A DNA stretch of 62,186 bases, the filler included, from Platydemus manokwari (taxonomy: Eukaryota): the NCBI GenBank assembly GCA_037951405.1. It is 6 parts of 6 records of this genome, joined end to end, with 100 filler letters (N's around TTAATTAATTAA, not from the genome) between each part and the next. Parts side by side here need not be neighbours in the genome. Positions count along the whole stretch, not along the records: positions 10,621 to 20,771 come from JBBMOY011163102.1; 5 more parts are not named here. One strand, 5' to 3'. Within the stretch, counting starts at the first letter, position 1, and every line of letters begins with the position of its first letter. The translations under genes and the position numbers were made by a program. Below are positions 1-62,186 of this stretch, piece after piece. Below the pieces are notes generated by a model, which worked only from the letters and a program-made list of their open reading frames with translations, was not told the DNA's origin and ran no database searches.

Positions 1-1604
1 TATGAATTATTTAAATTATTAAAGTTTAAAGAATAAACAACATTTCAATCGATTTCACTTAAATTTATATAGAAAAAGAATAATAAAAAATCTATAATGA
101 AATTACAATCGGGTTAAATATCTTGTCGACCAGTATAATTAAATGAGATGACATTTTTACAATACTTTCTATTTATTGGGATCAAATATAAATCTCGAAT
201 CGACATTGAATAATTTGTTAATTGGTGTATTCAAACACAAAGGGAAGTTACTAAACTTCATTACATAATAATACTGCTTCGAGCTGTATACATGTTATTT
301 TATTTTGATTCCTTCATGGGTTATCCTCTAGCGATGAAATATATCTTTAAATAATATTTATCTTCTAAAACACAATCTAATCACATTATTTAAAGAATCG
401 ATTCACCTTATCCATCGAGAATTATTCTGGAATAGAAAAGAACTCATTACATTTTCATTTGCTTCTAATCGCAGTTAAAAAAGAAAATTAAAAGATATAA
501 TTCCACAAATCTATTTCAAACCATTGACGACATTTCAATAAATATAATTATGAGAATAAAGATAATTCCATTGTTGCAGACAACGGTATTTGTAAATTGG
601 AATCCAAACGAGATTATCCGGAATTTCTTTTTCTGTAAATTTAATTTCCTCGTCAATTCACTTGATGGAAAAATATCAATAAATTATTGAAAAAATTTCA
701 GTATCGAATCGATTTTTGTGGAAGTGGTTGTTCTATATATGAATGCAATTCATGCCACCCTTCCTTCAAATATTCTGCTTGCTGATATATTTTATGCTTG
801 GTGTGATCAGTTTCTCTCGACTAATTGCTCACTTTCAATTAGGTTTCTGTCATTTCTATTTTTAGCATTAAAAATATCCCAAATCCTTTACGCACTCCAC
901 CACAAGATTGATGTTTTTATATCCACCATTTCTTTCCTTTATATGATACAAATCTGATTCAAAAGCTTTGGAGTTCTTGCATCAGATAATGTCAAAGTTG
1001 TGTTGAAACTTTAGGTGAAAATAATCCATAGTTGTATTTAATTAAAAATCATTATGTAAGCCAAAAATATTTGGCATCGAACTCCACAAGATGTTCAAAA
1101 ATCGATGTGGATTTTAATTTCTTAATATTTTAATGCCGCACATTGATTTCATGAGAGCTCGGGGAAATCATATTCGCAGTGTTAGAACTTAATGAATCAA
1201 TTCTATTCGATTCTCTTTAATCAAATAATAGAAAACAATCTCTCAAAGATCGTTTTTATTGAAATAAATATAAATAAATAATGATTACAGTTTTTATTTT
1301 CAGTTTTATTACTTTGCTAACATTCGGTTTTATCAATAATTTAGTGGATAAAATTTTTTCGATCTGATTATCTTGCGAGATAAATTGATTTATATGTGTT
1401 AGTTGAGAAATAAACAGCTGTACAACAGTTACAAAACAATAATGGGTGTTATTAATGCTGTTATTTTAATTTAATAGATTATGTTACTTTAAAATGCTAC
1501 TTTTTATATTATTTTAAAATCAGATTAATTTCCTTGAATAATTGGAATAAAAAAATAATTTGGTGTCGTAACTTTTCAATTCGACATGAATTATTAAATA
1601 CTAG

Positions 1605-1660
1605 TAGCTCCCATGGTGACCACGCGTTTTGATTCGATTCCGAAAATGTCCATGGCAAAC
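1605..1660 (+). repeat. Repeat segment resembling an LTR-retroelement leader, related to 36965-37019 (opposite strand)
   Basis: GACCACGCGTTTTGATTCGATTCCGAAAATGTCCATGGC aligns with the reverse complement of ~36965-37005 (GACCACGCATTTCAATTCGATTCTGAGAAGATCAATGAC). Both copies are followed by A-rich sequence. Confidence 0.5.
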
Positions 1661-4299
1661 ATAGAAAATATAGAGCATATAGAAAAGTTGTAAAGAATAA
1701 GTGAAGATATAAAGTAGATAAAGATAATTTTAAAGAAAATAACAAGTACAGGAGAAATATTACTTTTAAATAGATAGATTTTAAGAGAATCAGATACAGA
1801 GACAATTAAGAATTCAGAAAGATCAAAGGTTTTAATGAAAGGGAGATGTGAGGATTTATAATAAATTGAAATTTTTAAAATTAAATATTAAATTTGAATT
1901 ACTGTTATTGAAATATAATTCGGTGTTATGACTTTTCAGTTCGTTTCCTAAGCGTGCTTTGTAAAATAGCAACAGCTTACAATAATTATAAATCAATTTT
2001 TTTATGAAATTCGCATTTTAGCAAATATTTTCATCATTATGATAATCTCAAGTTGAAAAATACTAGTTGTAAAATGATTAGGAAAGATATAGGGATAATA
2101 ATCCCTGTCCCTAAAATATAGTTAGTCATTGACAAATTAATGAAATATATATTAATTAAAATTTGTTTCATAACAATAATTTATTAAAATGAATATATAA
2201 TCTACTTTACAGATACATATTATTAAAACCAGTAAAAGAAATTTCAATACCGAAATTATTGTCATTATTTAATGGCTAAAAATTCTATTTAAATATTTGT
2301 TCCAGATTTTATTCAATTTATTAATCTTTCTCAAATTAATCTCGAACATTTCTTAAAATATTTTTCTGAACTATGATCTAAAAATAAATTGTTTTGTTTC
2401 AATAAATTTCAAATGGCGGCTAATCAGAGAGAATTCTGTCACAAACATCGTTCTTGACTTATTGAGAGAATTATTTGTGGTATTGAGTTGTGTTGGGAGT
2501 TATCTGCATTGAGATGGTTTTCAAATAATCATTTTGAGGAAATTTCCTATCAGATACGGAAGTGAAACACGATTCTAAATGTGTTGTTATTCTTTGAAAT
2601 TTTTGAGATTATTTAAAATGTATTTCAATACTTAAATTAAGGATATGCGCTATTCATAACATTCAGCAGATTCTAAACTTGTAATTCAGCAGATGACGAA
2701 ATGAAGTCTTCATCTATAATTAATTAACATGGCAAACACATAGACTAAGAATGGATATGAAAATGATTAACAAAATAGCTCTCGATTGAGTAAATTCGAA
2801 TATAAATACGAGCACAGGAAAGAGAACAGCTTTAAAAATAGGGGATTGGGATATCCCTTCCAACATCGATTTGAAGGCTTAAACAGAATTTTTGAAACGT
2901 TGATTGTATTATTGAAGTAGTGAGCTGTGATTCATGAAACGACCGACGGAAAGAACCATGTACATCTAATATTTCAAAATATGGGTATCTCGATTATCAG
3001 TGTTTATGAATAAATATTTGTTGTGCAAAAGTTTAATTTATTTTTAAACTAAAACTAACTAATTCAAATATTAAATAATATATTAAATAATATATTGAAA
3101 CGATGGGTTATGGACACACGGATTAATTACAATTAATTATATTTCTCATTAATAATTATTTAAACTGATTGTTAATAATAAATTTGAATGTTTGTTTAAG
3201 TGATTAGGATTTGAAAATTTGAATGTTGTTCAAATTAAGTTATACAAAATATAAAAATGATGTTAAAAATCATTTTATTTTTATTCATTATTATCAGTAA
3301 GTAATATTAAATGATGTTTATTATCAAATTTATTCATCACATATTCGACAGGTGATATCAATTGTTTATTTTTCAAATTCTTACCCCAAAATCATGGTGG
3401 ACTGTGCGGATTTTGAAATTTCTTCTAAAAATTTTAAATTTCCTTTGTAGATCGCCTTCTCAAAAAGAAGACCTCTTTCAAAATCGGTTGAATCAATTGT
3501 ATATCGGTAACAGATCATTCAAGAATCCTTATTTAAGTGAGTATTTCATGGTGATATTTATATTATTAATTATGGAATTTGTTTATTTAATATGGCGTAA
3601 TAAATTATGTGATTTAGTTGAGAGATGTCTCATATTAATCCTGCATTAGTAATAAATGCGACATATTTAAAATTCGTTTTCATTTTCAGCAGGCTAAACT
3701 AATAAATAAATAATAATTCATCCTAAACTAGGCATCATTTTATTATTCAAGCCGAATTCTATCAACAGAGTAAAATTGGAGTTAGAAACTGGCATCATTA
3801 TTTATTTATATTTATTTGGTCGAATCAAGTTTTTGGGAAATAATTTTTTCTATTATTTGATTGAAGAGAATGGAACAAAATCGATTCATTAATTTCTGAC
3901 ACAGCGATTATAATATCCCACGGGGCTCGTGAAATCAATATCCGGCATTAGAGTATTAGGAAATTAAAATCTACACCGATTTTTTGGCATTTTATGGAGT
4001 TCGAAGCCAAATATTGATTGGATGGTATCAGTTTATTTATTTTATCGAAATTACACCACTCTCTAAGTTAGGATAAATTATTAGAAATGAGGATGTTATT
4101 GATCGGAGAAGGATTATGGCAAATTAAGTTGTTTTTCGAGTTTCACTGGAATTTTCCGGCTAAAATTGTTGCATGGAAAAAATTATAATTGATTTAATTC
4201 TTTAAAATTATTTTCACCCTTAATAAAATATTCCTAAGATTACAAACAAAAATTAAATCGATTATTTGAAAGTGGAAATATTTATATTTATAAACTCCG

Positions 4300-5895
4300 A
4301 AGACTTCTCCAAAAGCTTTGAAATTTTTACACAACTTTGCATTTGAATCCAAGTATGCTTCCAACTGTCACACGTTAGACATCTGTATAATTTTGAGTTA
4401 ATTATTTCACGTTTTCTTAATATGCCTTTGAATTTAAGATTTTTCTATAAATATGCCTGCACTTCCATCAGTTCTCTATTTACTTATATATTTATTAAAT
4501 CGGACATTGTCTTGATAAAAGATAAATAACGAGCTCTGGAGGATGTGAAAGAATTCTTTCACGAAGTTCAGCTACTGTTCACAATGCGTTTATTTCACAA
4601 CTGTCAATATATAGAAAATAACCCTGATTCCAAGAAATACAATGTTAATTTCAAGTTTTGTAAAAATAGCCTATTTTCGATAATGCTATTTAATTCAAAG
4701 GAACTTTTGTATCATGTATGAAATACAGGCAAAAAATCACTTCAACTATCCAAACAATGAGAACGGATCGATGAGCAATTGAGAAAGACATAACCGAAGC
4801 GAGCTGTAGCTTCATCATTCACTGTAGAACTGCATAGTAAAAAAATTACAATACGGACGATGTTTTGTCACATATATTCCTAAGCTGATGTTTGAAGAAA
4901 ACAGCCGTTTGAAAAATCTTCCTAGATGCGCCAGGGGAAACTAGTGAAATGTTCTTTATTAAATTGATTCTACAACAATTCCATAACAAAATAGCATAGC
5001 CTTTGTTCTTGTGTCATCTGAACTGGCTATGGCATTTCTATAACGTGGAATAACTATTCATCTTGTTTTGAAGAGGCTATTGAAACTCTCACGTGCAATA
5101 TTTCCAAAACATCTAACATAAGAAAAGTCTTGGAATAATGAATGCAGAATAGCGTGTGAAAATCATTTGAAACTCTTGACCGATCATTGCAAAATTTTTT
5201 GTGAATATCAGACTATTTAGAAAAGCATTAATATTATTATCAGGAGATTTTAGGTAAAAATTACCTGTAATTACTTGATAGACAACTTCAGACGAAATCA
5301 ATGCTTCCCCGAAATATTGTACTTTATGGAGCTACTTAAAGCCTTTAAACTTAACTATACATATGCTTACCCAGTTGCTCCCACCAGTTGTTGGAAATTT
5401 GAAATTGTAGGGTACCGATTGATCTGAGTTCTGAAAATTTTTTTATTGTCTTAATTTCTGCAGTTTAGTGACACGAAAAAAATAACTAGTTGAAAAAGTA
5501 TTTTCCATTATTCAATCTAATTATATAAACCCCGACTGGGTAAGTAAAAGAAACTATTCTTTCAAGACAAAATCAAGTTCCATACGCACCCGGCATTCTT
5601 ATTCAATCAAATTTTCAAGACCAAGAAGTAACCTACAAATCTATGAGCACTTGTGAATACGTCATTGTAAGTACTGCAATTGAAAATCGGCGTGCCAATT
5701 ATCATGTTGCCGAATATTTAAGTCTTGTAATGGCACGCGGTTTTTAGTAAAAAATTTAATGAACAACATAGAAGTAATAATATTGACGGAACCTTACAAA
5801 GGTGAGCATGAATTTTTTCCTCGCAGCCCTATGGTTTCAACAGATAAATTATGTCAATTAAAGAGAATATAATTCACAATTTGATTGGCGTTTAC
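4300..5895 (+). mobile_element. Degraded Helitron RepHel (PIF1-type helicase) remnant
   Basis: Fragments translate as IFLDAPGETSEMFFIKLIL (~4916; decayed FLDAPGGTGKTF motif I) and LKIGVPIIMLPNI / CNGTRFLVKNLMNNIEVIILTEPYKGEHEFFPRSPMVSTD...LKRI*FTI*LAF (5680-5893). These match the Helitron helicase C-terminus. Many stops and frameshifts; boundaries approximate. Confidence 0.85.
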
Positions 5896-6213
5896 TGAAT
5901 TAACTGAATTATATAATTCTTAATGAGTTATTTTTTATTAACTAATTTTTTAATTTTTCATTGTATTTTCTACTTAACACTTTAATTTAATTATATCTTA
6001 AAAATCCTTATTTTATAATCATTATAATTCATTATACGTCATTTTACTTTTCTAATTATTCGATATGGTTTAAATTCCATTTGTCAATATCAACACTTAA
6101 ATTTCTAAGCATTCATTGAATTCATAATAATCATCATGTAGACGCGTTTCGTACTAAGGCTAATTCTCCATATTTGAAATTCTATCGATCATTTAATCTC
6201 GGGGCCTTGTCAA

Positions 6214-6814
6214 AAATGTTCCCTGTAAGCTATGCTCACAGTTGTACCAAATTGCAGATTTTCAGAAAGGTTGAATAATAAAATCCAACGTGCAAGACTA
6301 GTTTTATGAAAGTGGTATAATATTAAAACCTGGATTTTGTGTTTATATGAAAAAGAAATTCATTGCTCAAAGAAAATTGAAATCAAAACAGTTTTGAAAT
6401 TGAACAGTTTTCTAGAACTGGTGCAACTTGCTTATGAAAATCAAGAATATTCTGATTTGGCAAAGTTTTTGGGCATTGCTATGATATTTATGGCATCAAG
6501 TGCAGATTATTAAAAGGGATTTAGTTTAATGAATTAAAATATTTGCACACAATTGACACAAACTAAAAGTAGAATGTACAGTTTATTTACTTTAAGTGAT
6601 GGTTTTATTGTAGCTTATAACATCATTTTCGACAGTTTATTGTATCTACTATTTGTCTTGTAAAGAAATAAATAATCTATGAAAAGAATAAATTGCTTTC
6701 TTGTCTTATGTACATTTTTGTGCGCACAGTGCACAAAATTAATTTCAGTTTTTAATATTTTGCACAACACCAAATATTGCGCACAGAGATTTGAAAAAAT
6801 TAGGGGGAACGTTG
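6214..6814 (+). mobile_element. Internally deleted non-autonomous hAT transposon (601 bp)
   Basis: Imperfect TIRs AAATGTTCCCTGTAA / TTAGGGGGAACGTTG; 8-bp TSD CTTGTCAA (6206-6213) vs CTTGTTAA (6815-6822); internal YSDLAKFLGIAMIFMASSADY*KGFSLMN, a decayed hAT dimerisation motif (SSAxCERxFS). Confidence 0.8.
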
Positions 6815-7372
6815 CTTGTTAATATCATTCAGGATATTGTTGATTGCGAAAATTTCCCCTGGTGATATTGCAGTTCAAAATCACAGTCTAACAAATTGTA
6901 TGTAGATATCTGAAATTGAAGATTTAACGTATCCTTTTCTAATGAGCTTTTAATTTTTAGTTTGCTTTGAATCGTCATTCTTTTCAAATATTTACTTAAG
7001 AGATCTACATTTAGTCTGCTCGACCTAGCTATTTTGATGTCTCATAATTTATTGCATCTCAATTTCAACCTAAAACTCAACCTAAATAAACCTTTTAATA
7101 GCACAATATATCAAGTGATTCCATTTAATTTGATTATATCAATCGTATTTTGTGTAAGTCGCTATTTTAAAAAGCACACATTAAAACCAAATGAAAAGTC
7201 ACGACACCGAATTATTAATTTAAATACCATTATATAAACAAATTAATATAATTTAATATAAAATCAAATTTGAAATAAAATTAAATCTTTAAAAATTTAA
7301 TTCCATCAAAAAATTCTCACGGTTTGTTGGAATGTTTCAGACTGATTGTACTTGTAAATCGTTATATTCTAG

Positions 7373-7532
7373 AATATAACACAATCTGTAAAGGAATGAA
7401 AAACGTATCAAAAGTTATTTACAATTATTTCATTTGCCCCGAATATGAAAACATTTACACTTCACAAAATTTACCGGATTATTGTTGTAATACAACATCA
7501 AGCACATATTGTTGCACCAAAAGTGAATTTAA
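7373..7532 (+). CDS. Single exon encoding a Shisa-like Cys-rich extracellular domain (rest of gene unresolved)
   Basis: Flanked by ttctag and gtaagc. Translates YNTICKGMKNVSKVIYNYFICPEYENIYTSQNLPDYCCNTTSSTYCCTKSEF, the C...FxCP...YCC...YCC pattern of Shisa-like proteins. Confidence 0.5.
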
Positions 7533-7944
7533 GTAAGCAATTTTACAATTTTATTTTATTAACTAAATCAAATTAAGAATAGCATTATTTCTCATAGAGC
7601 TCCATTATAATTAAATTTTTTTATTCTTTAATGCTCATGTTAGATTAAAAGAAATTCAAATTACTCTCCATAGTAACAAAGAAAAGTGAAATGGACTATT
7701 AATTAACAAAACTTTATTAATAATTTGTTTTAATTAGACTAATTATAAATTTAATTACTATTCGGTTATTTAATTATATCTCGATTCATTTCACCTATTG
7801 TAGATTTTTAACTCAGTGATATTTATTTTTAAATTTTTAATAACTTTAATTTAGGATTGGAACGAAAGTCTTGTCCGATAGAAAATAATATTTTTTTAAT
7901 CAATAAAGACAATATGTAAATTAAGAAATATAAACAAAACATCA

Positions 7945-8250
7945 TTCGTCTGTAAATCTGAAATGTTGAAAATAGTCATCTTTAGGATCCACCCACTGTT
8001 GCCATCGTTCTGGAATTTTTTGTACGCCGTCTTCATATGAAGCGAATCACTTTTTCAAATCATCGTGAACCTCTTTCCACGAAGCGATTTTTTCACAAGA
8101 GAAAACAGGTGATAGTCTGAAGGGGCATGGCTTGAGGAGTATGGTGGATGCGATATTACTGTAAAACCAATTTCATCAACATATTTTGAGTTAAACTTGC
8201 CGTATGCGGTCGAACGTTATCGTGAAGGTAATGGAGCTTTTCAAAACTGT
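7945..8250 (-). mobile_element. Mariner transposase pseudogene fragment (C-terminal catalytic part)
   Basis: YLHDNVRPHTA, ISHPPYSSSHAPSDYHLF and GVQKIPERWQQWVDPKDDYF match the mariner motifs HDNARPH, HPPYSPDLAPSDYHLF and L..RW..V....G.YF. Frameshifted. Confidence 0.9.
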
Positions 8251-9603
8251 TTCCACACAATCGACATATTTATTCCATCTTTCTACAAAAAATATGTCAG
8301 GTTTTTCAAGTAGCTTTGCTTAAACTCCATCATATGACATAAAATAATAAATTTTAAATGATAGGTATCTAAAACAATTATTTAATTATATAATAGAAAT
8401 TAAACATTAAAAGGGATATAATAATGCAATTAAACTAAGCATTTCTTCATAAAACATTGGAATTTTTTAGTTTTACAGAAGATTGATGTTTTGTTTATTT
8501 TACATCTTGTTTTATTGGTCAAACAAATATTATCTTTTATCAGATTAGACTTTGGTTCCACTCATGTATTTAAAATTCAAATACAACAGTCCTTATGGTT
8601 TAGTGGTAAATGAAAGGCGAATATTAGTGAATTTGTGAATTTTAACTACACCAATTCGCTAGTAAAATTCGATAATAGTGAACAGAATGAATAACGAAAA
8701 ACGGTACTTCGATGAACTACCTGTTGATATTATCTAACCCTTAAACTGCAACTCTCATAAGTTTTAAATATAATAACGATATCAAATATTGCTGGATTAT
8801 TTATTGAAATATCAGAAATATTTTTTAATTTATTTTATTCGTTCTCTTTCAATCGATTTGCTTAATCAAAAGACGTCGTTGTTCATTTTTTTGATCATAA
8901 ACGATAAATAATTTAAGTAAGTTTATTATTAACATTAGGAAGCAATACGAGGAAATGTTAAAGTAAGATTGGGTTTAGTGTGTGTTTTATTATATTTTTT
9001 TCTATGTTTATGAATTATTATATTATAAATTAGAATATGTTTGATCATATATCGAAATATAATTAATTATAATAATTAATAATAAGCAAGAGAGGACAAA
9101 TTTTCAAACCAGCGATTAATTCACATAATTATTGATATTGAATGAATAAATTCAGACACATCTTAGTTAATTAATAATTCATGGTCAGAAAATAATAAAA
9201 ATATTAAATATTTTGGAAAATAATTTTCCATATTTTTAGCAACTATTCGGTATGATTGGTGATATGGTTAGAAATACAAAATTAAAGGTGTTAGCAAAAT
9301 ATAAATAGGACACACAAACATTGTGAAGTGTTGAAAAGTTCAGAGGAAAAAATGCAATTTAGTAAATCTTGCCATTTCATAAGAAAGTACAAATATTAAG
9401 TATTGATTTTTATTATTTATGTATTACCATACACTATCAATAGTGTGTTGTCAGTACATCTTACTGAATATTGTTGTAACTTCCAGAAGTCGATAAAATT
9501 TTAGCATTGTATTTATATCTAGTTTAAGTTCACAAAAGACAGTAAAATTATAAAAATTCATTCTATTTGTGTCACATTTACACACGAGCATCCAGAACCA
9601 TAC

Positions 9604-9633
9604 GAATAAGAATAAGAATAAGAATAAGAATAA
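9604..9633. repeat. (GAATAA)5 microsatellite
   Basis: Five perfect hexamer copies. Confidence 0.9.
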
Positions 9634-10520
9634 GGTAAACAACACAATTAAATTTTATAAACGTGTACAATTTTTTTAACGAAATTTACCAATTAAAACC
9701 CAGAATTCAGAATATCGATTAGAAGATTTCCCAATCATATTATAAGAAAAATCTGATCCAAAAATCAACATAAGAACGAAATAATATCGTTTGGTGATTT
9801 AATATTTATAAAAGATAAATTCTGCATACAAACTTCTTATTAATATACTCCTATTTATACAATGATTTTTAAATGTTCCTATAAATCTTAAAGTCTTAAT
9901 TAATGGTGTTATAAATATCAGACTCAATGCTAAAGTTTTTATTTTCAATATATTGTTTTCAAACGAAATTGCACACTGGAACCCTTGTTATGACACTTTG
10001 AACATTTGCATGCCCACACAGCCATACAAGCATAGCAATCAGCCAATCTTAGTGAAGTTAAATGGTGAAGTACAAATGAAAAAAGAGGCATATCTATACA
10101 ACAACACACCAATTCCGCTCATGTAAAAACCCAAAATCCTCTCATAAGGACATAGTTAAACAAATATCAAATCAAAACATGATGCAAAATGAAACAAATC
10201 GCTAATTATAAAAATCAAAATAAAGATGAACAACCGACAGTTGAAAGCCAAGTTTGGGTTGAGATTTTGCAATTTGTGTATTGATCAATACACTGAGAAA
10301 TATATTTTTACCTTCGAATTGAAGTCAATTTTTATTTATTGTTTATAATTACTCAAAAATATTTTTGTTTCTATTCCAAAATCTATAGATTCATATATTT
10401 AATTTAAACCTGCTTAGATTTTTATTTTAATTTTAATACATAATAATTAATATTAATATTTTTAAAATAAAAAAATATCTCTTTATATAATTGCCTTGAA
10501 ATAGTAAATTCAAATTAAAA

Positions 10521-10620
10521 NNNNNNNNNNNNNNNNNNNNNNNNNNNNNNNNNNNNNNNNNNNNTTAATTAATTAANNNNNNNNNNNNNNNNNNNNNNNN
10601 NNNNNNNNNNNNNNNNNNNN
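10521..10620. other. Artificial spacer N44-TTAATTAATTAA-N44
   Basis: Identical 100-nt spacer occurs five times; the 12-mer gives stops in all six frames. Confidence 0.97.
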
Positions 10621-12741
10621 TTATTAAACTAAAGATTTCTATCTATTTTAGATTGGAAATATTAAAAAAAGCATTTTTATTTTTTTACGTTAGAGCATGT
10701 ATTTACGAAAGTAAGCTGAAATTAATATTAATAGCATTGAGTCAACCGTATGTTTAAGGATAAACGATATTTCAATCATGAATGAAATTATAGCGTGATT
10801 GAAGTATCAAATAATTTAGTTTTTCATTCATTCTATTGTAAAACTATCAATCACATTCAATTTGTATTTGTACAAACCTAAATATCAGGATTTATAGAAA
10901 TTGAATTTTTCTTAGGTGTTCTGATAAATATTTATGTATATATCGTCGGATATAGGATTATTTTTTTTACTATTTCGTTGTTATAAGTACTTACTTTCGT
11001 ATTTTAATTAGATTTATCGATATTTTTTCGTGTTATGCTTAGTATTTTTGAATCAGAATCTTCTGCGTAAGTACTCGCTGTTTAATGGTTTGTATGCGTG
11101 TATTGTTGAGTGGGTATGTATGGTTTAAAACCCCATACAAGAGTTTCAATGTTTTAGTTTCATTTTTATTCAACAATATATCAAGATCATTAAGTCGTCA
11201 AAGACGATAGTGATAAATAAAAACACTACAAACTAAAAACAAAGACGATAGTGATAAAAATAAAACAAAGCAGGCAATACAAAACACCACTTGTGAAGAA
11301 ATTTAAACAAAAAGCATGTATACAAAGCTACGCTTTGTCTCATAGAGTCCCATACGATAAAATAGTATATATACTGAGCATTGTCTAAGTCAAAACTGCC
11401 TTACGGTGCTTCAGTTAGACGATTCGTAACGAGCAACAATCTACTATGAATAATCATTTTTTATTCATGCTTATCTCTTTAGTTATCACTGCAATCCCTT
11501 TACGGGCTTGTCAGCACATATACCTACCCAATCTTTCTAATCTTTAACCGGGTTCGGGTCTGTGTCCGACCTATTAGGCGGCACCGACAATACCCATCCT
11601 CTTCAGGGATAAGAACCGAATCTTATCTTCTAGCAACTCTTCGTCTAATCATTTAGTTATTAAGCTTGTATTATTGTAATAAATTAATAAATATTTTGCA
11701 CCTCAACTTGTTGTTTTGCATTGTCATAAGGGTGACACGAGTGCTAGCATCCGCAATCCTTGGAATCAGATTGTCAATTAGCAAACCGCTCAATCCGTGA
11801 GATACGAAATCTCTATAGAATACTGAATCAGTTCTTGCCGGTGACAGGATTAACAATTATTCCGATGAATTGAGAAAATTATCAGAGTAACTTGTGAGAT
11901 AGTAATTTAATTATCCTTGAGTTGTTGCAGCAGGAAGAAGCAATTATCTTGATTTGTTTAAGCGATTATCAACATGATTTGTGAAATTTTTGCTAGTAAA
12001 TTGTCGTACTTATTTGGTTTTATTTAATTGGTGCCCTTGACTTTCTTTTTGTCTTTTTATATTAACTTAATTTCTTCAATCTCTTCTTCTATTTTCAGTT
12101 TTTATTATTACTATTTCATCTTTAAAATTCTTCATTTTTCTATTTTTAAACCGTGTGTCTATATTTTGATTTGTTTATAACTGTTTTTGTTATTTATTTA
12201 TTTTTGGAGTTATTTTAGGAAATTAAATTGTTAGGTGTACACTCTATACACCTTACAACCCCTGTACAACTTCTATAATTCACCCTACAACCACACCCGT
12301 AGAACTCTGATAATTCATGTGGTATAAACCCCAACCCCGCAAAACAGTATAGTATAGACACAATATAACCCAAAACAATGAAATGTGATACAATAAAACT
12401 TAAAAACATAACCGCAGTGTATAGATGCAGTAACATGCAAAACAAAACCCTGATTAGCCCCGATTGTAGACTGTTCGGTTAGCCGGTAGATGATAAACAA
12501 TGGTTCAGATTCAATGGGCAGATCAATCCAATCTTTTCAATCCTGTGCTAACATTTACTGAAACATTTATTAGTGACAATAAACAATTTTGCTTCTATAT
12601 TTAGTAGTAATAATAAACATGTTGTACTAGGTTTTATGGATTATTTTTATTAACTCTGCTTTTTAACAGGGTTTAAAAGTGTTTTTTTTAATTTATTAAT
12701 TAAAAATCCGAGAACAGGTGAACTGAATGGTGCGGGGGAGT

Positions 12742-14295
12742 TGTCGACAAGCCGGATAATTGATAGCGAATTAATAAAGTAATAAATAATAATAAAATTA
12801 ATAATGAAATTAATAAAAAATAATAAAGTCAAGTAGTAAAATTAATAATTGATAATAAATGATAAAGTTATAAGAAAAACTAATAATAAATAAAAGGAAT
12901 AGGGTTAAGCCAGGTGAACTGGTTAATTGAAATAGGAATAGTTATATAATTAAACAGTGATAGAATAAGCCATGGGAAATTTAATCAAAGAAAATGTAAT
13001 ACAAATTTAAGTGAGAAAATCTGCAGGAAGAAAACATAAAAAAGAAACAAACCAATAAAAAACTTTAAGTCGAGGTGAGGGATTTTCCCACCGCCTTGTG
13101 AAGAACAATATTTATTTAAAATAATTATTAGAATTTTTAATTTTTAAATACAAGCGCTGGTCATAGGTGAAAAAAACCCATAATCATCACTTTTTCGAGA
13201 ACTTAGCAGTAGACAATTATTTGGAGAAAAGTATCGCAACTAAGAAAACGAATTATTTGGAATCATTATAGAAGGCATTTTGCATCAAGCAAATAATCAT
13301 TGGAGAATTTACCTTGCATCAGGAGGAAAATTATTAAAGAGAATCTTGCCGAACGAGGATTATTAATTGAGAAGAAAATTAGAGGGCGTATATTATCATT
13401 GGAATTTTGTTGGAGTTTAATTAAGGAATATCAATAAGCATTGATGGCATTTTGTTTTTACTCACTAATTTAACTCATTTAAATTAATTATTGTAAAATT
13501 AATATCTATATTTGCATTTTGCATTTATCATTTATCAGCTCAGTTAAATATTTCTGATATCAATTAATAATCAATTTTAAACGTAATCACTATTAATTCC
13601 TAGGCTGTGTTGATAATAACTTCTTCGCATTAAGTAATATCTTCGTCCGTTACACGGGTTGCCTGTTAATCGCTGAGGCGAGGTACGGGGTATTTAGCTA
13701 AAACTTTTATTGTTCTCGTTTAATATTAATTGTTATTTGTTTCATCTTTCCATAATAAATATTTTATAATAACCATTTGTGTATTTTGATTTCAGCAGTT
13801 GCATAACTACACAAAATTGTTGAGACTGTAAGCGATAATATAATATTGAATAGCTAGATAGTTCATCTGTTATTGCGATAATTCTTGAAGAGGTTTTTAT
13901 AACCTCATTATTGTTATTTCAGGCCCAGAGTGACTCGGTTTTCTCTGTGCTCAACTCTCAATTTAATATTAATCTATTTACCAACAGCTTGGTCATCATA
14001 CCAGTTGTTGAAGCCCGTTCAGGATCAGCAAAACGTATAAAATTAAGCGCAACTCAAGACCAAAAAACCCAATTTTATTCAATAAAATATTCTGGATGAA
14101 AAATTTTGTAGTAAATTAATATAATTAATGTTTATTTTATTGTTACAGTATCTTTATTTATTTATTCATTTTCACTATTGTTTCTATTTTATTGTTAATA
14201 TTTATTTATTTTGACGTTATTAGATTATTATTTGATTAGTTTTCTATTAATTGATTATTATATGATTAGTTCTTAATCTTTATGTGTTGTCAACA
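12742..14295 (+). mobile_element. Putative long LTR preceded by a polypurine tract
   Basis: GCGGGGGAG (12732-12740) lies just before TGTCGACAA; a candidate inverted end TTGTCAACA is at 14287-14295; short internal direct repeats (TTGCATCA...). No second LTR in the window and the right boundary is uncertain. Confidence 0.35.
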
Positions 14296-15323
14296 AATAT
14301 TTTAAATTGATAATACAAATATTATTTTGAATCTAATTTGTATTGTATTAATTTATGGCAACCTCAGGTTTTTTGAAATTTTTACACTGAAAATATCCTT
14401 TATTCCCAAACCCAACACATTTATATAGGTAATTATCTTCAAAAATAAGTTATCAAAAAAATCAAATGATGTCATGTTTATTTTCATTTGTCCAAGATTT
14501 AATTCCAGTTTGGATTGAGAGATTATGATTTGAATTGAGATTTGTTGTTCGGGGGCAATTGCTGGTAGCTTGAGGATTGAACAGATGGGGTTTCATTCAT
14601 AAATTTCTAATAATAGTCTTGGGATTATCATTAAGGCACGCGATTCCAAAACCGAAAAATGGCATAAAATAACATATCTTGGACAACGAGTTGGTCTGCT
14701 CCTAGGATGATGGGAATCTTGAATAATTCAGTGGAAGTAAACTGATTTGTAACTTAGAAGAACCAAATTATGATAGTTAGCGTCGTTGTGGATAAGGTAT
14801 CAGACTTGATCTGAATCGTCACAATTAAAACTTGTCTGTATAATAAATATTATCATTTTTAATTGAAATCTGCATATAAGATTGTGTGACTAAAATCATA
14901 ATTTGTATTTTAATATTCAAGCTATTTAGTCACATTCTAAGCAAAGTAATTAAGGGATTAAGATTTGATAGGTATGACTTTTGTTGTAAATTTAAAACTA
15001 TTATATCTTACTCAAAATCATACATTATTTCCGAAGGATTATTTTATTGTATTCTGACTTTTACTCATGTAAAAATTTGGAATAAGATATCACTTTAGTT
15101 GATATATATGGAACATCAATTTTAAAATAAAAATAATTATGTCATCAATTTATTTTAATTAAAATTTATTTTAACAAAAAGTAATTTTATAAAAATTTTA
15201 TAAATTACAATTAAAATAAATTTTATAATTCGTGATTTAATTAAAATTGTTTAAAAATTCATTTATAAGGTTCAATTTTCAACTAATTCAAATTGTATAA
15301 TGAATTCATATCAGTTAGCGTTA

Positions 15324-16753
15324 ATGGAAAATCTTAAAAAACGTAATTAATTTCGATTTGATTTTTTTAACAAGTGAAAATTTCCTTTCATTTAGAAAAT
15401 GAACTCGCCGAAAAAAAATTATCAAAACATAATCTTCCAAATAATGCCGAAATTGTGCATGTTCGTGATTGGTTTCCAGTGTTTCATAACGGTTATTACG
15501 CAATCATTGGATTCAGATTGGACAACAATAAATATATTATGAGCGAACCCATCATCTATGTCTATGATTCTGGACGAGTTATTAGGTGTCCTCGAAAATA
15601 TTATGTTTTGGAAGGCGATATTTCGATAAAAACGTTCGACATGTTTGATTTGAATAGCCAGAAAGATTTACTCGATTTGCTGGAAGGCTTTGCCAAGAAA
15701 ACATTTGAAAATGGGTTGTTTTCGGATTGGATTGAGTGCATTTATCGATTGAATGGCATGATTATTGCAATACGTGAAGTGTAAGCGTTGTAATGGAGCT
15801 AATGTTTGTCAACTTTTAATGAGTTCAGATTTTTTCTGAAACACGAGAACCGATTCAATGAATCATTGAATGAGATTGTCAATCCCTCAGCTAATTATTA
15901 TTGCACGCTGGTGACTGACAAAATGGAAAACATCAAAATTAGTTTGAAGGAAGTATTTAATTCGATTTGTGTAAATTAATTTTTATCTGTTATTGATTTT
16001 GTGATTTGAATTCTTTTCAGACACAGAAACCGTGGAAGGCCGTATTGATAAAAGCATTAAAATCAAATGGCTATCAAAACCTAATTCCGGTATTTATGTT
16101 TTATTTAATTTTTGTAATTTTTTTAAAATTTTTTAGAATAGTTTTTTTTTATTTTTTAAAATATTTTTATAATTTTTAAAAATGTTTACTTAAATTTTTA
16201 AAATGTTTTCTTAATATTTTAAAATATATTTTAAATTTTTTAAAATATTTATTTAATTATATGAATTATTATCAATGTATTGATTTATTTGTTTTAGGTT
16301 GTCAAATCATTCGAGGTTTATCGATTTAAGTGAGGGAATTCATTTTGAGAAGATATTGATTAATCTATTGAATTTTTTAGAAAGAAACCGATAAGAGAGG
16401 TAAAAGATTTCACCATTGTCTATTTGTGGAGTGCGGAAAAGGATAAAACATCCGGTGATTATATTCTCCATGGTTACATTTACAATGAACAGAAAGATTT
16501 TGTTAAATTTTCTTCACCGATTCGTCAAGTTTTCGATGAAGCCACATCACTTGAAACGAAATCTGGATTTGTTAAAATATTTGGACCAATGATGATGATG
16601 AAATATGAACAATTCTACAACATTGAAGTCGTTCAATATGTTGCCATTGATTTTATTCATTCGTTTCTCAAAGGATTTCCGAAATATTGGAGTCAGTTTT
16701 TAACAATTATTGATCTGGTTCTATCAATGGATATCGTGGCGAAAAGTTCTTAA
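15324..16753 (+). CDS. 339-aa protein with two tandem SANTA-like domains (KNL2/M18BP1-like)
   Basis: Exons 15324-15342, 15396-15780, 15829-15970, 16021-16089, 16298-16329, 16381-16753; all GT-AG, phases consistent, 1020 nt. Domain 1: VHVRDWF...IIGFRLD...SEPII...YYVLEGDI...FENGLFSDW. Domain 2: VYLWS...LHGY...FSSPIRQVFDEATSLETKSG...IFGPM...FLKGFPKYW. Both follow the SANTA pattern (xW...G...SxxI...LxTxxG..Y.LxG...FxxGFPxxW). An alternative exon-3 donor at 15953 is also in phase. Confidence 0.8.
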
Positions 16754-18724
16754 ATGTATGTGTGTCGGTTTTGTTATATATGAGTGATTGTGTTTTTATG
16801 GGTAATGGATTGGTTTTTGTTGAAGGGCTTAACCTTTAACAACAAATATTTACGCATCTTTAGAATTTGTAAATTTCAATTTGATTTGTTTAATACAACT
16901 TATTTTTCAATTGAGTTTGTGTTATTTATTTATTATTAAAGATGTTTTTTCAAGAATTTCAGTCATTAATTATTTATATTTAAACTTATTATTTTTCCAC
17001 ACACTTACTTATCTGAGAGAAGAAGATTCTGTCGTGAAAAAAATCGTAACATTCAGCATTGCCATCATTTTGTTATTAGTTTCTAATTCTCTCTTATTGT
17101 GATCATATGACAAAAAATCTCGATTTTCTTTAACTTATTTTATAAAAACCTTCCTGAAATTTTGGAATGATAATAAACACAAAAGAAATTAATTTAATGA
17201 TTTAATTAAAACAAATACACAAAAATAAAGAAAAATTAATTTATGAAATTCAATAATGAAATTAGAACAATTATGAAAAATAATTAAATAAATTATCGAT
17301 TCGAATGATTCTATAAAAGAATTTTTTTATACCAACCAGAAATTAATTCTCAGTTATGAACGATATTTTTCATAACCAAAAATTGATATTTAATGAATGA
17401 GATAAAAAAGCCGACACCAGACTTGGAATATTAGAAGTGGAAATAATTTTTCAACTTATAATTGCATATTAACGTTTTGAAATCTATATAATTCTAAAGT
17501 ATAACTATATCTAAAGGAAATCTTTATCAACAAACCGGGGTTTAGTTATCAGAGCTTTTCTTCGTTGGTTAAATTTTTAACTGATCCTAATCTGATCAAC
17601 TTGTAGTAATTTGTCTTTTTGAGATTTTTTGAATAAAATGATAATTTTTAGCATTTGATTAGTAGGAAATGTCAGTTCCTCAAGCTACCAAATACATATA
17701 CGCAGACAAAGTGAATGACTGGTAAGTTAAAATCATTTCAAAATTCTAAATTTAATTCTCTTTATAAAAAATTTATAAAATTAAATAAAATTCGTAAAAA
17801 TAGAAAAACTATTTAAAAATATAAAAAAATGGTCAAGTACAAACCATTTAAACTTTTAAACCCCCTGAAAAATCTAAAAAACATGACACGTTTTAAGTCT
17901 CGTTTGTTGTTTATATTATAATTGGTTATTTTGATGATCATTGTCAACGTCTTACCCAATCAATAGAGTTCGTTTGACACCAGGTAATAATTAGTTCTTG
18001 AATTAATGTTCTTTATTTGCCTCGACGTACTCAAAACTATATGTGGATAAGTGGAACGGTGTAGGTAATGGCTTTATTAAACGCATTTTATCACTGCCTT
18101 CAAAAGTGTTTTAATTCTATTATCTAAAACTCTATCAGTCTCTATTCCTATTTATTTTCCAAATACTCCTAAAAGGTTTTGAATGACAGTGAGATATTTA
18201 TTAATGAATTTAAGGATCCTAATGACCTACTGCGAAATGATCAACAAGACCAGTTTCTATGATAAAAGTTTTATGACATTTATCAAAGTAATACAAAACC
18301 AATACTTACATGCAACTAATAATTTTACACTACACTATACAAGTAAACGATTGAATTTATGTCTAACAATTCTAGGTAGCAGATCGTCGTTTCAAGGTAT
18401 TTAGCTCAGTTCGATAAATCTTGAGAATATAAAGTATATATATCTATATTTAATTTTACACGAACCTCTTTCACTTATTTGTTCACAGATTGGCAATGTA
18501 GAAGTATTACTATTCTATTTCTTTGGCATTGCAGTGCGCATAAAATTTTAAAAATTAAAAATAAAAAAATTGACTTGACTTTGGCAAATTGATCTTGATT
18601 AAATAGTCTTTTCGGATATTGTAACGGTTAAGGTAAAAACACTAGTTGTGAGCAGCCTTGTATAATGATTGGTAAGTCAAGGAAAATAATGAAAATAATA
18701 ATGAAAATAAAAGTGAAATATTAA

Positions 18725-19165
18725 ATATAGACACCGATTCATACATTATAAATGCTAAAACAGAAGATATTTATGAAGATTTAAATAATGATGAAGAATT
18801 AAAGAATGAATTTAATTATATAACACAAGTAATGATAAAAAGGTACTTGGAAAATTTAAAGATGAATTAAATGGTAAAATTTTAGCACAATGAATAGCAA
18901 TTAGATCTAAATGTTATTCAAATAAAATTTTGAATAATCAATCTAAGACAGTTAAAAAAGCATTGAAAAAGAACTAATTAAAATGATAATGAATATGGTT
19001 CTATTTAAAAATTGTTTATTTAATGATAAAGTAAATCGTCAAAATGTTATAAAAATAAATTCTAATAAACATGATAGTTAGTTATCAAAAATTAATAAAT
19101 TAGCGTTACATAATCTTGATCAGAGATATATTTGTGATGATGGAATAAAAATTCTTCCATTTGAT
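18725..19165 (+). mobile_element. Polinton/Maverick (adintovirus-like) protein-primed family B DNA polymerase, degraded C-terminal fragment
   Basis: YIDTDSYIINAKTEDIYEDL, KKVLGKFKDELNGKIL, IAIRSKCYS, FKNCLF, KINKLALHNLDQRYICDDGIKILPF match pPolB motifs YxDTDS, GKFKDE, LRSKxY and KxALxxxDDKRYI..DG..TL. Contains stops and frameshifts. Confidence 0.88.
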
Positions 19166-19316
19166 AGACTGAGTTGATGCTAACAATATGAATATTCTTA
19201 ATTCATTTTAATTAATTTATTTTTTATTAACAGATAAAATATTTAACTCTTCACGATATTTTTTACCTCTCGCTTATGTTCTTTCTTTGGTTCTTTTTGT
19301 ATTTTATTTTCTAATT

Positions 19317-19879
19317 TTAAATTATTTTCCTTAATCTTCTACGTAAATCTTTAATAATATCTTTAGTTTTAATAATCTCTTCATCAGTCAATATATTATC
19401 CTCCGAAGCTTTTACTTGGGATAAATATAATTTATCAATACCATGTTTAATCGCTTCACAAACTTCCCTATAAATCTTTTTCTTTTTACTACTAAAACCG
19501 ATATGAAATGATTCTCCGAAAACAGATTGTATTATTGTAAATAAACTAACTCCTACACTACTATATAAATTAATTATAAGTAAAATTCCAATAACCGAAA
19601 GAGTTGATAAAATAGTTGTTAATATACCTAAAATTCCATCAGATGTTATAAAAAGTACTTTAGACCACTATCAAATTTAGTCTATTTACTTTTTAATTTA
19701 TTATAATGACTCAATAAGTCTTCTAAAAATCTTTTTTTATTCAAAAAATTTTCAATTCTAAGCTTGTTAATGTTTACCTTTAATGTATCATTTTCATAAC
19801 CTAGATAAGATGGGCCAATATTTTGAGAATCTGGATTATTAAAATTATCAAGAGTGGGATAAAGTTTTTGATCTTCCAT
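19317..19879 (-). pseudogene. Disrupted Polinton-associated membrane protein ORF, convergent with pPolB
   Basis: MEDQKLYPTL...HYNKLKSK*TKFDSGLKY, then a frameshift into two hydrophobic stretches (GILGILTTILSTLSVIGILLIINLYSSVGVSLFTIIQSVFG), SKKKKIY, and IDKLYLSQVKASEDNILTDEEI. Intronless, and adjacent to pPolB. Confidence 0.6.
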
Positions 19880-20771
19880 TTAATTTAATGGAATTAACAT
19901 AAAATTTAATAATACAAATTGGGATAATTTTCTGAAAATAAATTTATGATTTCATTTTTTTCTTCAACAGTTTGATTAATCATTATAATTTCCAATAGAT
20001 AACACTTTGATGGTCTATCAGAAAAAATAAAATAATTTTATATAGTTTATCTAATTCTTTAACTAATATATCATTTAAGAAAATAGAAAACTTGTCATTT
20101 TTTTATATTTTTTGAAGTAATAAAATAATAAACTGGGTTTAATAGTCATTACTTCCCATTTCTTTCTCAAATAAAGAAAAGAGAATTTATCAACACATAC
20201 AAACTCTTTTCCACGATTATTATCCAAGAGTACAGCTCCATCTCTTGTTCAAATACAACTTCTTTTTCCACCAACATATTGGACAAGAAATAAAAACTTA
20301 AATCTCTCATATGTTAACTCCCTCACGGGTTTTAGGGAATTTAGTCTCATAACTATGATCGCCATGAACCCCAATATTATTTTTTGTGTCATTTTAATAT
20401 TTCAAAAAACTATACCACTTATATGTATAGATTTTTATTACATAACTTAATATATTTTTCAAAATTTTCAGGTACTTCCCCAATAAAAAATATATCTTTA
20501 TTTCCAAAGCATTTAATATTTTACCAATCCTTATTTATACACAAATATGTTCGTTTACTCATCTTTTTCAATGATAAAAATATCATTTGGTTTTCCTAGA
20601 TAACCAATATCTTTTGTCAGATTTTTAATATCATTACTATTTTTAAGGAGATTATTTCATTTTTCTTCCAATTATCCCTATATTGAGCACCCAATTTCTT
20701 CATTATCTCTATAAATTCTGCTTCTGTTTTTCCTTCTATGAATTTTAAACTTTTAAATTTTTCCGAGATTA

Positions 20772-20871
20772 NNNNNNNNNNNNNNNNNNNNNNNNNNNNN
20801 NNNNNNNNNNNNNNNTTAATTAATTAANNNNNNNNNNNNNNNNNNNNNNNNNNNNNNNNNNNNNNNNNNNN
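20772..20871. other. Artificial spacer N44-TTAATTAATTAA-N44
   Basis: Same 100-nt spacer. Confidence 0.97.
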
Positions 20872-21041
20872 CTCTTTCGAATAACAACTAGTTTTAAAAT
20901 TACTCAATTATCCAAAACACAAAAAATATCTAAAATAATTAAAATTGAAGTTATAACATCTGCAATATTTATTTTAAAACCTTATTAATCAAAAATTTAA
21001 GTTTTTAAATGAAATTTTCAATAAATATTTAATGAGATTAC

Positions 21042-24000
21042 CTGTTGATTGAAAGTGATGGAATCAAAAATATTTTGATTAACCGGTGTCGATGAAAGTA
21101 AAAATTGATCTGCTTGTGAAATCGGTTTTATGTGAGGAGATGACTTATGATCTGAACACCCTGAAGAAGTGCTAGATATTTGAGATATATTTGACAAAGG
21201 AGATCTTTGATTTTGTTGTAAACGTCGTTTTGGTTGTAATACTTGCTTTTGGAATGGTGTTGATAAACTATGATTATTGCTTTTTGACTTTATAGGACTG
21301 GCCGATGTTGGTGTTACTGAATTAAACATTCGTTTAATGTCTGTTTGACCATCATCTTGACTATAAACAGGTAAATTAGATGCATTATTGAACGTCTGAA
21401 TACGATTTAAAGTTGGAACGTCGTTTTTAGAAGAGCAAATCAATTCATCGATAACTTTGTCAATTGAAAACATCCCACTCGAAGTTGTTGGACTTACAGA
21501 TGTGTTGAATTGTTTACTATTGCTAGCAGAAAAAATATTCTGAGTAGGACGAGAAACTTTTGCATTATTTTTGGATGATGTTGGTGAAGTAAAAATCTAA
21601 AAATACATTTCAATTCTTAAGAATTTAAATTTTTAAAATAGTTTTCCGAGAGAAACTTTTAGACACATTTTAATAGCCTTCCTTAATTTACTTACCGTAT
21701 TTTCCGGCTATAAGACGCACATTAAAACAGATTCTTAGAATTTATTAAAGCTGGAATATTTTTATAAAGTGGTGATGATGTTAATATAAGCTAATGTGAC
21801 ATTTTAGATGATGAGGAGTATTAAATCTTGCTATACATTTTTTAATTTAATTTAATATAATAATCAGTCAACTCATAGTTAGGGTGCTCATTATAGTCCG
21901 GAAAATACAGTACTCTATTTATTGCTCAATACCAAAGACAAAGTTCTTTCTCATATTTCAATAATAACCGTAATTAAATTAAATATTAATAGATTTAAAA
22001 TAAATTAATGGCTCTGATCTTTCGAAACTTTTCGACATTGATTATAATACTAACATATTGTTCACACACACACACACTCAATAGACATATACCCCCTATG
22101 AACGTGCTTATTCGACTTATACAAACTTACATCAACATATTTAGATTTCAATAACGTTTCGTTTTTATTATTTATAAAATTGATTTATAATTTTAAAATG
22201 ATTAACAGTTAAAGGACTTTTATATTTACAATTAAATTAATTTTAAAAATACTGTTTCATTATTTCATGTAATTCTTTTCAAAATAAATTTCACTCGAGT
22301 ATTTCTTGGAAAAATAATTGATAAAATTAAAAAAAGTTATTGTGCTTTAAAATTATATTGATTTGTGAATAATGTTAAAATTATATTATAAATATATCTT
22401 ATTTAAAAAAATTCACATTATGGGCACATTTTTGTAATGCAACTATTTAGAGCAAGCATGATATTAAAACAATTTATAAAAACACTTACTGTGCAATCAT
22501 TACAGGAATTGGAATCATTATTAGTTTCATTATCATTAAATTGTTCAGTAAAAATAATTTCCTTCTGGTAGCCCTTATTTTTTGATGCTGATTCTCTATC
22601 ACAATCAACTCCTTCTCCAGGACATCTATAAACTCCACAATTTGTATCTAGCGTAATTGTTTTTTCAGGTGAAAGTGGAGTTGTAAGTCGTTGCTGATAA
22701 GAATACGGACAGTTTCGACAGACATCATTATGCATACTGTAATTATCAGAATGTTTAGCTTTCTTTATCTTACGATGAAACTGTGAACTGTTAGTCTGTT
22801 GTAGTAGCTGAGGGAGCTCCGAACTAGTTGATTCAGATTGAAGGAGTGTTAATTTTGAGAGTGATTCATAATTGGGATCATTTGAATAGAGATTATTATT
22901 GAAATTTGGGCATATATATTTTACCCATTCATCAAGATTTGGTGTATTAGGATCGAGAATATTTTGAAGTATTTTTTGATTTTCGATACCCATAAAAGTC
23001 ATCGAAAGGTTCGAGTCGTCATTTAAGGGCAATAATGAGTTGTTTGATTCAATGAATACTTGATTAGTACTGCAATTGGAAAATGTTGGCATTGGAGGAG
23101 GATTAGATGGAGGATCTGGAATTTCATTAGATAAAAATAAAGGTCTTATATATTTTGTATGATCACTTGTTATATCACTAGATAAAACATCATTAATCAT
23201 CTGCAGATTAAAACATGATTTAGATTGGATTTCAGTGTTATTGATTGAAGAATGAGTGAAAGAACATGGGTGAAACTGTGATATATTTTGTACTGATTGT
23301 ATATGGGAAGATACATGATGATCACTGAATCTAACATTTTCTGATGGATGACTACATACTGAATTAGATAACGATTGATTAGCTTGTATACCCATAGACC
23401 CATTCACAAATTTACTAATATCACAATTATCTTGACTAGTAATTATATCTGAAGTTTCGAGTTCCCCCATTGGAAGGTAGTGGGAATTAAAATGCTGAAC
23501 TTCATTCAATTCGATGTCAATATTCCCCAATGCAGAGTTACTAGTGCAAAGATGTTGATTAGATTGCGAATTTGATGCTGTCAATTTCTTATTGCGTTTA
23601 TTATCTTTCAACAATGTCTCGATAACATCTGAATGACCAGCTCGTGATGCTTCAATAAGTACGGTACAGTTATCTTTCAGTTTAATAGTTGGATCAGCGC
23701 CAACTTTCAATAAATATTCAACAACCTGGAATATAAAATTTATTTTAAAAATGCTCTGAATAAACATGAAATGTATAATGCTCTTCTAATGTCAAAAATT
23801 ATCAATTAAGTAAATAAATTAGTGTGTATCAAATGTAAAAATCCATATTGTGCAGATGTCAAAAAATATCCAAACCGTTTAAAATTATATTTGAGTAACC
23901 ATTTCTTAAAAGCTTCTATCGATTTTCATTTGATTACAAAGACACAAATTATGCTTACTTGAGAATTCAAGAAAAACTTTCGAAATTTTAATTATTGAAG

Positions 24001-27000
24001 TAGAGTTTTAATAAAGTTATAAAAAGAAAACAATTGGAATGAAAAAGTTGTGAAAATCGAAAAATAAGTCTATTCAATAAAATATACTATGCTTGTTCAA
24101 TAGTACAACTTTCAGTGCTCATATTATTTATTTAAAGATATATATTGCAAGTGGTAGAAAATATATACTAGGTCCAATGGGTATCTAGATTTTTCAGATC
24201 TATATTCAATATTATTTTAAAAATTGAAATATTTAGAAACAAGGAGAGGTAAATATCAGATAGATAAACCATATTGACTTATTAAAATGACCATGGTACA
24301 CGATCATTTAGAAACTTCATGAGATAAATAAATATCTATATTGATAATGAGCAATATACAATTATTCAGTTCAGGGTAATGCTTACATTAATTTTATTTC
24401 ATACTTATCATATTTTGACATTTCTTTGTCAATAAATTAATTATAACGGACACAATTAGCTTGAAAACTAACATAAAACAAATCCAAATTTAATAACAAC
24501 ATTATAGTAACAATATAATTATTTCAATATAACATTGATAAAAAATGAGCTGAAATGATACTGTCATAAAGTTATGAGAGAATATATCGTTTTAGATAAC
24601 AATAATATATATACAATTTATTATCATTCATCCAAAAATAAAACTTTTCCATGTATACATGTTATAATCAATTTTTTGATAATTATTATTAATTGTAAAG
24701 CTGAAGAAATACCTTGCAATGCCCATTAGCACAAGCTAAACTAAGAGCATTGTGATCACCCTGGATTGTTAACTGATCAACACATGCCCCTCTTTCAATA
24801 AGCAAGATTACAACCCCTAGATTTCCAGCGCGACTTGCTTTCATTAGCGCAGTCCGGCCGCCTTCTGATGTATGATGAATATTGGCATTACAATCCAATA
24901 AATAAAGACACACCTAATAAATATTTAAATTTGTATTTAGCATGTATATTTAGTAAATTACTTCAACATGACCATTTTCCGCCGCAAAATGCAAACTAGT
25001 TTCATCACTAGCATTTTTGGCTTCAATATTTGCTCCCAAACAAATGAGAGATTTTACAATATCTAAATGACCTTCTTGTGCAGATTCCATTAATGGTGTT
25101 GATGCACCTTTCTCTATATCTCCTCCACATCTGTGCAATAACATAACAATATCATAAAAACCACCACATGCCGCCAATGTCATTGCTGTTTCTTGCGTCT
25201 CTTCAGTGACTCTATTAATTTTAGCTCCTTTATTAAGGTTAATACCGCTTATTTAAATTTTGAAGTATACCTAAAGCCAATAACATGACTACTGTTTCAA
25301 GATGTCCTTCCCTCGACGCTTCCATTAATGGTGTATAGCTTTCATCATTGACTTCCTCAATATCAGCTCCGTAACTTATAAGATATCCTGCCAGATCGGT
25401 ATGTCCACTACAAGCAGCCAATGTTAATGGCGACTCAAAACTATCCGCACGCATATTAACTTGTGCACCGTAATTAAGCAACACTCTGGCCGCTTCTATA
25501 TGACCCTCCATAGAAGCCTCCATCAAAGCTGTGTGCATTTCATCTGTTCTATGTTCATGATCTGCTCCAGCTTCCAAAAGAAATTGTACAATATCACTGT
25601 AACCCTAATAAATTTGAAAAAATTTCATTGATCTCAATTGCTATGGATAAAATAAACATTCAAAAACCCAACAAAAAACTAAATCGGCATATATAAAATA
25701 TTTTGTAAAATAATAGCCCTATAATTAACCGAAAGTTAAACAGAATCAAACTCTCATTGTTGCTATTATTCAATAAAATAAAGGTTCAAATAAATAAATA
25801 AATCTCTAATTCGAAATAATCAACAACCAAAATAATACATTTTGAAAAGATAAAATATTAAACAGTTTCCGGAAAAGTTGATTTAAAAAAAATATTTAAT
25901 TACAATCATTTAATTATTTTTTAAAAAAATCAATAATTAAAATTATTAAAAACACGAGTTTACAATGATTGAATGAAAGAAAAATTGAATCCAAAAACAG
26001 CAACAAAAACGAAAAATTCATTTTCAAAACAAATATCGAAATACATAAAATATATTGAAATGGAATTTATATCCTACAAAATATTTTCCAATGCAAATCA
26101 AATAAAAATATATAATAATTCAAATATTATATCGATCAATCGATAAAAATCTACCTGAAATCTGAATAGCAAAAAATCAATTTATTATTCGATATAAATA
26201 TGTATATTTATAAAATTTAATTATCTAAATCTAAAAATATCTGAACTTTGAATCATTTTTATCACATTCAATATTTCTTTAACACAACATAAAAACATTT
26301 CATTAAATCATTTTATCAACTCAATTTTATCTTTAATTAACAAAAAAAAATAAAAACAATTTGAAAGATTAGAAATACATTTTATTTGATGTTTAATAAG
26401 TAATAAAGCTACAAATTAATAGTGTAACCAAAACTAACTTTATAACTTGCTAATGTCAATGCAGTTTCTTTAAATTCTGCGGAAGGAGTGTTGATTTGAG
26501 CTCCATTTTTAACGAAGAATTTCGTGGTTTCTAAAAATCCACTAGTCGATGCTTCCATTAAGGCTGTATGACCATTTTCATTCTGTTCTTCAAGTAATGC
26601 TTGTCGATTTGTAGAGTAATCTAATATTAATCTACAACATTTAGAATGACCACTACATGCGGCGTAATGCAAAGCTGTATTGTTAGTCGAGGATTTTAAA
26701 TCAGAATTTGCTCCATATTCCAAAAGTATTTGGACTATATCATCATAACCGACAGTAGCTGCTTCCATTAAAGGAGTGGACTCGACTTTATCAGGTCTTA
26801 GATTAGGATCAGCCTAAAATTTTAATTTGATAAGCACAAACATCATGTATCGAAAATTTACCCCTGATTTTAATAATAATTCTACAATTTTGTAATTATT
26901 TGCATTGATTGCACATATTAATGGTGTTTCACCGTCTGGTCCTATTTCGTTTACATCACATCTGTTTTTAATGTGCTCTTTAACCCCTTCATAGTTACCT

Positions 27001-27249
27001 TCTGAGCAATCTCGAAATAGACGAGGAACCAGGTAGCTAAAAAAATTTAAATAACTAATTTACAATATCACGAGTTTACCAATTACTGATCGGATCATTT
27101 ATAGCATTAGTCATTTCTTGAAGTTTTTGTAAAATTTTTGGATCACCTAAAGGTTTGTCAGTTGTGATTTCAGTAGACAGAGCTACTTCTAATAATTTTT
27201 TAAAATTTGACTGTGCAGAATAGAGATCGTTTTTACTGAAGGTATCTGC
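21042..27249 (-). CDS. ANKHD1: MASK/ANKHD1/ANKRD17-family ankyrin repeat protein, partial
   Basis: Exons 27249-27080, 27036-26862, 26813-26439, 25604-25271, 25227-24962, 24913-24713, 23725-22490, 21596-21042 (1104 codons, phases consistent). Family-diagnostic peptides: EFKETALTLASYKG, AGADHEHRTDEMHTALMEASMEGH, DSFESPLTLAAC, TEETQETAMTLAACGGF, SEGGRTALMKASRAG, GADPTIKLKD. Start exon unresolved; the last exon ends at a donor (CAG/gtaat) near the spacer. Confidence 0.92.
21695..21910. mobile_element. Tc1/mariner-superfamily (pogo/Tc2-like) MITE in an ANKHD1 intron
   Basis: TIRs CCGTATTTTCCGGCTATAAGACGCAC and GTGCTCATTATAGTCCGGAAAATACAG; TA on both flanks (21693-94, 21911-12); 216 bp, non-coding. 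Confidence 0.85.
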
Positions 27250-30200
27250 CTAAAATTTTCAAAAATTAATTTAGCTTTCAAATAAATTTAATTAAAAATA
27301 ATTTCATAAATTTGGCATTGATAATTAATAAAATTAGGATATTATTAAAATTTTTAAGAGGCTTGTAAAATAGCTAATTGTTAGATAAACTTATTGTCTT
27401 TTATTTTCTTAAAAATTCATAAACTGAAATATTTAAGTTAATCAGCATTTATAAAAATAACACGTAATAAATATGTAAACACATAATATTAGGAACAAAT
27501 TTATTGCTAATTTAAACACATTTATGCATACTCGAATTAAAATAATAAAATAAATTAAATTGTAAAATTTTAAACTATCGTTTTATTCAATTAATCAAAA
27601 AAGAATGGTTGCAGAAATAAAATTTAAAAAGAAAATGAAACAAAAGACTTTACTTATTTAAATTTTGAAAATTAATTTCTTAATTTATGTGAAGAATACA
27701 AAATAGAGATCATTGTTTCATTTATTTGCGTTTTTTACTTTAATTTTATTATTAAACAATCGAATTGAAATGGAGATAATCTGTTCTCACTTAAGATCAT
27801 CGATAATTAACAACTGAAGAAAAGCAATAATAACAAATATTTATACATTTGCTGATTGAATGATAGCGAATTCCCATTAATTAATGACAGTAAATCTTTC
27901 ATGCTCTCTACGTGGTTTAAAGTTTGTTTCAGCTGAAATAAAAACCAAACTAGTTTCCTTGAAGTTTAGATGGTATATTTTGATAAAATCTAAGGTATTT
28001 TTTCAGTATATTTTTAATAGGTTGACTATTTGATCATTTTACGATTAGTCATTTTAGTTTGCGTTTCCCATGGTTTTGATAATTGTCATAGAAAGATGGG
28101 TAATCAAAGTCTAGTTAACAAAATCTAAGAAAGAAAGCATATGGAGAAATAAACTGAATATATAGTAACTCACGGAGTTAAATACCCAAAATTATACAAT
28201 TATATATAGCTTTTTCAAATTTTTAAATTTCTTAATTTGGCTCTGTTCCAATTTAGAATTGAGTTATATCTGAATAAAAATCCTGGATTTGAAAAATAAC
28301 CAGACAAATACTTAATAATCATCCGCAAAGTTAAGAATTTCAAATATAATGATACCCTGGTTAAGCAAAGAGAGTTCAGTTATATGAGCAAACTGTTATT
28401 TTAGAAGTTCGCACAAATTAATTAATAAAATTTCGATATAAATTAAGACAAGCATAAATATAGAATATACAAATTGTTTCAGAGAAAAAAAATGTTTACG
28501 AACAAACTAATCACTAGATACTTCTTACGTACAAAGTAATCAAATACACCATAAGTAATCTTGATATTTAAGACGAAACGTACTCTCAATTGGAACAGTT
28601 GTTTCACAGAAATTTTAAACTACCAAATTAATCAATTATAAAATATGTATTTCATAAACATGTTATTTTCAGATATCTTCGATAGATCAAGATTTCAAAA
28701 TTTAGCGTACCAGAATTCACGAGTCTTTCCAAGGAATTGGTCAAGAGATCACTTGTATTTCAGTTTATAATAAACATGTATTCAATTTCTACATTTGAGA
28801 TCCTGAATCGTACAACAACTATTCAAGTTCAAGGATTAATTTAATTTATTATGTAGTTATTAAGTAATTTGGATTTTATTATGTACAGTGCAAGATTTAT
28901 TCTCGCTTGATAGATCTAAGCTTACTTTTTAAATCAATAAAGTCTCATCTCCACTAGTCTTCCACCATATTTTTTGAAAGACAATCACTGTGCGATGACA
29001 CCAGCGATATTTTTCCAAGTTAAGAACATAGGTAACTGAAGCAATTTTAAAATGGTGTATATATATACTATTCCATTTATTTAAACTTATTATTTCTAAC
29101 CCTAGTGATCATTAAAATACTCTTTTGAGTCAGATACTTCACTATTATTATTGTCATCGTGTAGCATAGCTTATTGTTGTATTGGAAAACTTACAAATTA
29201 TTTTATTAGAAATAGGAGGCATAAGACTACGAATTACCAATTAGTAGTTTTTGTAAAGACGATTGAGTCGGTATCGGTGTGCGACTATTGATCATTAATT
29301 TTACATTTTCTATGATAAATATTCATTTGCTGTAAAACTGCCTGTCAAATCTAAAATAAATTTCATAAATATGTCTCACTGTTAAGCGTATTGGACTTGC
29401 TTTTTAAAGATGCTGCTTGAATGATGTTTTACTTACCTCTGAAATCAGGAAAGTAATATTGAAGCACTGAAAGTGATACTTCATCACATTTATGATTCGA
29501 TTCTGAGGATGAATTCGGGATAAATTGGGTTTTCCATGAACGAGATATAATTCTTGAATCAGAGAAGATTGATTTTTAAAGATATTTGTTCCTCATTTTC
29601 ATTACTTTATCTTTCTTATTCTGATGTCTCGCGTATAAAATTTTTAGCTTTTTCATTAGATGTTCGACCACCTTGTCTGAACCAACTTGGTAATTCTTCG
29701 AATCTGACACTTGTTGTATATTTATTTTTCGGTTATTATTTAATATCAAATGAAATCAAAATGTAATTAAAATAAAGATGTTTAAGGTGATGTGGCAAGT
29801 AACAATTGATGTTACTGAAATGAGATGGGTTTGAATATTTCCTTAAATAAATTGTAAATTGGTAAATTCAAGATCTTCTTCAATAGACAAGTAAAAAGAT
29901 CTGTATATTGGGAAGAGCCAAGAGACAAAAACTTGAAAGTCAGAAGAATTGACGATTGGGCATTATACTTATATAGTTAAACTGAGGATGAAAAGATGTT
30001 CATAATTATTGGCTCATAAGTACAGTGGAAAAAGAGAAATAGTCAAAACACATTCGGCAAGATACGCCACAACATCTAATGAACATGGGGTAACAGAGAA
30101 AGATGGTGAAAAGGAAAAAACGGCTCAAAACACTTGGCAACAATGATCTAATTTGAAGAAATAGAGGAGAAACTGATGAAGAATAGAGAGATGGAGCGCG

Positions 30201-30558
30201 TGGACCTCAATGCATAAAAATTTAAAGTCAACCAAAACTCCAATTGAAGATACGTCAATCCAAACATCAATCCAGTCTAAGTTGATTAATTGATATATGA
30301 TTTACCGTTAAAGATATCTATTATTTGATATCTTATTTTTGATATTTTATAATTCTTGTGCAGTTGATTTAAAATTTGAATATAATTATTTGATATCTGA
30401 CATTGAATCTTGAAAACTTGATACGATAATATTTGTACAGTTGCTTGATTCTGATTATTTAAATTTGAATATATGTGATTTTTCTTGAAAGTTGTTAAGA
30501 TAATATAGGGTTTTTTAAGTTTTAAAATAAATTTTGTACAATTTAAGATAATTATTTA

Positions 30559-30614
30559 CATGAATAAGAGAATAAGAATAAGAGAATATTATTTAAACAA
30601 TTCTCTTATTCATG
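30559..30614. repeat. 15-bp inverted repeat at contig end
   Basis: CATGAATAAGAGAAT (30559-30573) and ATTCTCTTATTCATG (30600-30614), directly abutting the spacer. Confidence 0.8.
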
Positions 30615-30714
30615 NNNNNNNNNNNNNNNNNNNNNNNNNNNNNNNNNNNNNNNNNNNNTTAATTAATTAANNNNNNNNNNNNNNNNNNNNNNNNNNNNNN
30701 NNNNNNNNNNNNNN
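30615..30714. other. Artificial spacer N44-TTAATTAATTAA-N44
   Basis: Same 100-nt spacer. Confidence 0.97.
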
Positions 30715-31169
30715 TTATATAAATGTGATAAATTAATAAGTTATGTGCTATTATTGATTTGTAAATTCAAGCTTTGATATTCATTCAAATTTGGCTGTCT
30801 CATATTTCCCATAATTCATCTATTTTTAATTAATAAGCCAATGCTTTATCGATTAGGAAATTCTCAAAGCCTGTAGTTAATTATTCTAAAAAATCGATAC
30901 TTTTCCAATAATTTAGAAAGCATATTTTGACGAATACTTTTCCTGCAGTGCATCTAATTGTCTCAGTTTAACAATTCTTATCATATAATGTATTTTCATA
31001 AATTCAATTGTACATCTTTGAATAGGAAAGTAGGAATATTTTTACAAAAAACTCTCATTTTTAATAACAATGATAAATGGAAATAATTCTTTGCCTTTTT
31101 TATGATTATGAAATGAATAACAAGTAAATAAATTTGTTTAATTCACTGAAAGAAGTAAAATCAGAACAA

Positions 31170-31400
31170 GTAGAGAAACTAGAGATGTTGGAAAAAATTT
31201 GCACTTGGTAAAAAAGCTCGAATTAATGATTTGTCTTTTTGTAATTTTAAACAATTGAAAATTATAGTTAAAGGATTTCGTTTATTAACATGGGAAATCG
31301 AAAAATAAATTTTCTTTACAAATTCGTTTGATATCAAATCGATAATTACTAGATAATTTAACTGGAAGATTCTTTGGAGTCATTATTTGATTTCAACTTA
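31170..31400 (+). mobile_element. Possible decayed non-LTR reverse transcriptase C-terminal fragment
   Basis: LEKICTW, INDLSFCNFKQLKII and RFFGVII occur in the order of the LINE RT motifs L..I..W...N.L.LN..KT..I and KYLGV.; heavily decayed. Confidence 0.3.
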
Positions 31401-32626
31401 ATAAATGAGTTAAATCAACATTTGAATTTGGATATTTATATTTCTATATTTATTTCTTATCAATGGTAAGCCATGCCAGTGTGACCATGATTCCAAATTG
31501 AAAGACTAAATAGATTGACTACCAATTAAAAATCACAAACAAAATTTCCGGATCGACATTAAAATCGATCACAGGCAATTGAAACAGTAGATTCAGTTTC
31601 GAGAAGTAAATATGTGAATGAAAATTTTAAATTAATTTTAAAGTTGATGCTAATTTTTTTTTGAAAAATGGCTTAAGTTAAGAAAAAGGGTCCTTTGACC
31701 TACTGTAATAGAACATCAGATAATTTTATAACTTAATTTTATATATAACTGCTATGTTTGATTTATTCGTATAATTCAGTTAATATCTCATTTTTTAAGA
31801 TGTCTAATAGTGACAAATGTCTAATAGTTTTAAAACCAATTTCAATTCTGATCACAACACCTCTATATGATTATTTGAATTTAAATTTTTATAATTATAA
31901 ATCGAGGTAGTTAACTGCAGTCATATTTAATAATATCACTGAACAAGTTCAAAATTTCATTTCTAGCAATTTCATAGCAACTATTCAAAATGTTCACCAT
32001 CTTGCTCCAAATAGAGATTGCATCATTTTCTGAGTATTTAATAATATTTACGGACGGCTTCTTGATTGATGTTTATTAATTCATATAAAATTGCTTCTTC
32101 ATGTTCGTTTAGCGTTGTATAATTGTTATGAATTGCTATTGTTATTTTTATAGCTATTGAATTTGTATATATTTCATCACATTTCGACACGTTTGAGTAG
32201 TCTACTGAATGCGGCTTGTATCAGCTTTATCATTTGTTCAACCCGTTTTCTTATTACAATGCAAAAGTTGTAATTGATATTTGAGTTGATATTATTATCT
32301 TTTGCTAATGTTTAATATTGATTGAAATGAGTGACCTATTATTAATTGTTACATTTTTCTTTTCACCTGATAACAGTTGTACTAATTGAAAAGGAAAATC
32401 TCATTGTTATTCATGTTTCAATCCAATTATCTAATCGATATTTTGATTTTATTTGCTCATTTATTGATTTTTTCGTAATTGATTTTATTAATTTCTATTT
32501 TTATATGTTAGAAAACCATAAATTTTTTATCGAAATCGTAATGTGATTTGTTTGGCCTTCATTAAGATTTAAATATGATTTTTCACACAACACATCTGGA
32601 TAAATTGTTGATAAGGTTTTTTATAG

Positions 32627-35600
32627 TACAGTTAAAGATGGAGTCCTGTTAAACAGGTTGCAAGGATATGCTGATTGGTTATCGGATTTTCCTATACATG
32701 TGAGGGTGATTGATCCGGAAGTGCAACTTCTTTGCAAAGCAAATCCAACTAATAAAATATATAAATGGTTGAAATTACAAGATGAAAATCGTAAGTGGTT
32801 ATGGTTAATGGGGATAATTCATTATATTACTCAATAATAAATGTGCGCAAAGTCATTTGTTGTCTGTAAATCGATTTTATATTTTCAAATATTTATTATC
32901 GATTTCATATTTTCAAATATTTATAATCGATTTCATATTTTCAAATATTTATTATCGATTTTATATTTTCAAATATTTATTATCGATTTCATATTTTCAA
33001 ATATTTATTATCGATTGTTGAATATTTCGATCAAAATATTTGGTTATATTATTAATATTGATTATAATTATTTATTGATTATTTGATAAAAATGTTCACT
33101 TAAATTTATAATGAAATGAATTGTTATCCAATAATATCAGAAGAATTTACTATTAAAATATCATTGTCACAAACTCAATATTCGATTGTTGTTACAAATG
33201 ATGAGAATTATTTGCTATAATCCGGCCATTTATGTATTTATTGTTTGTTTATAGATTTTAGAGCTTTCTCAGGGTAAATAATAATAAATAAATATTTAAC
33301 CATTTTGTATCAAAATTAATTTTATGAAGTCAATATTTTAAAACGATTATAATAATGTTAATTCTATGAGCATTATATAATGTTTTGAAAATATGCATGT
33401 TTCCACAATTAAAAGGTAAATGAAGTGCAGTTAAATGATTGTAGGTTCGAATATTAGTTTAGAAGGAACTAAAATCTATATCCTATCATACACCGATCAA
33501 TAATAAAGATCATGAAATCGGTCTATCTATCGAATATCTGTTGGCATTGTCAATGGGTTGATTTAGAAAACCTCATTACATTTGCAATGACAAACATAAA
33601 CAAATAAATATTTTAATTATTAGACATAATAATTCATTTCTTAATATTTTTGTTGATTGTTATCATCTCTATAAAGTTCGAGTATTAGATGACGGAATTT
33701 ATAGGTGTCACTTAAATATTATTTTATTATTTCAAGAAAACTTAAAGTGAGTTTATACCCATTACCTTTATTATCCCACCTTGTTATTTTATCCCAACTT
33801 GTCAACCTGTTATTAATCATGAAAATTAAATGAATTTATTGAAAAATTAATTTATCTGATAACATTATTTTCCCATAAGTTGTGTTATCTCTCGAGAAAT
33901 TTTGTTTAAATTTTCATTGACATATTGTGGGTTGAATTTATTGCCGAAATTTTAATACTGGGGCGATGTTAATTAAGTTTTAAAATGAGTTTTCATTTCG
34001 ATTATTGACATTAAATTACTGAAAGCTCTTTAAGAATGAAAACCTAAAATTGGTCATGCCTGGAAAAAACGTAGTAGTAAGCTTGTTTATTAAATAATCC
34101 AAAGCACATTAGATATTAAAGAAATCGAATTGAAATTATGATATTTGGAATCAAACCAATGAATACATTTACGATTAAGTAGTTTGATTGTGATTGAAAT
34201 AACGATGAAACATAATATTTTAGGAAAAAAAATTGAATAGTCTTATGTTTAGGAAACGTTGGTGACTACATACGAAATTCAGATAATGATCATCTATGTT
34301 TGGTTCCTTTGATATTGAGTTATTTAGGTTCCAGAATTTAAAATGGAGTTATTTAATATTTTTTTTTGCTTTAATCGAAAGAGACATAATGCACCTTTAT
34401 GTGAATCAACTCATAACTAGTCGAAAATGAAGTCGAATAGGATATAAGAATGATATAGATATTATTATTAATTCCAACATTGTATAGGATAACATAATAA
34501 AAGTTATACTTTCTAATGGAACTGGATATATTGTTTTGTAAAATAATTGCTTATTCAATAAGAATGATAGAATGTTAGAATAATGCTGCCATGTGTATAT
34601 AGATTAATGCATGTTAACCTCTCAGCTCATCTTCTAACAATTGAAACATCTTTTTAGTTATGGATTTCAACAAGAACGCTTCAAAACATGCACTGTTGGG
34701 ATTCATGTCAGATTATGTAATTTTACAACCCATCTTAACTATGCATTGTTCTGAATCTGTTGGTTTTATGATTTCATTAGATCATATTATGTGGTTTCAT
34801 AATCATAAATTTAATCCCAGACAATGGATTCTTCTTGAAGCTGAATGTATTATATCAAGTGAGTTCTGAATTGGTTATTTTTCCGTTGAAAATTTTGTAT
34901 TTTTATTTCATATTTAACCGACATCGAGTAAAATTAATCGATAGATTGGTGAAAATTTCATTCGATATCATGTGATATTCTCTATCATCATATATTCTGA
35001 TTGATTTAAAATTTTATTTAATTTAATTATTTAATTTAAAATCCTTGAAAATATTGTCATTTTATTTATAATAATTCAAATAGTAAAATATTAAAGTGCT
35101 TCTGAATCCAACTCCTCAATGATCATATTTCCTTAATCTCTAAATGCTTCTTTATTAATAGTAACAGCCTATAGTAACAATATTTGATAATTATGTTTAA
35201 TAAAATAATTAAGCCATATATTTGTTTATTAAAATCATTTATATCACAACAAAAAGTATAACCAGAGATTTGATATCGAAAGAGCATTTTACCTGCCAAC
35301 AAAAACAGGTAGTGGGTTTGGAATTATTAAAGTGATTGAAACAATTAAATTGAAACATATAATGGAAATAACCCTATAATTACATTAAAAACATACGTAG
35401 AATTTGATGTGAATAGCTTCATTGATTCTAAGATGATGATTCAAAGGTTTGATATTTTTCTATGTTGTTGGTATGTATTCCTTTATTCAACATGTATTTT
35501 CCAAAGATGTAGTAGTAGTTTAGATGATCGTTAGTCATATAACTGCTCATCCACTGATCTTTAATGATCCTATAATTCAGAGGTGGCCAACTTTTGTGTA

Positions 35601-36130
35601 CGTAAGATCGACTTTTTATTTGAATAACATCTCACGCGATCGACTAAAATTGGCTTAAAGATCGACCAGTTGGCCACCCCTGCTATACTTTATTGAGTCT
35701 TACATCAAGATCTTCCAACTTTCTGTTTGAAAGATGCCCGACGAACAATTTTCTACTGCATCTACAATAACATAATCTCATTGTTTTCTTTTCGTCTGCT
35801 TTTCTGTGCAGAAAATCGTTGTCTAGGCCGCTCTTTGATAAAACATTCGTTGATTTCGAGTTAGGAATTAATCAATTTCAAGAATAGAATTTATCCAATA
35901 AAATTCATTTACGTGATGTGCATCATCGCATCGATAAAAAGTATAATGAAATGATAATTATGAGTTAAAAGAAATATGAAATATTATTTGTTTTATTTTC
36001 ATAATGTTATAGTTTGTCTACAATAATAGATAATGGAACCAGTTTAAATTCTGGTCGTATTTGGTCAGAAGATGGATCCTTATTGGCTACTGTGATGCAA
36101 GAAGGTGTTATACGGCCTCAACGGATATAA
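32627..36130 (+). CDS. ACOT8: Acyl-CoA thioesterase II (TesB/ACOT8-like), last three exons
   Basis: Exons 32627-32790, 34658-34858, 36030-36130 join in phase: ...FPIHVRVIDP...YKWLKL...HALLGFMSDY...MISLDHIMWFH...WILLEAEC...GTSLNSGRIWSEDGSLLATVMQEGVIRPQRI*. SLDHxxWFH and GxLxAxxxQEGxIR are TesB-family motifs. 5' exons not found. Confidence 0.88.
32871..33016. repeat. 28-bp minisatellite, 5 copies plus a partial
   Basis: Unit TCGATTT(C/T)ATATTTTCAAATATTTAT(T/A)A, intronic. Explains the spurious ORF 32841-33086. Confidence 0.92.
35269..35343 (+). mobile_element. Non-LTR retrotransposon fragment (post-RT thumb motif)
   Basis: FDIERAFYLPTKTGSGFGIIKVIET resembles the RLYLPRxxGGxGL motif of R2/R4/NeSL-like elements. 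Confidence 0.5.
35578..35682. mobile_element. 105-bp hAT (Charlie/Buster-type) MITE in an ACOT8 intron
   Basis: TIRs CAGAGGTGGCCAAC / GTTGGCCACCCCTG; 8-bp TSD CTATAATT vs CTATACTT with central TA; internal GATCGAC three times. Confidence 0.88.
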
Positions 36131-36964
36131 GTAATGAAATAATTACTTTAACAGTAGATAGACTGCTGATTTATTATATTTATTATTGTTCTATTGGATT
36201 CTAGCTCTATGTTGATGTTGAAATTATATTAGTTTTTGTGTTTTGGATTTAATTTTTTGATATTGAAGCTTGGATAATGGAGAATATTAATAATAATATG
36301 ATTAATGTAAATAACGTTAATGATTAGATTCTATCCATGCTATTGGATAATAAATAAATTTGATTTGATATTCTTTACCAGAAATTGTCCGAAATCAGTG
36401 TGACATGAATTTCGCAAAAAAAATCAATATATTTTGATTTGATTTATATTTTTATTAATAATAGAAAATTATTTTTGGAAAAACGGATTTGAAAAATGAT
36501 AAAAAATTTCAGAGGAAAATAAGCAAATCAAATTATTTATAAATAAATAAATTCTTAATAATTGACATAAAGACAGATAATATTGTAAATTAAATTTATT
36601 GAATCATGGAAGAAACGGATTGAAACACAACGCCTTGTCAATCTCACAGAAATTCATAAATTAACGGTTACTTGTAAGCAAGTCTTCAATGATAAGAATA
36701 ATATGGTTTTACATGATGGAAAAAGTTGAATTTCTTGAAGATAATTTGCAATAAATATAATTCAAACGGATTCATTGTGACGAAAGAACCAGTAAACATT
36801 TTTAATTAAAAAGACGACAAATTGTCAAACTTGAGGCAATAAAGATATTAAAAGTTTACTGTCACTTATTAGAAATTATCTATTGTATCTTCTTTATAAC
36901 TTTTTAATATCTTCTTTTCATATTTTCTATTTAGTCTCAATATCATCCGAATTTCCCATAGTTT

Positions 36965-37019
36965 TCAGTCATTGATCTTCTCAGAATCGAATTGAAATGC
37001 GTGGTCCCCACGTTAGCCA
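36965..37019 (-). mobile_element. Degenerate tRNA-Lys-like primer binding site and leader of an LTR retroelement
   Basis: Minus strand reads AATTGGCTAACGTGGGGACCACGC, a degenerate TGGCGCCCAACGTGGGG (tRNA-Lys PBS). The downstream leader is related to 1605-1660. Confidence 0.45.
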
Positions 37020-38539
37020 ATTTTATTTTAAAAACCACACATTAAAAACAAACGTAAAACTCACAAGTTTTATTTAAATACAATTATTTAAACAAATAAA
37101 TATAATTATATATAAAATTAAATCTTTAAAAATTAAAATTCAAGTAAAAAATATCGCAATAATAATAATAATAACATCAATCACAAACAAGTTTGTTTAA
37201 GTCTTTAATAATGATTACAAATATCGGCTCACAGAATTAATATGTGAATACTGCAATATTTGCTTTTTACAAGAACTGATCGAATTCAACTGTATTGTGA
37301 CGTTGACGTCATGATATTGGAATTTTCTATTCCTCAAATGTTAGACAGTCCACACAACGAAAAAATACTGAATCATTGCTACACTAACAAATATTGCAGT
37401 GAGAATACCCAGACAAGTAGCTATTTTCAATCGTTCATCATCGTAGACACCATTACTCAATTTACAACTCTGCTATCGCACATCGTTTGATGTCTAGTAA
37501 AATACTCAACAATGTCTTCTATTGGATATCAGACTCAATAAATTCAATTTTTACTGATATCGTTGATAATCGATGATTGGAGAAAAACTTCCAAACTCGA
37601 TGACGATAATATTTTATGTAAACATTCAATTAAAATTGCCGTATTTTCATATTATCGATTATATTTCGGCTTTACAATATATTTCGTTAAGATCTCTTTT
37701 TGGTTTTTCTGGATTTTATATATTTTAATACATAATAATGATATTGGTAAAATAATAATGATGATTATAAATAATAATAACAATCACAATATAAACAATA
37801 TTATCAATTTTAATTCATAATGAATAATAATTGTTATTTTTGAAATTATAATATTGCCAGTGATAAAATATTGATACCAAAGACAGTAAAAATAACACAG
37901 TGGTAACAAAGATAATTTTATAAGAACAATAATTATAATATTGATGATAACAGTCAACATTCAATCTCTAGTTTATTCAGGGATCACTGCTAACCGATCT
38001 TTCAAATTTACTATATCTTTTTCCAATTCTTAAATTATCCTTTCCATATCTTAAACTTTTAATCTCGATCACTTTATCTTTTATCACTTTTTTAAAACTT
38101 TTAATCTTCAGCATTGAACAGCAACTGGTCTGAGTCTCAGTGATTCTTATTTTTGAGCAGTGTGTAGCCTTTGACAGGGTTCTTCCACGGAACATAAGCA
38201 CTTTGAGAATTATAAATACATTTATTGTACCTTCTCTTTTTTTATCATAATCGCAAATTATAATACGGCTTACCCTTATACAGTCGTTTTGTTCTCATTT
38301 ATGTAATCTAATGAATTTTCAATTAGCCTATTCTCATATTCATACCCCTTTATTGAAAATAGACACGTTAGTAACAGTAATGATAAGATATAAGAATTTG
38401 TTTTTAAATTTATTTTCTAGATTATCATTAAAATTATCTATAACTTAGTAGTAAGCTCGATAAAACAATTAACCAGAAAACATATATAATTATTTTCAAA
38501 AATCAATGCATATAAATAGGTGATTTAAGCGATACAGAT

Positions 38540-39090
38540 AACACACAATGCTCCTTCTCTTTAGCGTAATAAAGAGGATTATGTTTTCGTACAAGACAGT
38601 TTAGATAAAACGAAGCACCGTCTGAGAAAATAATCTGTCTATGAAAATTGACATTGCTTTTGTTGACTATCCAAGGACAGAATTCAACTCTCCTATGGGG
38701 ATCAATTTTCTCACAATGCCTAATTAAAAGAATATTTGAAAGGTTTAAATTTTTCTTCCTTGAGATATCTGTGAAAAGAAATTTGTGAATTCATACATAC
38801 TCGTGCAGTTTCTCGTTGATTTGTGCCATCATTCCCTTTTACAAAATTTACCACCTTTTCCTTCATGATTTCATCAGATTGTCTTCCTGATGGAAACATA
38901 GTGGATCAATTTTCAGTTTCTTCAAACTTCTGTTTCCGGTATTGCACTACTGCCCTAGCTGGTAGTGCACGATTGAAATGTTGAAATTCTTGGTAAGCTT
39001 TGGCACTATTCTGGTACACTATTGCATGGCAAACTATAAACTCTCTATCCGCAAGCTAAAATTTAACATCACCAGCTTCTGCGCCATATT
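38540..39090 (-). mobile_element. Tc1/mariner-superfamily transposase pseudogene (DUF4817-type HTH plus first catalytic Asp region)
   Basis: DREFIV...QNSAKAYQEFQHFNRALPARAVVQYRKQKFEETE...SGR, followed by QIIFSDGASFYLNCLVRKHNPLYYAKE (cf. IIFSDEAHFHLNGYVNKQNCRYW). Confidence 0.8.
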
Positions 39091-39563
39091 GTAATAATGC
39101 AACTGATTAATAAGATATAAGAAATAAAGTACACTAATCAGTGAATAATAATTAATATCAATGAGTATAAATATGTGAGTATAAGTTATATTGTGCTTTG
39201 TTCTTTTATGTTAGTTTTAGAGACCGAGACTTATGAATCTCATGGTATATATATACATATACATAATTTATAATTCTAATATTAAGTTTTAAATAGATGT
39301 AATAATACTTGCTTATTAAATTTACGAATAATAACCGGGGAATACAAACAAAATATCAAAAAATGTAATTTATTATTAAAATAGAAGCCCTCAAAATACA
39401 ACTTATTAATAAGTTATTTTTCAATACCTCAAAATATTATTTTCAAAATAAAATCAAAAGAAAACAGAATATCAAAGCTCGCTTTATATTAAATCATGAA
39501 TCAATCACTAACAATTCGTCAATCGAATCTAGTTTTACTAATCATTATTTTCGCTGAGATTTT

Positions 39564-40500
39564 TTATGTGAGGCGTTCAGTTTCGGATGGAAATTTCTTT
39601 TCACACGATATTTTTCTATTGCATTGCTTTGTGCAATATTTGGTAAAATCAGTAAATTTGGAGACGTTAAAAAATGAGGTGATGAGATGTATTATTATCT
39701 GAAGAAATATTGAAATTTCAATTTATTATTGAAACAAACAGAAATCAAACGCACCACAGTGAACATGAGTAAAGCAATTACTCCACATGATTGATCATAT
39801 CCCATATATTCATACATAATATTTCCAATTAATGGTCCAAATGCCAAGCTTAATAATTCAGATATAAATGAGATGATAAAATTAATTTGTCATATAGTTT
39901 TTAACGTGATTCTGTTGCGATTACTCTACATTAATAATAGTTAAAAATAATGATAAAATATATATTAATAATAAAATAATCGCAATAAATTGTTCTCAAA
40001 ACAAAAATATAATTATTTATTTAATTACAGAAATTAAATAAATTTAAACAAGGATAAAAGAAATCTTGGAAGCAAATTTATTGATTAAACAATCAACAGG
40101 TATTCCACTGACCGGCTAGCTTCAGAGTTCTTATATTTACCGGTATTGACTCATTGGTAGATTTGTATCTATGGTCATTGTGAGCCGATACTATTTTAAA
40201 ATGGACGCATTGAAAACCAACTCAAAAATCACAGCGCCAAATTATATAATATTTAAATTAAATTAAATAAATATTATTTTGTAGAAAATCTGAATTGAAT
40301 ATTTAGAAATTTAATTCATTTAAAAATTCTTACAGTCATTTCACTGTTATTAATAAACAAAATCAATGGAATAGTATTACAATAACCATAATTTGATAGA
40401 ACAAGGATAAAATTGTAAATATCTTTGGTATAATTGAAATGGAAATGATGTTATCCTTTGAAGAACAATAATCAATATTGATATCAAACAATTAGCCATA
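39564..40500 (-). pseudogene. 3' exons of an MFS transporter (SLC18B1-like TM11-12), apparently disrupted
   Basis: Exon 39925-39755 gives ...LLSLAFGPLIGNIMYEYMGYDQSCGVIALLMFTV (MFS GP..G..Y...G motif) with an in-frame TGA at 39892-39890. A 56-nt intron follows, then last exon 39698-39564 ending ETERLT*. An upstream hydrophobic exon ends at 40334 (gtaag) and appears frameshifted. Confidence 0.45.
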
Positions 40501-41294
40501 TAAAATAAATGTCTTTCATGTATAAAAATTATTACAATTATTTATTTCTCGAGTCGGATATGTCAATAGATTAGTAAATATTTAAAATAGATTTAACCTA
40601 AATTACACTCTTTATAATTTGATGGTTTTTTCTTGGGAATTCAGCAAAGACAGAACAACCGAGTCATAGAGAAAACAACTCTCCACTTTATGATTTGAAC
40701 AATAATAAGAATATTATGTTTCTACGCACGTACAGTTTTATAGAAACACTTGCTTTCCTATGATATGACACTTGAATACCAACACTAAAATAGCTTCTCA
40801 GAACTCTTACATTTAATAATGGAATTATGGTATACTATAATTAATTAATTGTCACTTATTAATTACATTTGATAAACAATTAATTTTATCACCAAACAAA
40901 TATTTTATAAATAACCTCACCAAAATTAAATTTATTATTTTTATAAATAGTTTTATGGTTAAATAAAAGGTTTCATGTAATATATAAAGATTAATAAATT
41001 ACCCTAAAGAGAAGAAAACTTCATGGGAACCAGAAACGTAACAATAAGTTTTGAAATCATTGGGAAGACCACATTGTCTGAAGTGTTAAGTAGAATTTGA
41101 TAAAAATAATATTTAAGAAATGATATAAAAATAAAAAATAGTTAAATAAACATAAAAATGATATTATATAAAAATATAAAAAACGAATATTATATAGAAA
41201 TTATTTCGATCAATGCGTGGTTCAAATTGATCATTTGTTGTCTGTAGCGATTAGTATCAACAGTTTCACCAGGTTTTAGAAGCTCATGATACAC

Positions 41295-41394
41295 NNNNNN
41301 NNNNNNNNNNNNNNNNNNNNNNNNNNNNNNNNNNNNNNTTAATTAATTAANNNNNNNNNNNNNNNNNNNNNNNNNNNNNNNNNNNNNNNNNNNN
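41295..41394. other. Artificial spacer N44-TTAATTAATTAA-N44
   Basis: Same 100-nt spacer. Confidence 0.97.
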
Positions 41395-41568
41395 TTATTA
41401 ATATTTAAAACATTTTCTCAGCAGATTAGAATAAATTAATATTTAATTAAAATGGTGAATGAAATTATAAATGATATAACAGATATTATTGTTAATGAAA
41501 TCAGTTCAAATATAATTATATAATAATGAAAGTAAAAAATATTTATAAATGAGATATAATTTTATAAT
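41395..41568 (+). repeat. Direct duplicate of ~46660-46828 (upstream flank of the 46156-46374 peptide gene)
   Basis: TTATTAATATTTAAAACATTTTCTCAGCAGATTAGAATAAATT...GAGATATAATTTTATA is present at both places with few differences. Confidence 0.9.
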
Positions 41569-41605
41569 ATTCCATTGTTTCTTTGACAATTGTATCATTC
41601 AGTAT

Positions 41606-41704
41606 AAATATAACTACAATATTTAAAGTTGTAATCAGGATTCCAAGTTACAACATTGCTGACTTTGTGATTATGCACGTATAAGAGCGGTACAAGATGT
41701 TGTT
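41606..41704 (+). repeat. 99-bp repeat with an inverted copy at 52270-52368
   Basis: The reverse complement of 52270-52368 matches with two mismatches by my alignment. Confidence 0.92.
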
Positions 41705-44141
41705 AATATTCTTTCTTTCAGTCAATCTTCGTTAAAAACATCAAAAGCTATAAATCAGACAAATCTGGTTTCCTACAATCTGTACCCTAATGAAACCCGA
41801 ACCTCAATTCCATAGAAATTTAACCCATCAAAACAACAGTATCGAAGCGCAAATACTCGTTGAAGATAACCCAGAAGAGCAGAGAAAATACATATTAATC
41901 ATTCCCAAAAAGTAGTCCATTTTAAACTGGTACCTCCCGGTAGTTTTGGGGTTCTGATCCAACAATTAATTCGCACTGGAAGAAAACTTTATAGAACACT
42001 GTATACATTTTTATGCATGATAATGCGTAGGAATGTGCATTAATTTTTTTGTATCAATTTTTATTTAATCGGCCTGTTTTTTTATATTTTCCTTAAAATA
42101 AATAAAATAAATTCCTTAAAATAATAAATTAATTTATAAAATCGTAACAAGCAATAAGATATCGCGCATATTAACATCGACAAATAAATTGTCATGTGTT
42201 TTCGCGAATGAAAATTCTATTACAGAATAAAATAATCACTAGATTTAATTTATTCGAGATTTAATTTTAATTAAATTAAAATATTCCACAACCACAATTA
42301 TTCGAAGTTGTCATTACGTGTCAACCAGTTATCAAATACGGGAAAAGCTATTATTTTAGAATTCAATCAGCACGAAATAGAAATACGGGATTTTTAAATG
42401 TCCAGTATCTTACTGGAAGACCGCAAATTAAGATCCATTCTTGTAAAATGCTGATTCATATTATATACTGTATCGTTTTATTTCCTATTATCGAGTTTGT
42501 AGAAGAACTTAGTTACCGTTTCTTTATCCAGGAGTTATTAAGGTCTGTTATGGGTATATATTGATATATAGTGTAGTTTAAAATTCCATTTGTAATTTTT
42601 ATTTTATTGTTGTTAATCAGCTTTTGTATTGGTGTTAATTCTTAATAAATGTTTGTAGTAGTAAGTTTTAGTTGTTATTCATATTTCCATTGGCATTAAT
42701 GTAGATAATAGTTTTAAACAGGATTATAGTTTTTTAAACAACATTAATTTTTATACAACTTAAACTAATAATTAAGTTAATTAAAATATATGACTACTGC
42801 AACACCTATTGTCTTCACATCAACATAAGGTAGATCATACCTCTTGCCTTAATCAAAAGCTCATAGAGACTGATTAAAACAATAGTGATATCAAATAACA
42901 TTAAGCTTAACAAAACAATAAAATCAATAAAACACAAACGTAACATAATAATTAAATATTAAAAACGTTCACAGTGAATACAATTAGTCAAACGAAAGAG
43001 TTTAAAATCAAATAAATGAACATCTAAAAACATAAAGTGTTAGATATTGATTAATAATGAAATCTGAAAATTATAATTTAAACTACAAGAATAACAAGTT
43101 CGTCTGGTCAATAGATGCAATTTTAATTAAATCAGCACCGTATAGCCGAATACCTAACAGATGATAATCAAAAGAACCGGCTGTCTGAAAATCACTTAAA
43201 ATTCAAAGCACCGAATGAAGGTTACCGAATAAAAAGACTAGTAGTGCTCATGAAATCCCATATCTATGATAGATGTACTGTGTGTGTGATTTGAAATCTC
43301 AGAGCTTTAAAATATGGATTATCGCAATCTGAATGGCTTTTATTACTTGCGTATATTGAATTTCTGCGTATCAACCTTATATTTGGTTATCTCCATAGTT
43401 CCCAAGTAGATTTAGTTGTTTCTATAACCTACACAATACAAGGAATTAAACATAACTAAACTCTATGATGGGATAGTTTCATTATTATCAACTTTAAAGT
43501 TTATTTTTAAAAGCTGATGACAATTTTTCACTATTTTAATTATTCACAAAAATTGGTAAAATTAAAAAAAAATTTAAATAAGAATGGATGAAAGTTTTAT
43601 CATATCCCTGATACCATAATTTCCAAATAATTTTTCAACTTCAAGGTGTTTGTTTTCATAAAACGGTTGATAAGATTCCATCAGTGAAGAACAACTCATG
43701 TTTAACCATTGCTATAATATTGAAAACTTAAAAGTGAGTGGGGCATAATTTTAACTTTTCATTTCTTTTATCAAAGGTTCAGCTAGTTAATTATCGACTT
43801 AGAATCATTTATATCATGTATAAATGGAATTCGAATTGTAAAAAATACCGATAACCATTTTAGTTTTTAATTCACAAGTAAACAACAATACATGTTCAAC
43901 AATTTTTGTTTGCGGAATTCAAACCATACAACAATGCTTTATTGGTGCAAAATATCGATCAATAAATTGAGATAAATTATATAAATGAATAACACAATAC
44001 ATAACTGACAAATGATCACGATTTAAAACTTGATTTGAATATAAAAATTTCACTTAGATGAGCAATAATAAAATAATCGGTAATACATTAAAACCATTCA
44101 AATAAATATTTAATGAGCATTTAAGCTTCTGATTAAAGTAT

Positions 44142-44528
44142 TTAAAACACGATTGACTCGTCTTCATCATCACTCACCGAGGCCTCGTCATCATCATCAT
44201 TATCAAAATAATCATCCTTATTTCGATCTTTTTCTTGTCTTTCTTTTTCATTCTCTTCATTATCAATATCTTCAATTTGATCTTCGTCTATTTCGGTTTC
44301 TTCATAAACATCGTCTTCTATTTCTTCTTCATATTCTTCATCTTCTTCATGTTCTTCATGTTCTTCATTTTCTTCATCACTATTGTTATCTACATCGATT
44401 TTCTTGTCATTATTTTTAATATGATTCGATTTAGAATCTGAATTTTTACTTGTATCATCTGCTAATTCTAACTCGAACTCATTGATTATTAAAACACCAA
44501 TAATTAACAATATCGATAACATTTTCAT
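44142..44528 (-). CDS. Intronless secreted, extremely Asp/Glu-rich protein (128 aa), unknown family
   Basis: Kozak-like ACCATG, upstream ATATAAAA, N-terminal hydrophobic signal peptide MKMLSILLIIGVLIINEFELELA; about half of the mature residues are D/E. Confidence 0.75.
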   Translation of the reverse strand: MKMLSILLIIGVLIINEFELELADDTSKNSDSKSNHIKNNDKKIDVDNNSDEENEEHEEHEEDEEYEEEIEDDVYEETEIDEDQIEDIDNEENEKERQEKDRNKDDYFDNDDDDEASVSDDEDESIVF

Positions 44529-46155
44529 GGTGATTTAATATGGATTTCTGTGTATTAGTTGGCGAATTTTATATTGACAAGAATGAGCTCTCTTCTAACC
44601 ATTTAGAAACTTAAATAAATGTCTTGCAAAGCCATTGATATAACAATTTCAAAATAAGTGATTTTTGTTATGTCAATCTCTCACTAAGACGCCATTTAAT
44701 CAATCAAATTTTCTATCAGGAAAAGATTATTTAATCATTTCTAAACGGTAATAATGAGTAACGTCAATGAAATATTTCATATGGATCATGATATTTGCAC
44801 CTATTTGATTAACATGATAAAGCTATTTTTGAGTACGTCGCTTTCAGGAAACTAAATCACTACCAATTCAAGTCAGTGGTCGATATTTTCAATGTAAAAT
44901 TTGATTGGAGCAAGTCGTAAAATAATTTTATGGTTTTAATCAATATTCAAAGATTTCACCAAAATAATTAATTAAAATTTGAAAACTAAACGATTAATAC
45001 AGAGATAACAAATATTAATTTATAGAAAATTATTTATATATTATGAGATTAATTATAAAAAATATAAGATTCGGGCTTTGCATAAAATGAGATCAAATAT
45101 TAAAATTTAGAACACGGAAATGTGTTGTATTTATTTATTTTATCACGAAAGATATTGAAGATGGCATGTTTCGTTAATTTTTATAATTTACAGGCCATAT
45201 TAACAAAAAATAGATTCAAAAATTATTACAAAATTTAGCCAAGTCCTGCTCGACAGCACTGATAACTTCTTACCAAATAAAAATTAAAATATTTTTATCA
45301 AAATTAGTTCTATACAATTAAATTTAAGATTTTGTGAGAAAATCGTTAAAATTTCCGAATCGATTTCAAATTATTCTATCAGTTAAGACTGCCCATGAAA
45401 GAAATGATGAGCTGGAATTTATCAAATTGCTACATTTTATTAACTTAGTCTTTTGGTTTGAAAATAATAAATTTGAAATGAATGAATATCATTATTAAGA
45501 AATGAAAGAGATTGATTGGAGCTCGAAAATAATGTTTATGAAAAATGTGTTTTCAAAATCAGTCATAAATTCAGGATTTGAGCAAAACGACAGAAACAGA
45601 AGGTGCATTAGATAAAGAGAAGGAAGTATTCTGATTATAGATATTTAATTGAAATGACCTTCACAACTAATTGGAATCATTAAACAAAATGTTGGATATG
45701 AACCAAAAGATTACTTTCTGGTATTCCTAAATGATTATCTTTTTCAAATTTCTTCTGTATTGATTTGAAAATAATCAGTTATTGTTATTGTTTATGTAAT
45801 TTTATTCTACCTATTCGTGATATCGAGTACTGATTATTGACATTATAAATAATTCCAAACCAATTGCTATAATTATTGGTTTTTTATGGATTTTTAACTG
45901 AAAAGTGAATAAGTTTGAATAAAAATATAAAATTACTGATATATTAAAATACATTTTTAATATTTCCTTTCATTTTCATTTTACATTGTTAATATCAACA
46001 ATTTCAATAACTGCATCAGGACTTTTATCTTTCAATGAAATTAAATAAGAGAGTGATTTCAATTGATTCATATCCTTATATTATCAAATATTATTAATAA
46101 TAAAAATATCATAAGACATTTGTAAGATATAATTTTATTTAATTATATTATATTT

Positions 46156-46374
46156 TCAAATAACATAATTTGTTTCAGATCCTCCTTTGGCATCTTTTTT
46201 ATTTTTCCCTTTCTTTTTTTCTTTATCTTTTTTAGATTTTCCGTGATTCTCATTTCTTCCATGATGTTCAACATCTTCACCGGGGACGTCTTTATCTGAT
46301 ATCTCACAGTTTGTCTCCAAGATATTCATCATCACAATACCAATGATAATGTAAAACAATATCAATTTCATCAT
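46156..46374 (-). CDS. Intronless secreted peptide (72 aa) with a Lys-rich block, unknown family
   Basis: ACAATG start context, upstream TATAAAAG (~46415-46422), signal peptide MMKLILFYIIIGIVMMNILETNC, block GKSKKDKEKKKGKNKKDAK (11 K in 19). Confidence 0.72.
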   Translation of the reverse strand: MMKLILFYIIIGIVMMNILETNCEISDKDVPGEDVEHHGRNENHGKSKKDKEKKKGKNKKDAKGGSETNYVI

Positions 46375-46834
46375 TGTTGTTTTAATTGATTGATTTTGTT
46401 GAAATATCTTTCTCTTTTATAATCGAATGTAAAGCTGTTGAAAGTTATTATAAAATCTAATCTTCATCTGTCAACAATTGAAAGATTTGTAAAGATCCAG
46501 ATGTTTGTTAACGAAGAAATGATCGAAATGGAAATGAATGAGATTAAGTTGTGAATGAAAATGTTAAATTATTGATGTCCTGTAAAACAGATCATTTATT
46601 TCCTAATGGAGATTTTAACAATCAAGATTGAACTCGAATTCGAAATTTTCTCGTCATTATTATTAATATTTAAAACATTTTCTCAGCAGATTAGAATAAA
46701 TTAATATTTAATTAAAATGGTGAATGAAATTATAAACGATATAACAGATATTATTATCAACGAAAACAGTCCAAATATAATTATATAATAATGAAAGTAA
46801 AAAAAATTTATGAGATATAATTTTATATAAAAAA

Positions 46835-47082
46835 AATAAAATTACTGATAAATGAAAATACATTTTTAATATTTTTTTTCTTTTTCAATTTACATTGTTA
46901 ATATTTACAATTTCAATAACTGCATCAGGACTTTTATCTTTCAATAAGAGAGTATTCTCAATTTATTCATATTCTTATAATATCAAACATTAATAATAAT
47001 CTAATCCTAAAACATCTGTAAGATATAATTATATTTAATTATACTGTATTTTCAAACATAACTCGTTCAATATTCTCCTTCA
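46835..47082 (-). pseudogene. Tandem duplicate of the 3' end and downstream flank of the 46156-46374 gene
   Basis: Matches ~45926-46190 (e.g. CAATTTCAATAACTGCATCAGGACTTTTATCTTTCAAT). The coding remnant reads KGEY*TSYV* versus KGGSETNYVI*. Confidence 0.75.
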
Positions 47083-48612
47083 CTATACCCGTAAAAGGTT
47101 TTTTTTAAAATAAAATTTCTTAATTTCTATTTAATGATATGCATATTTAAAACTGATACACTTAACATCAACAACTAAATCTGATTTTTCGAAAGCTAAA
47201 AGAATAATGAGGATCATTCACGGATAACGTTTTTTCACAGAGAATCAACATGTTTAGTTATTAGTATTTTATTTGTGTTTCGTTTTTCTTATCAAAATCT
47301 GACTCATCTATGTCTATTTTCCATTTTTTACGTTTTTCAGTTAATTTTTAAACGAATTTTTATGTTAATAACTTTTAGATTTCTACAGAAGGAGGTATCC
47401 ATAGCTCCAAAGTGGCTCTTTGTTCATCTTAATTAGCTGCTGTGTCTCATTAAACGATTGTCTCACGAAACTGTTTTCATTATTGTACTAAATTATATTG
47501 TCTTATCAATAGATTCGATAAATGCATCTAATTGCTTCAAATAATTGCCATAGCAATTATTTATTATTCGAATTGAATTATTTAATTCATTATTGATTTA
47601 TACTTTATCTTTTTATATATTACTTGATTCGTAAATATTCAGATACCTTAAGAGTCAAGTGCCTAATTTAAATTATTTATATGATTTCGACAACTGAAAA
47701 ATTATCATATAACTTTCAAACTATTATTATCTAGCTTTTATCAAATCATTTTACATCCAACATATGTTAAAACAACGGGTCTTTGGTAATTTTCAATAAA
47801 CATCTTTGAATAAAAATAATGACAGCAAAAATAAACAAATAAAATCAATCAATATATAAAAAAACAAATAAATTAAGAAAAACCAAAATAATTATAATAA
47901 CCATATTTAATAATATAGCAGAATAACTAAATAAAATAATAATAATAAAGTGTTGAGTAAGTCATTTAAGTTTGATTTCAAGTCCAACAAAAATCTATGT
48001 GGATGGGATAAAATTAATGAAGTTTATTAGAAAATTAAAATAGAAACCAATGAGAAACATGTTATGTATGTAATGACAAAATACAATATCACTAAGACAG
48101 CAACATAGAAAAGCAACTGTAAATAAGCGGAATGTAAAACAATTATTAAAATTAAACTATTGTTGTCTTTTATATTTCCGTTGATTTGATTTTGTCTTTT
48201 TCCAATATTCGGTGAGTGGATATTTTGAGATCACCGATTTCACATACACCTCCTAAGTCAACAAAATATTTTTCTTATTTATAATGATTTTTCAACTTGT
48301 GTACTGTTGTACTTTGTTACAATAAATCATTATTAACGAATCTCTGACGTCACATTTTTCACTATTTTTGTTGAGATATATACTATGCTTGAAATTGCTC
48401 TAAATTAACAGCTCAATTCTACCATTGATTAATCGGACTCTTACTTGAAATACCGTGCTCACTGAATGAAAACAAAAAACAAATGAGATTTATTATACAT
48501 AAACATAACAGTTATCATGGAGTTATGGCACCAGTCTTCAAGTTGACTTTTAAATTGATTTGTTAAGATCGATGCATCTGATATTCTGATTTGAAATCTC
48601 TCCATTTGAAAT

Positions 48613-49690
48613 CTACTCATTGCTTTGCAAAATTTCCAAATAGTTCTGTGAGAAATTTGTTGTTTTGACTAACCAGTAATGGTTAGTTATTAATCTAACC
48701 CAACAGAAAATCTTCGGTTTCCTTTGATACGTATTAATCTTATAAGTCGTAAAATCATCTCTGAGCAATACCCTTATTAGAAAACTGTAGATAAACATGA
48801 CTTGCTTCTGATAGAGTAAAATATTCGATAGGGCTTTGTCGCTGTAAGGGTCCAAAGCTCCAAGTACACCGATTTTTGAATCTCGTTTTCCTGCAGATGG
48901 TTCTGTGTTTATCGTGATTGAATTTTCGATGACCCTGAACATTGTCACTCTTTTGAAAGAAATCTTGAGATCGGCAATGTGGCCTTGACGTTTATCTTTG
49001 TTTGTGATCATCAAATCAAGTTGCAGTCTACTCGCATATTTCGATGGTGTTGTATCGATGTTCGTGTCGAAGCCAGATAAGTACAAATGAATTCGTTAGT
49101 TATTTAGAATTATCACGTGATGTTTTTGAAGCTTGTCTTGGAACAGCCGGGAAGTGAGTAAAAATATGAACATCAGTTTTTTCATTGTGAACCAATGCAT
49201 GAAGAAGGACACGGACATAAAATCGTGAGAACAGTATGTATTATTCAGAAAGGCAGTGACTTTTAGTTGGATATTTAGGTAGCAAATCTTGGTCCAACAG
49301 ATTGTTTAATTTTAGTTTTGGCAGATGCAATGTTTTTTGATACTTGATTTTAGTCGGTACTTGATCAAGTCGGTTTGGTATTTTATCATGAATGACCTAA
49401 ATTGATGATCCGCTATTGTTAAAAATCTGAAGGCTCAAACAATACACTAGATAAAATATTACATTAGTGAATTTATTTTGGCTGATTCTTCAAAATTTGA
49501 GTGAAAAGAAGAGGAAATAATAGTTGATAGATTTCGAGCTTTAGTGCATTAAGGTGCAGAGTGTTTTAAAATTGTGAATTTTGTGCAGTCAGGACTTCTA
49601 AATGGGTTTGAAGTTTTTTATAATCAATTGAAGTATTTTTGTAACCGGTGTTTACTTTGGAAGCCCGAACGAAACTCCCAAGTATTTATT
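48613..49690 (-). mobile_element. Degraded non-LTR retrotransposon with a restriction-like endonuclease (R2/NeSL/R4-type)
   Basis: KYLGV (~49688), a decayed zinc-knuckle region (TDVHIFTH...KHHVII), then SRLQLDLMITNKDKRQGHIADLKISF (cf. LRPDLVI...IxDVKxPF) and IGVLGALDPYSDKAL (cf. VGALGxW), in the expected order. Confidence 0.7.
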
Positions 49691-52269
49691 GAGGTAAGTG
49701 ATGTCATTACAATTGATTGGATTTTTGGATAAGTCTTTCTAAATAAGATATATTTATATTTAAACAGATAATAATACTCATCGGGCACATGCCTTGTTTA
49801 ATGAAATTAGGACCAATGTATAAAACTTCCTCTGATTACCTTAGCTTAGAATCTATTCCCAGCTAAAATTACACTTCAACGCTAAAAATAACTAATTTGC
49901 TCATTACCAATACAATACAATTACACCACAATTCTCTATTCCAGTGCAACTGCACTTACTGCAGAATCTAGAAATCTAAAATGGGGTAACTTGACTTTTT
50001 GCAGTTTCATTAAAAAGACAAAAATAAATAGTTATCTAGCTTTTTGAAAACTTATTTTATGGTACATATTCCTTCTGTGTGCATTCTGTCTTTCAAACCT
50101 ATGGCGATTTAAACCTTCTATTTATACACAGTTACAGTTTAGTCTCTGTTATAGTTAAAAATTGTTATTTTCAACTCCAAATTAGTTATTAAGTTCATAC
50201 CATTAACTATATTTGTACTTTTTAATTAATTTAACCTTAAAAATTACTATTTCATTTTGTTCTAAATATCAATGTCATTTGGTGTGGTCAATTAATTTAA
50301 TTTTATGGATTTATCATTAATTTAATAATCATTATTATTTATTTTCTTATTACATTTTAATTTTTTTATACAATTATTAGAACCCTTTCACATTTATTTT
50401 AGTTATTTTCGAGCTCACCATATATCATTCTCGGCATCTACATTAGTTCAAAACCTACTCAACCCTATGCAATCGGAACCAAATATCCTCGCTTGAATAT
50501 ATTTAATAAACTATCAATGACATGCATATAAAACTATATAATAAATTAGCCCATAACAAAAAATTATAAATTACTTACATATCATATAAAACCATATTTT
50601 TCATAGAAAAACATTTAAAAAAACTCAGAAATGGTCATAAAAATTGATAAATATTTTCTGCCAAATTAATCATCCAATCAACTATCATGAAATTGATATT
50701 TAGTACATAGTTATTTATAATGTACTGTCGAATATGTTTGAGACGAGATCGAAACAAAACGGTGAAAAAATCCACAAAGAAAGTGTAATCAGTCTATGAA
50801 GCAGTAATTTAAGTGATCTAATCATTAAATTATTTCAATAATACTATTGATAGATTTTCTAAATTATTGATTAAAACTAATAATTGATAAGTATTAAATC
50901 AATATAATACAGGTACCCGATAAGAATATTAAAATCAATGATAACTTAAATCGAATGCGAAATACAAACAGAATATTGATTTCCAAAAATGATAGATTCG
51001 ATATCTGGATGATTTCGAGACAAAATTCGAGCTATTGTATTTCATAAAGAATTTTAAGTGTTCAGCTTTTGATCTGCTTTGATTGTCTTTCTCCTCTATT
51101 TGTCCACAATCATCTTATATAATTATTCATTTGTTACACAGCATCATGTACAAACATTTCATATCTCTGATTTACTAGATTCTGATATTCGTGTCAAACA
51201 ATCGATCATAAATCCAAATTATTTTATATTTTCAGTAGTCATTAAAAAAAGCATCAGCTGGTATTCACAAAGACTGCGAGTTTCGATTTAGAATTTATCT
51301 GAGAATGTCCTTTCCGTAATTATAATATTTCATAATTTTATTTATTATTTGATTATCTACTAAAAATTCTATTAATTAAAAAGATAATCAATACCGATCT
51401 CGTTTAATATCAATATTCAAATAATTATCTAATTTTACTAATATTAAATTTTTATTAGTGTTTCGCGTTTTTGTTTTATATTTCTTATTATTATGTTCAG
51501 CCCATTTTTATCATAAAGGGTGTCCCATATAAAATCATCACGCATTTTTTCCTTTTCCAATTTCTTGTATTCTATTTCAAACCAAATATTTCGTACAAGA
51601 GAAAGTTAGCAGAAAACACATAAACTCCAATAAATTATAAAATATTCAAAAATATATGAAACTGGTACTCATAATAAATATGAATATATTAACAAAATAT
51701 AATAATATTTATAAATTATAAATTAATCTTTAATTTTCAAATTTATCAAATCATCGATGACTTTTCATATATAATTACATTTGTCAATTTATGTTTCCGG
51801 TGCTTTGTAATGCTTTGCCAACCTCACTCATATGTGGTATTTGATAATATTTCACATTATCGGTACGGTTTGTACAAAGTCTGGTTCATTTACATCACTT
51901 GATAGATATGCAGCTATTATAATATAGGCCATCATAATGGAAAATAATTTATTGATGCATAAATAATCCAGCAGATAACATTTATACGTTTCTGAATTTA
52001 TTCGGGATTATTCTGGATGAAGAGCTTCATTTCATTGTAAATTTTCTTTGAAACCTATCTAAACTAATAAATAAAGAATGATAAGAAAATATTTCGCTAT
52101 CATGAAGTTCTTGACCATCATTTTCCAAAATAAAAAAGAAAATTTATTAATAATAATAAAAATAATAAAACCAAAAATATTAATTTTAATAATAATAAAA
52201 ATAATATCAATATAATTCATAGATAATCGTGGCTATCTAAATGCCATATATTATAAAACAAAGACAATC

Positions 52270-52368
52270 AACAACATCTTGTACCGCTCTTATACGTGCA
52301 TAATCACAAAGTCAGCAATGTTGTAAATTGGAATCCTGATTACAACTTTAAATATTTTAGTTATATTT
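52270..52368 (-). repeat. Inverted copy of 41606-41704 at contig end
   Basis: See 41606-41704. Confidence 0.92.
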
Positions 52369-52468
52369 NNNNNNNNNNNNNNNNNNNNNNNNNNNNNNNN
52401 NNNNNNNNNNNNTTAATTAATTAANNNNNNNNNNNNNNNNNNNNNNNNNNNNNNNNNNNNNNNNNNNN
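52369..52468. other. Artificial spacer N44-TTAATTAATTAA-N44
   Basis: Same 100-nt spacer. Confidence 0.97.
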
Positions 52469-52954
52469 TATATATTTCTAATAAACTCGTTGTTTTCATA
52501 GCATAGTTATACACAGCACCTTTGGAGTCAGGTGTTACGAAAACAATTACGAACACAATAATAAACGCATAAGTTGGGATAGAATAGACTAGCGTTAACC
52601 TCAGATATTAAAACTTATAAACCCCAACAGATGCTTATATTTTTTATTTTTCAAAATTAAATTGTTAATATTATTTTCGGGATTTATTTATTGATTAAAA
52701 TGATTTATTTTTTACGTATAAAAATTGGCACATGTGTTTATTATTATTTTCAAGTTTGATTGGAATTTTAAGATTTTTGTTTTCCACAAGTGTTCATTAC
52801 TATTTTATAAAATAAAGTTTTTTTTTCTAAAAATAAAGTGTTGTTTGATAATTGGTAATTAATAATTTTAGATTTTAGATCAGTTCATGTATGCATATTC
52901 AAATTTAGCTTGGAGCTTAGCTTATGTCTGCAAATTCTTGTGGAGTGTACCGCG

Positions 52955-53160
52955 AAAATCTACATAATTCATTTAATTAAGTACATTAAAATTATTTTGA
53001 ATTTTTATTTAAGTACTTCCCAAGAATTTTAGTTGTTTGAAATCAACTATTATATATACTAGAGCTTAAAAATCTATTAAAAATTGATTATTTAAAAAAC
53101 GGATCAAAATAAGTCAAATTTCAATTTATTGAAAATTAACGATTACACTTTTCAACATTA
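52955..53160 (+). repeat. Dispersed repeat with a diverged direct copy at ~57460-57655
   Basis: Shared blocks ATTAAAATTATTTTTGAATTT, TATTTAAGTAC, AAGAATTTT, AAAAACGGATCAAAATA and AATTTATTGAAAATTAAC occur in the same order. Confidence 0.7.

Positions 53161-62186: not shown

Follow-up and report, generated by a model that had tools for sequence, protein, structure and literature searches.

The SANTA domain is, to date, linked with the KNL2/M18BP1 proteins alone and is described as a module present once per protein; its ligand is unknown, an extended peptide having been proposed (PMC12953894). Two motifs are published for this domain, VxLxDW at the N-terminal side and GFx7FxxGFPxxW at the C-terminal side (Zhang 2006, cited through PMC9210943). 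In the crystal structure, SANTA is composed of two small beta sheets followed by three helices, of which the third is the longest (PMC12953894). In human M18BP1 the domain is essential for centromere recruitment and represents the one indispensable localisation determinant, and an exposed Trp-His pair, W413/H414, is required for this recruitment (PMC12953894). M18BP1 reaches centromeres only as a dimer, and artificial dimerisation bypasses the requirement for MIS18alpha/beta (PMC12953894).

Here we describe the computational analysis of a small and rare gene from Platydemus manokwari (assembly GCA_037951405.1), of which the predicted product would carry two SANTA-like domains in one short chain. 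The whole stretch of DNA analysed, hereafter the window, is 62,186 nucleotides long including filler. The gene is located at 15324-16753 on the plus strand, within the piece derived from JBBMOY011163102.1 (10,621-20,771).

Structure of the predicted gene

The piece is strongly AT-rich, with a G+C content of about 18-38% per 400-base segment. On the plus strand, the ORF listing gave two separate frames, 15374-15784 (136 aa) and 16424-16753 (109 aa), in agreement with the initial annotation, which had noted that the ORF track displays the gene only as two ORFs and had joined them into a six-exon gene for a protein of 339 aa. When every GT donor and AG acceptor around the junctions of that annotation was enumerated, two stop-free six-exon models were obtained, one of 334 aa and the other of 333 aa, the sole difference being intron 2. 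The six exons and their layout were thus recovered, but the length of 339 aa was not reproduced. We prefer the 333-aa model, in which the predicted intron 2 has a gtaagc donor and a ttcag acceptor. All junctions of the spliced model are of the GT..AG type, and the introns are 53, 48, 68, 208 and 51 nt in length, with a T-rich acceptor tract in four of the five. Introns as short as these are typical of nematodes. Intron 4 (16090-16297) consists of A and T only and is visibly repetitive.

For exon 1, only a single GT/AG combination was found that provides an ATG and keeps the frame into exon 2, the latter having no in-frame ATG of its own. Exon 5 is without counterpart in the related protein P0002 (see below), and the use of an alternative acceptor at 16383-16384 omits this exon, leaving a five-exon model of 321 aa that is also free of stops. 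The features of the preferred model are listed in Table 1.

Table 1. Predicted exons, domains and linker motifs of the gene, in coordinates of the window
Feature	Position	Strand	Description
Exon 1	15324-15342	+	19 nt; supplies ATG; donor AAC/gtaatt; least certain exon
Exon 2	15396-15780	+	Whole of domain 1; agrees with the ORF and with homologues P0001 and P0002
Exon 3	15829-15952	+	First part of linker; collinear with P0002
Exon 4	16021-16089	+	Linker with LIKxLKS motif; collinear with P0002
Exon 5	16298-16329	+	32-nt micro-exon, uncertain; sites ttttag/ and /gtgagg; frame restored
Exon 6	16381-16753	+	Domain 2 and TAA stop
Domain 1	15446-15778	+	Divergent SANTA-like fold (predicted); residues 17-127 of the translated piece 15398-15778; VHVRDW, SEPI, YYVLEG, GLFSDW
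Domain 2	16427-16696	+	SANTA (Pfam PF09133); FSSPI, LETKSG, FLKGFPKYW
Linker motif NRxNE[ST]xxEIVxPxANYY	15848-15901	+	Common to the protein of the window and P0002
Linker motif LIKxLKS	16045-16065	+	Common to the protein of the window and P0002

Relatives were searched by phmmer with domain 1 as the query against 1.84 billion representative proteins, and only two were found, herein designated P0001 and P0002. P0001 (48% identity, E 3.6e-31) comes from another organism, in which a genomic contig of 962 bp carries it as an ORF of 135 aa (L001, 446-853). The exon-2 homologue on L001 starts at the same position after AG (ag/AAAATGAAC...) and carries a gtgagt donor at its end, and the exon 2 boundaries appear to be conserved between the two organisms. 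The coding sequence of L001:446-853 is much richer in G+C than exon 2 of the window.

P0002 is a 276-aa UniParc protein, with no contig match on record, and may be an automatic prediction. Its N-terminus is 42% identical to exon 2 (E 2e-27), and it is collinear with the spliced model in four regions, namely domain 1, the NRxNE[ST]xxEIVxPxANYY motif, the LIKxLKS motif and the C-terminal SANTA domain. The exon for domain 2 contains no in-frame ATG before its middle and therefore cannot stand alone. Together with the collinearity of P0002, this supports a single gene for two domains. The predicted gene structure was shown to be open and conserved, exons 1 and 5 being putative and the junctions being those predicted from the genomic sequence. 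Among the sequencing runs recorded as RNA, none was found to contain the locus.

The surroundings of the gene were also inspected. On the minus strand at 19320-19879, a probable two-exon gene is present, consisting of an ATG-started 65-aa ORF (19682-19879) followed by a 116-aa open frame (19320-19667) with hydrophobic stretches that are probably membrane-spanning. Neither of these two frames matched Pfam, nor did the neighbouring ORFs of the piece, and the Rfam and tRNA scans over the piece were empty.

Domain 2 is a SANTA domain as judged from its Pfam match

The translation of 16382-16750 matched the Pfam SANTA profile with 24.6 bits (cut-off 21, E 3.4e-5) over profile positions 6-91 of 92. 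The C-terminal domain of P0002 likewise scored above the cut-off, with 24.5-25.7 bits. The named clusters closest to domain 2 in language-model features were plant SANTA (0.77) and chordate 'Mis18-binding protein 1' (0.76), both with weak scores. The FLKGFPKYW sequence fits the FxxGFPxxW part of the published C-terminal motif. The N-terminal motif is degenerate, being TIVYLW with W kept and D lost. From these sequence features, we conclude that domain 2 is a SANTA domain. All of the short sequences emphasised in the initial annotation, FSSPI, LETKSG and FLKGFPKYW for domain 2 and GLFSDW for domain 1, were found in the translations.

Domain 1 resembles domain 2 in sequence

Two separate Pfam SANTA hits had been expected for the protein. 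Domain 2 exceeded the gathering score, but domain 1 gave no hit: at E-values up to 10, SANTA was matched neither by domain 1 of the window (15398-15778) nor by P0001 nor by residues 1-125 of P0002. In addition, the language-model features of domain 1 had no SANTA neighbours, and PDB sequence searches with domain 1, by single sequences as well as by profiles, returned no match. BLASTP between domain 1 and domain 2 was not significant (E 0.15); the alignment pairs SEPI...YYVLEG with SSPI...FVKIFG, the register expected for SANTA. Such lack of Pfam or language-model signal is in favour of a protein with a single SANTA domain, in which the N-terminal half would be an unrelated beta-plus-alpha domain with a likeness to SANTA by chance or convergence.

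The two domain families were then compared at the level of profiles, the SANTA reference being the in-family domain 2 only and not a broad SANTA alignment. By hhalign, the domain-1 family was aligned to the domain-2 family with a score of 30.1 (P about 1.5e-4 to 1.7e-4, probability 49%). After column shuffling of the domain-2 alignment, none of the 300 shuffles reached this score (mean 12.4, sd 2.6, maximum 22.8), and the control with the reversed alignment gave 14.4. In reciprocal HMM tests, the domain-2 HMM scored P0001 with 19.9 bits, the highest of 2000 shuffled decoys reaching 10.2 bits, and the domain-1 HMM scored domain 2 of the window with 14.4 bits, as compared with a decoy maximum of 11.9 bits. 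The scores of the domain-2 HMM against domain 1 of the window (7.4 bits) and domain 1 of P0002 (5.0 bits) were both within the decoy range. An unrelated N-terminal half would agree with this score of 7.4 bits and with an hhalign probability of only about 50%, but it is at variance with a profile-profile score far beyond all 300 shuffles and with two reciprocal HMM tests above all 2000 decoys.

The five domain sequences were aligned by MAFFT collinearly from end to end, with W25, G32, G38, I52, G73, G106 and W111 invariant. Both the N-terminal W and the G-x4-W at the C-terminal side belong to the invariant residues. The two W lie 86 residues apart in domain 1, as compared with 87 in domain 2. 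The VxLxDW motif is better kept in domain 1 than in domain 2, and is represented by VHVRDW, VTVRDW and IKIRDW across the three relatives. The C-terminal motif of domain 1 is altered: the sequence of the window reads GFx4FxxGLFxxW, and the three relatives share only G-L-x3-W. A full-length collinear alignment with the invariant W, G and G-x4-W at matching spacing, and the VxVxDW motif within domain 1, both argue against an N-terminal half of unrelated origin, which we consider quite improbable. The observation is real and goes beyond chance, and by the sequence comparisons described above domain 1 was shown to resemble domain 2. The proposal that both halves are SANTA thus holds for domain 2 by Pfam, and for domain 1 by profile, motif and model but not by a direct match to the canonical profile. 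The initial annotation had also taken GLFSDW as a sign of subfunctionalisation of domain 1, and this is a speculation.

Structure models of domain 1

When AlphaFold2 was given only the three sequences of the domain-1 family, the resulting model was poor (pLDDT 47.5), with six strands followed by three helices. This order of secondary structure agrees with that seen in the SANTA crystal. No SANTA match came out of the fold searches done with it, and at its pLDDT the search results are meaningless. The low confidence and the absence of SANTA from these searches are in line with an unrelated N-terminal half, but the succession of six strands and three helices, seen even in the domain-1-only model and as in PMC12953894, points to the SANTA-like reading that we prefer.

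A second model of domain 1, built with a merged alignment of five sequences, reached pLDDT 74, with about 90 over residues 20-80. Its best PDB match was 9r6h, the SANTA domain of M18BP1. In the ESM Atlas search, the same model led to M18BP1 SANTA clusters, one with TM 0.80 by target and rmsd 2.2 A over 67 residues, and another in which a 936-aa M18BP1 was aligned over 86 residues. Since the merged alignment includes two Pfam-positive SANTA rows, those of domain 2, the structural match is partly circular and not an independent proof. So read, the model shows that the sequence of predicted domain 1 can be accommodated in the SANTA fold.

Linker and search for other KNL2 elements

A linker of approximately 100 aa had been proposed between the two SANTA-like copies. 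The linker is indeed present, but its length is about 80 aa. It is basic (pI 9.7), in contrast to the acidic domains on either side (pI 5.9 and 5.6). The motifs NRxNE[ST]xxEIVxPxANYY and LIKxLKS within the linker are kept in P0002, in spite of an identity of only about 40% between the domains of the two proteins. These two short motifs may be functional peptide motifs. The CENP-C-like motif is defined by an Arg anchor located 8-9 residues ahead of an aromatic-Trp pair, as R527/F535/W536 in ggKNL2 (PMC10015371). NRxNE[ST]xxEIVxPxANYY was considered as a candidate for this motif and was ruled out, the Arg-to-aromatic spacing being 15-16 residues as compared with 8-9 in ggKNL2.

A search for the CENP-C-like pattern in the 333-aa model and P0002 was negative. 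Likewise, Pfam detected no SANT/Myb in domain 1, domain 2, the translations of exons 3 and 4, P0002 or the downstream plus-strand ORF at 18676-18867. Both results bear out the earlier statement that no SANT or CENP-C-like motif is recognisable. The possibility should be considered that the gene model is incomplete, and that the SANTA part belongs to a longer, canonical KNL2/M18BP1 with exons for SANT/Myb, a CENP-C-like motif as well as disordered regions lying beyond. The characterised KNL2/M18BP1 proteins are long, and in the present model the junctions are predicted from genomic sequence and the tiny exon 1 is inferred, all of which would fit an incomplete model. The frame, however, closes at TAA after a complete third helix. 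None of the downstream plus-strand ORFs of at least 45 aa has a Myb-like appearance, and that at 18676-18867 is without Pfam hit. The CENP-C-like pattern is absent, and P0002 starts just ahead of domain 1 and terminates just past the SANTA domain. Further exons of a canonical protein are judged very unlikely.

Distribution of the two-domain architecture

The alignment with P0002 showed that the predicted two-SANTA layout is shared with this relative. The combination noted in the initial annotation, two SANTA-like modules and a linker without SANT or CENP-C-like elements, is supported, and recurs with the same layout in P0002. An architecture of two SANTA-like domains is, in our estimation, highly probable for the protein of the window. 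No other relatives were returned from a word-indexed collection of 5.8 billion (P0001 and P0002 only, each being itself part of a query), and a scan of JGI metagenome contigs for relatives gave nothing. In a full-text literature search, no paper was found on an architecture with SANTA domains that are two, double, tandem or duplicated, or with a second one. Proteins of this kind would appear in databases as single-SANTA proteins, domain 1 being missed by Pfam, and their architecture would be overlooked.

Proposed mode of action

The explanation that we favour, by a small degree when taken as a whole, is a compact derivative of KNL2/M18BP1, about 320-335 aa long, that contains two SANTA-fold modules and would be engaged in bivalent binding to the centromere or chromatin. 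The N-terminal module would be an old and strongly diverged duplicate of the C-terminal SANTA, and the protein itself would represent a lineage-restricted, fast-evolving derivative of KNL2/M18BP1. Each of the two modules could offer a weak surface for the binding of a ligand associated with chromatin or the centromere, and this ligand would probably be an extended peptide. With both modules in one chain, the protein would gain the bivalency that human M18BP1 obtains only through dimerisation on MIS18alpha/beta. Function at the centromere by such an avidity mechanism is put forward tentatively, with doubt outweighing confidence.

In the register of human W413/H414, which we take to be WHSxxI against KFSSPI, HFSSEI and IMSEPI, domain 2 would carry K-F or H-F and domain 1 would carry I/L/F-M. 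The numbering of the human M18BP1 sequence used for this register agrees with E420, R421 and S431 of PMC12953894. As the W413/H414 pair appears to be kept in neither domain, the human ligand surface is probably not conserved.

One may go further and regard the tandem SANTA as a natural 'cis-dimer', that is, a KNL2/M18BP1 licensing factor pared down in this lineage to two SANTA readers, in which bivalency within the chain would take the place of dimerisation on the MIS18alpha/beta scaffold and render the latter dispensable; this extension seems improbable to us. The protein might also be a SANTA-derived paralog with a non-centromeric role in chromatin, a canonical KNL2 being encoded elsewhere in the genome. 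This is rather unlikely, in view of the single SANTA gene carried by most metazoans (PMC9210943) and of the exclusive tie, so far, of SANTA to KNL2/M18BP1 (PMC12953894). On the bivalent, centromere-associated reading proposed here, a minimal two-SANTA protein would allow the valency idea to be tested in a small natural system, and would also be a handy bait for the SANTA ligand.

Comparison with known systems

The protein of the window represents a new architecture within the known SANTA family, as predicted from its sequence, with a putative biological role. Human M18BP1 (PDB 9R6H; PMC12953894) is a protein of about 1100 aa with one SANTA domain, a SANT/Myb domain, an N-terminus for MIS18 binding, and pre- and post-SANTA motifs. 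In contrast, the protein of the window is about 330 aa with two SANTA-like modules, and none of the other elements of M18BP1 was detected in it. KNL-2 of C. elegans (10.1101/2020.12.28.424576) shares with it membership in the SANTA family, and comes from a lineage reported there to lack Scm3/HJURP. It differs in being long and in having, besides its one SANTA domain, a Myb domain and a disordered central region through which the CENP-A tail is bound. Plant betaKNL2 (PMC9210943, PMC13294675) is, like the protein of the window, a SANTA-bearing variant of KNL2 that lacks both CENPC-k and SANT/Myb. However, betaKNL2 carries a single SANTA at the N-terminus followed by a longer C-terminal region, and no close sequence relationship is detectable between the two, whereas the protein described here would join two SANTA-like domains in one short chain.
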